Sequence record: NZ_CP103154.1
Origin: a plasmid
Length of the DNA stretch: 64,000 bases
Direction: 5' to 3' (one strand)
Each line of letters starts with the position of its first letter. Positions within the stretch are counted from its first letter, which is position 1. A program made the position numbers and the translations under genes. Of the stretch, positions 1 through 64,000 are shown piece after piece. The notes below the pieces were generated by a model that worked only from the letters and a program-made list of their open reading frames with translations, ran no database searches and was not told the origin of the DNA.

Positions 1-271
1 CTCCTATGCCGTGATTGTAATTCTCGCGCACGCAATCACGCAGAATCCAAAGGTTATGCAGGTTCACCCAGTCGGCTGTAATGTTTCTGATTTTACTGAA
101 CAGCAGCGCAGCAGTGTAAAGGTAGTGTCCGCAATGGTTGTAGTCATGCAACACCAGCTTGCCCTGGTAATAGATGTCGAAATCCTTGTTTTCTTCATCT
201 TCCTTTGTATCGCAGTAGAAGAATGGAATGTCTTTCAGACCGTCCCAATTAATATAAGTAGTTGGCTTCAT
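1..271 (-). CDS. hypothetical protein, 3' part cut by the window edge (start ATG at 269-271 on minus strand, ~90 aa visible: MKPTTYINWDGLKDIPFFYCD...)
   Basis: Open minus-strand frame from ATG to window edge, own translation; not in ORF table because it has no stop inside the window. Confidence 0.35.
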   Translation of the reverse strand, partial: MKPTTYINWDGLKDIPFFYCDTKEDEENKDFDIYYQGKLVLHDYNHCGHYLYTAALLFSKIRNITADWVNLHNLWILRDCVRENYNHGIG

Positions 272-320
272 AATATCTTTTTTGAATACGCTACATAACC
301 TGTTATTTGCACACTTTCCA

Positions 321-647
321 TTATTCACAGAACATTTGATGAAACACTTCCTTCAGTCTTTTTATCTCACTGAAATTCAAATCTCCAATCTTTCTTTTCA
401 GCCGGCTTTTGTCCACCGTGCGAATCTGATCCGTGGCTATCTCCCCATCACGCCCGGCTACAGAACACAGAACCCGGTAAGGATAGTTCCTTATGGTGGA
501 GGTTATCGGAGCAATGACTACTATTGTAAGGTACATATTCAAATCTGAAGGAGTTACAACAACACATGGCCGTGTCTTTGCCATTTCACCCCCACGGGTA
601 GGGTCTAACTCTACCCAATACACTCCATACTGTTCTACCATGTCCAA
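321..647 (-). CDS. mazF: type II toxin, MazF/PemK family mRNA interferase
   Basis: 108 aa; YGVYWVELDPTRGGEMAKTRPCVVVTP matches the PemK/MazF signature (GDIVWVDFDP..G.E..K.RPALVLS); 13-bp overlap with upstream antitoxin. Confidence 0.85.
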   Translation of the reverse strand: MDMVEQYGVYWVELDPTRGGEMAKTRPCVVVTPSDLNMYLTIVVIAPITSTIRNYPYRVLCSVAGRDGEIATDQIRTVDKSRLKRKIGDLNFSEIKRLKEVFHQMFCE

Positions 648-883
648 TCCTCAAACTTTTCATCCTCAAACACATCAGGGATAAGCAACTCATCATCCCC
701 ATTCTCATGGGCACGTTTGGCAGCTTCCGCCCATCCCTGCCGTGGTTGTGCCTTTATCACAATATTGTTCCCGTCCAAAGAAATGCTCACAGCCGATTTC
801 AAGGACAAACGCAACTGTTTCAATATCTCGGAAGGAAGTATTATCCCCTTGCTGTTTCCAATCTGAATAATGTTTGTTACCAT
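635..883 (-). CDS. mazE: type II antitoxin, MazE/AbrB (SpoVT-AbrB) family
   Basis: 82 aa; N-terminal IQIGNSKGIILPSEIL swapped-hairpin AbrB motif; overlaps mazF start. Confidence 0.8.
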   Translation of the reverse strand: MVTNIIQIGNSKGIILPSEILKQLRLSLKSAVSISLDGNNIVIKAQPRQGWAEAAKRAHENGDDELLIPDVFEDEKFEDWTW

Positions 884-1317
884 AATGTTATAACTTTAAA
901 ATTGATTATCACAACACAAATATAGACAAAGTTATAACAATACCAAAAGAAAAGCCAACTTTTTTCCATTTTCACCGATAACCCGGCCAACGGCTGCACT
1001 CGTCGGGAGGCTAGTGCCCCCCCTTGCCGTGCGGCGCTCCCCGACCTATGATTCTTATCATGTCTTGTGTCCTTTTCTCCGCTTCTAACAAACAAATCTG
1101 CATAAAATATAGATTTGCGTTTCCATTTGAATTTTAGTTATTTGATACCCTAACTATGAATAGCAAACAGATAACTGATTTTTAAAACAGCAGAATGTTT
1201 CTGTTTTATTAAAATAAAAAGGGAACAAATTTTTAAGGTAATACTTACGGAAAAAACAGACTTTATAACGTTTCTTTTTCGTACATTTGCAACAATATAA
1301 TAAAAGCGAAACATATA

Positions 1318-2170
1318 ATGGAGAAGCAAGGAGAAATCATACTATACCAACCGGATGAAGCTGTAAGGTTGGAAGTACGTTTAGAAGATGAAACCGTTTG
1401 GCTCACACAAGCGCAGATAGCAGAACTTTTTCAACGTGACAGAACCGTTATTACCAAACATATAAATAATGTTTTTAAGGAAAAGGAATTGGAAGAGAAA
1501 AGCAATGTGCATTTTTTGCACATTGCTAATTCCGATAAGCCTGTCAAGTTCTTTAGTCTAGACGTAATAATTTCAGTTGGATACAGAGTTAAAAGCGTAA
1601 GAGGTACGCAATTCAGGCAATGGGCAAATAAAATTTTAAAAGAATATTTATTGAAAGGTTATTCTATAAACCAACGGCTCAATGACATGGAATATAGAAT
1701 GAACAATAGATTCTTCCAAATAGAGAAAACCATTGCTGAACATGATGCAAAGATAGACTTCTTTGTACGCACCTCATTGCCTCCGGTGGAAGGTATATTC
1801 TTTGACGGTCAGATATTCGATGCGTATAAGTTTGCTACAGATTTAATAAAGTCTGCCAAATGCTCACTTGTGCTTATCGACAACTATGTAGATGAATCCG
1901 TGTTACTCATGTTGAGCAAACGAAACAGTGGAGTATCAGCTACTATTTATACACAAAATAAACGCACAGCTCCAACTTGATTTAAACAAACACAATGACC
2001 AATATCCTCCCATTGAAGCTAGAACCTACAAAAGTAGTCATGACCGCTTCTTAATCATTGATAATACGGAAGTATATCATATTGGGGCATCGCTAAAGGA
2101 TTTGGGCAAGAAAATGTTTGCTTTCTCCAAACTGGAACTTCCTGCCCATACGATAATTGATGTATTATGA
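1318..2170 (+). pseudogene. RhuM-family (virulence RhuM-like DNA-binding) gene, frameshifted near 1960 in an A-run; paralog of intact copy at 16310-17146
   Basis: ORFs 1318-1980 and 1928-2170 together align end to end with the intact 278-aa protein (identical first ~35 aa, shared C-terminus HIGASLKDLGKKMFAFSKL); one-base indel in caaaataaacg. Confidence 0.8.
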
Positions 2171-2186
2171 AATAAGCTAATCACCC

Positions 2187-2516
2187 ATGCGAGAAGCGGA
2201 AGAGAATATAAAATTCAAGATGGAAATTGACGTATTGGTTCCCATTCCACGTACTGTCACCCGTGATTTCACCAGTTTGAAGCACCTGCGTCAATGGCAG
2301 AAACGGAATGACATCGATGGTTCTCTTTACTGTTTTGCACACCGGGAATACCTGCTCAACGAAAAGGGAGAATGGGAACAATTTACCGTTATCGGCAAAC
2401 AGGTAGTGACTATCGGAGAACTGGAAAGGCTTCTTTTGGCAATGAAGCAAAAGGGGTTCAACCAATACAGCCGTGAGGAATATGAAGAATTAATGTCTTC
2501 ATATTTGAAAAAGTGA
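2187..2516 (+). CDS. hypothetical protein (109 aa)
   Basis: ORF only; no recognisable motif. Confidence 0.35.
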   Translation: MREAEENIKFKMEIDVLVPIPRTVTRDFTSLKHLRQWQKRNDIDGSLYCFAHREYLLNEKGEWEQFTVIGKQVVTIGELERLLLAMKQKGFNQYSREEYEELMSSYLKK

Positions 2517-2557
2517 AGAATTAAAACCTTCATTACACATTTAAATACGAAAACAGG

Positions 2558-3154
2558 ATGAAAATAGGATATGCCCGTGTTTCCACCAAGGAACAACATC
2601 TGGATATGCAACTGGAAGCGTTGAAGGCTGCCGGATGCGAGAAAATCTTCTCTGAGAAAATGACCGGACGTCAACAAAACCGCCCGGAACTGGATGCCTG
2701 CCTGAGCTTTCTCCGGGAAGGCGACACACTTGTCGTATATAAGCTGGACCGGCTTGGCCGTTCGCTGAAGAATATCCTTACGCTATTGGAAGATTTCAAG
2801 AATAGGGGCATCCAATTCACCTCACTGCAAGACAACATCAGTACGGAAGGCGCAATCGGCCAACTGATGAACAACATTCTCGGTGCTTTCGCTCAGTTTG
2901 AAAGAGACCTTATCTATGAGAGAACCCAAGAAGGCAGAAGAATCGCCAAGGAAAAAGGTGTCAAATTCGGCAGAAAGACACTTATCAACAAAAACAACAT
3001 CGCCAAGCAGAAAAGCTGCATCCAACTCTATGAATCCGGAACGCCGGTAAGGGAGATACAGAAAATATTAAACATAGGCAGTAGCGGAACAGTATATCGC
3101 CTATTAAGAAGGAATGGAATTGCGCTGAAATCCGAGAACAAAAATAACAAATAA
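2558..3154 (+). CDS. small serine recombinase, Hin/Gin/Pin-type DNA invertase/resolvase
   Basis: 198 aa; MKIGYARVSTKEQHLDMQ N-terminus with catalytic Ser, YKLDRLGRS motif, C-terminal HTH (GTPVREIQKILNIGSSGTVYRLLRRNG). Confidence 0.85.
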   Translation: MKIGYARVSTKEQHLDMQLEALKAAGCEKIFSEKMTGRQQNRPELDACLSFLREGDTLVVYKLDRLGRSLKNILTLLEDFKNRGIQFTSLQDNISTEGAIGQLMNNILGAFAQFERDLIYERTQEGRRIAKEKGVKFGRKTLINKNNIAKQKSCIQLYESGTPVREIQKILNIGSSGTVYRLLRRNGIALKSENKNNK

Positions 3155-3234
3155 CGAATAAACCTCTGCCCATCCTTCAAAGATGATTCTCAAAGATCGT
3201 CTGCAATTCCACCTCTCAGCAAGATTATAGGAAA

Positions 3235-3262
3235 GTCCCCTTCACGGGGACTGATTTTTTTT
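3235..3262. terminator. bidirectional rho-independent terminator between convergent genes
   Basis: gtcccc ttcac ggggac hairpin followed by T9 (3254-3262); flanked by A-rich sequence on the other side. Confidence 0.6.
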
Positions 3263-3266
3263 AATT

Positions 3267-3665
3267 TTAATACAATAACTCCATGCACTCCTGTACCGCT
3301 TTTTCCAATGCTTCTTCCAAACAACAAAAAGCGTCCGCATTACTTTCGGAGTCATACAACACATAATCTCCAGCCCTCACAACCACATGCCAGACCGCCA
3401 CGTTTTGTTCTGTTTGAAACGTATATTCACGAGTCTGTATCATCCATTGGATACATGCTGCCAGTGTCGGGCACTCGCACATATACATCGGGGTATTCCT
3501 TCCCTCAATATCGGTGCGTAGCCTATCCTGTTTGTCATACCAATACTCACAAGGCACGTAATAGTATAATTCCTTCATCATAAGAGCTGTGTCGCTATTA
3601 ACCAATCTCTCTTTGTTGATTTGTGTAATCAAATTTTCCATATTAGCATTATTTAAGTTGAACAT
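3267..3665 (-). CDS. hypothetical protein (132 aa, Cys-rich)
   Basis: ORF with conserved non-coding element immediately upstream (3676-3783). Confidence 0.5.
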   Translation of the reverse strand: MFNLNNANMENLITQINKERLVNSDTALMMKELYYYVPCEYWYDKQDRLRTDIEGRNTPMYMCECPTLAACIQWMIQTREYTFQTEQNVAVWHVVVRAGDYVLYDSESNADAFCCLEEALEKAVQECMELLY

Positions 3666-3675
3666 CTGATTTATT

Positions 3676-3783
3676 CTTCAGCTAGATTCAAGACCTTTTC
3701 ATTTTTTGTATCGGGAAGGTCTTTGGTCAGCCGACCTTTTTTTGATGTCATTCCCCATCTGAGTTCTGAGCCTTTTTTCGGCA
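3676..3783. repeat. conserved ~110-bp non-coding element, copy A (second copy 32141-32261, ~75% identity), containing two hairpin+T-run structures on the + strand
   Basis: cttcagctagatt(c/t)aagacctttt...ccccatctgagtt...gccttttttt shared by both copies; gacctt..aaggtc and ggtcagccgacc+T7 hairpins. Confidence 0.6.
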
Positions 3784-4012
3784 TATCAAGGTCTGGATTG
3801 CAAGCAATAAGCCAAGTTTCACTTATGGAAAATGTCGGGAAGACACTTCTTCATCGTTATTTTCCATACAGTAAAGGCGCATGGCCGTAACTTGCCATTT
3901 GCGGAATCCCGAAACCTTTGCCGAGCAAAAAGCCGGACTCGGATCGGAGGAAAGAAGCCGGGGGAGGCAGCCCACAGAAAGGGCAATCCGATACAATCAA
4001 GAAATTAACCTG

Positions 4013-4432
4013 CTATACCCTTGTGCGAGTGAAATAATCCATCATAGACACTACATACCTAAGTAGTGGTATCAATACACCGATCACATATATCATAGCG
4101 TAGCCCAAAAGGACAAAAGGTAATGTTTTACGATAAAGACATGCAACAGCGAGCAATATAAACGAAAAAGAAAAGCCATAAACCCCATATTGAAAACCGG
4201 GTATCAACTCATAAACAGGTACGGGTTCCGGATGAAGCATGGCTCCGGCCACAATAGAATAAAGGCTGGTCAATAATATAAGCAGCGTATATAAGCAACT
4301 CTTAAGAATCCTGGGATCATTCCTTTTACAATAGAGAATCGTTCGGATATCACTTCTAAGAAACTCAATGCCCAGTAAGAGAGCCACCATAACGCCTGTA
4401 TCAAAAGTAGAAAATACATTCATTCCGATCAC
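4013..4432 (-). CDS. hypothetical integral membrane protein (139 aa, ~4 TM)
   Basis: Hydrophobic segments throughout. Confidence 0.5.
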   Translation of the reverse strand: MIGMNVFSTFDTGVMVALLLGIEFLRSDIRTILYCKRNDPRILKSCLYTLLILLTSLYSIVAGAMLHPEPVPVYELIPGFQYGVYGFSFSFILLAVACLYRKTLPFVLLGYAMIYVIGVLIPLLRYVVSMMDYFTRTRV

Positions 4433-4522
4433 CTTTGGCGCGAAGATATGTATTTATTCTGAAAAGCCACGTCTTTGCGTATTTTACGATGTCGCATCCG
4501 ATAGTCCGGGAAGCATTTTTTT

Positions 4523-4556
4523 GGTTCTTTTTTGGGGTGACTGCCAAAAAAGAACC
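4523..4556. terminator. palindromic hairpin ggttcttttttgg...ccaaaaaagaacc (terminator-like; related copy at 30662-30684)
   Basis: Perfect 13-bp inverted repeat with U-rich arms on both strands. Confidence 0.4.
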
Positions 4557-4599
4557 CCGAAGCCGAAATCCCGGGCAGACGGGATTTCTCCCGTCCACC

Positions 4600-5295
4600 T
4601 TACCTATTTTGCAATCTTCCCTCGTCCGCATAGCTATAATAGTTATTGCCTGCCACAATCACATGGTCAACCAAACGGATGTCTAATGTTTCAGCGGCTT
4701 TTTTAACTGCTTCCGTCAAGCGGTCATCCGCACTGCTGGGCTTGCGTGCTCCTGATGGGTGGTTATGTACCATGATAAAAGATACGGCGTTATAATACAA
4801 TGCCTGCTTCATGATAACCCGTATATCCACAGGGGCGGTATTTATCCCGCCGCATGAGATACGGACTTTACGGATGAGTTTGGACGAACTGTTCAGCAAC
4901 AGCACCCACATCTCTTCAGTAGCTATATCGCACAAAACAGGATGCATCATTTTATAAACATTATTGCTGGATAAAAGCGCAGGACTTTCAACTTGCCCTT
5001 CTTTCAGCCGTTTATATAGCTCAATCGCCGCATAAGCGACTTTTTTACGGCTGGGTGTTAGTGTTTCCAGTACATCAGACAAGCACAATCCTTCTATTTC
5101 CATCTGTTCATACTTATATTCTTCACGTTTCAGTTTCTCACTGTTCGTCAAGGTATAAATCAACTCGCTGTTTTCCATCACCCGATAAACGTCATTCACT
5201 TCAAATACGGTTCTCTTCGTTTTCATACTGCCAAAAATTAAAAGATTAATACTCGCAAACATCGCTTGTCGCCCCAACCATAAATTTTTCCTCAA
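4600..5295 (-). CDS. radC: RadC-like JAB/MPN domain protein (start possibly at internal Met, 5226)
   Basis: JAMM motif VHNHPSG and downstream S..D, typical RadC C-terminal domain. Confidence 0.8.
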   Translation of the reverse strand: MRKNLWLGRQAMFASINLLIFGSMKTKRTVFEVNDVYRVMENSELIYTLTNSEKLKREEYKYEQMEIEGLCLSDVLETLTPSRKKVAYAAIELYKRLKEGQVESPALLSSNNVYKMMHPVLCDIATEEMWVLLLNSSSKLIRKVRISCGGINTAPVDIRVIMKQALYYNAVSFIMVHNHPSGARKPSSADDRLTEAVKKAAETLDIRLVDHVIVAGNNYYSYADEGRLQNR

Positions 5296-5786
5296 CTGAT
5301 TGGGAACAGTGCATTGAAGAGAAAGCGGGAAAGACGGATCAGAACGGGATTGAACTGGTAAATACTACCTCCCGGAATGGGAGGATGGAGATTTGGCTTT
5401 TCAATATCGGGCGTTCCGGCCACGCCTACCTTCGCAATGTTCCTATCAGTTCAGGAAAAAATCATCATACCTCTCTTCCGGCATAGCCGGAGCGTAGAGC
5501 GTTAGGGATAGCAGGGAAAAGCCTGGAGGGTAACGAGGACTTGCAACGAATAGCCCGGTCAGAAGGGAACGCCCTGAAAAACTAATTCGGATACAGAAGA
5601 TGAACAGAACCGCCTTCCAATCATATAAAAAAGCGTGAAAATCAACACATACTTCCGAAAAATCTTTTCCCGAAAGTACGTATAGGGCATGTGAAGGGAA
5701 AATTTATTTTCCCAGTCATTTCTATGTTATCGCTTTGGGGATATTTAAAGGGGTTAGGAGTTTAGGTCTTTATTATGTATTTTGGT

Positions 5787-6120
5787 GGATGGTTTTACAC
5801 AGCCGATACCTTTTATTTAAAAATTTCTCTCTTTTATTTCACTGATATACCGACATATAAAAAAAACAGGGATTACCTATTCCCTTCATTAACGGGTGGA
5901 CGGTTTTACACAGCTGACAAGTGAAACCGGACGCTTTTACACAACTAAAGCAAAAGGAGTGGACGGTTCTACACAACTAGAAGCAACAAACGGGACACTT
6001 CTACACAACTAAAACAGGCAAAGCGGATGACTCCACACATCTAATCACCCCAATAGGGACACTTCTACACAACTAATTCTATAAAAAACCGTGAAACGTG
6101 GACGGTTCTACACAGCTGGA
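5787..6120. repeat. iteron array: 8 copies of ~22-bp GGAC(G/A)(G/C)TT(T/C)TACACA(A/G)CT(A/G), 7 of them phased at 31-33 bp (starts 5896, 5927, 5959, 5991, 6022, 6055, 6097) plus an outlier at 5787
   Basis: Read directly in the sequence; last copy overlaps the stop of the 402-aa ORF. Confidence 0.8.
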
Positions 6121-7316
6121 TCGTCCATGTTCACCGCCCCGTCCGTCTCCGGAGATATGAACTCTTCAGGAGCAGGAGCAACTTCCGTTCCATTGGCACT
6201 CTCCAACTCTTCCTGTGCCCATCCTTCCGGAAACCTGCCGAATACAGCCACGAAATCACTGATATATATCTGTTTCTTCTTTTCTACGCTTTCCGGGGAG
6301 TTTGCCCATAAAAGGAACTCTTTATACAGTCCGGCATCTTCCTCCACCTCTTTGATCTTCTTCCTCCTGACAGCCATATCCGTGTCCGGGTAGGCAATCT
6401 CGACATACAGCCCAAGCAGGTTCTTATAGAATTTCTTCACCACGACAGCATATTGTCCTTCATCAAAATAGTGCAGCGTATGCCTAGGAAACGAGAACAA
6501 CACGGTATATGCCCATCTCTCATGATCGCCTTTCACAAAAGAGAAATTGAAATTGGTATATTTCAGGTAAGTATTCATCTTTTTCAGTATCGAGGCGACC
6601 TTCTTTTTCCGGTCTTTGGGTTCGGCAATCTCTATGCCGAGCTTTTTAGCCAGCTGATCGACTGTCAGCACATAAAAAGGAGCCTCATTCTTGGTGGTCT
6701 TATACTTGATCAGGTAAACCATCTTGGAAAGTTCCAGATAGAAATAGCGGTAACGGCTGGGCAGGCTACGGTAATCCTGAAGTTCCAAGAGGTTATAGAG
6801 CGAGAACATGAAATTCTTTATCTCCGGGCTTACCACTGCCGAGTACAGCCTTTTCGTTGACTTCTTCGTCTTGAAATCGGTCATTATGTCGAAACGTTTC
6901 AAGATCTGCACGAAATTATAGGATGTACGGCCATCCTCGCCAATGGTCGGATAGCAGAGGTTCTCCAATCCCAGTTTATAGAGAGCCGCCTCAAAAACCG
7001 TCTCGATAGGATGGCTGATTCTCTGTCCTGCCGTGTCGGTACATACATATTCCGGCTGCATATTCTTTCCGAACATGGCCGCGAGCTGCCGGCTATCCAG
7101 CTTGCGCTGCAAGTTGGTACGGTCATACCCCATCTTACGGCAGAAGTCTTCTACGGAGAACCAGGAAGTCCCGAACAAGTCTTTGAGGTGATAGCTGCCC
7201 AGGTATATGATCAGATCGAGCATGACATTTCCACCTGCCTCATACAACCGTTCAATCAGCACGGAATTATAGCTTTCCCCAAGCACCCTAGGGACACGAA
7301 TCAGTTCTTTTGCCAT
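6108..7316 (-). CDS. hypothetical 402-aa protein, putative iteron-binding replication-initiator/DNA-binding protein (acidic C-terminus)
   Basis: Long ORF, K/R-rich middle, acidic tail; only evidence for Rep function is the adjacent iteron array. Confidence 0.5.
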   Translation of the reverse strand: MAKELIRVPRVLGESYNSVLIERLYEAGGNVMLDLIIYLGSYHLKDLFGTSWFSVEDFCRKMGYDRTNLQRKLDSRQLAAMFGKNMQPEYVCTDTAGQRISHPIETVFEAALYKLGLENLCYPTIGEDGRTSYNFVQILKRFDIMTDFKTKKSTKRLYSAVVSPEIKNFMFSLYNLLELQDYRSLPSRYRYFYLELSKMVYLIKYKTTKNEAPFYVLTVDQLAKKLGIEIAEPKDRKKKVASILKKMNTYLKYTNFNFSFVKGDHERWAYTVLFSFPRHTLHYFDEGQYAVVVKKFYKNLLGLYVEIAYPDTDMAVRRKKIKEVEEDAGLYKEFLLWANSPESVEKKKQIYISDFVAVFGRFPEGWAQEELESANGTEVAPAPEEFISPETDGAVNMDDPAV

Positions 7317-7334
7317 GATAATACTTACAAAATC

Positions 7335-7440
7335 AATCCTTTCTCTGTTTTCATTGCCACAAAGATAGGCATACCGGCCAACATACGCGTCATAATTATC
7401 AATCAGTTTTAACGGTATGACCGGTATGGGAAAAGGAGAA
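7335..7440. repeat. 105-bp direct repeat, left copy (right copy 23868-23975, ~90% identity)
   Basis: caatcct(t/c)tctctgttttcattgccacaaagatag(g/a)cataccggccaacatacgc(g/a)tcata..tatcaatcagtt(t/c)taacggtatgaccgg(t/c)atgggaaaagga in both. Confidence 0.8.
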
Positions 7441-7692
7441 GTACTTTCCTGAAGAATGCTTTATCCGCCCTTCATCAGAAAGAAAGCATCTTACACCTGT
7501 ACCCCATAGACATCCTATATTACTTTTTCAGTTCTTCCGATAAAAAGGAACGGTCTATCAATACTTGCACCAATGGTTTCTCTTTGACAAACTCATCAAG
7601 CTCACGCTTTATCAATTTATTGCCCAACCCTATGCGTCGTCCAAATTCCTCGAAATCCTTCCGCCCTACCTGATGAGCAATTTGACTCCACA

Positions 7693-8934
7693 TTGTCATC
7701 TGTAATCGACTCAACCCTCGGTCTAAGGTGTAGATCGTTAGGTTATCAGTACAGCGAAATCATCCGTTCTCTCATGAGTATCTACTTCTGTGGTGGCTCA
7801 TGTATTGAGGATGTCACTACTCATTTGATGAACCATCTCTCGCTTCATCCGACACTTCATACTTGTAGTTCTGATACTATCCTCAGAGCGATAAAGGAAC
7901 TGACGCAAGAAAACATCTCATACACATCAGATACGGGTAAGAACTACGATTTCAACACGGCTGACACTCTCAATACTTTACTGCTCAATTGTATGTTTGC
8001 ATCTGACCAACTGAAAGAGGGTGAGAAGTATGATGCAAAGCCTACATACAAGAAGTTCTCTGGTTATCGCCCTGGCGTGGCGGTTATTGGTGACTTGATT
8101 GTTGGCATTGAGAATAGCGATGGTAACACAAAAGTTCCATTTCATGGCACGTTTTCTCGCCATGGCAGAGCTTAAGTAAACTTAGCTCTGCTCATCTGGC
8201 TTAACGAAAACCTTCGTTTTCATCAGAAGGACACGCTGAAGAGGTTCTTTGAGAGATTTGAACAGAACAGGCTCACTATCAATCGTTTCAGAGCTGATTG
8301 CGGATCATGTTCCGAGGAAATCGTGGAGGAAATAGAGAAACACTGCAAGTCCTTCTATATCCGCACTAACCGCTGCAGTTCGCTCTACAATGACATATTT
8401 GCTCTCAGAGGCTGGAAGACTGAGGAAATCAATGGCATTGAGTTTGAATTGAACTCTATCCTTGTTGAGAAGTGGAAGGGTAAAGCATACCGACTTGTGA
8501 TTCAAAGACAGAAACGGATGGATGGTGTGCAGGATCTTTGGGAAGGAGAATACACATACCGTTGTATCCTGACTAACGACTATGAATCTTCCGTAAGAGA
8601 AATTGTCGAGTTCTATAACCTTCGTGGAGGAAAGGAACGTATCTTTGATGATATGAACAATGGTTTCGGGTGGGACAGATTGCCCAAATCCTTCATGGCC
8701 GAGAACACTGTGTTCCTTCTTCTTACAGCACTTATCCGTAACTTCTACAAGGCCATTATCCAAAGACTTGACGTAAAGAGGTTCGGACTCAATGCAACAA
8801 GTCGCATAAAAGCGTTTGTCTTCAGGTTTATCTCTGTACCAGCCAAGTGGATCAGGACATCAAGGCGGTATGTGCTGAATATCTATACCTGTAACAATGC
8901 TTACGCAGATATTTTTCAGACTGATTTTGGATAA
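7693..8934 (+). pseudogene. IS1380-like DDE transposase with in-frame TAA stop at 8173-8175 (two ORFs in the same frame); TTG start, N-terminus probably also truncated
   Basis: ORFs 7693-8175 and 8176/8323-8934 share one frame separated only by TAA; C-terminal YNLRGGKERIFDDMNNGFGWDRLP transposase-like block. Confidence 0.65.
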
Positions 8935-9003
8935 CGCCTACAACTTATGGGTATGATACTGCGTATTGTCTCAAGTCGCATTGTGGGGTAAGGGGATGTT
9001 GTA

Positions 9004-9025
9004 GGCAGAAGTGGGTGTTTCTGCC
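9004..9025. promoter_or_regulatory. inverted repeat ggcagaa-N8-ttctgcc immediately upstream of mobC; candidate oriT/nic hairpin
   Basis: Perfect 7-bp IR ~25 bp before the mobC ORF. Confidence 0.3.
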
Positions 9026-9048
9026 TCAATTTATCTGATAATTCAGTA

Positions 9049-9441
9049 ATGAGAGGACGTGTACACGCAAGAAGGACGTTGAAGGGCTTAGTTGCGGATT
9101 TGAGGCAGGTAAGAAAATACAAAGAATTAACAGCAACCGAGAAACTGAAATACCGTATCGCAGTGAAAATGACGGCAGCCGACTACTTCCGCCTGCTGAC
9201 ACGATCGCATGAGGCGGGCGTATCACCAAGCGAGTACATGAGGGAATGTTTCCGTAACGGTCATGTGAAAGAACGGCTGTCGGAGGAACATGCCGGATAC
9301 ATCCGCCAACTCTGCGGCATGGCTAACAATCTCAACCAGCTTGCGCGTAAGGCAAACGCCGGAGGCTTCCACGATGAACGGTGGGACTGCAAGGTGGCAG
9401 TGGCAAGGATTCATGAACTTATAACCAAGATAGGGATATGA
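9049..9441 (+). CDS. mobC: MobC-family mobilization (relaxosome accessory) protein
   Basis: LCGMANNLNQLARKANAGG matches the MobC GxxNLNQxAxxxN signature; overlaps relaxase start by 4 bp. Confidence 0.75.
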   Translation: MRGRVHARRTLKGLVADLRQVRKYKELTATEKLKYRIAVKMTAADYFRLLTRSHEAGVSPSEYMRECFRNGHVKERLSEEHAGYIRQLCGMANNLNQLARKANAGGFHDERWDCKVAVARIHELITKIGI

Positions 9442-10379
9442 TGGCGAAAATCGTAAAAGGAAGCGACTTCAAGGGTGCGGTGGATTACATCATCGACAAG
9501 AAGAAGGATACGCAGATAGTAGCAAGCGAAGGCTTGTTTATGGAAAATCTGGAAACTATCGCCATGAGTTTCAATGCCCAGTCACGGATGAACGATAAGG
9601 TGACAAAACCTGTCGGACATATCGCGTTGAGTTTTTCCAAAGAGGATGAGTTACGGCTGACGAACCGTATCATGGCAGGCATCGCGCTTGAATATATGGA
9701 ACGGATGGGAATCAAGAATACGCAGTTCTTCATCGCCCAGCATTTCGACAAGGAGCATCCGCACGTGCATATTGCTTTCAACCGCATAGACAACAACGGC
9801 AATACCATATCGGACAGGCACGAGCGTCTGCGCAGTACCCGCATCTGCAAGGAATTGACCTTGAAATACGGCTTGCATAGCGGAAAGGACAATGTCAAAC
9901 GCAACCGCCTGAAAGAGCCAGACAGGACGAAATATGCGCTTTACGACATCATCAAAATGGAAGTCGGCAGATGCGGCAACTGGAACGTGCTTATCGCCAA
10001 CCTGAAACGGCAGGGAGTGGAAGTACATTTCAAGCATAAGGGGCAGACCAGCGAGGTGCAGGGTGTTGTATTCTCCATGAATGGCTACCATTTCAACGGC
10101 TCCAAAGTGGACAGGCGTTTCAGTTATTCCAAGATTGACGCGGCTTTGCAGCACAACAGATGCAGGGAACGTATGGGAATAACAGCCGGAATATATGAAA
10201 CGGCTACACCAAGCGCACCGTCCGGCACGGCACAAAGCGAGTTGTTCAACGGCTCTTGGGGATTGCTAAAAAGCAGTGGCTCATCTTATAACACTGCTGA
10301 TGCGGAAGCCAATCAGGAAATGGTGGATATACTTCGCAGAAGGAAGAAAGTTAAGCGCAAGAGAGGTGTTGGGTTCTAA
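9438..10379 (+). CDS. mobA: MobA/VirD2-type relaxase (mobilization nuclease)
   Basis: MAKIVKGSDFKGAVDYI N-terminus, HPHVHIAFNRID 3-His motif. Confidence 0.8.
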   Translation: MMAKIVKGSDFKGAVDYIIDKKKDTQIVASEGLFMENLETIAMSFNAQSRMNDKVTKPVGHIALSFSKEDELRLTNRIMAGIALEYMERMGIKNTQFFIAQHFDKEHPHVHIAFNRIDNNGNTISDRHERLRSTRICKELTLKYGLHSGKDNVKRNRLKEPDRTKYALYDIIKMEVGRCGNWNVLIANLKRQGVEVHFKHKGQTSEVQGVVFSMNGYHFNGSKVDRRFSYSKIDAALQHNRCRERMGITAGIYETATPSAPSGTAQSELFNGSWGLLKSSGSSYNTADAEANQEMVDILRRRKKVKRKRGVGF

Positions 10380-10400
10380 TATTCTGTACTAATCCAATTC

Positions 10401-11060
10401 TCACGACACTTGCGCTCTATATTCATTCGGAGTGTAACCTACCTCTTTCTTGAACAGTCGGGTAAAATGTTGCGGGTACTGAAAACCGAGATTATAGGCG
10501 ATTTCATTAACGGTGTCGTCTTGTAGATGCAAGTTCCGTCTTGGCTATTTCAATAGACTTGTCATGAATGAAATGCAGGGCGGTTGAACCTGTTTCTTTT
10601 TCAATAAATCACTGAAATAGTTGGGCGAGAGGCAGAGCTTGTCTGCACAATACTGTACAGTGGGCAAGCCTATCCGTTTAGCAGCCCCATCATGGAAGTA
10701 TTCGTCAAGCAACCGCTCAAATCTTGCGAGGATGTCTCGGTTTTGGTTGTCGCGTGTGATGAACTGACGGTCATAGAAACGTGTGCAGTAATCAAGGAAC
10801 GTCTTGATGCTGTCTGTGATGAGGTTCTTGCTGTGACGGTGTATCGGATGGTTCAATTCATATTGAATCTTGTGGAAGCAATCCATGATGATTTGCCGTT
10901 CTTCCACACTAAGGTGCAATGCCTCGTTTGTCTCGTAGGAAAAGAACGAATATTCACGCATTATCCGCCCGAGAGGTGTATTCCGCAGCAGGTCGGGATG
11001 GAACATAAGCAGGTAGCCATCTGGTTGGAACTGCATGCCGTCATCTTCCGCACCGAACAC
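10401..11060 (-). pseudogene. AraC-family regulator, frameshifted (N-terminal ORF 10545-11060; C-terminal HTH IAYNLGFQYPQHFTRLFKKEVGYTPNEYR in another frame 10401-10545) and 5'-truncated
   Basis: Own translation of minus strand in two frames. Confidence 0.6.
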
Positions 11061-11083
11061 CTGTCCGGGCGCGATAAATATCA

Positions 11084-11272
11084 GTGTGCATAATTATTCC
11101 TAAGTCTGTGAAACCGGAACGCATGAAGCAGAATCTCGACATATTAGACTTCACCCTGTCGGCCGACGACATGGCACGGATAAAGACGCTGGATACCGAC
11201 AAGCCTTTCTTACTCGGCTCGCACGAAGATCCAGAAATCGTAAAATGGTTCATGCAGTACAAAAACGCCTGA
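11084..11272 (+). pseudogene. orphan 3' fragment of an aldo/keto reductase gene
   Basis: IPKSVKPERMKQNLDILDFTLSADDMARI is the AKR C-terminal signature; no upstream body. Confidence 0.55.
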
Positions 11273-11319
11273 ACATCAACAACCATATTTCGATAGCCGC
11301 TATCGACTATATTAAGAAG

Positions 11320-12219
11320 TTATTCGTATATGCCTTTATTGTAATCCGTCATGTACTGAGTAAATGTTTTGCCTGTTTGCTGTTTGAAGAAGCGCATGAG
11401 ATGGCTCGGATCAGAGAAATTGAAATCATCCGCCATTTCACTGACAGTGCGGTTGGAGAATAGCAATTCGTTCTTCAGTTCCTCAAGCAGACGTTGTTTT
11501 ATCAAATGGGTAGCTGATACTCCGAATTGGGCTTTTACTGAGTTATTGAGTGTGATGCGACTGACATGAAGCATGTCTGCATATTCCTGCACCCGCTGGT
11601 GGGTGCGGATATTCTGTTCCAACAAGTCCTTGAACCGAAAAGCGAAATTGTTTTTAGCAATTTCAGCGGGCAAGCAATAGGCGGCAGCGTATGTACGATT
11701 GATAATCAGCAAAAGATAATATAGTAAGGAAACAATGATATTGTACGTATCGGACACTGGATTCATCAGCTCATACTTAATCTTTCCGAGCAGCCGCATA
11801 TATTCCTTCATTTCGTCATGTGTGGCATTGATGTAAGGCGGCGTATCTGTCTGGTAACAATACAAAAGGCGAAAAACGAAGAACTTGTCGGCGATAAAAG
11901 TACGCATGAAATCTTCGCGGAATATAAGGAACGTGTAATCCAACGCCGTCTCATCTACATGCCACTCTTGTTGCTGATGGGGTGAAAGCAGGAGAACCAT
12001 GCCGTCGCGCAGTTCAATCTTGCGGAAGTTCAGTAGCAAATATCCGTTTGCCTTACGGAAAAAGTAGAAGCTGAAGAAGTCTGTCTTAAACCGCTTGTTT
12101 TCTGTCAGCACAAGTCCGATGTCCTTGTTTATGGCAGTATTGATGTAAAAATCCACGCCGCAGCGTGTCTTGTTGAACGGTACGCTGACCAGTCGATCAG
12201 GGTTGATTATCTCGTCCAT
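11320..12219 (-). CDS. AraC-family transcriptional regulator (intact, 299 aa), divergent from the MBL/radical-SAM operon
   Basis: C-terminal double HTH (ITLNNSVKAQFGVSATHLIKQRLLEELKNEL...FNFSDPSHLMRFFKQQTGKTFTQY). Confidence 0.85.
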   Translation of the reverse strand: MDEIINPDRLVSVPFNKTRCGVDFYINTAINKDIGLVLTENKRFKTDFFSFYFFRKANGYLLLNFRKIELRDGMVLLLSPHQQQEWHVDETALDYTFLIFREDFMRTFIADKFFVFRLLYCYQTDTPPYINATHDEMKEYMRLLGKIKYELMNPVSDTYNIIVSLLYYLLLIINRTYAAAYCLPAEIAKNNFAFRFKDLLEQNIRTHQRVQEYADMLHVSRITLNNSVKAQFGVSATHLIKQRLLEELKNELLFSNRTVSEMADDFNFSDPSHLMRFFKQQTGKTFTQYMTDYNKGIYE

Positions 12220-12349
12220 ATCCTTGTCGTTTTTGCAAAGATAATAATTTCATTTATCAAAATGGCATAATTACCGTTTTTTCAGGCATAGATGTTTCGC
12301 CGGATTCTTCCGAACTTTGCACCCGTAATCAATAACAAGACATATAGTC

Positions 12350-13126
12350 ATGAAAAAGACATCTACAGTACAATTGGTGCGCAATGCCACCTTGAAAATC
12401 AGGTATGCGGGACACACCATGCTAATTGACCCCGTTTTAGCCGACAAAGGCACTTTGATATCGGCCCTCGGTGTGAATAAAACACCGAGGGTACACCTCA
12501 CCATTCCTATTCAGGATATTATCGGAGGCGTGGACATGGTGCTCCTGACCCACAATCACATCGACCATTACGAGCCGAGTGTCCCCACACATTTGCCCAA
12601 AGAAATTCCTTTCTACGTTCAGCCCCAGGACGCGGACGCCATCAGAAACGACGGATTTACAAATGTGATACCCATCGAAGAAATAAAAACAATAGACGGC
12701 ATATCCATTTACCGCACGACCGGACATCATGGTTTCGGGCAGATCGGGCAGATGATGGGACCTGTATCAGGTTATGTGCTAAAAGCCGAGGGCTTCCCGA
12801 CCGTTTATATAATGGGTGACTGCCGATGGGAAGCATGTATCCGAGACACCGTGGAACGGTTCAATCCTGACTATATCGTGGTAAACTCCGGAGGTGCAAT
12901 CTTTCCCGAATTTTCCAAAACGGACGGTCCTATCATCCCCGACGAGAACGAAGTGATGCAGATACTTGACGAATTGCCTTCGCATATCAAGCTGATAGCC
13001 GTACACATGGATGCCATCGACCATTGCCAGACCACCCGTGCAATTCTGCGCAATGAGGCAACGCATCACGAAGCCGACATGAGCCGGCTGATTATCCCGG
13101 AGGACGGAGAAACAGTTGTGTTATGA
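12350..13126 (+). CDS. MBL-fold metallo-hydrolase
   Basis: LLTHNHIDH (HxHxDH) motif plus downstream His/Asp ligands. Confidence 0.8.
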   Translation: MKKTSTVQLVRNATLKIRYAGHTMLIDPVLADKGTLISALGVNKTPRVHLTIPIQDIIGGVDMVLLTHNHIDHYEPSVPTHLPKEIPFYVQPQDADAIRNDGFTNVIPIEEIKTIDGISIYRTTGHHGFGQIGQMMGPVSGYVLKAEGFPTVYIMGDCRWEACIRDTVERFNPDYIVVNSGGAIFPEFSKTDGPIIPDENEVMQILDELPSHIKLIAVHMDAIDHCQTTRAILRNEATHHEADMSRLIIPEDGETVVL

Positions 13127-13791
13127 GTGTCTGCATTAAATCCCTGATAAAAAACATGAACATAGTGGTAGGGTGCACTATAGGATGCCCTTACTGCTAT
13201 GCCCGTAACAACTGCCGCCGTTTCCACATTACCGACGACTTTTCCGTGCCTGAATACATGGAACGAAAACTGCGCATCATCGATACGTCCCGTCCTCATG
13301 TGTGGCTCATGACAGGAATGAGCGATTTCTCCGATTGGAAGCCTGAATGGAACGCAGAAATTTTCGAGCGGATCAGCAGCAATCCCCAGCACGCCTATAT
13401 CTTTCTGACGAAGCGCCCTGACAAAATCAGTTTCTCCTCTGACGACGAGAACGTATGGATGGGCGTGACCGTTACGCGCAGTTCCGAGAAAAGGAGGATT
13501 GATGATTTGAAAAAGAATATCAAAGCACGACACTACCATGTCACGTTTGAACCTCTCTTCGATGATATCGGCGAGATTGATTTCGAGGGAATTGACTGGA
13601 TTGTCATAGGCACAGAGACCGGAAACCGAAAAGGAAAGTCATATTCGCGCCCCGAATGGGTGCTTAGCATTGCAGAACAGGCAAAGGCTCATGGCATACC
13701 GGTGTTCATGAAAGAGGATTTGCTGCCGATTATGGGCGACGAAAGAATGATTCAGGAATTGCCGGAACAATTTACCAGACGAATACAATGA
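13123..13791 (+). CDS. three-Cys (CxxxCxxC) radical-SAM-like protein, DUF5131/phage Gp37-Gp68-like
   Basis: VVGCTIGCPYCYA motif near N-terminus; ATGA overlap with both neighbours. Confidence 0.6.
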   Translation: MSVCIKSLIKNMNIVVGCTIGCPYCYARNNCRRFHITDDFSVPEYMERKLRIIDTSRPHVWLMTGMSDFSDWKPEWNAEIFERISSNPQHAYIFLTKRPDKISFSSDDENVWMGVTVTRSSEKRRIDDLKKNIKARHYHVTFEPLFDDIGEIDFEGIDWIVIGTETGNRKGKSYSRPEWVLSIAEQAKAHGIPVFMKEDLLPIMGDERMIQELPEQFTRRIQ

Positions 13792-14663
13792 ATATGGATA
13801 CAATAAAGGAAATAGATGTAAAGAGTGTAATGACCAAATCCTCTCTGCCGGTGGGAGGATATTCGGTCAACCCTTATGTAGGGTGTCCCCACGCCTGCAG
13901 GTATTGCTACGCATCGTTCATGAAACGGTTCACCGGGCACACCGAGCCGTGGGGTACGTTTTTAGATGTAAAAAACTGGAAGCCGATAACGAATCCTCAT
14001 AAATACGACGGTGAACGTGTTGTAATAGGGTCTGTGACGGACGGTTACAATCCGTATGAAGAAGAATTCCACCGTACCCGAAGGCTGCTCGAAGAGCTGC
14101 GAGGAAGCGATGCCGAGATTATGATATGCACAAAGTCCGATCTTGTCCTTCGCGATCTCGACCTGTTGAAGAGTTTTCCCAAAGTGACTGTGTCATGGTC
14201 TGTCAATACGCTCGACGAGCAGTTCTGCGCAGATATGGACAACGCCGTAAGCATTGAACGCCGTCTGAAAGCGATGCGTCAGACATACGAGGCAGGTATC
14301 CGCACCGTATGCTTCGTCTCGCCCATATTCCCCAGAATAACAGACGTAAAGGCAATAATAGAGGAGGTAAAAGATTATGCTGATTTAATCTGGCTTGAAA
14401 ACCTGAATTTACGCGGGCAGTTCAAAGGCGGGATAATGACGTATATCCGTGAGAAGTATCCTGACCTCATACCGCTTTACGAGGAAATTTACAATAAAAA
14501 AAGGCTTGAATACTGGCAGGCATTGGAGCAGGACATTTCAAATTACGCCAAGGAGCAGGGCTTCCCGTATCGTATAAACGATCTGCCATACGGACGCTCG
14601 GAAAAAGGCAAACCTGTCATCGTAAACTACTTCTACCACGAAAAAATACGATTGACAAAATGA
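13788..14663 (+). CDS. radical SAM protein, SplB/spore-photoproduct-lyase-like (COG1533-type)
   Basis: YVGCPHACRYCYA motif; size and layout of SPL-family rSAM. Confidence 0.7.
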   Translation: MNMDTIKEIDVKSVMTKSSLPVGGYSVNPYVGCPHACRYCYASFMKRFTGHTEPWGTFLDVKNWKPITNPHKYDGERVVIGSVTDGYNPYEEEFHRTRRLLEELRGSDAEIMICTKSDLVLRDLDLLKSFPKVTVSWSVNTLDEQFCADMDNAVSIERRLKAMRQTYEAGIRTVCFVSPIFPRITDVKAIIEEVKDYADLIWLENLNLRGQFKGGIMTYIREKYPDLIPLYEEIYNKKRLEYWQALEQDISNYAKEQGFPYRINDLPYGRSEKGKPVIVNYFYHEKIRLTK

Positions 14664-14678
14664 GGCTATGCCGGACTG

Positions 14679-15191
14679 ATGCAGAAAAGTTGTAGCGCGG
14701 ATAAAAGCACCATGTATGTGGATAATATCCGGCAATCTTCCGAGCGTATGCGGGAGATGCTCAACACGCTGCTGGATTTCTTCCGTCTGGACAACGGCAA
14801 GGAGCAACCCAACCTTTCCCCTTGCAGGATTTCCGCAATCACGCATATTCTTGAAACGGAGTTCATGCCCATTGCCATGAACAAGGGGCTGACTTTGATA
14901 GTGGAGAGCCACACCGATGCGGTGGTTTTGACCGACAAGGAACGTATCCTGCAAATCGGCAACAACTTGTTGTCAAACGCCATCAAGTTCACGGATAACG
15001 GTAGTGTATCATTGGCAGCGGATTATGATAACGGTTTGCTGAAACTTATCGTTGAAGATACCGGTACGGGCATGACCGAAGATGAGCAACAACGAGTATT
15101 CGGTGCATTTGAACGTCTTTCAAATGCCGCCGCAAAAGACGGCTTCGGATTAGGCTTCCTGCAACCAGCCGTTATCCAACAGCCGGGTTAA
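14679..15191 (+). pseudogene. 5'-truncated sensor histidine kinase fragment (HATPase_c only)
   Basis: NLLSNAIKFT (N box) and EDTGTGM (G box); no HisKA/sensor region upstream. Confidence 0.6.
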
Positions 15192-15333
15192 ATGCGTCCT
15201 CCCTATCTCGGCCGTCCCTTGCAGGACGACACAGCGGTCTTTCTCCTGGAGCTTTCTTAATTCCTCCAGTGAAGCCGCCATTTTCTCCGCCATTGTTGCC
15301 ATAACCGTTTTTATTTAGATTCTGATTATTTTC

Positions 15334-15405
15334 GTGCAAATACTCGTTTTTAGACACGTGTAAATACTCGTTTTTAATTATGTGCATTTACTCGTATTTG
15401 TTGCA
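15334..15405. repeat. 3 tandem 24-bp repeats gtg(c/t)a(a/t)atactcgt(t/a)ttt(a/g)
   Basis: Copies start at 15334, 15358, 15382, exact 24-bp phasing. Confidence 0.7.
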
Positions 15406-15429
15406 AAAATACAATATTTGTTCCGATAA

Positions 15430-16068
15430 TCAGCTACTAATGAAGTCTTTTTTTACTTGTTGTATCGTCGAAACGGCCTTTCCCGTGAGCTTCGCCACGT
15501 TCCGGATCGAGTAGCCTTTCTTTAACAAGGCGATCGCCTCCCGGTATTCCTCTTTCCTCTGTTCGGCCGTTTTCCGGCTTCCCGGCTTCCGTCCCAGCCT
15601 GCCCCCTTTCTGGATGTACAACTCCCGTCCGCTATTAAGGCGGTCGATGATCCCCTGGCGTTCGATCGCGGCCAGTTCCCCCAACAGGGTAGTGATCAGA
15701 GAGGACAAGGGGTTTACCGTCTTGTCCGGCCGTAACGTTTCCAGGTTCAGGTTTTGAATATACACGCATATTTTATGCGTGTGCAGCGTATCGAGTGACT
15801 TTAGGATCTCCAGGGTTGAACGCCCCAGGCGTGAGATCTCGGTCAGCAACAACATATCCACCCGGTTCTGCGGATCTGTGCAGTATTCCAGGCAACGGCT
15901 TAAAACCGGGCGTTCGATATTGGCCTTTCGTCCGCTTATCTTTTCCTCAAAGACCGCCGTCACCTCGTACCCCCGTCCGGCTGCGAACCTCTCCAGATCG
16001 ACAACCTGCCGTTCGGTCGATTGCCTGGCCGACTGCGAGCTTACACGTGAATAAATAACCACATTCAT
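15430..16068 (-). CDS. serine recombinase/resolvase with C-terminal HTH
   Basis: MNVVIYSRVSSQSARQS catalytic N-terminus, ISRLGRS motif. Confidence 0.8.
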   Translation of the reverse strand: MNVVIYSRVSSQSARQSTERQVVDLERFAAGRGYEVTAVFEEKISGRKANIERPVLSRCLEYCTDPQNRVDMLLLTEISRLGRSTLEILKSLDTLHTHKICVYIQNLNLETLRPDKTVNPLSSLITTLLGELAAIERQGIIDRLNSGRELYIQKGGRLGRKPGSRKTAEQRKEEYREAIALLKKGYSIRNVAKLTGKAVSTIQQVKKDFISS

Positions 16069-16251
16069 CCCTTTTGCTTTTGTTCTTCCTTATCTATTGT
16101 TTTAATCACCTTATCCACCTCTTTCAAGGAGGCATTATTTCCGGATCTATCCAAAAAAGAAATTCGCTAATTAACCTATAATTACTATCTTTGCATTGTA
16201 ATGCTTGGTAAAGCCTCTGTTATCAAAACACGTAACCAAGTCAAGGATATA

Positions 16252-16280
16252 CCCGTTCATCAAGAACGGGTTTTTCTTTT
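16252..16280 (+). terminator. rho-independent terminator (cccgttc atcaa gaacggg + tttttctttt) on + strand
   Basis: Hairpin plus T-run; possible 3' end of a small + strand transcript starting near 16194. Confidence 0.5.
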
Positions 16281-16309
16281 GCGACAGCCCATTCATAAGA
16301 CAAAGGATA

Positions 16310-17146
16310 TTATAACAGGTCAGTAATCACAGCCGCCGGAATATCCAGCTTTGAGAAAGCGAACATCTTTTTCCCCAGATCCTTTAACGAGGCTCCGATA
16401 TGGTACACGTCCGTTTCATCAACGATCAGGAAACGGTCGTGACTGTCCCGGTACGTCCTGATGTCGATAGGTGGGTACTGGCTGTTATGCCTGTCAAGAT
16501 CAAGTTGGAGTTGCTGCGTGATACGCTGGGTGTAAATGGTGGCCGAGACACCGACGCTGCGTTTACTCAACATGAGCAAGACCGTTTCGTCCACATAGTT
16601 GTCGATAAGCACGATCGAACGCCTGGCCGACTTTACCAGATCGGTAGCGAACTTGTACGCATCGAAAATCTGGCCGTTATAAAAAATGCCTTCGACCGGG
16701 GGCAAGGCAGTACGCACAAAAAAATCTATCTTCTCGGTATGTTGAGCGACAGTCCTTTCAAGTTCTGACAAACGTTTATTAATGGAATACCCTTTTAAAA
16801 GATAGTCCTTTAAAACCTTATTCGCCCATTGCCTAAATAAAATACCTCTTTTACTATTGACACGAAACCCAATGGATATGATCGCATCCAAATTGTAATA
16901 AGTCAGATTGCGCATCACTTGCCGTTTGCCTTCCTGTCGAACTGTTCGGAAATCCCGAACAGTTGAACTTTCCTCTAATTCTTTCTGATCATATATGTTT
17001 TTTATATGCTCGCTTATATTTGCTTTGCTGGATTGAAAAAGATCCACAATTTGCGCCTGTGTCAGCCAAACGGTTTCATCTTCCAGCCTCACTTCCAACC
17101 TGACCGCTTCATCCGGCTGGTATAATATGATTTCTCCCTGTTCCAT
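16310..17146 (-). CDS. RhuM-family (virulence RhuM-like) protein, intact 278 aa
   Basis: IILYQPDEAVRLEVRLEDETVWLTQAQI N-terminus typical of RhuM family. Confidence 0.8.
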   Translation of the reverse strand: MEQGEIILYQPDEAVRLEVRLEDETVWLTQAQIVDLFQSSKANISEHIKNIYDQKELEESSTVRDFRTVRQEGKRQVMRNLTYYNLDAIISIGFRVNSKRGILFRQWANKVLKDYLLKGYSINKRLSELERTVAQHTEKIDFFVRTALPPVEGIFYNGQIFDAYKFATDLVKSARRSIVLIDNYVDETVLLMLSKRSVGVSATIYTQRITQQLQLDLDRHNSQYPPIDIRTYRDSHDRFLIVDETDVYHIGASLKDLGKKMFAFSKLDIPAAVITDLL

Positions 17147-17149
17147 TAC

Positions 17150-17479
17150 TTATTTACCTTTTCTTAATTCATCAAGCCTCTGCATCGCACCGCTGAACTT
17201 CTCACTAAACATCATATCATCGGGCAAAACAAACCAGGTGGGAATACCTCTCGACTGTGGATTACCTATACATTCATCTTGCCCGTTCTGTTTGCGGTAA
17301 TCGTCCCATTCACTATAAGCGATGTTCCAACGAATACCTAATTTATAGGTATTTTCCCATTTAATAATAGCCAGTGAATAGGCCGGATCATCTTTGCCGT
17401 CATAAATCACTTCTACAACTTCAACCACCCCTTTAGGGGAATTTATAAACTTCGGATTTTTATACGAATAAGTGCTCAT
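17150..17479 (-). CDS. hypothetical protein (109 aa) co-oriented 4 bp downstream of rhuM
   Basis: ORF only. Confidence 0.45.
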   Translation of the reverse strand: MSTYSYKNPKFINSPKGVVEVVEVIYDGKDDPAYSLAIIKWENTYKLGIRWNIAYSEWDDYRKQNGQDECIGNPQSRGIPTWFVLPDDMMFSEKFSGAMQRLDELRKGK

Positions 17480-17594
17480 GTCTTTTATTTTTTATTCATA
17501 GCACACAAAGATACTCAAAACAAATATATACATATATACATACGTATGATTAACGTATAAAAACATTTATGGTTATTCTAATCTTTGATTAATT

Positions 17595-17666
17595 CCGGTA
17601 CAGAAACAAAACGTACCGAAAGACGGAAACAGGATTTATTTCGGTACGCTTCCCCGATCGGTACAA
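17595..17666. promoter_or_regulatory. four GTAC-core repeats (ccggtacag, cgtaccg, cggtacg, cggtaca) upstream of parA; candidate partition centromere/operator
   Basis: Read in sequence ~100-170 bp upstream of parA start. Confidence 0.35.
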
Positions 17667-17765
17667 AAAACACGCAAAAAACGAAAATACTACTTTTAGT
17701 CTTTTAGTATATTAGTATTTTGACTATATGTTGCGGACATGACAACCATTTAAAAAACTGAATTT

Positions 17766-18524
17766 ATGAGCAAAGCAAAAGTAATCTCCGTATTGAATCA
17801 CAAGGGGGGAGTAGGAAAGACCACAACCACGATCAACCTGGGCGGTGCGTTACGTCAAAAAGGGTACAAGGTTCTTTTGATCGACCTTGACGGGCAGGCC
17901 AACCTGACCGAATCGCTGGGCTTCTCTGCGGAGCTTCCCCAAACGATCTACGGTGCGATGAAAGGCGAATACGACCTGCCGATCTACGAGCATAAGGACG
18001 GCCTTAGCGTCGTTCCCTCCTGCCTGGATCTCTCGGCCGTTGAAACGGAGTTAATCAACGAGGCCGGACGGGAGCTTATCTTAGCCCACCTTATCAAGGG
18101 CCAAAAGGAGAAATTCGATTATATCCTGATCGACTGTCCCCCCTCGCTGTCGCTGCTCACGCTTAACGCACTGACGGCCTCGGATCGGTTGATTATCCCG
18201 GTTCAGGCTCAATTCCTGGCAATGCGTGGAATGGCCAAACTTATGCAGGTCGTCCACAAGGTGCAGCAACGTTTGAACTCGGATCTTTCGATAGCCGGGG
18301 TTCTGATAACCCAGTACGACGGAAGAAAGAACCTGAACAAGAGCGTTTCGGAACTGGTACAGGAAACATTCCAGGGCAAAGTGTTCAGCACCCATATACG
18401 CAACGCCATTACGCTGGCCGAAGCCCCGACACAAGGGCAGGATATTTTTCACTATGCCCCCAAATCTGCCGGGGCAGAGGACTACGAAAAGGTATGTAAC
18501 GAACTGCTAACAGAAATAAAGTAA
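17766..18524 (+). CDS. parA: ParA/Soj-family partition ATPase
   Basis: KGGVGKTTT deviant Walker A, 252 aa. Confidence 0.9.
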   Translation: MSKAKVISVLNHKGGVGKTTTTINLGGALRQKGYKVLLIDLDGQANLTESLGFSAELPQTIYGAMKGEYDLPIYEHKDGLSVVPSCLDLSAVETELINEAGRELILAHLIKGQKEKFDYILIDCPPSLSLLTLNALTASDRLIIPVQAQFLAMRGMAKLMQVVHKVQQRLNSDLSIAGVLITQYDGRKNLNKSVSELVQETFQGKVFSTHIRNAITLAEAPTQGQDIFHYAPKSAGAEDYEKVCNELLTEIK

Positions 18525-18528
18525 CCAT

Positions 18529-18786
18529 ATGGCAAAGAAGAACGATTTAAAAAACAGTATGTCGGCCGGGCTGACCGGGGGATTAGACAGCCTGATCCAA
18601 TCCACGGCCGGGCAAAAAGAGGCTCAAAAGCCGAAGAAAGCGAAAACCGTGCATTGTAATTTTGTCATGGACGAAACCTATCACCAGAACTTAAAGCTGA
18701 TCGCGATCCGCAAAGGCGATTCGCTAAAATCGGTATTGCAAGAGGCTATATCTGACTACTTGGATAAAAACAGTTCCCTGCTATAA
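18529..18786 (+). CDS. small ribbon-helix-helix protein, ParG/CopG-like centromere-binding partner of ParA
   Basis: 85 aa, disordered basic N-terminus then RHH-like KAKTVHCNFVMDETYHQNLKLIAIRKG. Confidence 0.55.
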   Translation: MAKKNDLKNSMSAGLTGGLDSLIQSTAGQKEAQKPKKAKTVHCNFVMDETYHQNLKLIAIRKGDSLKSVLQEAISDYLDKNSSLL

Positions 18787-18910
18787 CAGCGTATCGGGAA
18801 TATACAGGGCAAACACTCCACAAAAGAAATTCTCCAGGAAAAAGGTACGCAAAAAGCACCCCTACACATCAAAAAGTATATTGAAAATGCGATTCCCTAT
18901 AAAGAACCCG

Positions 18911-18954
18911 TTGGCGGGATTAATCTTGCGTATGTTTAACCTGCCAACGGGTAC
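18911..18954. terminator. hairpin cccgttggc/gccaacggg between convergent genes
   Basis: 9-bp inverted repeat, 22-nt loop. Confidence 0.3.
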
Positions 18955-18974
18955 GATATTGATAAACTTTTTGT

Positions 18975-20111
18975 TTAAGGTTTAACGTTTACGTTGCTAT
19001 TTGCATCAACCCAGCCTGTTGTCTCTGCATCAAACTGGATCGGATTCAACACAGCCTCTCCCTGATCAGTATAACCACCACCGAAAATCAACGTGTAGAT
19101 ATGACGCTTGCCCGCTACCCATGTATCTCCGAACGGAACATAAATTGTTCCGTAACTATCTGCTGAACCCAACAGATAACCTCCGGACTGCTGGATTTTG
19201 CAGGTGATCGACAGGTAACATTGATGCGCACCGTCGGCTTTTATCTTGGTATTGGTGGCTTCTTCGGAAACTTTCCATGCTGTCAGCTTCTGTGGTATAT
19301 TCAGCATAGGAGTTTTTTCGGAAATATCGGTAGCTGTGGTATTACTATTGACCTCGATGAATTTGCCTTGCACTACGGTAATAAAACCTCCTCCTGTAGA
19401 GCTTTCAGGCCAATCACCCACAGCCCAACTTCCCGTTCCATCGGCTGTCGCAGGCAATGTGTAGACGCCGCCCATTTTTACATTAAAAATCTTGATGTCC
19501 TTTATATTCACCTGCATGTTATCGTATTCGGTCTTTGCTTTGAATACGACCTGTGACAGAATATGCTTGAAGTTAAATTTCACTACTCCGTTGTTCTTGT
19601 CTTTTGTCTGGCCTTTGGCTATGGCATACATCACGTCGTAGTTTTCATGAGCATTGATACCAGATCCATACTCATCGGAGCAGGAATAAGTTATCTTTTG
19701 AGTATCCTTGGTGGCTTCCCACATATAACTCCACTGCATGACTTCATCAACCGTTCCGGGATTGAATGCGTAAAAGTCCAAAGCCTCGGTAGGCCAATAA
19801 CGAAGGTCGCTCGCATTTTTATAATCCCACTTACCATTATTGTACACGATATTCACTCCGTCATGTCCAAAATCCGTGTCTACCTTTCCCATGAAGGCAG
19901 TACCATCCGCCGTAAAAGCGAACACGTCGAAATCGGTGTTCTTCAAGTTGGTGTTGGTAGTAGGGGTAGCCCTCGTTTCCGCCGCATTACTTAACACGTT
20001 AAAACCAATCGCATTCCGTGAGGAGGTTTCCACATTCGCAATCTCCTCGTCTGAGCAACCCATGAGTAGAGCTCCAAAGATTGCCCAAAGCATTACTGTA
20101 CTTTTTTTCAT
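18975..20111 (-). CDS. fimbrillin-family lipoprotein (type V pilus, FimA/Mfa1-like); start taken at MKKSTVMLW
   Basis: Signal peptide plus LLMGCSD lipobox; size and composition typical of Bacteroides fimbrillin. Confidence 0.65.
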   Translation of the reverse strand: MKKSTVMLWAIFGALLMGCSDEEIANVETSSRNAIGFNVLSNAAETRATPTTNTNLKNTDFDVFAFTADGTAFMGKVDTDFGHDGVNIVYNNGKWDYKNASDLRYWPTEALDFYAFNPGTVDEVMQWSYMWEATKDTQKITYSCSDEYGSGINAHENYDVMYAIAKGQTKDKNNGVVKFNFKHILSQVVFKAKTEYDNMQVNIKDIKIFNVKMGGVYTLPATADGTGSWAVGDWPESSTGGGFITVVQGKFIEVNSNTTATDISEKTPMLNIPQKLTAWKVSEEATNTKIKADGAHQCYLSITCKIQQSGGYLLGSADSYGTIYVPFGDTWVAGKRHIYTLIFGGGYTDQGEAVLNPIQFDAETTGWVDANSNVNVKP

Positions 20112-20156
20112 AAATAAAAATAAATCAAATTGATACATATAATTAATAAACTCATA

Positions 20157-21077
20157 TTACAACACTATATCCATATTCACATCATCCCAATCATCAACGT
20201 CCACATCAAATCCCGCACCGTCACTTCCCGGCTCGGATGGAACCTCATAATCAAAATTCAACACCAGATGCACATCACCGACATGCCCCACTACCGGGAC
20301 ATCATGCACTTGGCCGCTCACGTCCTGTTCCAATACAGACATGCTGCCTGAACGGTTCTTGAGATACAACCGGAAAACATTGGGCTCTCCTTCAAGTGCG
20401 GAATGTCCAAACGTATAGAATCCGCCTATAATCTGATTCCGTGAAACCATTCCATCAAAGAGCAGGCTCTCCGAAAGACCGGCGGGCAAACTGTCGGCGG
20501 ACATGTTAAGCGAGCCGGACATGCCGGAAAGAGCGGCCCGCAAATCCGCCACCCTATCCAGTCCCCGAAGACCGTTCACCTCATACGTGTAGTGACATAC
20601 CATGTTTACGGGAGTCAGCCGTACTATCTCCGCGCTTCCTCCCGGAATGTCCTTGAGGATAACTTCGTCTATATGGTCGCCACACAGCCAAGGTGGGGTG
20701 ACAGCCATTGTCCGGTTATCCGGCGACTGCACATCACGCGTATCGGCAGTAAAAAGCGTGTAACTGCCGTTTTCTTTCCAAACCATCCCGTCGGTATCGT
20801 AGTTGAAGCAAATTACCCGGTAATCATTCTCGGGAAGCTCCACTTCCCCATCCTCTCCTCCGGGGAAATCAAATATCCACGTGTTGCTTTCATCGTCGGT
20901 CGGATAAAATACGACCCTCATGCCTTCAGGCTTGTCATGATTGGAAATCTTGGTCCAGTCGAATATTACCCGCACCGTGGCAAAGTGCGGATGATCGTAA
21001 CATAAATCCTTATGCTCACAAGCCGTCAGTCCTATCCATAAAAATATGAACACCAGACTAAAGCGTATCCGTATCAC
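20157..21077 (-). CDS. fimbrial-operon lipoprotein (DUF5119-like, Mfa2/anchor-type)
   Basis: Lipobox LTAC, LCYDHPH motif near N-terminus, acidic C-terminus. Confidence 0.5.
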   Translation of the reverse strand: MIRIRFSLVFIFLWIGLTACEHKDLCYDHPHFATVRVIFDWTKISNHDKPEGMRVVFYPTDDESNTWIFDFPGGEDGEVELPENDYRVICFNYDTDGMVWKENGSYTLFTADTRDVQSPDNRTMAVTPPWLCGDHIDEVILKDIPGGSAEIVRLTPVNMVCHYTYEVNGLRGLDRVADLRAALSGMSGSLNMSADSLPAGLSESLLFDGMVSRNQIIGGFYTFGHSALEGEPNVFRLYLKNRSGSMSVLEQDVSGQVHDVPVVGHVGDVHLVLNFDYEVPSEPGSDGAGFDVDVDDWDDVNMDIVL

Positions 21078-21739
21078 TGCCTGCCTCCTTTCTTCCGGCT
21101 ATAATTCCCCCGCCCGATCAACCACACCAAAGAGATACCCGCCTTGGTCGGGCCGAACCAGCGGCGGTTTTTAGTGGTCTGCCATACATAGTGACCGTCC
21201 AAAGGGATGTACTCCTTGTACGATCCTCCAAGGTAGCCGATTCCCAACGTGAAATCCACATTGAACCGATGTCCCACAGGTAACGAGTAGCCGTAAGCCA
21301 CGCCTCCCCCGTAACTCCATTTATCCCCCAAGTAACCTTTCCCACCCAATTCGAAATCATAGGTGACGATCTGCCCGTACAATCCGACATGATGCCCGGA
21401 AAACGGTTTTTCCACCGCTCTCCGACCGAACCAGCGGCGCAACTCCACATCTCCCCCATAGATACGCCAATAATTATGCTTCCGATCACTTTTCCACCAG
21501 GCATACATCCAATTCCCGGCCACAGACCAGTTCTTCCCCAAACAGAACTCAACCCCGATGTCAGGTATCAAAACAGCGTCATAAAGCAAGTTTGTTTTCA
21601 CCGCCATGCAAAACGGCCGTTTCTTTACCGGAGCTATGACGGTAACGGTATCACGGATGCACAACGTATCACGTGTATGTATATATACCGTATCTCTGAC
21701 GGGATTTATCGGATCACTATCATAGCATATTTTCACCAT
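21074..21739 (-). CDS. DUF3575-like outer-membrane beta-barrel protein (start taken at MVKICYD; upstream part of the ORF is out-of-frame junk)
   Basis: Aromatic-rich alternating beta-strand pattern, terminal ...GISLVWLIG. Confidence 0.5.
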   Translation of the reverse strand: MVKICYDSDPINPVRDTVYIHTRDTLCIRDTVTVIAPVKKRPFCMAVKTNLLYDAVLIPDIGVEFCLGKNWSVAGNWMYAWWKSDRKHNYWRIYGGDVELRRWFGRRAVEKPFSGHHVGLYGQIVTYDFELGGKGYLGDKWSYGGGVAYGYSLPVGHRFNVDFTLGIGYLGGSYKEYIPLDGHYVWQTTKNRRWFGPTKAGISLVWLIGRGNYSRKKGGRQ

Positions 21740-21807
21740 CGACGAACGAAGTTTCGGAAAATGGAATTTATACAAATATGAGTATGGCCTCCCCCCTTTC
21801 AGTCTTT

Positions 21808-22305
21808 TCAGTTCTCCCCCAAATAAGGGCTGTCCTGGTTTTCCAAACGGACGATCTTCTCCAACAAACGAAGGACATCCTCCCTCTCCGGAACATTCAC
21901 ATCCGCTCTCACCATCGTTATAAGTCCGTTCCAGTCGCTTCCCGAAAAATGAAAATCCTTCTCCAATACCGGAATCTTTATATAAGGTGATATATACCGC
22001 CACAAAACCTCTGCTCGTTTTTCAGACAGCCTTCCATTCAACAGCCCCCCTCCTTCCGGGGAAGCTCCTCCTATTATTTGAATTTTCCTGATAAGACGGA
22101 CGGAGTCGTTCAATGCGGAACAGATTTTAGCAAACCGCTCCATCTCGTTCCCATTGTCAAGTAAACATGTATCTATATTTACCTTTCCTTGATGAAAATA
22201 GATCCTTACCGAATCACGCTTCTCCTGAGCGGATATTTCTCCGCTTATACTCAACACGAGCACGAACAATACACATTTAATATAAAAAAAACATCTTTTC
22301 GTCAT
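21808..22305 (-). CDS. OmpA-like secreted protein, first gene of fimbrial operon
   Basis: Signal peptide; GGASPEGGGLLNGRLSEKRAEV resembles OmpA-C peptidoglycan-binding motif. Confidence 0.5.
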   Translation of the reverse strand: MTKRCFFYIKCVLFVLVLSISGEISAQEKRDSVRIYFHQGKVNIDTCLLDNGNEMERFAKICSALNDSVRLIRKIQIIGGASPEGGGLLNGRLSEKRAEVLWRYISPYIKIPVLEKDFHFSGSDWNGLITMVRADVNVPEREDVLRLLEKIVRLENQDSPYLGEN

Positions 22306-22539
22306 TTAATCATTTGTTAATATGACAATCCAAACCCAGGCTTTTACACCCCCCTGAATTTCAACCGCTAAAGATATGCACTTATAAACCAACCTCCAAA
22401 GCAAAAAACAAGTATTTTAAACTTATAAATACTTAAAAAGACAACCACACAACAGCTACAACACTTACCACAGCAGCCAATCACGCTTACACAACAATTA
22501 AAAACACTTAACATCATAAAGAAAAGTACTTAAACATAC

Positions 22540-22558
22540 AAAAAAAAAAAAAAAAAAA
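22540..22558. repeat. A19 homopolymer in the divergent promoter region between fimbrial operon and LuxR-type gene
   Basis: Directly followed by TATTTTTG (matches Bacteroides -7 TAnnTTTG) at 22563-22570. Confidence 0.85.
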
Positions 22559-22567
22559 CAGTTATTT

Positions 22568-23675
22568 TTGCAGGAAACATTATACTTAATAACACTTAAA
22601 ACAATAAAACACATGAAAATCAGCACAAAAGCCGCCTCTTTTCTAAGTTCAATAAAAACTCAAACTTACGACAAAAAAGAAAGAGAAATGATAATAACGT
22701 ATCAACAAAAACGAGTCTTTCATCTATCCCTGCTCATGCTGGTCTTATGCGCACCCATATACATATATTCAGTTCCATTTCCCAATGAACAGTTTTATTA
22801 TATTAACAGCGTATTATTCCTGTTTATCATTATGTGCACTCTCGCTTATTTTAAAAAGAGAGTAAATCTGACCACGACCTTTTCCATTATACTGATAGCC
22901 ATACATATCGAGATTTTTATCGAAATAATTTATTGCTCAATATGTAGCGGATATGAATATAGTTATCAAAGAGCATTGATAATGAGTAACATTACTATCT
23001 CTCTCTTATTTACCATGCTTTCCATCTGTGCCTATATGAGTAATATCTCCATCCTATTGTCCTCCCTTACCATAGCTTCCTATACAATCTGCACACTTAT
23101 CACCGACGAACCGTTCCTATACAGTTATCTGCCTTTGATCATCATCATATACACCATGATCCCCTTATTAGGAAGATCCTTACACAGTAATATCAGCAGC
23201 TTGCTAAAAAGTAGCAACTTGCTAAAAGAGGAAGAGGAAATGCTTTTGAAACGTCTCCAAATGAAAAAGGAAGAACTATTCGCGTTCGCCGAGTTGTTAA
23301 GCGAGAATAACCCGGAAGAAAAGACAAGCTCCCTGTTAAACATAATAGGGGGAACAATCCAAAGAAAATCTTTTTACAGCCCTTGCCGCATACCAGAAAA
23401 AGGAAAAAAGTAAACTTGATACAATCAGGAGAATATATCCCAATTTATCCCCGTCCGAATTAAACATCTGCCGTTTAATACTGCAAGACAAGACCGTCAG
23501 CCAAATATGCGAATTATTACATCGGAGTAGCGGAAACATAACCAGCCAACGAGCGAACATACGTGCCAAACTCGGACTAAAAAAAAGCGACAATTTAAAA
23601 GAAGCATTACAAGAACGCATGAGGCTGTATGAAGAAGAAGAACACCGGCAAGAAGAGTTTTCAGCCATGCGTTAG
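22568..23675 (+). pseudogene. LuxR-type regulator (multi-TM sensor domain + C-terminal GerE/LuxR HTH) split by +1 frameshift at ~23400 (likely true start ATG 22613)
   Basis: HTH LSPSELNICRLILQDKTVSQICELLHRSSGNITSQRANIRAKLGL lies in another frame 23412-23675, open upstream into the TM ORF. Confidence 0.6.
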
Positions 23676-23748
23676 GGATTGCAGAGTAAAGCCCACAGCC
23701 TTTAGGCGAGGACTTGAAACGTAAAGCCCGACCGTCCCACAGGAACGC

Positions 23749-23787
23749 CCAAAAGAAAAAGAATCCCCCGAACATTCATCCGGGGGA
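23749..23787 (-). terminator. rho-independent terminator for the AAA ATPase gene (minus strand)
   Basis: cccccg...cggggg hairpin followed on the minus strand by ttctttttctttt. Confidence 0.55.
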
Positions 23788-23867
23788 CATCCAAGCCGTC
23801 ACATCAATTATAATACAGATTCAGATCATCCGTGCCAATCTCCTTTCCGTCCCGGAAAACAAGGCGT

Positions 23868-23975
23868 AAATCAATCCTCTCTCTGTTTTCATTGCCACAA
23901 AGATAGACATACCGGCCAACATACGCATCATACTTATCAATCAGTTCTAACGGTATGACCGGCATGGGAAAAGGA
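23868..23975. repeat. 105-bp direct repeat, right copy (see 7335-7440)
   Basis: Own alignment. Confidence 0.8.
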
Positions 23976-23980
23976 TACAC

Positions 23981-25261
23981 CTATATTGCATATAGCGGAA
24001 AATTTGTAAGATTACCCTGTACTTTATAAGGCAACATAGAAAATCTCTCCGCATGCAATTCCGGTCTTTTTCCCAGTAATGCTGTCAACGAATTGGCCCG
24101 GACATTCCCTTCGGCCTTCACTTCTATCGGCACCATTTGGGCATTACGTTGAATAACAAAATCCAACTCAAGACGCGAATTGTCTGTGTTATGGTAATAA
24201 ATCGGTGACACGCCCTTACTTTTCATCTGCTGCAATACATACTGTTCAGTCATTCCTCCCTTGTATTCCTTAAATATGTCGTTTTTAATCAAGACTTGGG
24301 CCGGATCTGTCTTGACCATAGCACCCATAAGCCCCAAATCAACCATATAGAGTTTGAAAGCCGACAGGTCTTCATAAATATCAAGCGGAAGCTCCGGTTT
24401 GGTACATCGAGGCACTTTATACAACAACCCGGCATTTACAAGCCATTGAATGGCCATCTCAAAATCATTGGCTCTGGCACCTTTTCGCAAAGCTCCGTAA
24501 ATGAATTTCTTGTTTTCTTTAAATAATTGGGAAGGAATGCTGTTCCATACCATTCGGACACGCGGAACCTGTTCTTTGGGCGCATGTTTTGAGAAGTCAA
24601 GATCATAGCCTTGCAAAATCTCCGACTGTATTCTTCTGACTTCCAGCAAGGAATCCGTTTCTACATATTTGAGTACAACTTCCGGCATACCACCTACATA
24701 ATAATATTGCCGAAGGAGATCCGTATATTTGTCATGCAGGAGGCTTATCGTTTCAAAATCCCCACTCATAAGCAATTTACAAGCTTCTTCTTCTCCCTTG
24801 GCGACAAGAAACTCTTCAAAGTTCATAGGAAATATATTGATGACATTTACCTTCCCTACGGGATAAGACACATCCTGATGAAGGGATATCCCCAAAAGTG
24901 AACCTGCCACAGCTATATGATACTCCGGAACCTCCTCTTTAAAATACTTCAAAGATTCCAGTGCTTCCGGGATATCTTGTATCTCATCAAGGATAATAAG
25001 CGTATCACCCGGAGTAATGTCAACGGAAGTCATCGCACGCAGCCCCCGTAAAATTCTGTCAACATTGAAATCCTGAGAAAAAAGCTGGCGTGCAAGGTTA
25101 TTCTTACGGCATACCACATAAGCCTCTTTTTTGTATTCAAGTTTGGCAAACTCATGGAGCAGCCATGTTTTCCCAACTTGTCGGGCACCATTTAAAATCA
25201 GAGGTTTTCTATCCTCACGGTTTTTCCATTCTATAAGTTGTTGCAAAACAAATCTTTTCAT
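23981..25261 (-). CDS. AAA-family ATPase (DUF4143-type ATP-binding protein)
   Basis: Walker A GARQVGKT, Walker B LIILDEIQ, 426 aa. Confidence 0.8.
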   Translation of the reverse strand: MKRFVLQQLIEWKNREDRKPLILNGARQVGKTWLLHEFAKLEYKKEAYVVCRKNNLARQLFSQDFNVDRILRGLRAMTSVDITPGDTLIILDEIQDIPEALESLKYFKEEVPEYHIAVAGSLLGISLHQDVSYPVGKVNVINIFPMNFEEFLVAKGEEEACKLLMSGDFETISLLHDKYTDLLRQYYYVGGMPEVVLKYVETDSLLEVRRIQSEILQGYDLDFSKHAPKEQVPRVRMVWNSIPSQLFKENKKFIYGALRKGARANDFEMAIQWLVNAGLLYKVPRCTKPELPLDIYEDLSAFKLYMVDLGLMGAMVKTDPAQVLIKNDIFKEYKGGMTEQYVLQQMKSKGVSPIYYHNTDNSRLELDFVIQRNAQMVPIEVKAEGNVRANSLTALLGKRPELHAERFSMLPYKVQGNLTNFPLYAI

Positions 25262-25388
25262 CTACAAACAGCATTTTTATACATGTAAAAACAGCGTATA
25301 ATACATTTATCCGCACTTATTTAAAGCACAAATATACTAAAATAAACAGATAATAGAAGCAATCTTATACATTTTTCCGCACTTTAAT

Positions 25389-25501
25389 CAACTCCAATGG
25401 AAAGCAGTAGCCAATTTAGGATTGCCTTCTCCACGCTCGATGGCCACCAGCGTATTGATGCCCACGCCCGCCAGTTCGGAGAAGTTCCAGCTGATTGACC
25501 T
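25389..25501 (-). pseudogene. remnant of an XRE-type HTH gene (no start codon)
   Basis: Minus-strand frame gives ISWNFSELAGVGINTLVAIERGEGNPKLATAF bounded by stops. Confidence 0.3.
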
Positions 25502-25712
25502 TCAAACTCTTCCTGCACTCTTTAATCATCTTTCCTAGCTCTTTCATATTCACAACACATTGTGATTTTAGTCAGTTTTCATCCTAGTTCAAAGAAAAAA
25601 ACAGCCGATAAAGCAACTATAATCATTGTATTCATATAGATTAACATCATATATTCAAGTTAATCTATATATTTACATGGATTATTTGTATATTTGCAAA
25701 AAAGGAACAACC

Positions 25713-26027
25713 ATGTGGAATGAAATGAGCAATCCAGCTGTGCTGATGAGAATCGGCCAGCGCATCAAAGAGACACGTATCAGGCAGCATATCACGCAGG
25801 AAGAACTGGCAACGGCTTCCGGTGTAAGCCCCTTGACCGTTGCGAACATCGAGAAGGGCAAATCGGTATCGCTGCTGTTGTTCATCAGCGTACTCCGCTC
25901 GCTCGGCCTGCTGGAGAACCTGGAGCAACTGGTACCGGAAATCCGGGTCAGCCCGATAGAGCTCAAAAAACTGCAAGGAAAGAAACGCTACCGTGTACGC
26001 CATTTAAAACAAGATAACCATGAATGA
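25713..26027 (+). CDS. hipB: HipB-like XRE-family HTH antitoxin (start at MWNEMSNP; -7-like TATATTTG at 25690-25697)
   Basis: ITQEELATASGVSPLTVANIEKGKS HTH; 8-bp overlap with hipA. Confidence 0.7.
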   Translation: MWNEMSNPAVLMRIGQRIKETRIRQHITQEELATASGVSPLTVANIEKGKSVSLLLFISVLRSLGLLENLEQLVPEIRVSPIELKKLQGKKRYRVRHLKQDNHE

Positions 26028-27609
26028 TTTGATAGTAGATGTAAAGCTATGGGGAGAAAGCGTAGGCTCTCTCTATTGGGAAAAGGAAAGCAATGCCGCC
26101 TTGTTCGACTATGAACGGAAGTTCATCCGCTCCGGTCTTGACATTTCTCCCATCATCATGCCCATCAGCCAGTACAGGAACACCCCCTACCGGTTCCTTG
26201 AAAACCGTACCGACTGTTTCAAGGGGTTGCCCGGCCTGTTTGCCGATTCACTGCCGGACACTTTCGGAAACCAGATCATCAATGAATGGTTTGCCAGCAA
26301 GGGATTGTCCGGAGAAGAGATTACCCCTTTAGACAGGCTTTGCTATGTAGGCAAACGTGGCATGGGCGCACTGGAGTTTGAGCCGTCCTCGCCAATCAAC
26401 GGCATGAACGAATCATCAGTGCTCCATATCGAGGAACTGACTGAGCTTGCCAAATCCGTATTCACGGACAGAATGGCTTTTCAGGTCCAACTGCGCCAGG
26501 AAGGAAGAAACATTCTGGATATACTGAAAGTGGGAACATCTGCCGGAGGTGCCAAGCCCAAGGCCATCATCGCCTACAACGATATTACCGGAGAGGTACG
26601 CTCCGGACAGGTAAAAGCTCCTGAAGGATTCGGGTATTGGCTGTTGAAATTTGATGGCGGCAAATACAGCGAACACACGCAGATAACGGACAATCCACAA
26701 GGAATAGGAAATATCGAATATGCCTATCACCGGATGGCAAAAGCCTGCGGTATCGATATGATGGAATGCCGGTTACTTCAGGAAAAAGAGTCATATCACT
26801 TTATGACACGACGTTTTGACCGTATGGAAGACGGAGAGAAGATCCATGTACAGACATTGGCCGGGCTTGCCCACTATGACCGTGACCAACGCCATTCATA
26901 CGAAGAGATATTCCGTATCATGCGGCAGATGAACCTCCCTTATCCAGAGCAGGAGGAACTATACCGAAGAATGGTGTTCAACGTCATGAGCCGGAACCAT
27001 GACGACCATAGCAAGAACTTATCTTTCCTGATGGATAGACAAGGGAAGTGGAAACTGGCCCCAGCATACGACCTCTGCTACTCATACACACCGGGCGGCA
27101 AATGGACGAACCGCCACCAGCTGTCACTCAACGGCAAACAAGACAATTTCACGATGGAAGATCTGCAAAAGGTAGGTGAGAACATGGGTATCCGGAAACA
27201 CAAACAGATTATCGAAGAGATACAGGAAACCGTATCGCATTGGCATGAGACTGCCAAGGATTGCGGGGTCAAGCCGGAACACGCCGATTTTATCGGAGAA
27301 AACCTGCTCTTGTTCGGCAAGCAACTGCATACGATCCATATGCCGGACATTGCCAACGAACAAGAGCAGGCTTTCATGAAGGCTATGCGAAATGATGACT
27401 TCAATACCATTCTGAAACTGAAGATGAGAGGATATCAGCCATCGGAGAACACACTGAAAAGCCTCCAGCCGGATGTATCCGCCACCACCTTCATCGCTGC
27501 CGCCAAAATCTTCCAAATGGAAGGGATGCTAAAAAGCCTTCAGGACATAAAACCCGCGCAAAGCCCGATTACAGGCGGCAATAAACGTAGCATGGAATTG
27601 GGGGATTAG
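26020..27609 (+). CDS. hipA: HipA-family Ser/Thr kinase toxin with ~110-aa C-terminal extension
   Basis: HipA N-terminal domain, catalytic loop VMSRNHDDHSKNLSF, 529 aa. Confidence 0.85.
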   Translation: MNDLIVDVKLWGESVGSLYWEKESNAALFDYERKFIRSGLDISPIIMPISQYRNTPYRFLENRTDCFKGLPGLFADSLPDTFGNQIINEWFASKGLSGEEITPLDRLCYVGKRGMGALEFEPSSPINGMNESSVLHIEELTELAKSVFTDRMAFQVQLRQEGRNILDILKVGTSAGGAKPKAIIAYNDITGEVRSGQVKAPEGFGYWLLKFDGGKYSEHTQITDNPQGIGNIEYAYHRMAKACGIDMMECRLLQEKESYHFMTRRFDRMEDGEKIHVQTLAGLAHYDRDQRHSYEEIFRIMRQMNLPYPEQEELYRRMVFNVMSRNHDDHSKNLSFLMDRQGKWKLAPAYDLCYSYTPGGKWTNRHQLSLNGKQDNFTMEDLQKVGENMGIRKHKQIIEEIQETVSHWHETAKDCGVKPEHADFIGENLLLFGKQLHTIHMPDIANEQEQAFMKAMRNDDFNTILKLKMRGYQPSENTLKSLQPDVSATTFIAAAKIFQMEGMLKSLQDIKPAQSPITGGNKRSMELGD

Positions 27610-27708
27610 CACACAAACTACATCGCGCACAATTCAATATAACAGTAAATATATTAATTGTTATATATCATATTTTGATTTAACAATTAATATATTTACC
27701 TTTGTAAA

Positions 27709-28029
27709 ATGACAACGAATCACATCACCCAAGCCATGGCCAATCCGGAAATCATAGTGGAACTGGGCAGACGATTTAAGGAATACAGGCTAACCTATAG
27801 GCTCACCCAAAAAGAGGCTGCCGAGAAAGCCGGTGTCAGCCTTATCACCTTACGCCAGTTTGAGAACGGGAAGGCCTATAACATCAATATGGGCAACTTT
27901 CTTGCCCTGTTACGAGTAGTGGACTGTCTGGAACAGATGGATGATCTGATGCCGGAAATACCTGTTTCAGCCTATACAATGGAACGAATAATGAATAAAA
28001 AGCCGAAAAGGATAAGACATGGAAAATAA
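27709..28029 (+). CDS. hipB: HipB-like XRE-family HTH antitoxin, second copy
   Basis: LTQKEAAEKAGVSLITLRQFENGK HTH; overlaps hipA-2. Confidence 0.7.
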   Translation: MTTNHITQAMANPEIIVELGRRFKEYRLTYRLTQKEAAEKAGVSLITLRQFENGKAYNINMGNFLALLRVVDCLEQMDDLMPEIPVSAYTMERIMNKKPKRIRHGK

Positions 28030-29545
28030 TGTTGTGAGTGTTATGTTATGGGGAGAAGAAGTCGGAAAGCTCTATTGGGACGAAAGAAACAAAAGAGCCG
28101 TCTTCAACTATCATCCGGATTTCATCAAGAAAGGAGTGGAAATCGCCCCACTGACCGCTTCTGTCAAAGGACCGGCGGCAAAGGGTATGCCCATACTCGG
28201 AAACAAAGAAAAGACTTATCAAGGTCTCCCACCGTTTTTGGCAGATTCATTGCCTGATCGGTGGGGTAACATGGTCTTCGACCAATGGGCGGCACAAAAC
28301 CATATCCCCAAGCGCAAACTCACACCGGTAGATAAACTGTCTTTCATCGGGAAACGGGGAATGGGAGCCTTTGAGTTCATCCCGGCCACTCCTGGATTGG
28401 AATCCTCTTCCACTCTCCAGATAGAGAGTTTATACCAACTGGCACGCCGTATCTTTGAGGAACGGGAGGAAATATCCGTGCAAGATGACGAAGCACTGCA
28501 ACTGCAAAGTATCTATGAGATAGGTACATCAGCCGGAGGGCAGCACCCGAAAGCCATCATCGCCATCAATGAAACGACACATGATATACGTTCCGGCCAA
28601 GTCCCTTTACCGGAGGGCTATACCTACTACATATTGAAGTTTGCAGAAGGGGACGATTTTCCGTTCACGCAAATGGAAATGGTATATTATGAGATGGCAA
28701 AGGAAGCCGGGATTACGATGATGCCTTCCCGACTCATTCAAATTGAGGGAAAACATCACTTCCTGACGGAGCGTTACGATAGGATAAACGGAGAGAAGAT
28801 ACATACACAGACACTTGCTGCCATGAATCCGGATGCAACGAGCTATGAGGATTTGTTTGAAGTCTGCCGAAAACTGAACATCCCGGCAAGCGAACAGTCC
28901 GAACTCTACCGTAGGACGGTATTCAATATCATGGGCGGCAATGTGGATGACCACATCAAGAATTTCTCTTTCCTGATGGAAAGAAACGGCACATGGCACA
29001 TCACCCCAGCCTACGACATGACATTCACCACCAATTTGGACGGTGCGGCATACGAAAACGCACACTCCATGAGCATTGCAGGAAAAGATAACGACATCAC
29101 GGAAGATGACCTGATGCAATTTGCCAAACAGAACGGAATAAAGAATGCGAAAAGGATAATCGAAGAAGTCAGCCTTGCCATCAGCCATTTTTACGATTAT
29201 GCCACCAATCATCAAATCGATGACTATTGGAAAGACCGCATCGAAGAGCATCTTTCCGGTTTGGTATCTCCGATCATAGGGAAAACCATGAAACACTACC
29301 TGCCCACCATTGTCGAACCCTACGAGACAGAGGATGGCTTTTTGGTATCAGAAATCAACATCATCGAAAACACCCGGCATGATTTCCGTATCGAGGCCTT
29401 CATAAACGGAAAGCGACAGAAATACATTGCCGGGCGTAAAAGCGATTTGGCTGCTGAAGTCATTGCCAAAGGCAGAAACAAGATGCCCGTTGAGAACAAG
29501 AAAGAACTTGTGGAACGGTTGTTACTGCCTTTAGCTAGAAGATAA
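28019..29545 (+). CDS. hipA: HipA-family Ser/Thr kinase toxin, second copy, different C-terminal extension
   Basis: IMGGNVDDHIKNFSF catalytic loop, 508 aa. Confidence 0.85.
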   Translation: MENNVVSVMLWGEEVGKLYWDERNKRAVFNYHPDFIKKGVEIAPLTASVKGPAAKGMPILGNKEKTYQGLPPFLADSLPDRWGNMVFDQWAAQNHIPKRKLTPVDKLSFIGKRGMGAFEFIPATPGLESSSTLQIESLYQLARRIFEEREEISVQDDEALQLQSIYEIGTSAGGQHPKAIIAINETTHDIRSGQVPLPEGYTYYILKFAEGDDFPFTQMEMVYYEMAKEAGITMMPSRLIQIEGKHHFLTERYDRINGEKIHTQTLAAMNPDATSYEDLFEVCRKLNIPASEQSELYRRTVFNIMGGNVDDHIKNFSFLMERNGTWHITPAYDMTFTTNLDGAAYENAHSMSIAGKDNDITEDDLMQFAKQNGIKNAKRIIEEVSLAISHFYDYATNHQIDDYWKDRIEEHLSGLVSPIIGKTMKHYLPTIVEPYETEDGFLVSEINIIENTRHDFRIEAFINGKRQKYIAGRKSDLAAEVIAKGRNKMPVENKKELVERLLLPLARR

Positions 29546-29583
29546 AAACAGACGAATAGCGACACTATTACATTAATAAAAAG

Positions 29584-29890
29584 TCTGTTCTTGTTCGGCA
29601 AGCAACTGCATACGATCCAAATCCGGACATTGCCAACGAACAAGAGGAGGCTTTCATGAAGGCTATGCGAAATGATGACTTTTCAATACCATTCTGGAAC
29701 TGAAGATGAGAGGATATCAGCCATCGGAGAACACACTGAAAAGCCTCCAGCCGGATATATCCTCCACCACCTTCATCGCTGCTGTCAAAATCTTCCAAAT
29801 GGAAGGGGTACTAAAAAGCCTTCAGGACATAAAGTCTGCGCAAAGCCCGATTACAAGCGGTAATAAACGTAACATGGAGCAAACAAATTT
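29584..29890 (+). pseudogene. orphan duplicate (~90% nt identity, with indels) of the 3' end of hipA-1 (27300-27609)
   Basis: Own alignment: ctgttcttgttcggcaagcaactgcatacgatcc...gcgcaaagcccgattacaagcggtaataaacgta. Confidence 0.75.
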
Positions 29891-29960
29891 ACTATTCAAT
29901 TTTCAGTTTTTTTCTATTTCTATACTACTGTACGCCATAAAATAACGAAGAAACTTATTC

Positions 29961-30470
29961 CTATATCAATTCATAATCAATAACATACAATTCACCAAGA
30001 ATATTAGGGAATGCTACAGTATCATATATCACCTGCCCTACTCCATTAAAATTACCCGGAGATATTACAGATGCTACAACACCATGATAAGCTGTGGGAG
30101 AAAAAGAAAGATCTGCTAATCCATTTATCCCAATAACATTTTTCTGTACACCAGCATTATTAACATTACAAAAAATTGCATAATGAATAGTTTGATGTAA
30201 ATTTACAGCAGCATTAGGAAGATGCACAAAATATAATATATCTCCATTATTACATTTAGCTAAATCATGATAGGTATTTATTTTTTGTATCATACTTTCT
30301 AAAGAAGCTCCAAAAGGATTAACTGAAATTCTTTTTCCTGTTGCCTGTTCTATAATTCCTCTAACTAAATTAGCACACCCTCCACCATTTGTAGGTAAAT
30401 TAACATTCAAATTCTGAGTATTAGTAATAAATTGTGTAATCAATTGTCTATCATTTATACTTATAGCCAT
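29961..30470 (-). CDS. hypothetical protein (169 aa) with possible Cys/His dyad (GGGCANLV ... FVHLP / IHYAIF), papain-like hydrolase guess
   Basis: ORF plus motif inspection only. Confidence 0.4.
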   Translation of the reverse strand: MAISINDRQLITQFITNTQNLNVNLPTNGGGCANLVRGIIEQATGKRISVNPFGASLESMIQKINTYHDLAKCNNGDILYFVHLPNAAVNLHQTIHYAIFCNVNNAGVQKNVIGINGLADLSFSPTAYHGVVASVISPGNFNGVGQVIYDTVAFPNILGELYVIDYELI

Positions 30471-30661
30471 ATATTATAACTCATGTTCTCCTACTCTCTC
30501 AAAGGCTTTTCGGAACCTGCCTATAAAAACTGTCTCTGTAAGCTTACCCCACAAATCTACCCTATAATCCCCAAACCGCTATCATCCCTTTTCTGAATGC
30601 CATGGAATTTTTTCCGAATACATAAGTTAGAAGATGAAAAAAGATTGTATTCAAAGTTTTT

Positions 30662-30684
30662 GGTTCTTTTTTGAAAAAAGAACC
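30662..30684. terminator. perfect palindrome ggttcttttttg/aaaaaagaacc
   Basis: Related to hairpin at 4523-4556. Confidence 0.4.
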
Positions 30685-30737
30685 GCTGGCCAAAAATCCA
30701 ACGGTTACTTTACTTTCGGAAAAATATGCAATGAAGT

Positions 30738-31175
30738 TTATAGGCCGAATGAGGAACGCAGCTTCTTCATGGCATTCTCCACATCAAAGAAAGACACATC
30801 CATAAGATCTTCTCCCCATGCTTCCGGAAAGTCAAGAATGGAACGTCCGTTATTAAGAACCGCATCACGGATGGCTTTCATCACATTCTGCCGAGTCGGT
30901 TCCAGCTTGAAGAAAAGGCAATGCCTGACTGCCATTGTAAGGGTATCATCATCTATAAAGAAACGGATGGTGACGGTCATGTGTACCTGCGTCCGTTTCT
31001 CCAGTTTCTTCTTTTTAGTTTCCAGTTTGGCCAACCGGGAAACATAGAATGAAGGGATATGTTTCCCGGATTCAACGCAAGTCTTCATCGCTTCATGTAT
31101 TTCAGCGATGCCGTCACGTATATCCGTCAAGTCGGTGCAGTTGGATGCAACCGTATAAGCCGATAACTTTTTCAT
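30738..31175 (-). CDS. hypothetical protein (start taken at MKKLSAYTV)
   Basis: ORF in co-directional small-gene cluster. Confidence 0.45.
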   Translation of the reverse strand: MKKLSAYTVASNCTDLTDIRDGIAEIHEAMKTCVESGKHIPSFYVSRLAKLETKKKKLEKRTQVHMTVTIRFFIDDDTLTMAVRHCLFFKLEPTRQNVMKAIRDAVLNNGRSILDFPEAWGEDLMDVSFFDVENAMKKLRSSFGL

Positions 31176-31218
31176 CTCAAAAGCCGTTTTTATATGGCAA
31201 AAGCCCTGTTTGTGAAAC

Positions 31219-31473
31219 TTATAATATATGAATCTCCTTATCACCTACCTTCTCGTCCGATACGACCAATACCTCGTACTTCATCCTCTTGTAATTATAG
31301 ACTACGGCAAGCGTATTAAAGCCACCGTTATCATACCGCCTGTCATAAACGGTATGTACATACTCATACATCGCATTCCCCATCATGAACTTTACGGAAA
31401 CATCCGTAAAGTAAAATGCCACCGCATAAGCCAGCGTTTTCTTTTTATCAACCTTTTTTGTTTTCATAACCAT
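31219..31473 (-). CDS. hypothetical small protein (start taken at MVMKTKKVDKK)
   Basis: ORF. Confidence 0.4.
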   Translation of the reverse strand: MVMKTKKVDKKKTLAYAVAFYFTDVSVKFMMGNAMYEYVHTVYDRRYDNGGFNTLAVVYNYKRMKYEVLVVSDEKVGDKEIHIL

Positions 31474-31480
31474 TTGTCCT

Positions 31481-31738
31481 TTATTGTTTTCTGATAAAAT
31501 ATTCAATGGCCGAATGAACCAATATATAATGTGTGGGTGTCTGCCTGCACTGTTCCGCATAAGGATTATAGAACTGGAGAGCCAGCGCATGGTATAATTC
31601 CGGCAATTCCCGCTTGATTCTCGCCGTAAGCAGCCGATAGGAGCATTTTCTACCGTACTTCATCAGCTCACGCCATTTGTCCTGTGTTATTTCCGTGCAA
31701 TTCGTCTCGTAAACCATAACTTCCGTTTTTAAGTTCAA
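31481..31738 (-). CDS. hypothetical small protein (85 aa)
   Basis: ORF. Confidence 0.4.
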   Translation of the reverse strand: MNLKTEVMVYETNCTEITQDKWRELMKYGRKCSYRLLTARIKRELPELYHALALQFYNPYAEQCRQTPTHYILVHSAIEYFIRKQ

Positions 31739-31790
31739 TATTCCGGTTGGAAAGCGGAAAGGGGTTGTTCCCTCTCCGTTTATTCTCTAA

Positions 31791-32102
31791 TCAATTCAGG
31801 CAAGCTTTTACCGTTATACCGGTTTTCAGTCCTTTATCCAGCTGCACGGTCAACCCACGAACATTCACCTCTTGAATTTGAGAAAGAAGCACATAACCCC
31901 ATTCCCATTCTTGAATATGGCAATAACCGAAAAAAAGCCAGTCACCGTCTTCCTGCTGTTCGGCTTCCGTTACCAACCATACCACCGAAGAAAAAGGAAG
32001 GAAAAACCTTGCGATGACTTCCGCATTAAGCCCCTGCCCCTCTTTTGAGTACAAAGGGTTGGCTTCAAACACATTCTTTAGTTGTTCCGTCACTGTAATC
32101 AT
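31791..32102 (-). CDS. hypothetical small protein (103 aa, FGY...EWEWG motif; possibly DUF2958-like)
   Basis: ORF; conserved non-coding element directly upstream. Confidence 0.45.
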   Translation of the reverse strand: MITVTEQLKNVFEANPLYSKEGQGLNAEVIARFFLPFSSVVWLVTEAEQQEDGDWLFFGYCHIQEWEWGYVLLSQIQEVNVRGLTVQLDKGLKTGITVKACLN

Positions 32103-32140
32103 ATGTCACATTTTTAAAGGGTTAAACTTCTAATTTTATG

Positions 32141-32261
32141 CTTCAGCTAGATTTAAAGACCTTTTTTTAAAACCCCTTTCCGGGATGACCTTTTCTTTCT
32201 GCCGACTTTTTTTTTGAGCTTTCATGCCCCATCTGAGTTTATAAGCCTTTTTTTTACGGCA
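32141..32261. repeat. conserved non-coding element, copy B (see 3676-3783); weaker homology continues ~200 bp further in both copies
   Basis: Own alignment. Confidence 0.6.
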
Positions 32262-32668
32262 CACAACAAGAAGGAAGGAGGGATTGAGAAAAGTTTTGGA
32301 CGACAAAAAATGTTGGGGACAGCGAAGCCGTCCGGCGTTATTTTTTTCGGTACAAAGGGCGAAGACCGGAACTCTTTCGTATCCATCCACCGAAATAAAT
32401 TTGCCGTTCAAAAACAAAGGCTCTCAGACGGGGCTATGAAAAAACGTACATTAGGGGAGGCAGAAAACAAGGAAAAGGGCAGTACGGAAATAAAAGAAGA
32501 ATAAAATCCAACATTATTCACATTGATATATAATAGCCAAGTATTTCGCCATATCAATATAAATCCAACTATAATCAAAATCAAACAGTTATCTAATTTA
32601 TTGGTTATTAAACATATAATACGCCAAAACATTTATTTTGGAGAATATAATATTAATTAAACAAAAAA

Positions 32669-33889
32669 ATGGCATCATTAAAAATAAAGTATCGACATTC
32701 CTCTATAGAAGGAAAAGCGGGAACATTGTTCTATCAAGTAATTCATAATCGTGTAGCAAGGCAGATAAATTCAGGATACAAGATTTATCCTGACGAGTGG
32801 GATATTTTCAATTCCCAAATAATCATACCAGCAAAGACAGGAGAAAACCGGCATCGGTATTTGGTTTCTTTAAAAAAATGTATTGAGGAAGACACCTCAC
32901 GTCTAAAAGATATTATGATAAGATTTGAGAATCTTGGATACAAATATACGGCAGACGAAATCATTGAATATTATTCCGCTCCTCCTGTGAACGAGTACTT
33001 TGTGTCATTTTGTGAGAATCTCATTGAAGAATTGAGACAAATAGGTAAAATACGCACCACAGAAACTTATACCACTACGCTCAATAGCTTCAAGCGATTC
33101 ATGAATTTCAGAAAGAAAGGCAGAGACATCCCTTTCGACAATATAGACTCCAACCTGATGATGGAATATGAACAATATCTAAAATCTAATGACATTTGTC
33201 CGAACAGTACTTCCTATTACATGAGAAACCTCAGAGCCATGTATAATCGTGCCGTAGAAAAAGAATTGGTTATACAGCGATATCCGTTTAAACATGTATA
33301 TACGGGCATAGATAAAACTGTAAAACGGGCAGTTCCGGCCAAAATTATCCGACAGATACGCGATATGGATTTAAGTCACGACTCCTCTTTGGAATATGCA
33401 AGAGACCTATTTATGTTCAGTTTTTATACCCGAGGGATGTCATTTATAGACATGGCTTATCTAAAGAAAAGTAATTTGCAAAACGGTTTTTTATCATATC
33501 GCAGAAAAAAGACCAACCAACAGCTAGTAATCAAATGGGAAAAGCCCATGCAAGAAATCATAGATAAATACGATACCATAGGTTCTTCTTATCTATTGCC
33601 GATCATTCTCGACGCAAAAACGGATGAACGGAAACAATACAAGAATGCAGCCCAGCTGGTGAATTCAAAACTAAAGAAATTGGGAAAACAAATCGGCCTT
33701 CCTATTCCGCTGACGAGTTATGTGGCACGTCACGCCTGGGCTTCTATCGCCAGAAGCAAAAACATTCCGTTGGCTACCATCAGCGAAGCTATGGGACATG
33801 ATTCAGAAAGCACTACACGGATTTATCTTGCATCGTTAGACACCTCCGTAGTGGATAAAGCGAACAGTATTATTTTAAATACACTTTAA
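32669..33889 (+). CDS. tyrosine site-specific recombinase (Bacteroides integrase family); position immediately upstream of the CPS promoter region suggests a promoter invertase
   Basis: C-terminal catalytic region ARHAWASIA...MGHDSESTTRIYLASLD (R..H..R..Y). Confidence 0.85.
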   Translation: MASLKIKYRHSSIEGKAGTLFYQVIHNRVARQINSGYKIYPDEWDIFNSQIIIPAKTGENRHRYLVSLKKCIEEDTSRLKDIMIRFENLGYKYTADEIIEYYSAPPVNEYFVSFCENLIEELRQIGKIRTTETYTTTLNSFKRFMNFRKKGRDIPFDNIDSNLMMEYEQYLKSNDICPNSTSYYMRNLRAMYNRAVEKELVIQRYPFKHVYTGIDKTVKRAVPAKIIRQIRDMDLSHDSSLEYARDLFMFSFYTRGMSFIDMAYLKKSNLQNGFLSYRRKKTNQQLVIKWEKPMQEIIDKYDTIGSSYLLPIILDAKTDERKQYKNAAQLVNSKLKKLGKQIGLPIPLTSYVARHAWASIARSKNIPLATISEAMGHDSESTTRIYLASLDTSVVDKANSIILNTL

Positions 33890-34020
33890 TTCACATTATA
33901 AAACAGTTTACGCCATAGGTTTCAGCATACGTGCCCAATCGGCCCGCTGTTATTCTATGGCAATTATTATTTTTATTTATCTGACAAAAAATAAGTTGGA
34001 ATTATGTTATACAAATTGAA

Positions 34021-34237
34021 GTTTTCTTTCTGAGAGAAAGATTTGTAAATGCAAAAGTACAAAAGATAACACAAAAAACACTAAAAATCAGAAGAAAAAT
34101 ATTAGTCATACCATAAAAAATAAGAGGTATGATTAGAAAAAACTGATTATTTGTTGAGCAAATTGATTATACCAATCTTATAAATATTTGATATACATCA
34201 AAATACCAATCACCCCATTTCTCTCAGAAAGAGAAAC
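34021..34237. promoter_or_regulatory. candidate invertible promoter segment flanked by 19-bp inverted repeats gtttt-ctttctgagagaaa (34021-34039) / tttctctcagaaagagaaac (34218-34237)
   Basis: IRs read in sequence (one indel); each IR is internally palindromic (CTTTCT gag AGAAAG); ~520 bp upstream of upxY. Confidence 0.45.
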
Positions 34238-34759
34238 ACCGAAAATAGGAGAAATTTCCTATACGAATGCCATAGGAATATAATGAACAAGTATATACCC
34301 TATACTTTCAGTTGTATGACAAGATGGATTCAGAAAGGAAAAAGCCCCGTGAAAGTACAAAATTCTTGCTTGAAAAAGATTGAATAAATGACGGTTTTCT
34401 CCATAAGAGAAATGTTTTGAATATGCAAAAATACATAAATTATTGAACATAATAGCATAAAACAAAGAAAAACCTTAATAGCCACCTCGTTAAATGTCGT
34501 GGTTACATAACAAATGTTGAGTAAACTAGATTGTATTTACAGCGAATAATCCCTGTAAATCAATTATATATGTTAAATATTTATGTCCTCTATTTCTCTT
34601 ATGGAGAAAAATAGGAATGCGGCAAGATAAAAGACGGCATGAATGGTTGATATGACAGCCAAAAAAGACATAAATTACTATAATACAGACCAATACATAA
34701 GTTGGGATGAACTATGGGTATATCTTGACCTGCCGTAATAACTAAAAAACACACGACGA

Positions 34760-35338
34760 ATGAGTACTCCCATAACCACAAGGGAAGATCTAACTAGAAT
34801 CCAATGGTTCGCCATGAGCGCTTATAAAAACGAGAAAAAGGCGGAAGAGATGCTCAAAGGCAAGGATGGTCTAGAGTATTTCATACCGAAACACTATGCC
34901 GTAAGGGTCTATCACGGAGTGAAATCCAAAAGGCTTGTACCAGTCATCCCGAATCTCGTCTTCGTGCATGCTTCCCGAAAACAGATCACGGATTTCAAAA
35001 AAAAATATAATTTCTTACAATTCATGATGTGGGAGAAAAGCACGGGACTGAAATATATCGTGGTGCCGGATAAGCAAATGGAGAGCTTTATCAAGATTGC
35101 CTCGCAGTATGAAGAAAACACTATTTATTATAAACCGGAAGAGATTGACATACGGAAAGGTACCCACATATGTATTTACGGTGGCAAGTTCAATGGAGTA
35201 AAGGGCGTATTCATGCGGGTGAAAGGAAAACGTCGCCGCCGGGTGGTTGTGATGCTTGAAGGGATTATGGGTATATCGGTAGAAGTTCATCCCGATTTGA
35301 TTGAAGTCATCAATGATTCCGATTGTGACAAATTTTGA
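34760..35338 (+). CDS. upxY: UpxY-family transcription antiterminator (NusG-like, KOW)
   Basis: IQWFAMSAYKNEKKAEEML N-terminus, KOW-like C-terminus; first gene of CPS operon. Confidence 0.85.
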   Translation: MSTPITTREDLTRIQWFAMSAYKNEKKAEEMLKGKDGLEYFIPKHYAVRVYHGVKSKRLVPVIPNLVFVHASRKQITDFKKKYNFLQFMMWEKSTGLKYIVVPDKQMESFIKIASQYEENTIYYKPEEIDIRKGTHICIYGGKFNGVKGVFMRVKGKRRRRVVVMLEGIMGISVEVHPDLIEVINDSDCDKF

Positions 35339-35412
35339 GAGATGACACAAAAAGGAGATGATGAAGTTCCCCTTCCTCGTGGCCTTACACAAATAAAATA
35401 ATATTTGAATAT

Positions 35413-36534
35413 ATGTATTTTTGGATTGTAAATTGTTCACTGGCATTTTTGCTTTGTGTTCTCTGTGCGGGTATCGTCATTCCCCAGATTCTGCTAATCG
35501 CTTTCCGTAAGAAATTGTTCGACTTTCCCGATGAGCGGAAGGTACATCATTGTGCGGTGCCCCGATTGGGTGGTATCGCATTCAAGCCGGTAGTGTTTTT
35601 CACCATAGCCCTGTTGCTAGGAATCAATATGGTGCTGGGACATTCGGAGATATTGTCCGAAATCGGGAACGACGTGTGCTCTTTGGCTTTTGCTTTCTGC
35701 TCCATCATGGTACTATATCTGGTTGGCATGGCCGATGACCTGATCGGTATCCGTTATCGTGCCAAGTTTGTCATCCAGATTCTGTGCGGCGTGATGCTTA
35801 TTGCCGGTGGGGTATATATCAACAACCTATACGGTGTTCTGGGCATCCATGCGGTGCCGTTATGGTTAGGATATCCCCTGACCATCCTGATCGTGGTCTT
35901 CATCATCAATGCCATCAACCTGATTGACGGCATTGACGGGCTGGCTTCCGGGCTATGCAGTATCGCCTGCCTATTTTATGGACTGACTTTCTTTATGCTC
36001 CATCAGTATGTTTATGCCATGCTGGCGTTTGCCACATTGGGAGTGTTGGTACCATTCTTCTATTACAATGTTTTCGGGAACGCCAAACACGGAAGGAAGA
36101 TCTTCATGGGCGACACAGGCAGTTTGACCATCGGCATGATGCTCTGTTTCCTCAGTCTCAAACTGACCATGTGCGGACTAGACGATAATACAGGAAATGT
36201 ACATCCGATGGTGCTGGCCTTCTCACCCTTGCTGGTTCCATGCTGTGACGTGGTCAGGGTTTACCTGCATCGGGTACGCAACGGAAAGAACCCGTTCCTG
36301 CCGGACAAGAACCATATCCACCATAAGCTGCTTGCTCTCGGAATAAAGCAGCGCAATACCATGATCATCATTGTTTCCGTGTCAACTATATTCATACTGC
36401 TCAATATTCTTCTGTCCCTTTATCTCAATGTGAACTGGATCGTTTTGGGTGATATATTGATATGGACTCTCGCCAACATCAGGCTGACAAAATCTATCGC
36501 ACAACTTCAATCGGAACAGAAAACCAACAAATAA
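35413..36534 (+). CDS. WecA/WbpL-like undecaprenyl-phosphate HexNAc-1-phosphate transferase (initiating enzyme)
   Basis: MraY/WecA motifs DDLIG, NAINLIDGIDGLASG, multi-TM. Confidence 0.85.
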   Translation: MYFWIVNCSLAFLLCVLCAGIVIPQILLIAFRKKLFDFPDERKVHHCAVPRLGGIAFKPVVFFTIALLLGINMVLGHSEILSEIGNDVCSLAFAFCSIMVLYLVGMADDLIGIRYRAKFVIQILCGVMLIAGGVYINNLYGVLGIHAVPLWLGYPLTILIVVFIINAINLIDGIDGLASGLCSIACLFYGLTFFMLHQYVYAMLAFATLGVLVPFFYYNVFGNAKHGRKIFMGDTGSLTIGMMLCFLSLKLTMCGLDDNTGNVHPMVLAFSPLLVPCCDVVRVYLHRVRNGKNPFLPDKNHIHHKLLALGIKQRNTMIIIVSVSTIFILLNILLSLYLNVNWIVLGDILIWTLANIRLTKSIAQLQSEQKTNK

Positions 36535-36546
36535 AAATCAATAAAT

Positions 36547-37338
36547 ATGAAAATCAGATACATTTTATCCTTATTAACCGTGGCCTTTCTATTGGGATCA
36601 TGTGCCACACCGAAAGTCGCTTATTTCACGGACCTGAAACGGGGTACCGCAGAGCAAGTCTTGAACCCGCTGGAAATCCGGATACGTCCAGAAGACAAGA
36701 TTTCCATACAGGTCAACAGCAAAGACCCCTTATTAATGAACCTTTTCAACCTTCCGATCATATCCCGACAGATTGGTACGACATCAGGTACATCCAATAG
36801 TCAGGGAATATCAGGATATACAATAAATAAGGATGGGGATATTGATTTTCCTGTGCTGGGACATATCCATGTGGCAGGAATGACACGCGCGGAGATCGCC
36901 TCGTATATAAAAGAGGAATTGGTTTCAAAGAATCTCGTGAAAGACCCCGTTGTTACAGTGGAGTTTATGAACCTGACCGTTTCAGTGTTGGGCGAGGTTG
37001 CCACCCCCGGACGTTTCAATATCGAAAAGGACAAGCTGACACTTTTGGAGGCCTTAAGCATGGCCGGGGACCTTACCGTCTATGGGAAACGGGAAAACGT
37101 GCTGGTACAACGGGAGGAAAACGGGAAAAAAACCCTGTATCAGGTCAACCTGAATTCGGGATATGACCTTTATGCCTCTCCTGTGTATTATTTGCAGCAG
37201 AACGATATCGTTTATGTGGAACCCAACTCAATGAAAGCACGGCAGGCGACCGTCAACGGCAATAACGTCCGCTCAGCCTCTTTCTGGATGTCATTGGCCT
37301 CGTTGCTGACGACCATTACCGTGTTGATTGTAAAATAA
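36547..37338 (+). CDS. wza: Wza-like polysaccharide export outer-membrane lipoprotein
   Basis: Lipobox LLGSCA; Poly_export and SLBB-like regions. Confidence 0.8.
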   Translation: MKIRYILSLLTVAFLLGSCATPKVAYFTDLKRGTAEQVLNPLEIRIRPEDKISIQVNSKDPLLMNLFNLPIISRQIGTTSGTSNSQGISGYTINKDGDIDFPVLGHIHVAGMTRAEIASYIKEELVSKNLVKDPVVTVEFMNLTVSVLGEVATPGRFNIEKDKLTLLEALSMAGDLTVYGKRENVLVQREENGKKTLYQVNLNSGYDLYASPVYYLQQNDIVYVEPNSMKARQATVNGNNVRSASFWMSLASLLTTITVLIVK

Positions 37339-37351
37339 TATAGAATCAGAT

Positions 37352-39745
37352 ATGATGACCGTAAATCAAAAGAATATAAAACCGGGGCAGCAGGATGATT
37401 TCCTGCGAATACAGGACCTGTTATACCTGTGCCTCGCAAGATGGAAGTGGTTCGTCTTGTCTTTAGCGGTAACGATCGGTGCCGCTACTGCCTATCTGTT
37501 ACGCACTCCTGCCGTATATACACGTACCGCTTCGGTATTGATCAAAGAGGATTCCAAAGGCAAGTCGGTCTCCTCGGATTTGGAATCCTTCTCGGAGTTC
37601 GGGCTGTTTCAATCCGGTACAAATGTGAATAACGAACTCATCACCTTTCGATCACCGTCTTTAATGACCGAAGTGGTTAAACGGTTGCGTCTGGATATGA
37701 ATTACTTCGTTCGGGGAAAATTCCACCGTCAGGTAGCCTATGGACTGACATTACCGGTGGATGTAACGATAAATGACTTGCCTGAGAATGAATCAGCCGG
37801 TTTTACGTTGGAAATACAGCCGGACGGTACGTTATACCTATCCGACTTTATACGTAACGGGACAGATCTTGAAGAAAAGGACGTAAAGGGAAGCTTGCTC
37901 GACTCCATCACTACGCCATTGGGAAAAATCATTATCCATACAACACCCAATTACGTGAAAGGCGAGGCATATACATTATATGTAGGCAAATCCAGTCTGT
38001 ATAACGCCGTCAACTCCTGCTCGTCCAATCTGTCCGTTTCATTGAACAGCGAGAAAGCGTCAGTCATAGACTTGTCATTCAAGGATAACTCCACACAGCG
38101 GGCAGAAGATGTATTGAGCATGTTGATTTCCGTTTATAACGAGAATTGGGTGAAGGACAAAAACCAGATCGCTGTCAGCACCTCAATGTTCATCAACGAG
38201 CGTCTGGGCGTAATCGAACGGGAACTGGGAAATGTGGACGAGGATATCTCCTCTTACAAGTCAGAACATCTGTTGCCCGACGTGCAGGCGGCATCGAGTA
38301 TGTATATGGCTCAAAGCAGTGCGGCCAACGCGCAGATCCTGTCCCTGAACAACCAGCTTTATATGACCCGTTACATCCGGAACTATTTAGCCAACGATGC
38401 CAACCGTACCCAACTGCTTCCGGCCAACTCCGGCATTGAAAGCGCCAATATTGAATCGCAGATTGCCGAATACAACAAGCAACTGTTGCAGCGCAACAGT
38501 CTGGTTGCGAACAGCAGCACGGAAAATCCGCTGGTCGTGGATATGGATCAGGCTCTGGCATCCATGCGTGGGGCGATAATCAGATCTATCGACAATCAGA
38601 TAGTGACCTTGAATTCGCAGATAAAAAGTTTGCGGCAGACGGAGCAACAGACGACATCACGTATAGCGGCCAACCCAACACAGGCCAAGTACCTGCTTTC
38701 GGTGGAGCGCCAACAGAAGGTAAAGGAAGCTCTTTACCTATTCCTGTTGCAAAAGCGTGAAGAGAACGAACTCTCACAGGCGTTCACGGCTTATAATACC
38801 CGCATTGTTACCCCGCCACACGGCAGCATGTTGCCGACATCCCCTGTGCATAAAAATATCTTTATGGTCGCATTCGCTCTGGGGCTGCTCATTCCGATAG
38901 TCATTATCTTCATGCGCGAGAATATGAATACCCGTGTACGGGGAAGGAAAGACCTGGAAAACCTGACTATACCGTTCATCGGTGAAATTCCGCTGTTCAC
39001 AAGAAAGAAAAAAGGGATATTAGGAAAGAAACCGCAGGAAGTCAAGGCCGTTATCGTCAAGGAGGGCAACCGTGACATCATCAACGAGGCATTCCGCGTA
39101 TTGCGTACCAACCTGGAATTTATGACCGGCAAGGACAAGACTTCGAATGTCATCATCATGACCTCATTCAATCCGGGCAGCGGCAAATCGTTTCTGACCA
39201 TGAACATCGCCGTGAGCCTTGCCATCAAAGGAAAAAAAGTGCTGGTAATCGACGGAGACCTGCGCCACGCCTCTGCATCATCCTATATCGACTCTCCTGA
39301 CAAGGGATTGAGCGACTATCTGGGAGGTCGTATCGATAATCTGGATGAGATCATCGTACCCGATCCGAAACATAAATCTATGGATATACTACCCGTGGGA
39401 ACGATTCCTCCTAACCCAACGGAATTATTGTTCGACGAGCGGTTAAAGCAGACAATCGATACTGTAAGGGAGCAATATGACTATGTGCTGATCGACTGTC
39501 CGCCCGTTGAACTGGTGGCCGACACGCAAATTATTGAGAAACTGGCCGACCGTACCGTTTTCGTAGTTCGTGCAGGATTACTTGAACGGAGTATGCTTGC
39601 TGAATTGGAGAAAATCTACGAGGAGAAAAAATACAAGAACATGTCCCTGATCTTGAACGGGACCGAGGGAAGTGGCGGTCGCTATGGATACCGTTATGGC
39701 TATCGATATGGTTATCACTACGGTTACGGCTCAGGATACCACTAA
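37352..39745 (+). CDS. wzc: Wzc-like chain-length determinant / BY-kinase (tyrosine autokinase)
   Basis: Two TM with periplasmic loop, Walker A SFNPGSGKS, Tyr-rich tail GRYGYRYGYRYGYHYGYGSGYH. Confidence 0.9.
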   Translation: MMTVNQKNIKPGQQDDFLRIQDLLYLCLARWKWFVLSLAVTIGAATAYLLRTPAVYTRTASVLIKEDSKGKSVSSDLESFSEFGLFQSGTNVNNELITFRSPSLMTEVVKRLRLDMNYFVRGKFHRQVAYGLTLPVDVTINDLPENESAGFTLEIQPDGTLYLSDFIRNGTDLEEKDVKGSLLDSITTPLGKIIIHTTPNYVKGEAYTLYVGKSSLYNAVNSCSSNLSVSLNSEKASVIDLSFKDNSTQRAEDVLSMLISVYNENWVKDKNQIAVSTSMFINERLGVIERELGNVDEDISSYKSEHLLPDVQAASSMYMAQSSAANAQILSLNNQLYMTRYIRNYLANDANRTQLLPANSGIESANIESQIAEYNKQLLQRNSLVANSSTENPLVVDMDQALASMRGAIIRSIDNQIVTLNSQIKSLRQTEQQTTSRIAANPTQAKYLLSVERQQKVKEALYLFLLQKREENELSQAFTAYNTRIVTPPHGSMLPTSPVHKNIFMVAFALGLLIPIVIIFMRENMNTRVRGRKDLENLTIPFIGEIPLFTRKKKGILGKKPQEVKAVIVKEGNRDIINEAFRVLRTNLEFMTGKDKTSNVIIMTSFNPGSGKSFLTMNIAVSLAIKGKKVLVIDGDLRHASASSYIDSPDKGLSDYLGGRIDNLDEIIVPDPKHKSMDILPVGTIPPNPTELLFDERLKQTIDTVREQYDYVLIDCPPVELVADTQIIEKLADRTVFVVRAGLLERSMLAELEKIYEEKKYKNMSLILNGTEGSGGRYGYRYGYRYGYHYGYGSGYH

Positions 39746-39832
39746 GGTTCCGACGGAAAACAGGGTGGGGATAAATGGATGATTATTAATTAAAAAAAAT
39801 AAAATGTTTTATATAAAAATACTCGTATCATT

Positions 39833-40549
39833 GTGTGGCCATTCAGGAAACGTATATCGCTGAAAGATAGCGGTATATTCAAGAATTTTACCGACTGTCA
39901 CTCGCACATTCTGCCGGGTGTGGACGACGGTGTGCAGACGATGGAAGAAGCATTGGAAATACTGCGCCTGTATGAAGAGTTGGGCATAAAATCCGTATGG
40001 CTTACACCGCATATCATGGAAGATATGCCCAACACCACACTGCACCTCCGGGAGCGTTACGCTGAACTTCAAGCCACCTATAGCGGTCCGATAAAACTGC
40101 ATCTGGCCTCAGAGAACATGCTTGACAACCTCTTCGAGGAACGGTTGGAAAAGAACGATCTGCTGCCCTTGGGTGAAAGCGGTGACCATCTACTGGTGGA
40201 AACCTCCTACTTTAACCCTCCGATGGGATTGAACAACATTCTGCTCCGCATCAAGGCTAAAGGCTATTATCCCATTCTTGCCCATCCGGAACGGTATGTT
40301 TATATGGGTGAGTCGGATTATCAACAATTAAAAGACATGGGAGTGAAGTTTCAGTTCAATCTTCCATCAATAGCGGGTATGTATGGCAACCGGATTAAGA
40401 AAAAAGCCATGCTGCTATTAAAAGAAAAGGCTATTACTCATATAGGAACGGACATTCACAATTACAATATATTTCAAAAGTTCATTTGTACGAGTATTAC
40501 AAAAAATATACAAAACTGTTTAATTGATAGTCAGACTGTTATAGTTTAA
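39833..40549 (+). CDS. CpsB/YwqE-type PHP-domain protein-tyrosine phosphatase (GTG start)
   Basis: DCHSHILPGVDDG and LAHPERY PHP motifs. Confidence 0.8.
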   Translation: MWPFRKRISLKDSGIFKNFTDCHSHILPGVDDGVQTMEEALEILRLYEELGIKSVWLTPHIMEDMPNTTLHLRERYAELQATYSGPIKLHLASENMLDNLFEERLEKNDLLPLGESGDHLLVETSYFNPPMGLNNILLRIKAKGYYPILAHPERYVYMGESDYQQLKDMGVKFQFNLPSIAGMYGNRIKKKAMLLLKEKAITHIGTDIHNYNIFQKFICTSITKNIQNCLIDSQTVIV

Positions 40550-40787
40550 ATAGATTATAATTATCGGTTATTAAGACCTGTAGATTCTGTTTAACTTTTT
40601 CTCTCTAGGTGGATTTGCATAAAATACATACAAAAAAATCCAACAGGCTGGAATTCAATGGAAATTGTAACAATCGACTTGGAGCAGATACACACAATCT
40701 CTCTTTTATCCAAACCAGTCTTAAAATAAATCATTACACCCCTATCAAGCAATAGGCTTGCAACTTCAACATAAAACAACAATCCAT

Positions 40788-41765
40788 ATGTCATTAACAA
40801 AAGTTTTAGTTACTGGTGGAGCGGGATTCATCGGCTCCAATTTATGTGAGTATTTATTGGCTCACGACTATGATGTAATCTGTTTGGATAATTTTTCCAC
40901 AGGTAAACCTGAAAACATTTTTCCATTTCTACAACGATATCCGAATAAGTTTAAACTTATCGTAGGAGATATACGGAATCTGAACGATTGTAAGAAAGCT
41001 GTAGAAAATGTAGATTACGTTATGCATGAAGGAGCATTAGGCTCAGTTCCACGTTCTATCAAAGATCCTATAACTACAAATGAAACTAATATATCGGGAT
41101 TCTTAAATATGCTGACAGCCGCTCGCGATGCCAATGTAAAGCGTTTTATATATGCAGCAAGTTCTTCTACATATGGAGACAGTCAGTCTCTTCCCAAAGT
41201 AGAAGATGTGATTGGTAAACCGCTTTCGCCTTATGCCATAACAAAGTATGTAAACGAGCTTTACGCCGATGTGTTTGCCAAAACCTATGGAATGGAATGT
41301 ATCGGCTTACGATATTTCAATGTTTTCGGTCGTCGTCAAGATCCATTCGGGGCATATGCTGCGGTGATTCCTTTGTTCGTTAAGAAATTCATGGCTCATG
41401 AGAGTCCTGTCATTAACGGAGATGGTGAATATAGCCGCGATTTTACTTATATAGACAATGTGATTCAAATGAACATGCTGGCTATGACCACGACAAATCC
41501 GAATGCAACCAACCAAGTATACAATACTGCTTTCGGAGAACGCACCACATTAAACCAGTTGGTCGGTTACTTGAAAGAATTTTTGAGTGAATTTGACCCC
41601 GAAATTGCCAACGTGAAAATAATTCATGGTCCCAACCGCTTGGGGGATATTCCCCATTCCTTGGCATGTATTGATAAAGCAAAATCCCTTTTAGGTTACA
41701 ATCCTCAATACAGTATGCGTGACGGTTTGAAAGAGGCTGTCAAATGGTATTGGAAGAATATTTAA
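40788..41765 (+). CDS. NAD-dependent nucleotide-sugar 4-epimerase (WbpP/TviC-like)
   Basis: VLVTGGAGFIGSN Rossmann motif, YAITKY catalytic motif. Confidence 0.85.
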   Translation: MSLTKVLVTGGAGFIGSNLCEYLLAHDYDVICLDNFSTGKPENIFPFLQRYPNKFKLIVGDIRNLNDCKKAVENVDYVMHEGALGSVPRSIKDPITTNETNISGFLNMLTAARDANVKRFIYAASSSTYGDSQSLPKVEDVIGKPLSPYAITKYVNELYADVFAKTYGMECIGLRYFNVFGRRQDPFGAYAAVIPLFVKKFMAHESPVINGDGEYSRDFTYIDNVIQMNMLAMTTTNPNATNQVYNTAFGERTTLNQLVGYLKEFLSEFDPEIANVKIIHGPNRLGDIPHSLACIDKAKSLLGYNPQYSMRDGLKEAVKWYWKNI

Positions 41766-41787
41766 AGTAATAATAACAGATGAAATT

Positions 41788-43056
41788 ATGAATGAAACTA
41801 AAATTTGCGTAATTGGTCTTGGTTACGTAGGGCTCCCTTTGGCTCGTCTTTTCTCGACAAAGTATAAAACGATAGGTTTTGACATGAACCAAGCTCGTGT
41901 GACTGCTTTGATGGCAGGTCATGATGCGACACTCGAAGTGTCAGATGAACTACTCCAATCTGCCCTTGCCAATGGTTTTAAGTGTACTGCCAATATAGAG
42001 GAAATCCGTGATTACAATTTTTATGTAGTTGCCGTTCCCACTCCGGTAGACAAAAACAACAATCCGGATTTGACTCCGCTTTACGGTGCCAGCACAACTG
42101 TTGGTAAGGTAATCTCCAAAGGGGATATTGTGGTGTATGAATCTACTGTTTATCCAGGTGTTACAGAAGACGAATGTATCCCGGTTGTGGAAAAAGTGTC
42201 CGGATTGAAATTTAATGAAGATTTCTTTGCTGGCTATAGCCCTGAACGTATAAATCCGGGAGATAAACTTCATACAGTAGAAAAAATCAAAAAGGTTACT
42301 TCCGGTTCTACGCCTGAAATAGGTAAGAAAGTAAATGAGGTATATGCTTCTGTAATTACCGCCGGTACACATCTCGCTCCTACGATGAAAGTAGCGGAAG
42401 CAGCCAAAGTAATAGAAAACTCACAGCGTGATATCAATATCGCATTTGTGAATGAGCTATCCAAGATATTTACTAAAATGGGCATTGATACACAGGATGT
42501 ACTGGAAGCAGCTTCTACCAAATGGAATTTCCTGCCATTTAAGCCTGGGCTGGTTGGAGGCCATTGCATTGGAGTTGATCCGTATTATTTGGCTCAATGT
42601 GCACAACGTCACGGTTATAATCCTGAGATAATCTTAGCCGGTCGCCGAATGAACGACGGTATGGGGGAATATGTGGCCAACCAAGTTGCGAAATTGATGC
42701 TGAAGAAAGGAATACAGGTGCTCAACTCTCATATCCTCATATTAGGGTTTACTTTTAAAGAAAACTGTCCTGATGTGCGGAACACAAAGGTTATAGATAT
42801 TTACAATGCTTTGCGAGAGTATAACGTACATATCACCGTATATGATCCTTGGGCCAATCCTGATATAGTTACGCGAGAATATGGAATCTCGGTAACGAAC
42901 CAACATCCTTTGGATAAGAAATTCGATGCGGCAATTATAGCTGTAGCACACGAACAGTTTATAGGCTTTGATGTAAAAACGTTACTAAATGCTCAACACG
43001 TCATATTCGATGTTAAAGCTATCTTTGAAAAAAACGTTGTAGATGGTAGACTCTAA
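41788..43056 (+). CDS. UDP-N-acetyl-hexosamine 6-dehydrogenase (WbpO/TviB/Cap5O-like)
   Basis: VIGLGYVGLP NAD-binding, catalytic Cys in GGHCIGVDP. Confidence 0.9.
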   Translation: MNETKICVIGLGYVGLPLARLFSTKYKTIGFDMNQARVTALMAGHDATLEVSDELLQSALANGFKCTANIEEIRDYNFYVVAVPTPVDKNNNPDLTPLYGASTTVGKVISKGDIVVYESTVYPGVTEDECIPVVEKVSGLKFNEDFFAGYSPERINPGDKLHTVEKIKKVTSGSTPEIGKKVNEVYASVITAGTHLAPTMKVAEAAKVIENSQRDINIAFVNELSKIFTKMGIDTQDVLEAASTKWNFLPFKPGLVGGHCIGVDPYYLAQCAQRHGYNPEIILAGRRMNDGMGEYVANQVAKLMLKKGIQVLNSHILILGFTFKENCPDVRNTKVIDIYNALREYNVHITVYDPWANPDIVTREYGISVTNQHPLDKKFDAAIIAVAHEQFIGFDVKTLLNAQHVIFDVKAIFEKNVVDGRL

Positions 43057-44042
43057 TCGGATTGTCTCCTTTGACATATTGAAAGGGGGAGGAATTTTAT
43101 TGGTCATCCTTGGTCATATACAAATCCCTTACATGTTGAAAACCGTTATTTACAGTTTTCACATGCCCCTTTTCTTTTTGTGTCAGGCTGTTTCTTTCGT
43201 CCAATCAGTTTGAGAGAGTTTTTTGCAAAAAAGACCAGACAATTACTGATTCCTTGGGCCTTTTTGCCTTTTTTGTTGTTCGCATATTTGTTCGTTTTGA
43301 AACTTAACGAAACTCATAATTGGGCAAAAGCGATCTCGCTCCCTGTAACGAGTATGTTTGATGGTTTTCTCGGTGATGAAAACTCTTTTATTTTATTTCA
43401 TGTAATTTGGTTTTTAATTTGTTTGTTCGAGGTTTCATTCGTTTATTTATTGATACATAAAATCACCCCTACAATAAAGCATTAACAATCAGCGCATTAT
43501 GTATATTATTATATGGAGTAGGATATTGGTTAAATGCTAATAACATTGATTTGCCATATTTTATTGACACAACAATGTCTACCTTGATTTATTACCATCT
43601 TGGTTTTTGCTTCATGCGGAACAAATGGTACGGCATGAAGGTTTCACCGATATACTCATTATTCTTGCTTATTATCGCCATTGTTTTCATCGTTCTATTT
43701 CCCTCTTACGTTGACTTAAAATCAAACAATTTTCCATTGCATCTATTGTTGCTTTCAATGGTTTTTATTATGAATTTTTATTGGTTTATCAATTCATATT
43801 TTAATTCGAGAAAGCTGAAACTTATTCCATTGGATAAAATATTGATTTGGTGTGGAATTAACAGTTTGGCATTATTGGGGCTACATATATTATTTGTAGA
43901 TACATTCTGGATCGTGCGCAATAAGTTACATCTTGTAAACTACAGTTGGACCATATTGGAATTTGCACTCATTGTTGCAATATGCTATTTTGCGACAACC
44001 TTAATAAAAAGATACATTCCGTCTGTATTAGGAAGATCATAA
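43043..44042 (+). pseudogene. acyltransferase family 3 (O-acetyltransferase) membrane protein broken by at least 2 frameshifts (~43175 in T-run, ~43490-43550)
   Basis: Own translation: DILKGGGILLVILGHIQ...FHMPLFF then frame switch into ORF 43180-43485, then ORF 43551-44042. Confidence 0.6.
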
Positions 44043-44049
44043 GCTTGCT

Positions 44050-45582
44050 ATGAATAAGACATCGTCCGTAAATAATAAAAAAATATTCAAGAATACAGTG
44101 GCACTTTATGCACGTATGTTGCTGTCCATGATTGTATCACTATATACATCACGGATCGTGTTAAATGCACTTGGTGTAGATGATTATGGCATTTATGGAC
44201 TTGTCGGCGGTATTGTTGTCCTATTTAGCTTTTTGAATGTAACGATGAGTGGAGCGACTTCACGCTTTCTTACAGTCGAACTTGCCAAAAATGACCCTCG
44301 ACAACTCCAACAAACATTCAATACAGCCTTTATATTACATATAGGAATTGCAATTATAGTCTTGTTTTTGGCTGAAACGGTCGGACTTTGGCTGTTATTC
44401 GAAAAATTGAACATTCCAGATGAGAGAATGAGTGCAGCTGTTTGGGTGTATCAATTTTCAATAATTTCCTCAATGGTCAGCATCACTCAAGTTCCATACA
44501 ATGCGACTCTTATTTCGCACGAAAAAATGGACGTGTATGCTATTGTGGAAATTGTTGGATCACTGTTGAAGTTGCTGATCGCTACACTTCTACTTATTAC
44601 AGTATGTGATAAGCTCATTTTATATGGAGGACTTATGCTCTTATCTTCATTCTTGATTGCAATGACATATCGCATTTATTGCATTAGGCATTATGACGAA
44701 TGCCGGATTAATTGGGAATGGAATAAGGTTATCGGCCGTTCTCTGTTTAGCTTTTCAGGATGGAATCTTTATTCCAATATTTGCTTTACTACTCGTCAAC
44801 AGGGAACAAATATGTTGCTTAATATATTTGGCAGTACAGCTGTTAATGCCGCAGCCGGATTGGCAACAACTGTGCAACTGATGATTGAACAAGTATCAAC
44901 CAATTTGGTAATGGCTTCGAGGCCGCAAATTATAAAGCAATACGCATTGACCGATTTCAATGCCATGATACAATTACTAAAGCAAACTACTTGTTTGGCA
45001 AATGTGTTATATCTGTTGGTTGCTATTCCTTTTATCTCTGAAATACATTATGTAATGAATTTATGGCTCGTGGAAGTTCCTCCATATACAATTGAATTCT
45101 GTATTTTATTGATAGTCTCAAGCTTCATATCATTGAATAATAATATTATATATATTGGAATACAAGCTGTCGGACGTTTGAAATTTTATTCATTTATGGC
45201 GGGGACAGTATCATTATCAGTCATTCCGATACTTTGGTTATTGTTTAGTAAAGGTATCGGCTTGACTTGGGCTTTTGGATTGCCTATAGTGAGCACATTA
45301 TTGATTTATATCGTTTGCTCATATACACTCCATCATTATGTTGAAGATTTCAAACCGATACGTTTTTTCTTCACAACGATGGTAGTGAATCTTTTCATAA
45401 GTATTCCTTCTTTTACCGCAATCCTACTCATACAACATATCTTGGTTGAGTCCTTTACAAGAGTGATTATCGTGGCTCTTAGTTCTTCAATAATATTGGT
45501 TGTTCTGTCCTATTATGTGCTATTAGACAAAGAAAATAAGAAAAAAGTAAAAGCATTGATTTTAAACAAATTAAAACGATGA
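44050..45582 (+). CDS. wzx: Wzx-type oligosaccharide flippase (MOP superfamily)
   Basis: 510 aa, ~12-14 TM. Confidence 0.8.
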   Translation: MNKTSSVNNKKIFKNTVALYARMLLSMIVSLYTSRIVLNALGVDDYGIYGLVGGIVVLFSFLNVTMSGATSRFLTVELAKNDPRQLQQTFNTAFILHIGIAIIVLFLAETVGLWLLFEKLNIPDERMSAAVWVYQFSIISSMVSITQVPYNATLISHEKMDVYAIVEIVGSLLKLLIATLLLITVCDKLILYGGLMLLSSFLIAMTYRIYCIRHYDECRINWEWNKVIGRSLFSFSGWNLYSNICFTTRQQGTNMLLNIFGSTAVNAAAGLATTVQLMIEQVSTNLVMASRPQIIKQYALTDFNAMIQLLKQTTCLANVLYLLVAIPFISEIHYVMNLWLVEVPPYTIEFCILLIVSSFISLNNNIIYIGIQAVGRLKFYSFMAGTVSLSVIPILWLLFSKGIGLTWAFGLPIVSTLLIYIVCSYTLHHYVEDFKPIRFFFTTMVVNLFISIPSFTAILLIQHILVESFTRVIIVALSSSIILVVLSYYVLLDKENKKKVKALILNKLKR

Positions 45583-46913
45583 ATAAAAACATACTTATAA
45601 TTACTCCTTTTTTTCCGCCACAGACTCATGCTGCGGTATTTAGGGCATTTAAACTTGTAAAATATCTTAAACGTACAGGTTGGAATCCGATAGTACTGAC
45701 GGTTAATCGTAATTATCTATATTTAGAAGATCCTGATTTGTTGGACGAAGTCCAAGACGTGCCTATTTATCAAGCCAATTATATAGAACCGACATTGCGC
45801 GGCCTTAGAATGTTGCTTGGAGGAGAAGATACTTCACTCAAAGCCATTACAGCCAAAGCAAAAACTATTGGTGCACAGTCAAAAAGCACGGATACAGTCA
45901 CCTCTAACAAGCAATCTTTATTCGGTAAGTTTTATAAATATATACTAGACCGATGGATTCAAGTTCCCGACCGCTTTAGATTCTGGGAAAGAAGTGCCGT
46001 GAGGATGGGACGAAAAATAATTAAAGAACATGATATATCTATCATATATACCACTTGCCTGCCTTTTACCTCAAATAGAATCGGTATGCGACTTAAACAT
46101 CTAACCGGAGTAAAATGGGTTGCTGATTTCAGGGATCCTACCACATACGCTAAGCGAATGTATTCTGATTATTTTCCTGTTTTTGCCAAGCAAAAGAAAA
46201 TTGAACAAGATACTTTTAAATACGCTGATGCTATTACTGGTCTGTCGGGAGCATACCTGAATATATTTAATGATTTATATGAGGGACGATACTCAAATAA
46301 ATCATATTTTATTCCAACTGGAGTAGATGATGATTATTTGCCTTCTTTTCAAAATAGAGAAAAAGAGAATTATATAATATTCGTGGGTGAATACCTCCAT
46401 GAATATAAAGATAATTTCTTGAAAATATTTGCCGAAGCTGTCAATTCTAAGGAATTAAAAGGCAAGGGTTGCACCCTTAAAATTGTGGGTAATAAGAATA
46501 TCAATCAAAAACAAACGGAAGAATTTGTCAATGATTTGGGAATCTGTAACAACGTGGAATATATCAATCATGTACCGCAGCGTAAATTGTATGAATTGAT
46601 AGTTAATGCAAAAGCAGCAGTACTTATTCCCGGACACACGGCTTTATGGTGGACTAATTTCGCAAAAATGGTCGATTATATCGCATTACAAGTGCCTGTA
46701 TTAGCAATGGTGCCCATGACTAGCGAAGCACGAACCGAATTGATAAAAGCAGGCATAGGTATTTTTATAGATACTCCTCAGCAAGGTGTTACTGTCATCA
46801 AACAAGTATTTAGCGAAAAATTTCCAATGACGGCAAACAAAGAATATTGCCGCCGTTACTTGGCATCGCAACAAACAAAATCTTTCATTGATATTTTCCA
46901 AAAAATACAATAG
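45579..46913 (+). CDS. glycosyltransferase (GT-B fold, GT4-like)
   Basis: Size and layout; overlaps wzx stop. Confidence 0.6.
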   Translation: MNKNILIITPFFPPQTHAAVFRAFKLVKYLKRTGWNPIVLTVNRNYLYLEDPDLLDEVQDVPIYQANYIEPTLRGLRMLLGGEDTSLKAITAKAKTIGAQSKSTDTVTSNKQSLFGKFYKYILDRWIQVPDRFRFWERSAVRMGRKIIKEHDISIIYTTCLPFTSNRIGMRLKHLTGVKWVADFRDPTTYAKRMYSDYFPVFAKQKKIEQDTFKYADAITGLSGAYLNIFNDLYEGRYSNKSYFIPTGVDDDYLPSFQNREKENYIIFVGEYLHEYKDNFLKIFAEAVNSKELKGKGCTLKIVGNKNINQKQTEEFVNDLGICNNVEYINHVPQRKLYELIVNAKAAVLIPGHTALWWTNFAKMVDYIALQVPVLAMVPMTSEARTELIKAGIGIFIDTPQQGVTVIKQVFSEKFPMTANKEYCRRYLASQQTKSFIDIFQKIQ

Positions 46914-46915
46914 AG

Positions 46916-48091
46916 ATGCATATAGCGTTTTTAACTACAGAATATCCGATATTGGGTATGAAATGTGGCGGAATCGGAATTTTTATCAAACATTTGTCTC
47001 ATCTTATCGTTAAGAGTGAGACTGGTGTGAAGGTATCAGTTGTGTATTGGGGCAATAAGTTTACAGAAACTGTGTGGGACGATGGTATATCTGTGATACC
47101 TATAAACCAGCCTCATAAGTCTCCATTTTCTTCTTTTATCAATAGAAGGTATCTAAATAAAAAGTTAAATCTATTAGTGGCAAAGATTGGCATCGACCTC
47201 GTTGAATCTATCGACTGGGAGGGACCTTTGGCTTTTTGTAGTTTATCTGTACCAGTAGTTACAAGATTACATGGTTCAAATGTGTATTTCGATCATTTGT
47301 CTGGAAACAAAACTCCATGGAACGTACGGCTTATGGAATATAATGCTTTGCGTAATTCTGATGCCTATATAGGAGTTAGCCGACAGGCTCTCGACCTGAC
47401 GGATAAATTATTCAGTCTGTCTTCGAATAAGAGAAAATGTGTAATATATAATCCTGTGGATATAAACATGCCCCCTCTTTCATCTAGTGACATGAACAAA
47501 AATACAATAACGATACTTTATTGGGGGACAATTGTTGAGAAAAAGGGGGTACTTGATTTGCCTCTTATTTTCAACAGGATATGCGAGCAAAACGACAATG
47601 TCAAACTCATTCTCATCGGACAGGATGCAGTAGTGAATGGTTCTTCGACATGGGAAAAATGCAAATCTCTCTTTTCAAAGCAATCGATCGGTTGTGTATC
47701 GTATTTAGGTCGCTTACCTTATGACAAGACTATGTCATACGCTAACAGTGCCGATATTTGCATATTTCCAAGCCATGCAGAAACTTTCGGTTTGGTCTTA
47801 CTGGAGGCAATGTTACTGCGGAAGGCAATTGTTTGTTCCGATATCGATTGTTTTCAAGAGATTATAGGAGACAGTAACTGTGTTTGCAAATGCAGGGTGA
47901 AACGTATCGATGAATTTGCAGAGGCTTTGCAACGGCTAATCTCGAATCCCATTTATAGGTGTGAACAAGCCGACAGGGCTTATCTAAATGCAACTGCTAG
48001 ATTCAACACCAACGAGATAGTGGCACAAAACATCGAATTTTACAATCGAGTTATAAGAGATAGCTCCAAACATCATGTAGAAGAATCCTAA
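46916..48091 (+). CDS. glycosyltransferase family 4
   Basis: ETFGLVLLEAMLLRKAIVCSDI (E-x7-E region). Confidence 0.8.
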   Translation: MHIAFLTTEYPILGMKCGGIGIFIKHLSHLIVKSETGVKVSVVYWGNKFTETVWDDGISVIPINQPHKSPFSSFINRRYLNKKLNLLVAKIGIDLVESIDWEGPLAFCSLSVPVVTRLHGSNVYFDHLSGNKTPWNVRLMEYNALRNSDAYIGVSRQALDLTDKLFSLSSNKRKCVIYNPVDINMPPLSSSDMNKNTITILYWGTIVEKKGVLDLPLIFNRICEQNDNVKLILIGQDAVVNGSSTWEKCKSLFSKQSIGCVSYLGRLPYDKTMSYANSADICIFPSHAETFGLVLLEAMLLRKAIVCSDIDCFQEIIGDSNCVCKCRVKRIDEFAEALQRLISNPIYRCEQADRAYLNATARFNTNEIVAQNIEFYNRVIRDSSKHHVEES

Positions 48092-48298
48092 CTCAACTGC
48101 TTTATTAGAAAATTTAAACGGACTTTTTATTTATAAAATCACATATTCATACGAAGGGGAGTTAAGGCTTTTTTTGTATTGCCATCTTGAAGAAAGTCAA
48201 ACATTTCAGTACAACTACGTAAAATATAGAAATGCTTCATTATAGTGAAATTTCTGATAGAGTATAATTCCTAAACGAAGTGATTAATTTCTTAACTC

Positions 48299-49228
48299 TT
48301 GATTCATATTATTCATAAACGCCTTATGCAAAAAGGGATAAGCATTATTTTGCCCACACTTAATCGGGCTGATTATCTGGCAAGTACAGTTGATTGCTTA
48401 ATAGAGCAAGATTTTGGGGAGCCGTATGAAATAATTATTGTAGACCAATCGGCAGCCATTGACAGTACTATGTATAGTCGTGCAAAAGATAGTGATACAT
48501 TGATTAAGTACTATCATGTGACTGAATTTAGAGGGCTACCTGAAGCTCGTAATTTCGGTGTGCAACACACACAATACGCCTACATCCTATTTCTAGATGA
48601 TGATATCGAGTGTGACTGCAACCTGCTCAAAGAGCATTACAAGTTCTTGTCACAACCTGATATCGCAGTAGTGGCAGGGGGAATTACAGAAAAATATAAG
48701 AATAATCCCAAATCGAAAAATGTAGGCAAGTTCCATTTCTATACGGCAACTCCAGAACGGGGATTCCACATTAATCATAAAGAATATGTAGATCATGGCG
48801 GAGGTGGAAATTATAGCATAAAAAAAGACATATTTTTAGAAGTTGGTGGTGTTGATGAATATTTGAATTATGGAGCTGCTCTATATGAAGAAACCGAAAT
48901 ATGTTTACGAGTAAAGGAACTTGGATACAAAGTTTTTTTTAATTATGATGCTCATGTATGGCACTTGGCTGCTGATACAGGCGGTTGCAGGGTTCTGGAT
49001 ATCAATCGCTATATTGCTTCATTAGTACATAACCGGGCTTTATTGATTAGCCGTCATCTCAAATGGTATCATAGGCCGACTGCTTACATCTATTTGTTGC
49101 GTCTTGTTGCATCATACGCTTTTACTTACCGCAATCCCGGACTGTTTAGACTTTTTGCAAAAACTTATAAAGAAGGTTATAAAAAAGGAAAACTAACTCC
49201 TAAATATACTCATTATGCAAACATCTAA
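48299..49228 (+). CDS. glycosyltransferase family 2 (TTG start; ATG at 48326 more likely)
   Basis: ISIILPTLNRADYL...IIIVDQS, DDD motif. Confidence 0.8.
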   Translation: MIHIIHKRLMQKGISIILPTLNRADYLASTVDCLIEQDFGEPYEIIIVDQSAAIDSTMYSRAKDSDTLIKYYHVTEFRGLPEARNFGVQHTQYAYILFLDDDIECDCNLLKEHYKFLSQPDIAVVAGGITEKYKNNPKSKNVGKFHFYTATPERGFHINHKEYVDHGGGGNYSIKKDIFLEVGGVDEYLNYGAALYEETEICLRVKELGYKVFFNYDAHVWHLAADTGGCRVLDINRYIASLVHNRALLISRHLKWYHRPTAYIYLLRLVASYAFTYRNPGLFRLFAKTYKEGYKKGKLTPKYTHYANI

Positions 49229-50315
49229 CAAACACATTTTTATTGTAACCTATGATTATCCACCAAGTAATGGTGGTATTGCAAGGCTTTGTTTTGAACT
49301 GAAAAAATATTTAGAGAAAAAAGGACTGAATGTTACAGTCATTTGTCCCCAAAGTACTTCTACCGATGCAGAGGAGGATAATAATGTGGTGAGATTGCAT
49401 GGAAGAAGAGGAATATTGGAGTTGCGTACATTGAAGTATTTACGCAAAAAAACTGTTCCCGGTGATATTGTAATTACCGGGAATTATCATCCAGAGGGAA
49501 TGCTGTCTCTATTGTCAAACAGAGAAACCTATATATTGGCACATGGAGCCGAATATCTTGCCGGAAAGAGTTTTTTCCGACGCTGTATTTGGCCTACTTA
49601 TCGACGTTTTATACTAAGAAACGCCTCTTGCGTGATTGCTAACAGTCATTATACAGAGACATTAGTAAAACATTGTTCTCCAAATGCTAAAACAATCGCT
49701 ATTCCGTTAGCGGTTGATGCAATTCATTTTCGCCCTACTTGTGAAAAATATAAGGATGGCTTGCTACACCTCTGTTCTATTTCTCGATTGGAAAAATTTA
49801 AAGGACATGATTTTATTATCCGGACGATAGCTTCTTTACCGGCAAAGTATAAGCAACAAGTGCGATTGCATCTCGGAGGTAAAGGAAAATATAAGAGTGC
49901 ACTTGAGCGGATGGTTACCGATTTAGGATTGTCAGATATTGTATCATTTGAAGGTTTCATTGATGATAATAAACTTTGCGATTTCTATTCAGCCTCGCAT
50001 ATATTCATTCTCTGTACACGTGAAGAAGCGGATAATAGGAATGTAGAAGGATACGGGCTTGTTTTTGCCGAAGCGCAAGCTTGTGGAACCGCCGTTATAG
50101 GTACTCGTACAGGTGGCATTCCCGATGCTGTCGAGGAGAATAATGGCGGTTGGTTGATACATCAGGACGCCCACGAAGAATTGGAGAATTTACTCATTAA
50201 GTTAATCGACGATAAATCTCTTGCTATAAATGAAGGTCGTAATGCACGTCGGCGCATAGAAGCTAAAATTACGTGGGAACATTATGTGGACCAAATTTGT
50301 GATGTCATTTTATGA
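49215..50315 (+). CDS. glycosyltransferase family 4
   Basis: EGYGLVFAEAQACGTAVIGTRTGGIPD. Confidence 0.8.
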   Translation: MQTSNKHIFIVTYDYPPSNGGIARLCFELKKYLEKKGLNVTVICPQSTSTDAEEDNNVVRLHGRRGILELRTLKYLRKKTVPGDIVITGNYHPEGMLSLLSNRETYILAHGAEYLAGKSFFRRCIWPTYRRFILRNASCVIANSHYTETLVKHCSPNAKTIAIPLAVDAIHFRPTCEKYKDGLLHLCSISRLEKFKGHDFIIRTIASLPAKYKQQVRLHLGGKGKYKSALERMVTDLGLSDIVSFEGFIDDNKLCDFYSASHIFILCTREEADNRNVEGYGLVFAEAQACGTAVIGTRTGGIPDAVEENNGGWLIHQDAHEELENLLIKLIDDKSLAINEGRNARRRIEAKITWEHYVDQICDVIL

Positions 50316-51400
50316 GTATTAGTCTATATATAGCCTTATATTACAACTTGTTGCTGCTATTAGTTGTTTACATCGCTATTCAACCGGTCAGGGCAGAAAC
50401 AGTAAGACAGCCTTATATCAACAACCAGATATTTAGCCTTGCTTTACTCTTGATTGTATATGTTCATGTAACTTTCCGACCGACCGATTATCACTACTTT
50501 GGAGATACTTCAGCTTATGCCATGGCTTTCCAAAAGAAAGCCTTCTATGGTACGGTTGCTATAAGAGATAGAGATATTGGTTTTGAGTATCTTACCTATT
50601 GGCTTTCACAACTCGTCAATTTAAAAGGGTATTGGTTTGTTCTTTGCTCATTATATATATTGCCTGTTTTCTTTGCTTTAAAGAAACGATTCAAACAACA
50701 ATATGCTGTAGCACTAGTGTTGTTCGTTTGTTCTTTGAGTTTTTGGGGATACGGAGTAAATGGACTGCGTAACGGAATAGCTACATCGTTAGTTATCTTC
50801 TCTTTTCTTGTTCCAAACAACGATATTAAACGAATTCCTGTTTGGATTATAGCATGTCTTTTCCATCAATCCGTCATGTTGCCAATTGGCTGTTTCTTGC
50901 TGACCCGACTTTCAAATAATCCCAAACACTACTTATACTTATGGGGAACGTTTTTCCTGCTTATGCTTGTTGCACGTGATTCTTTCTCCACTTTGTTGAC
51001 AAACATTCCTTGGTTTGAACAGGATAAAAGGATGTCTGAATATTTGAATATGTCTTATAAAGGCATGGAGCAAATGTTCTCTAATATTGGATTTCGCTGG
51101 GACTTCATTATTTATAGTTTGATACCCATTATCGCAGGAGTGAAATATATCTATACATATTGCTACGAAGACAAATTGTTTATCCGTTTATTTAATACTT
51201 ATATAGCAAGTAATGCGTTCTGGCTATTGACCATTCATGTACCGTATAATAACAGATTTGCTTATCTATCTTGGTTTCTTTATCCTATAGTATTGATATA
51301 TCCCTTGCTAAAAGATAACTTAATAAATAACCAGGGAGAACGAATAAAATGGATTATTCTATGTTATTATATGTTCACTTATGTAATGTGGATAAAATAA
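50312..51400 (+). CDS. wzy: Wzy/EpsG-family polysaccharide polymerase (membrane)
   Basis: ~10 TM, 362 aa, position after the GTs. Confidence 0.7.
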   Translation: MSISLYIALYYNLLLLLVVYIAIQPVRAETVRQPYINNQIFSLALLLIVYVHVTFRPTDYHYFGDTSAYAMAFQKKAFYGTVAIRDRDIGFEYLTYWLSQLVNLKGYWFVLCSLYILPVFFALKKRFKQQYAVALVLFVCSLSFWGYGVNGLRNGIATSLVIFSFLVPNNDIKRIPVWIIACLFHQSVMLPIGCFLLTRLSNNPKHYLYLWGTFFLLMLVARDSFSTLLTNIPWFEQDKRMSEYLNMSYKGMEQMFSNIGFRWDFIIYSLIPIIAGVKYIYTYCYEDKLFIRLFNTYIASNAFWLLTIHVPYNNRFAYLSWFLYPIVLIYPLLKDNLINNQGERIKWIILCYYMFTYVMWIK

Positions 51401-51801
51401 AATACAAAACAATAGAAAAAGATTTTTATGAAAGATTTTTAGAATGTATTTATAACCATAGAACAACCAAAACTAATCAGAAATATCCGAGTGTAAATCT
51501 TTAATTACCAGCATATTCTAAAATTTAACACTTTTCGGTTGCCATTTGTCGCTTCCCAAATTTCCACATATTTTTGAGACGTATTTCTGACGTGGAGAAT
51601 TTGCGGGGCTTGTTTTTTGTCACACCGTGCAGACAGTTGACAAGGGTTTACAACCGTTTACGACAAGCGACAATAACCGCCCCGATATGCGGAAACAGTC
51701 ACACTGTGTAGAAAAGCGACAATGGTTGACTTCCGTTCACATCCGTTTACCATTTCAGAGATATAGGATTGAAGAAATGAACCATTAAACGATAAAACGG
51801 T

Positions 51802-52737
51802 ATGAAAGCAACCAGAAAATGCAGTTTTTGCGGCAAGTCCTTTGTAACCCGAAGCGGTATGCAAAGATATTGCAGTGAGGCTTGTCAGGCAGAAGCCAAA
51901 CGAGCCAGAGTGATGCAGAAGAACAACCTCTTCAAAGTCGCCCAACCCTTGATGGAGATACAGCATCAGGAGTATCTCACCTTTTCCAAAGCAGCCATCC
52001 TCATGGGCTGTTCCCGACAGTACATTTACAAACTTGTAGCCATCGGCAAGCTGAAAGCCTCACGCATCAGCAACCGCATGGCATTCATCCGCAGAGCCGA
52101 CATCGAGCAGATGTTGGAGGGCAATCCCTATCACCGCATCCTGCCCGGCAACACCTCCACACCAAGGAAATCATCTTCATCTTCCTTACCTGCCAAAAGA
52201 GAAAAAAGGGAAAAGGAAAGCGAAGAAGTGTTGGACTTCTATTCGGGCGAGGAGGTGATGTCCCTTTTTAAGGTAAAGCAGTCATGGCTTTACACTTCCG
52301 CCAAGCGTAACCATATCCCCATCTGCCGTATCGCAGGAAAGAACTATTACAGCAAGAAGCATATTGACGAGTTTTTCGGTGTGGCAGTTGATATTAGCGA
52401 AATTACCGACTGGCTACTGACCGAGGAGGTGGAGGAACTGTTCGGCATGAAGCCGACCGCACTCCGTGCCTACACCTATCGCCATAAGATACCCACTAAA
52501 AGAGAGTACGGGCGTACCTATTACTCCAAATCACATTTGAACGAACTCCGCAGAACTGACCTTGTGAACGATGAACGCTACTATACCGTTGAGCAGGTGC
52601 AGCAAATCTATGGTCTTTCGTCAGCCAACATCTGCCATATCGTCAAGGTGAAGCACATCGAAAAGATAAAGGTGGGTGTGAAAAACCTGCTTTTGCGCTC
52701 AGATGTGGAGCGTGTCATGGCTGAAAGGAACAAATAA
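51802..52737 (+). CDS. DNA-binding protein with four tandem MerR/excisionase-type (HTH_17) repeats and N-terminal CxxC...CxxC
   Basis: Four repeats of the ...Y/F-(T/S)..E...(L/F)..S...(I/L)Y......I pattern, each ~45 aa. Confidence 0.6.
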   Translation: MKATRKCSFCGKSFVTRSGMQRYCSEACQAEAKRARVMQKNNLFKVAQPLMEIQHQEYLTFSKAAILMGCSRQYIYKLVAIGKLKASRISNRMAFIRRADIEQMLEGNPYHRILPGNTSTPRKSSSSSLPAKREKREKESEEVLDFYSGEEVMSLFKVKQSWLYTSAKRNHIPICRIAGKNYYSKKHIDEFFGVAVDISEITDWLLTEEVEELFGMKPTALRAYTYRHKIPTKREYGRTYYSKSHLNELRRTDLVNDERYYTVEQVQQIYGLSSANICHIVKVKHIEKIKVGVKNLLLRSDVERVMAERNK

Positions 52738-52878
52738 CCGTGAAAAATCGGGATTATCGAAAATTATTTCAAAATGATGTATCGTGGAGGTATTCACGGA
52801 TATTTCACGTTGTTCCTTTGCCATCGGAAACATGGATACAACTCCAAAATGTATACAACCAATTAAAACATAATTATT

Positions 52879-53997
52879 ATGAGTAAATGCAAAACAGTTA
52901 CCTTGCGTAAGCGCAAGATTAAGAACGGGACACAGTATTCACTATGCCTTGACTACTATCCCGGCTACCGTGACAATGTCACCATGAGAGTGATTACACG
53001 TGAAGCCTTAGGAATTTACATCTTCGCCAAACCTGCAAACCAGCAGGAACGGGACTTCAACGCACGCATGATGAAGAAAGCGGTCATCCTGCGCAACCAG
53101 CGCTACGAAGCCATTTTCAATGAAAACAACGGCTTTTTTGACAAGACCAAGATGAAGGGCGATTTCCTTGCCTATTTCAAAGGACTGGCTGACCGCAAGA
53201 ATATCAAGTGGCAGCACGTATACAAGCATTTCCAGCGGTTCGTGAACGGCAAATGCACCTTTGAGGAGGTGGATGTGGATTTGTGCCGCAAGTTCATGGA
53301 ATACCTGCTTGATGCACCCCAATCCATCCACACCAACCAAAAGCTGCACATCAACTCCGCAGCAGGCTATTGGTCAACTTTCCGTGCCGTGCTGCACACC
53401 GCTTACCGTGACAGGAAGATAAAGGAGAACCCAAACGGCTTCTTAGACCGCATCGAGTGCATTCCCACCATCAGGGAGCATTTGAGCCAAGAGGAACTGA
53501 TACGGCTTGCCGAAACACCCTGTGAGGAGGAGGTCTTGAAAAAAGCTTTTCTTTTCGCCTGTCTTACGGGACTGAGAAAGAGCGACATCAGACAGCTCAC
53601 GTGGCAGCAGATACAACCATACACCAACGGCAGGATGTTCGTTACCACCCGTATGCAGAAAACCAAAGAAATAGTGCATAACCCCATCAGTGATGAAGCC
53701 TATGGACTGCTGGGAGAACGGGGCGAGGGACTTATCTTTGAGGATTTCAAGGACAAGATGCTGCAAGGACCACTCCAACGGTGGCTCACGGCAGCAGGGA
53801 TAACCAAGAAAATCACCTTTCACTGTACCCGCCACAGCTTCGGAAGCCTGCACGTGGAAATGGGAACGGACATGGCTGTCATCCAAGCCTATCTCGGACA
53901 TAAGAACATTACCACCACACAAATCTATTCCAAGATAGCAGCGCAGCAGATGTGTCAGGTGGTGGACAAGATAACCTTGAAGCGCAAGGAGGCATAA
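52879..53997 (+). CDS. int: tyrosine integrase of the mobilizable transposon
   Basis: TRHSFGSLHVEMG...AYLGHKNITTTQIYSKI catalytic region. Confidence 0.9.
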   Translation: MSKCKTVTLRKRKIKNGTQYSLCLDYYPGYRDNVTMRVITREALGIYIFAKPANQQERDFNARMMKKAVILRNQRYEAIFNENNGFFDKTKMKGDFLAYFKGLADRKNIKWQHVYKHFQRFVNGKCTFEEVDVDLCRKFMEYLLDAPQSIHTNQKLHINSAAGYWSTFRAVLHTAYRDRKIKENPNGFLDRIECIPTIREHLSQEELIRLAETPCEEEVLKKAFLFACLTGLRKSDIRQLTWQQIQPYTNGRMFVTTRMQKTKEIVHNPISDEAYGLLGERGEGLIFEDFKDKMLQGPLQRWLTAAGITKKITFHCTRHSFGSLHVEMGTDMAVIQAYLGHKNITTTQIYSKIAAQQMCQVVDKITLKRKEA

Positions 53998-54181
53998 ATG
54001 TCTCACATTGACAGGTATTCAGAGGGGCGGTTATGGCTACAAGGCTATAATCGCCCCTCTATGTTTTTGGCTTGATGCCACCATTTATAAGCCCCTCAGA
54101 GTATGAAACAGAGTATGATATGATGACATTTCGTGAAATACATTGAAAAAGACCGTTCTAACCGCAAATAACGGGCAGTAA

Positions 54182-55102
54182 TTGGGAAAAATAGCATTAA
54201 CTTTGCACAAAATAATACAGGAACATTCAATCTCTCAACGAAATATGGAATCATCAATCAAGGACAAATACATCATCTTGGGCTTTGTCGGCTTCGCCAT
54301 CGTCCTAATATCTTCCATTGCCACGCTGGTAATAGCGGACAGCTTCAACCAAGACAACTTTGTCAGGTGGATAGTATTCGTATGCTGTAACCTGTTGGGA
54401 TGGTTGCTCTATCTCTCCTTTCAGACACTTATCTTTGATACATACGAAATCTACAAAATCAAGTTCGGCAAGAAAGAAACGATTGCCGAAGCCATAGAGG
54501 TGCAGGAAGAACTGTCACAAAATACACTTGAAGAAGCCACATCTGTGCCTGGACCTACATCAGTCCCTGAGCCTGTACCCGAATCATCCCCGACAAAAGA
54601 AGAGACACTTATCCAAACACAACCGATAGAGCTTACTATCGCCCCGGATCTTCACGAAAAGAACCGTGCCAATTACGCAAGCAGAGAGCAACGGGAAAAG
54701 GAAGAGCGCATCCGCATGGTCATGGAGTATTGCCATTATTACCTGCCTCGCATTGCCGACCAAGAAACCGTGAACCACATCTGTACTGAGGTGGACAAAT
54801 GGATGAATCTTAACACTTATACCCCGAAGCCCATACAAAGACCGTTTACCAAAGACATCAACAACATTCCACTCCGTCACTTCGTATGGAATATCTCTGA
54901 GCGTTTCCTGTACAAGAGATACTACAATGGGGATAACCGTGCCAAGTTCATCAAAGCCCTTTTCCCGAAATCGTTTGCTGATACAGACTTATCAACCATC
55001 AAGAATTTCAAGGTAGAGCCGTTAAAGACGGAAATTCCCATTGATGAACCCGAAAACGGCAAACTTGATTTCCACTATCCCGAGGATTATGTGCGGAATT
55101 AG
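54182..55102 (+). CDS. hypothetical membrane-anchored protein (306 aa, Pro/Glu-rich linker)
   Basis: Two N-terminal TM helices, low-complexity linker. Confidence 0.5.
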   Translation: MGKIALTLHKIIQEHSISQRNMESSIKDKYIILGFVGFAIVLISSIATLVIADSFNQDNFVRWIVFVCCNLLGWLLYLSFQTLIFDTYEIYKIKFGKKETIAEAIEVQEELSQNTLEEATSVPGPTSVPEPVPESSPTKEETLIQTQPIELTIAPDLHEKNRANYASREQREKEERIRMVMEYCHYYLPRIADQETVNHICTEVDKWMNLNTYTPKPIQRPFTKDINNIPLRHFVWNISERFLYKRYYNGDNRAKFIKALFPKSFADTDLSTIKNFKVEPLKTEIPIDEPENGKLDFHYPEDYVRN

Positions 55103-55301
55103 GATAATCACGACACCAACGACAACCATCCGGTAACTCATAACCGCCTGTTTTACATCGTTTCCCGAGTAATTTTACCCGTCATTTATGGCTGGGCTTA
55201 ATTATTCGGGAATTATTTTGCAATGACGTGTCGTGGAGATATTCACGGATATATCATTTCAGTCCTTTGCGCCAAGTCTTACAAAAGAGACGAGTACGCG
55301 A

Positions 55302-55676
55302 ATGGAAAAATCAATTCTTACCTTCAACGACCTCCCCGAGGTTGTCGCTCAGCTTCGAGACGAAGTGATGAGCCTGAAAAGCCTGCTCGCCGAGCAGCGC
55401 AGTGTGAACAATGCCAAAACGGTGGACACCCACGTGCCCATGTCTGTGGACGAGGCAGCAGAGTATTTAGGTATCCCTAAGGGTACGCTCTACATGAAAC
55501 TGTCAGAAGGGACAATCCCTGCCACCAAGCCCGGCAAACGCTATTGCCTTTACCGTGACGAACTGGACAAGTGGCTGGAAACCGCCCGAAAGAATCCCAT
55601 ACCGTTGTCAGACGAAGAACTGAACAAGTCCTTATCCTCTTCCCACCGTCGCAAGCCCAACCCACGTAACTGGTGA
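55302..55676 (+). CDS. excisionase/MerR-like HTH DNA-binding protein (start taken at MEKSILTF)
   Basis: MSVDEAAEYLGIPKGTLYMKLSEGTIPATKPGKRYCLYRDELDKWLE. Confidence 0.6.
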   Translation: MEKSILTFNDLPEVVAQLRDEVMSLKSLLAEQRSVNNAKTVDTHVPMSVDEAAEYLGIPKGTLYMKLSEGTIPATKPGKRYCLYRDELDKWLETARKNPIPLSDEELNKSLSSSHRRKPNPRNW

Positions 55677-56779
55677 ATGATATGGAAGAGGATAAGAACT
55701 ATATCAACCTGATACGTGGCGACCTCACAAAAGCATCCCAAGCGCATAACGGTATGCCCGACAGTGTAGGCATGATGAATATCAAGACGGCAAACCAAAC
55801 CATTCTTGAAGCATCGTTATTGCCTACGCCCCGTGCGCTGTGGGACAGCTTTTGGTACGAGGGGGAACTCTCCTGCTTGTTTGCCGATTCCAACGTGGGC
55901 AAGTCCATCCTTGCCGTGCAGATAGCCGACCGCATCGCCCGAACCGACAATGTGCTGTATCTGGACTTTGAACTGTCCGAAAAGCAGTTCCAGCTCCGCT
56001 ATACCAACGAGCATGGAGAGCTCTACACCTTTCCCGACAAACTCTATCGGGTGTCTATTGACTGCAACCAGCTTTTGGATGCCAACTTTGAGGAAGCTAT
56101 CATAGGCGGCATTGAACAGATGGCTGTGCAGACCGACTGCAAGATTTTCATCATTGACAATCTTACCTACCTGTGTTGCGCCATGGAGAAAGGCGATGCC
56201 GCAGGACGGCTGATGATTCAGCTGAACAATCTCAAAAAGAGATATGCGCTCTCTATCCTTGTCCTAGCACATACGCCCAAACGCTCTTTGGATTGTCCCA
56301 TCACATCCAACGACCTTGCCGGAAGCAAACGGCTCTACAATTTCTTTGACAGCGTGTTCACCATTGGAAAAAGTGCCCAAGACGGAGGGCTTCGCTATGT
56401 GAAGCAGCTTAAAGTGCGCTATGGCACGTTCTCTCATGATGCGGATAATGTAATCGTTTACGAGATTGACAAGGTGGATGCTTTCTTGCAGTTCGTGTTC
56501 AGGGGCTATTCCACGGAAAAGGAACACTTGAAAAAATTGGGCGACAATGAATCAAGCCAAAGGGATTGCCAAATTCTGCAACTCTCCCAATCGGGCAAGT
56601 CCGTCAGGGAGATAGCCTCACAGGTGAATTGTGGCAAGTCCACCGTAAACCGTATCATCCAGCGCAGCAAAGAGAGTAAAAACGCAGGTGTCCCAAGTGT
56701 CCCACTGTCCCAACCCTTAGAGTGTGGGACAATGGGACAGGATGGGACAGCCGACAATCAACCATCAAAAACGGACTAA
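55673..56779 (+). CDS. RecA-fold AAA ATPase with C-terminal sigma70-r4/LuxR-like HTH
   Basis: Walker A ADSNVGKS, Walker B KIFIIDNL; C-terminal LSQSGKSVREIASQVNCGKSTVNRIIQR. Confidence 0.7.
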   Translation: MNDMEEDKNYINLIRGDLTKASQAHNGMPDSVGMMNIKTANQTILEASLLPTPRALWDSFWYEGELSCLFADSNVGKSILAVQIADRIARTDNVLYLDFELSEKQFQLRYTNEHGELYTFPDKLYRVSIDCNQLLDANFEEAIIGGIEQMAVQTDCKIFIIDNLTYLCCAMEKGDAAGRLMIQLNNLKKRYALSILVLAHTPKRSLDCPITSNDLAGSKRLYNFFDSVFTIGKSAQDGGLRYVKQLKVRYGTFSHDADNVIVYEIDKVDAFLQFVFRGYSTEKEHLKKLGDNESSQRDCQILQLSQSGKSVREIASQVNCGKSTVNRIIQRSKESKNAGVPSVPLSQPLECGTMGQDGTADNQPSKTD

Positions 56780-56782
56780 GCT

Positions 56783-57709
56783 ATGGGCAATTATTCATTA
56801 CAGAAGTATAAAGGAACGGCAACACGGCATACCTGCCCCAAATGCGGAGACAGGCATTCTTTCGTCTATTACGTGGACGAAAATAATGTGCCGTTGCATC
56901 CATCGGTCGGCAGATGTAACCACGAAAGCGGTTGTGGGTATCACTACACTCCGAAAGAGTATTTTCAAGAGCATCCTGAACACAGAACTACCAATGATTT
57001 CTCTTTTGACAGGCAAAGAGCAGAGCAGAAGAAAGTGAAGCAGCAAAGTAAGCCGACAGCCATCGGCTATATTCCCCCTCACTATGTGGAGAAGTCGCAA
57101 AGCGAGCGTAGCAATTTCTTCCGTTTCCTCTTCACACTCCTTACTTCCTACTATGGCGACAAGGCGAAAGAGGTGTTGAAGCGGTTGTTGGAGGAATACC
57201 GTTTGGGGGCTACCCGTGACGGCTCTGTTATCTTTTGGCAGATAGACAGGACGGGCAAGGTACGCACGGGAAAGGTGATGCAGTACAATCCCGAAGACGG
57301 ACACCGTATCAAGGGAGGACAGACATCGGCAGTGAACTGGATACACAGCATATTGAAAAAGCAGCGTGTGTTGGCAGAGGATTGGCAACTATCCCAATGC
57401 CTTTTCGGGGAACACTTGTTGAAAACGCATCCCGACAAGGTGGTGGTCTTGGTGGAATCCGAGAAGAGTGCCGTTATCGGTTCTGCTATCTTCCCCGATT
57501 ATGTATGGCTGGCTACGGGTGGTAAGAGTCAGATGAGAGAAGAGAAACTCCGTGTACTGTCAGGGCGAACCGTGCTTCTCTTTCCCGATGCCGATGCTTA
57601 TGCCGAGTGGAAACAGCGAGCCGAGAGCATGTACTTTTGTAAGGTGGTGGTTTCGGACATCATCGAAAGGAATGCCACCCCGAAACAAAAGAAGCCCATA
57701 TCGACATAG
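56783..57709 (+). CDS. zinc-finger (CxxC...C..C) primase-like/toprim-type protein
   Basis: HTCPKCGDRHSF...GRCNHESGCGYH zinc-binding motif, acidic toprim-like block LFPDADAYAEW. Confidence 0.5.
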   Translation: MGNYSLQKYKGTATRHTCPKCGDRHSFVYYVDENNVPLHPSVGRCNHESGCGYHYTPKEYFQEHPEHRTTNDFSFDRQRAEQKKVKQQSKPTAIGYIPPHYVEKSQSERSNFFRFLFTLLTSYYGDKAKEVLKRLLEEYRLGATRDGSVIFWQIDRTGKVRTGKVMQYNPEDGHRIKGGQTSAVNWIHSILKKQRVLAEDWQLSQCLFGEHLLKTHPDKVVVLVESEKSAVIGSAIFPDYVWLATGGKSQMREEKLRVLSGRTVLLFPDADAYAEWKQRAESMYFCKVVVSDIIERNATPKQKKPIST

Positions 57710-57889
57710 CCGATTGGATTATCTTTCAGATACGGGAGGGCAAGGTGATGAGTACAGCCAACCACTTGGTCGAGGCTGAGAGAATCCTCCAGCGGATGAT
57801 AGAGAAGAATCCCGTCCTGCAAAAACTGATAGACGATTTAGACCTTGTGCTGGTCGGTGCATCTCCAATCGGCAACGATGATGAAAAAC

Positions 57890-58170
57890 CTCCCTGACGG
57901 AGGAGAGCGGAAGCCGTAGGCTGGAGTTTGCAGACAATGGCTTGCCATTGATATAGCCCACTATAACTACACGCTCCGCTTACGTAGTTGTGGGCTCTCC
58001 CGAGGGGATTAGGGTTTTACCCTAATGACCCACTCAGGGCGTTTCTCCCCTGAGAACCCAGAGCAAAGAGTGACCCTCTCTTTGCAATCTCCGCTTATGG
58101 GTTGCACCCCTAAGAACCCCATGCGTTTACGGACAGCGGAAAAGCAAACAATAAAGTACAAACCAAAAAA
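57890..58170. promoter_or_regulatory. candidate oriT: cluster of 4 inverted repeats upstream of the MobV relaxase
   Basis: cctcc ctgac ggagg; gcccac..aactac/gtagtt..gtgggc; attagggt/accctaat; gcaaagag/ctctttgc. Confidence 0.4.
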
Positions 58171-58179
58171 CAAGTATCT

Positions 58180-59583
58180 ATGGCAACAAAATCAAGCATA
58201 CATATCAAGCCCTGCAACATCGCATCGAGCGAGGCTCACAACAGGAGGACTGCCGAATACATGCGCCACATCGGAGAGTCCAGAATCTATGTCGTTCCTG
58301 AACTATCCACCGATAACGAACAGTGGATAAATCCCGACTTCGGCAGTCCGGATTTGCGGATGCATTATGACAATATCAGACAGATGGTAAAGGAAAAGAC
58401 CGGACGTGCCATGCAGGAAAAGGAGCGTGAACGCAAAGGCAAGAACGGTAAAATAGTCAAGATTGCGGGATGCTCCCCCATACGTGAAGGAGTGCTGCTT
58501 GTCAGGTCGGACACCACACTGGCAGACGTGCGTAAATTCGGTGAGGAGTGTCAAAGACGCTGGGGAATCACACCGCTGCAAATCTTCCTGCACAAGGATG
58601 AAGGGCATTGGCTGAACGGTCAGCCGGAAGCGGAAGACAGGGAAAGCTTCAAAGTCGGGGACAGATGGTTCAAGCCGAACTATCATGCCCATATCGTTTT
58701 CGACTGGATGAACCACGAAACAGGAAAGAGCCGAAAGCTCAATGACGATGACATGATGCAGATGCAGACCCTTGCATCCGACATCCTGCTGATGGAACGC
58801 GGGCAGTCAAAGGCTGTCACTGGTAAGGAGCATCTGGAACGGAACGACTTTATCATTGAGAAGCAGAAAGCTGAACTGCAACGCATGGATGCAGCCAAAC
58901 GGCACAAAGAAGAACAGATAAATCTTGCCGAGCAGGAACTGAAACAGGTGAAATCAGAAATACGCACTGACAAGTTAAAGAAGACAGCCACCACGGCAGC
59001 GACAGCCATAACTAGTGGAGTTGCTTCTCTTTTCGGGAGTGGAAAACTGAAAGAACTGGAACGTGCCAACGAAAAACTGCAAGACGAGGTTTCAAAACGG
59101 AACACCAATATTGAAAAATTGCAGAGCCAAGTACAGCAGATGCAGAAACAGCATGATACGCAAATCCACAATCTCAGAGAAATGCACAGGCAGGAACTTG
59201 ACATGAAAGAAAAAGAACTGTCACGGCTCGCCAGAATCATAGACAAGGCTTTCAGGTGGTTTCCGATGTTCAGGGAAATGCTGCGCATGGAAAAGTTTTG
59301 TGCCATGCTGGGATTCTCTAAAGAAATGACTGAAAGTCTTATAGTCAAAAAAGAAGCCCTGAAATGTAGCGGTAAAATCTATTCCGAGCAACACAGGCGG
59401 AACTTTGATATAAAGGATGATATTTTAAGGGTGGAAAATGACCCTGACGATGAAAGCAGGCTGAACCTGACAATAAACAGGAAGCCGATTGCCGACTGGT
59501 TCAGGGAGCAATGGCACAGGCTTAGATATGGAGCAAGAGTGCCGCAACAGGAAGAAAGAAAAAGTAGAGGATTCAAATTATAA
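58180..59583 (+). CDS. mob: MobV-family (Mob_Pre, pMV158 MobM-like) relaxase with coiled-coil C-terminus
   Basis: HKDEGHWL ... NYHAHIVFDWM motifs. Confidence 0.85.
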   Translation: MATKSSIHIKPCNIASSEAHNRRTAEYMRHIGESRIYVVPELSTDNEQWINPDFGSPDLRMHYDNIRQMVKEKTGRAMQEKERERKGKNGKIVKIAGCSPIREGVLLVRSDTTLADVRKFGEECQRRWGITPLQIFLHKDEGHWLNGQPEAEDRESFKVGDRWFKPNYHAHIVFDWMNHETGKSRKLNDDDMMQMQTLASDILLMERGQSKAVTGKEHLERNDFIIEKQKAELQRMDAAKRHKEEQINLAEQELKQVKSEIRTDKLKKTATTAATAITSGVASLFGSGKLKELERANEKLQDEVSKRNTNIEKLQSQVQQMQKQHDTQIHNLREMHRQELDMKEKELSRLARIIDKAFRWFPMFREMLRMEKFCAMLGFSKEMTESLIVKKEALKCSGKIYSEQHRRNFDIKDDILRVENDPDDESRLNLTINRKPIADWFREQWHRLRYGARVPQQEERKSRGFKL

Positions 59584-59675
59584 TAGAAGCAATTTGATTA
59601 GTAATCTAAAAGCACTCCGATAACGATTAGAGTGCTTTTAGATTGTTTATCATTAATTATCAAAGCAAGTGCAGT

Positions 59676-60641
59676 TTAAGATTTTACTGAAGTTTGCATT
59701 AATAAAGAATATACTACAGCTGATATATGCGCAACATATTGTGACGCTTGTGATTCATTTCCCTTGAAATCCTTAACAAATACCGCTAAGGTATAACTGA
59801 TATTATTAGGCAGACATATATAGGCAACATCATTGTGAGCTGCAAGAACACCATTTTCATTAACATAACCTGAACCTGTCTTATGCGCTATAACAACCCC
59901 TTCTTTATCAAGAAGTGGAGCTGCTATCCTATCTACACCTGTTTTGCATTCTTTTAACGTATTCTTAATGAAACTTTGTTTCTCATCATCGATAAGACCT
60001 TCAGTAAACAAACGATTCATCAACATTGCAGCACCAAGAGGAGATGTATAGTTAGAGTAAGCCTTGTTATGGTCAGCCGACATTTCCTCTTCCGTATAAG
60101 CTATCTGAAAACTTGAACGAGGAATGAGTGTGGCTATAAAACTATCTGTTTGAGCGACATTAACCATATCCTTAAACATAAGGTTGCTTGCATTGTTGTC
60201 ACTCTGAGTAAGAGTATAACGCAGCAAATCTCTCACTGTCAATGATATGACTGGCCCTGAATAATCTTTCAGCATAGGACTCCAAGTCTTTGGGTCAAGT
60301 TTATCCCTATTTATATTTACTAAGGTATCAAGTGAAATTCCTTTATTGTCAAAGTCATTACAAAGAGCTAATGCCTGATGAACCTTAAACACACTCATCA
60401 TAGGATAAACACTCTTATTATTGACCTTAACCGTATCTCTGTTATTAACAATAACCGCCACACCAATTTCGCCAGGACAAGCTGAGACAATTTGAGAAAT
60501 GCTATCAGTCAAAACATTTGTTAAAGGAGGATTTGCGCTATCTTTTGTCGCTGATTTATGGAACAATGAAAATACCAAGATGAAAATGCAAACTAAAGCT
60601 ATACTCAAAACTACGATTTGTTTTTTTCTGTTTTTTTCCAT
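59676..60641 (-). CDS. cfxA: class A beta-lactamase, CfxA family (cefoxitin/cephamycin resistance)
   Basis: 321 aa; S-x-x-K MMSVFK, SDN in TQSDNNASN, KTG in HKTGSG, signal peptide; sequence recognised as CfxA. Confidence 0.92.
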   Translation of the reverse strand: MEKNRKKQIVVLSIALVCIFILVFSLFHKSATKDSANPPLTNVLTDSISQIVSACPGEIGVAVIVNNRDTVKVNNKSVYPMMSVFKVHQALALCNDFDNKGISLDTLVNINRDKLDPKTWSPMLKDYSGPVISLTVRDLLRYTLTQSDNNASNLMFKDMVNVAQTDSFIATLIPRSSFQIAYTEEEMSADHNKAYSNYTSPLGAAMLMNRLFTEGLIDDEKQSFIKNTLKECKTGVDRIAAPLLDKEGVVIAHKTGSGYVNENGVLAAHNDVAYICLPNNISYTLAVFVKDFKGNESQASQYVAHISAVVYSLLMQTSVKS

Positions 60642-61498
60642 GTTTATATTATTTATATTTGTTTGACGAGAATATCTTTATTTGCCGACAAAGGTACATA
60701 ACTTTACGGAAAAATATGTTTCTAAAATATATAAAAATATATAAATAGACAGCTGTGGGGAAAATGTGGGGAAAAATTAGATAATTAAAAAGGCTAAATG
60801 ACTGGAAATAATCACTTAGCCTTTTAATCCGTACCCAGACCCGTACTTCGTAATTGCTGCGCCCATCATTCAAGACTGTCAAATCGGGTCTTTCCTGTCA
60901 AGCCAATGATGCCTATGCGTATGCCAAACACATGGATTACGGATTTCTCGTTCCGTGAACAAACACTTTATCCGCAACTCTGCTATGTGGTGTATTGGCT
61001 TAACTCCATTTCTATGGGCAACACTTTTGTTGCAGATTTCAAGCAGCTTTTATCGAAATACCCATCAGTAAGAACTCGTTTATTAGGCTTTCCTCATAAT
61101 TGGGAACAAGAGCCTTTGTGGAGATAAAATAATTGCCCTGTTTCTTAAAAAGCACTGGGGCAAACCAGCTCCGTCTTTAATTGTTTCCAATAAATGGATT
61201 GTTTCAAGCCCCTATAGAAAGAGAACAAAAATTCCTGTGTGAAAATTAATCTACGACAAGGAGCAAGCAAGGAGCAATATCAAACAAAAATCAATACCTT
61301 TGCAGTACATATGAGATAGACCAAAACAAAAGTGGAATATCGGAAACGAATAGCAAGGAAAAGAGAAGAAACGACCCAAGTTGATGTCCTTTTTGAGTTA
61401 ATAATCAATAAAAGCGTTAAATCTTCACCTTTTAGAATGTGCAATTAAAAATAACAACCATATTTCTGACTTATTATCTATAAAATATTGAGTAATAA

Positions 61499-62416
61499 TC
61501 GGTTGTAAATACAGTTACTGTATTTACACCGGTATATAATAGGAAGAATTTAATTGGAAATCTATATCAGAGTTTGTTGTCTCAAACCTATAAAAATTTT
61601 GAATGGATTATTGTTGACGATGGGAGCACTGATGATATTGATGAAATTATAAAATCTTATCAAAATGAAGATCGTATATTAATTCGTTTCATCAAACAAG
61701 AGAATGGTGGAAAACATAGAGCAATCAACAATGGCGTATTACATGCAAAAGGAGAATTATTTTATATTGTAGATAGTGATGACTATTTAACAAAAGACTC
61801 TATAGAACGAATAGTTTTTCATTATCAATATATAAAGAATAATGATAAATTTGCTGGAGTTTGTGGTATGAAATGCTTTCCAGATGGTTCTCGTATAGGG
61901 AAAGAGGTTACATGGAAAATTTTAAAAGATTCTTGGATTAACTATTGGATTATAAAAAATATAAAAGGGGATGTTGCGTTTGTTTTTAAAACATCAGTCC
62001 TGAGAAATTATTTATTTGACGATATACCCGGAGAAAAATTTTGTGCAGAAAGTTTGGTTCTAAACCGTATTGGAAAAAATTACCTTATGTTATTTTTTAA
62101 TGAAAAAATATACATCGCAGAGTATTTATCAGACGGTTTATCTGTTTCATCAATCAAAAACAGAATGAATTCACCTAATTATGCCATGAGAATTTATTCA
62201 GAAATGGCATCACTAGATATTCCATATTTAAAAAAAATAAAAGCTCATATAAATTACTGGCGTTTTGCTCCTTGCTCTAAATTGAAAATGAAAAATAAAA
62301 TAAAACAAATAGGAATTTCTAGTTATATTATTTTTATGCCTATTGGCTATTTGTTTCATATGAAAGATAAAAAAAACAATTATATAGATATTAGACATGT
62401 CGGATCTAAGCGGTAG
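61499..62416 (+). CDS. glycosyltransferase family 2, 5'-truncated by the transposon (5' stub ATG 51428-51444)
   Basis: Open frame from 61499 reads SVVNTVTVFTPVYN...QTYKNFEWIIVDDGSTDD; no start codon; ORF table start 61574 is an internal TTG. Confidence 0.75.
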   Translation, partial: SVVNTVTVFTPVYNRKNLIGNLYQSLLSQTYKNFEWIIVDDGSTDDIDEIIKSYQNEDRILIRFIKQENGGKHRAINNGVLHAKGELFYIVDSDDYLTKDSIERIVFHYQYIKNNDKFAGVCGMKCFPDGSRIGKEVTWKILKDSWINYWIIKNIKGDVAFVFKTSVLRNYLFDDIPGEKFCAESLVLNRIGKNYLMLFFNEKIYIAEYLSDGLSVSSIKNRMNSPNYAMRIYSEMASLDIPYLKKIKAHINYWRFAPCSKLKMKNKIKQIGISSYIIFMPIGYLFHMKDKKNNYIDIRHVGSKR

Positions 62417-62975
62417 AACTTTATTTAAACGGATTAAACCATTAATTAAGGTATTCGTTATAGTAGATTCATATCTTCCTAGGAAACTTAATAATTTTTT
62501 ATTTGTAAGTTTAAGAGGTATTGGAGGAAAAGTTGGTATTGTGATTAGATACATATTGGTGAAAAATCTAGCAAAAAAATGCGGTGATAATGTTGTAATT
62601 AAAGAAAATGTATATATATCTAACATAGAGAAACTAGAACTGGGAGATAATATCAGTATTCATCCGATGTGTTATTTTGAATGTAGCGGAGGATTGATGA
62701 TCGGAAATAATGTGTCTATTGCCCATTCAAGTTCAATACTAACAAGTACTCACACTTATTCTGATTTTAATTTACCTATTAAATATAATGAAATCCTAAA
62801 AAAAACGGTAGTTATCCATGATGATGTATGGATTGGTTGTGGAGTGAGGATTTTATGTGGAGTTCACATTGATACAAGATGTATAATAGGCGCAAATAGT
62901 TTGGTTAATAAAAGTGTTGACTCATTCTCTATTTATGGGGGAGTTCCTGCAAAAAAAATAAAATCTTTTCAATGA
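62397..62975 (+). CDS. left-handed beta-helix (hexapeptide-repeat) acetyltransferase
   Basis: Repeating [LIV]G.N..I hexads in the C-terminal half. Confidence 0.75.
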   Translation: MSDLSGRTLFKRIKPLIKVFVIVDSYLPRKLNNFLFVSLRGIGGKVGIVIRYILVKNLAKKCGDNVVIKENVYISNIEKLELGDNISIHPMCYFECSGGLMIGNNVSIAHSSSILTSTHTYSDFNLPIKYNEILKKTVVIHDDVWIGCGVRILCGVHIDTRCIIGANSLVNKSVDSFSIYGGVPAKKIKSFQ

Positions 62976-63039
62976 AAAAAAGAAATTATTCAAAATAACA
63001 AATTCAGCTTATTTTCAAGTCCGGCAACTTCAAGGTCAA

Positions 63040-64000
63040 TTGAATTATTTTTCCGCATATTTCGATGTCATTGCCGTTGCCCCTAAAGGAGAAGGTTGGG
63101 AGGAATTACAGAAGCAACAGGCACGTTGTATTCCGGTAAAAATGTCAAGAGCCATAAATCCGATTTTCGATTTAATAACTCTTTTCCAATTGGTAAAACT
63201 TTTTATCAAAGAGAAGCCGACTATTGTTCACTCGCACACCCCCAAAGCTGGTCTTTTGGGTATGTTAGCAGCATGGATAGCACGTGTGCCGATCCGTATG
63301 CACACGGTAACAGGCTTCCCATTGACGACGGCTACGGGCATAAAAAAACAAATTCTTCGTTTTACGGAACGGTTAACTTACGCTTGTGCCACAAATGTAT
63401 ATCCCAATTCACAAAAGATGTGTGATATTATTTGTTCAATGGGGATCGGCAATCCTAAAAAAATGCTTGTTATCGGTAATGGTGGTTCAAATGGAATTGA
63501 TACGGCATTCTATTCGCGAAATGCTACACAAGATATTAAGATTTCAACTTTCGATTTCACGTTTGGTTTTGTAGGTCGTATATTTTATGAGAAAGGAATC
63601 AATGAATTAGTAGCTTCTTTTATTCGATTACAGAAAGATTATCCTAACATAGGATTACGTTTAATCGGCTTTATGGAAGAAAACCTTTATCCGGTTGATG
63701 ATTGGGTAAAACAAGAGATTAGCACAAATTCTCACATTGAGTTTGTCGGCTTTCAACAAGATGTTCGTCCCTATCTAATGGGGTGTGAGGCTTTTGTTTT
63801 TCCCTCCTATCGTGAAGGTTTCCCCTAATGTTGTCATGCAAGCTGGGGCCTTGGAATTACCACAAATCGTTACAGATATCAATGGTTGTAATGAAATAAT
63901 TGTTCAAAACAAAAATGGAATAATTGTTCCACCACAAGACGAACACGCATTGTATAAAGCCATGAAATATTTTTTGGATAATCCTAATGAGGTAAAAAGA
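63040..64000 (+). CDS. glycosyltransferase family 4, runs off the window; apparent +1 frameshift at ~63822 in a C-run
   Basis: ORF 63040-63828 ends EGFP; next frame continues NVVMQAGALELPQIVTDINGCNEIIV... (GT4 C-terminal half). Confidence 0.65.

Follow-up and report, generated by a model that had tools for sequence, protein, structure and literature searches.

Plasmid pMMCAT of gut Bacteroidales carries a compact operon in which a gene for an MBL-fold hydrolase is followed by two genes for radical SAM proteins (here A and B), and the question is what such a combination does, what switches it on and how it came to the plasmid. An earlier note on this DNA, made from the letters alone, treated the combination as unrecognised; no characterised pathway uniting the three was found here either, although A and B are already NCBIfam equivalogs annotated in RefSeq and the region appears in a preprint on pMMCAT, whose authors guessed at "resistance to toxic molecules" as one option among others.

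An imported operon in pMMCAT

The window is the whole stretch of DNA analysed, 64,000 nucleotides of sequence record NZ_CP103154.1. We verified in it the four open reading frames with their three motifs, the ATGA overlap at both junctions, the divergent orientation of the AraC gene and the decay of the flanks; ORF coordinates and junction sequences agree with the earlier description of gene calls, motifs, coupling geometry and regulator. The operon and its regulator are laid out as follows:

11320..12219, minus strand: AraC/XylS-family regulator, 299 aa, divergent from the operon
12350..13126, plus strand: MBL-fold hydrolase (SaxA family), 258 aa, LTHNHIDH motif
13123..13126, plus strand: MBL/A stop-start overlap ATGA (gttATGAgtg)
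13123..13791, plus strand: radical SAM mobile pair protein A (DUF5131 subfamily), 222 aa, GCTIGCPYCYA
13788..13791, plus strand: A/B stop-start overlap ATGA (acaATGAata)
13788..14663, plus strand: radical SAM mobile pair protein B, 291 aa, GCPHACRYCYA

RefSeq names the operon genes MBL fold metallo-hydrolase and radical SAM mobile pair protein A/B, and the 4-nt A/B overlap is also present in loci L091-93. The 3344 bp of the cassette recur at 99.8% identity or more in 23 plasmid records of the pMMCAT type from at least 12 species; as these records share the cassette and A-B pairs occur in at least 80 species genomes, the pattern is not a chance one. The surroundings are less well preserved:

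9132..15157: imported 6-kb block, 99.7% identity to L008/L012 over 6033 bp
10545..11272: decayed divergent pair, AraC-family remnant (minus strand) and aldo/keto reductase fragment (plus strand)
11084-11272, plus strand: aldo/keto reductase C-terminal fragment, 62 aa, Pfam positions 256-289 of 291
14679..15191, plus strand: truncated sensor histidine kinase, 170 aa, both ends cut, beginning 15 nt past B

Both flanks had been read earlier as remnants, and Pfam and RefSeq bear this out. The minus-strand ORF at 10545-11060 is an AraC-family regulator in RefSeq, in a longer version of the ORF; it has no HTH match in Pfam and no similarity to the cassette AraC by blastp at E <= 1e-3. The kinase keeps part of HisKA (profile positions 33-66 of 66) and part of HATPase_c (2-77 of 111), and is 429 aa long in L008 and L012, two contexts outside pMMCAT in which it is intact and whose homology to the window stops at 15157. 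The suspicion that the operon is imported cargo is thereby upheld: 9132-15157, holding most of mobC, the relaxase (128.7 bits to its Pfam model; MobC and relaxase are both annotated in L001), both AraC units, the MBL-A-B operon and a 5' portion of the kinase gene, is an imported mobilisation-plus-cargo segment.

A SaxA-type hydrolase under a conserved AraC control unit

Newly recognised here is the full-length homology of the MBL protein to SaxA: it matches PDB 6BRM (SaxA) at E 1.1e-44 (residues 9-256 vs 5-257) and 3RPC at E 8e-36, shares 36.7% identity with SaxA over 99% coverage, and scores 42.5 bits to Pfam Lactamase_B_2. The metal motifs align throughout (MBL/SaxA: THNHIDH/THTHTDH, GHHG/GQHG, GD/GD, HM..I.H/HM..I.H), so that by homology it is a member of the SaxA family with the predicted metal ligands in place. 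SaxA hydrolyses isothiocyanates, which are plant toxins, to an amine and carbonyl sulfide (PMC7303113), and an identity of 37% to it leaves the substrate of the MBL unfixed. No signal peptide was found in the cassette protein, which is taken to be cytoplasmic, and some orthologues have Sec signal peptides; as such exported orthologues sit in the same type of operon, the substrate would be an incoming small molecule. In Alistipes the MBL orthologue sits directly after an RND efflux operon.

The regulator has the C-terminal double HTH of AraC/XylS proteins (Pfam HTH_18 61.7 bits, HTH_AraC 41.3 bits) and an N-terminus with a weak AraC_binding match (16.6 bits, below the 21.1 cutoff). Orthologues with 50-82% identity adjoin MBL and/or A-B in further Bacteroidota loci, at 82% in AraC-MBL-cupin-Mob loci that have no pair, 77% in AraC-MBL-cupin-A-B and 66-69% in AraC-A-B, and the 299-aa protein is thus the cognate regulator for this type of cassette in Bacteroidota. 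We aligned the intergenic regions of nine such loci, in which AraC identity is just 65-82%, and this picked out the following elements:

12236..12243, minus strand: putative Bacteroides -7 box of the AraC gene, reading TATCTTTG on that strand
12253..12269: operator-like element TTTATCAAAATGGCATA, first 16 bases invariant in 9/9 regions
12285..12290: GGCATA again, 21 bp beyond the first copy, GG[C/T]AT conserved in 9/9 regions
12310..12319, plus strand: candidate -7-like box CCGAACTTTG for MBL-A-B transcription, some 30 nt before the ATG

The 16-mer is invariant while the remaining intergenic columns average 55% identity, and TTTATCAAAATGGCATA has a single exact copy within the window. We propose it as a putative AraC half-site 1, with the second GGCATA as a putative half-site 2 that would overlap the -33 region of the payload promoter. 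The CCGAACTTTG box has an invariant TTTG, and its flanking bases too are conserved across the nine regions, regardless of the downstream gene. The leftward box TATCTTTG, which we presume to correspond to the Bacteroides -7 consensus TAnnTTTG, is in the left part of the alignment, a conserved portion that contains CAAAGATA. AraC, the 16-mer, the second GGCATA and the -7-like box are conserved together in Bacteroidota as what appears to be one control unit, with payloads of MBL+cupin, MBL+A+B, MBL+cupin+A+B or A+B alone.

The reading we favour, though with our confidence evenly balanced, is that the cassette is an inducible stress or xenobiotic-defence operon, in which a single regulator governs two mobile modules that can be separated.

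Two distant radical SAM paralogues

The curated 'radical SAM mobile pair' consists here of A and B, which are distant paralogues (hhalign E 4e-7, probability 92.6%), and each has one CxxxCxxC site. A matches TIGR04471 over its full length (1-220 of 220; 456.1 bits vs a cutoff of 355), as well as PF07505 (DUF5131; 115.9 bits vs a threshold of 28.9) and PF04055 (33.2 vs 29.5), whilst B matches TIGR04470 (1-285 of 285; 605.5 bits vs 410) and has PF04055 (Radical_SAM; 64.3 bits) as its sole Pfam match. The cluster cysteines (C18/C22/C25 in A, C33/C37/C40 in B) are invariant on alignment, including those of the DUF5131-like protein, whose motif the earlier note had singled out as decisive. A natural allele, P0003, has A and B fused in frame.

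The fold of B brings in a different reading, in which A and B form a damage-repair system for nucleic acid (or protein): with the help of A, B would reverse a covalent lesion under anoxia via the 5'-deoxyadenosyl radical, the lesion being for example a crosslink or the adduct of an alkyl group or electrophile; MBL, cupin and flavin reductase would then be parallel first-line detoxifiers answering to the same stress regulator. The AF2 model of B is of high confidence (pLDDT 91.8), and its top solved structure by Foldseek is spore photoproduct lyase (SPL; E 1e-7, TM 0.54, rmsd 4.5-5.2, 17-18% identity). The nearest NCBIfam families to B after TIGR04470 are PA0069 and Rv2578c, both of which we take to be traditionally annotated as DNA-repair photolyase-like. 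P0266, a protein 49% identical to B, ends in a domain resembling the 3-methyladenine DNA glycosylase MagIII (PDB 1PU6, E 1e-15; PRK13913, E 5e-23). The closest solved fold belongs to a DNA-repair enzyme, which speaks against a xenobiotic-defence role, and the fusion of a B-like protein to a MagIII-like glycosylase favours macromolecule repair over small-molecule chemistry. However, the fusion is one sequence, of which a metagenome scan found no second copy, and a MagIII-like gene stood near 0 of about 170 loci. The likeness to SplB noted earlier is at most one of fold, as the SPL-specific models (Pfam PF20903, NCBIfam SPL) do not match B, and in a profile search against the PDB SPL appears at E ~0.1 over 27 residues, in the cluster loop only. 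Both proteins also have a near-neutral pI, a further point against repair, which we consider unlikely, if to be taken seriously.

Foldseek also places B near the RiPP maturases SuiB and SkfB, whilst the model of A is of medium confidence (pLDDT 66.6) and gave no significant Foldseek match in the PDB. Anti-phage defence, anti-defence or natural-product (RiPP) biosynthesis would fit this likeness, the matches of A to the PADLOC candidate models PDC-M30B and PDC-M41B at about 1e-32, the existence of PHROG families for all three enzymes, and the copies in IMG/VR contigs. Yet the PADLOC matches reflect generic DUF5131 similarity (TIGR04471 matches A at 1e-137), B, MBL and AraC have no PADLOC match, and PDC-M30 and PDC-M41 are incomplete, with only their 'B' component models matched by A. 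The 'viral' contigs hold the same regulator-A-B operons, several being pMMCAT fragments; small-molecule one-component regulators are atypical of defence systems; and as to RiPPs, the neighbourhood showed no conserved gene for a precursor peptide, protease or transporter, nor do A and B have extra conserved cysteines of the SPASM-domain kind. We therefore hold a defence or RiPP role to be very improbable.

Distribution and modularity of the pair

We surveyed 80 species genomes whose B is at least 67% identical, drawn from Bacteroidota, Bacillota, Actinomycetota, Spirochaetota and Chloroflexota. A is intact and adjacent to B in 62 of the 80 loci and missing or broken in about 17, in which B is intact, so the function of the 'pair' is not obligatory. 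An upstream one-component regulator is present in 75 loci and its family varies by lineage (24 MarR, 18 TetR, 14 AraC, 11 HxlR, 7 Rrf2 and one locus with HxlR+TetR). Among accessory genes, Cupin_2 occurs in 14 loci, Flavin_Reduct in 12 and MBL in 11, the last all in Bacteroidota, where MBL is also found with the same AraC and without the pair. Conservation of all three genes as one set, on which the earlier note had made its idea depend, is thus found for A-B but not for MBL, which says little about the role of A and B in most lineages. The cassette is modular: A-B is the conserved core, and regulator and accessory genes vary by lineage.

The MarR-type regulator of a Bacillota representative matches TIGR04472 (291 bits vs a cutoff of 240). 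All other NCBIfam matches of the regulators are far under cutoff; the best or next-best are OhrR (MarR), HypR (Rrf2) and RrpA/RrpB (HxlR), which are redox or electrophile sensors, and the inducer classes we infer come from these regulator families alone. Such sensor types would suit repair, as would the very high cross-phylum conservation, which fits a universal substrate; but none is of SOS or Ada type, the recurrent accessory genes are all small-molecule enzymes, and the export of some MBL orthologues counts against it too. AlkB-type dealkylases depend on O2 and cannot be used by strict anaerobes. The pair might be their radical-SAM counterpart, an oxygen-independent system for direct reversal of electrophile or alkylation damage to nucleic acids, spread horizontally among gut anaerobes and, in Bacteroidota, placed with an isothiocyanate-type hydrolase under the control of the same AraC sensor. 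SPL as the nearest fold, the MagIII-like fusion and the electrophile/redox-type regulators are compatible with this reading, to which we give, as a whole, a small probability.

Spread on this scale would also fit an unrecognised antibiotic- or drug-inactivation determinant passed on horizontally, one that aerobic functional screens would miss because radical SAM enzymes are oxygen-labile. B crosses phyla at 67% identity or more on plasmids, ICE-like and mobilisable elements; single 90%-identity clusters exceed 10,000 sequences, the largest having 26,758 members; and the MarR, TetR and AraC regulator types, the MBL fold and the RND efflux neighbour are all compatible with resistance. What makes this quite improbable to us is that no NCBIfam resistance model was matched, that known resistance genes were not seen linked in the examined loci, that there is no obvious drug class, and that lineage-specific regulators and accessory genes point to long residence and rewiring, not to a recent sweep of a fixed unit.

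A possible mechanism and its significance

If the operon serves xenobiotic defence, AraC would sense a small molecule and activate transcription, and the ATGA overlaps would couple translation of MBL, A and B. MBL, judged by its homology, would destroy a thiol-reactive electrophile of the isothiocyanate type, whilst A and B would apply SAM-derived radicals, in the cytoplasm, to the same class of threat, more probably by transforming the toxin or a derivative and less probably by reversing its covalent damage. B would be the core enzyme and A an often dispensable partner. We know of no part played by radical SAM chemistry in detoxifying isothiocyanates or other electrophiles.

Among uncharacterised mobile gene sets in gut metagenomes, the A/B pair is one of the more abundant, and it spans at least five phyla. 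The SaxA-type hydrolase under a shared regulator suggests isothiocyanate-like dietary electrophiles as candidate inducers, the conserved operator and promoter offer a handle for reporter assays, and natural variants that have no A, no pair or no MBL are ready controls. Should the MBL prove to hydrolyse isothiocyanates, what becomes of dietary glucosinolate products such as sulforaphane would be influenced by a plasmid that is very widespread in the human gut.

Comparison with known systems

As in the NCBIfam radical SAM mobile pair system, under whose family names no paper was found, A and B score over the equivalog cutoffs and are adjacent, co-oriented and overlapping on a mobile element. That system has a MarR regulator (TIGR04472), whereas the window has no MarR and instead an AraC with its own conserved operator, and a SaxA-like MBL lies upstream of A, presumably coupled to it in translation.

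A shares with generic DUF5131 and phage Gp37-Gp68 proteins its matches to PF07505 and phrog_2045 and the three-Cys motif common to both; it differs in belonging to the TIGR04471 subfamily and in being paired with B and a regulator, and not in phage genomes. Spore photoproduct lyase (SplB; PDB 4FHC and related entries) is the closest solved fold to B, and RadicalSAM.org places SPL in Megacluster-5 together with DUF5131 and MJ0683-like proteins (PMC9477430). In contrast to SPL, whose chains have 338-340 residues, B has 291 aa and stands outside any sporulation context.

The sax system consists of a hydrolase, a regulator and efflux pumps, and in another bacterium isothiocyanate exposure induced both HxlR and AraC regulators (PMC12903958, PMC7303113). 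Like the sax systems of Pseudomonas and Pectobacterium, the cassette joins its MBL to a transcription regulator, with RND efflux beside one orthologue. Unlike SaxA, whose host is plant-associated, the cassette MBL belongs to an obligately anaerobic gut bacterium, and its gene is joined to a pair of genes for radical SAM proteins.

Cassette genes and their genomic setting

The open reading frame (ORF) list and Pfam searches reproduced exactly the ORFs, motifs, ATGA overlaps (at both the MBL/A and A/B junctions) and flanks that the earlier note had read from the sequence alone.

Genes of the cassette.
11320-12219, minus strand: AraC regulator, 299 aa; Pfam HTH_18/HTH_AraC
12350-13126, plus strand: MBL-fold protein, 258 aa; LTHNHIDH; Pfam Lactamase_B_2/_3
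13123-13791, plus strand: protein A, 222 aa; GCTIGCPYCYA; Pfam DUF5131 (115.9 bits) and Radical_SAM
13788-14663, plus strand: protein B, 291 aa; GCPHACRYCYA; Pfam Radical_SAM (64.3 bits)

The flanks comprise an AraC-family remnant in which Pfam detected no HTH, the C-terminal 62 aa of an aldo/keto reductase (AKR), and a 170 aa histidine kinase with both ends missing; an Rfam scan of 9-17 kb of the window found no riboswitch or RNA element. In PLSDB, 23 plasmids from Bacteroides, Parabacteroides and Phocaeicola carry the 3344 bp cassette at ≥99.8% identity, and most of these are ca. 98 kb and named pMMCAT. RefSeq annotates its genes as 'AraC family transcriptional regulator', 'MBL fold metallo-hydrolase' and 'radical SAM mobile pair protein A' and 'B', and both pair proteins are full members of their NCBIfam families (A: TIGR04471, 456 bits, cutoff 355; B: TIGR04470, 605 bits, cutoff 410). 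The pMMCAT preprint offers only guesses at function, and the literature searched contained neither a functional study of the A and B families or DUF5131 nor the family names or numbers. The combination is therefore catalogued but uncharacterised. The interpretation in the earlier note was partly right; it made too much of the novelty and of the unity of the three genes.

The view that these genes are imported cargo is supported, because the block 9132-15157 (most of mobC, the relaxase, the AraC/AKR remnant, AraC, MBL, A, B and the 5' part of the kinase) recurs at 99.7% identity in two non-pMMCAT contexts (L008 and L012), where the kinase ORF is 429 aa, and this homology ends within the kinase gene at 15157, beside a resolvase gene. 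Directly past this point, 15430-17146 encodes a 212 aa serine recombinase (resolvase) and a RhuM-family protein, which suggests that site-specific recombination made the junction.

Other features of the window were also recorded. Just upstream of MobC/relaxase, two successive plus-strand ORFs of 160 and 203 aa (7693-8934) resemble a transposase broken in two. The region 58436-59514 shares 72.6% DNA identity with the end of comparison locus L002 (MT838243), which encodes a 373 aa minus-strand ORF taken as a relaxase/Mob protein; if it is one, pMMCAT carries a second relaxase/Mob homologue here. MT838243 was deposited as 'UNVERIFIED bacteriophage' and looks like a mobilisable element instead of a phage. 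Positions 22000-23500 have a G+C of ~0.34, against ~0.45 elsewhere, with strongly negative GC skew, and their counterpart in comparison locus L001 is a fimbrillin/DUF5119/DUF3575 area.

Proteins A and B

The CxxxCxxC motif is invariant in both proteins, and the alignments contain no second conserved cysteine cluster in either. Profile-profile comparison identified A and B as distant paralogues over their first ~145 residues (probability 92.6%, E 4e-7), with TGMSD of A aligned to GSVTD of B; in RadicalSAM.org, DUF5131, SPL and MJ0683-like proteins share Megacluster-5 (PMC9477430). Sequence and profile searches of the PDB with A and B returned nothing useful. The predicted model of B, of high confidence (pLDDT 91.8), has spore photoproduct lyase (SPL) as its best solved neighbours (E ~1e-7, TM 0.54, 17-18% identity), followed in order by SuiB, LipA, NifB and PFL-AE, and no SPL-specific sequence model matches B. 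The model of A is of medium-to-low confidence (pLDDT 66.6, cluster loop <50) and has no significant structural neighbour, Foldseek giving only non-significant TIM-barrel-like matches. A natural frameshift allele of the pMMCAT sequence (P0003, on 9 contigs) fuses A and B in frame, which is consistent with a joint function.

For the chemistry of the pair, we give the transformation of a small molecule roughly an even chance. Repair of a macromolecule is unlikely by comparison; a lead towards it, on which this alternative is founded, comes from one protein. Among the relatives of B clustered at 50% identity, the representative P0266 is a 548 aa protein that shares 49% identity with B, scores 337 bits against TIGR04470 and has at its C-terminus an HhH-GPD domain closest to the 3-methyladenine DNA glycosylase MagIII (PDB 1PU6, E 1.3e-15; PRK13913, E 4.7e-23), a fusion that would link a B-like enzyme to the repair of alkylated DNA. 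However, it is a single sequence with no second example in a metagenome scan, and the ~170 loci examined contain no neighbouring MagIII-like gene; the pI and charge of A and B did not discriminate DNA binding. Inactivation of a drug by the pair appears improbable, and a role in defence or biosynthesis more so again.

Three specific assignments were rejected: a glycyl-radical activase role, as no glycyl radical enzyme is among the recurrent neighbours; RiPP maturation, for which SPASM cysteines, a precursor and a transporter are missing; and membership of a PADLOC defence system, where the similarity is generic to DUF5131.

Conservation and modularity

A profile of B searched against one-genome-per-species contigs recovered >590 relatives, of which the best 80 were tallied using tblastn, with accessory families named by Pfam. 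These loci come from Bacteroidota, Bacillota, Actinomycetota (Collinsella, Atopobium), one Treponema and one Anaerolineaceae MAG, and B is ≥67% identical to the window protein in all of them, a degree of conservation across phyla that fits horizontal transfer.

Gene content of the best 80 of >590 B loci.
A intact, directly upstream of B: 62
A cut by contig end: 1
A absent, shortened, frameshifted or broken by a stop codon, B full length: ~17
Regulator recognised just upstream: 75
MarR regulator: 24
TetR regulator (mostly Collinsella): 18
AraC regulator (Bacteroidota only): 14
HxlR regulator: 11
Rrf2 regulator: 7
HxlR and TetR together: 1
Cupin_2 accessory gene: 14
Flavin_Reduct accessory gene: 12
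SaxA-like MBL accessory gene (Bacteroidota only): 11

That A is repeatedly lost where B stays intact suggests B as the core enzyme. Loss or damage of A is recorded at L013, L015, L017, L018, L024, L035, L037-39, L046, L049, L060, L067, L068, L070, L076 and L078 and for proteins P0004 and P0007, and A alleles with a deleted C-terminus are also among the protein matches. The earlier note named a lack of co-conservation of the three genes as grounds for refutation, and this applies by half: A and B form a unit, and MBL is a separable add-on that also occurs without the pair. For example, on a small element with an integrase, AraC-MBL-Cupin_2 lies beside a Mob gene (L088-90), and in Alistipes MBL follows an RND efflux operon (L094). 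The arrangement AraC-MBL-Cupin_2-A-B is common (L091-93, L002), and in chromosomal loci fetched separately (L003-L006) a DUF386 gene is immediately upstream of A.

Across phyla, Cupin_2 accompanies the pair in four or more different layouts, since in several Bacillota MarR-A-B loci (L033, L040, L047, L063) a divergent HxlR/Cupin_2 unit directly follows B; the closest structure to this cupin is the uncharacterised cupin 3CEW. IMG/VR contigs show the same operon variants, and several of these contigs are probably pMMCAT fragments. In six (L095-L099, L103) the proteins of the pMMCAT cassette recur with 100% identity, so that these contigs are probably pieces of plasmid in a viral collection.

A proposed shared AraC control unit

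Orthologues of the window AraC are present in all Bacteroidota variants, at 82% identity in AraC-MBL-cupin loci that lack the pair, 77% in AraC-MBL-cupin-A-B, 66-69% in AraC-A-B and 50% in chromosomal DUF386-A-B-AraC. Alignment of nine divergent AraC-payload intergenic regions (mean column identity 55%) revealed four conserved elements.

Conserved elements of the AraC-payload intergenic region.
12236-12243, opposite strand: TAnnTTTG-type box before the AraC gene
12253-12268: invariant 16-mer TTTATCAAAATGGCAT
12285-12290: second GG[C/T]AT, 21 bp downstream
12310-12319: invariant TTTG within CCGAACTTTG, ~30 nt ahead of the first payload codon

All four are kept whether the next gene is MBL, a 34%-identical MBL, A or B, and the 16-mer occurs once in the window. 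With the boxes read as promoters by the Bacteroides-type consensus, the elements would form a putative AraC operator of two direct half-sites, two helical turns apart, over the -33 region of a promoter, a layout with the geometry expected of an activator. A sigma-70 promoter scan was at background, and the sigma-70 model is not applicable to Bacteroides. As the same sensor drives them in any combination, the MBL/cupin genes and A/B most probably answer one signal.

The other regulator families give a hint of that signal. For the MarR of Bacillota there is a curated model of its own, TIGR04472, 'radical SAM mobile pair system MarR family transcriptional regulator' (291 bits vs 240). The next-best NCBIfam match of the MarR representative is OhrR, the Rrf2 representative best matches redox-sensitive HypR after the generic Rrf2 superfamily, and the HxlR representative best matches the redox regulators RrpA/RrpB. 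Because the scores of the OhrR, HypR and RrpA/RrpB matches are all far below their cutoffs, they are a thematic lead only: the system may typically be coupled to regulators that sense thiol-reactive oxidants or electrophiles, isothiocyanates among them. The neighbouring decayed AKR unit weakly matches this theme.

Relationship to SaxA and the mobile pair system

The best PDB match of the MBL protein is 6BRM, 'metal-dependent isothiocyanate hydrolase SaxA' (E 1.1e-44, residues 9-256 vs 5-257), with 3RPC second. SaxA enzymes convert isothiocyanates to amines and carbonyl sulfide, and a fungal enzyme just 20% identical to SaxA retains this hydrolysis (PMC7303113). The sax system also includes a regulator and efflux pumps, and in another bacterium isothiocyanate exposure induced HxlR- and AraC-family regulators together with quinone/nitro reductases (PMC12903958). 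Three MBL orthologues (ca. 60% identity; L014:6509, L015:993 and L091:5001) carry Sec-type signal peptides, e.g. MKKIFFLFLASLMTVTMVNA/QN, and the window copy has none, so cassettes are predicted to differ in whether their hydrolase is periplasmic or cytoplasmic. An exported hydrolase in an operon with cytoplasmic Fe-S enzymes would imply that its substrate is diffusible and incoming, and that it need not form a complex with A and B.

The best-supported reading of the cassette is an inducible xenobiotic/electrophile-defence operon of two modules, in which a SaxA-type hydrolase and the radical SAM mobile pair would both be placed under the conserved AraC control unit. An abundant, mobile system now has testable inducers and a defined putative operator. 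Compared with known systems, the MBL protein is 36.7% identical to SaxA over 99% coverage, with the HxHxDH and later His/Asp metal motifs aligned, and the AraC/MBL cassette is a variant of the catalogued radical SAM mobile pair system.
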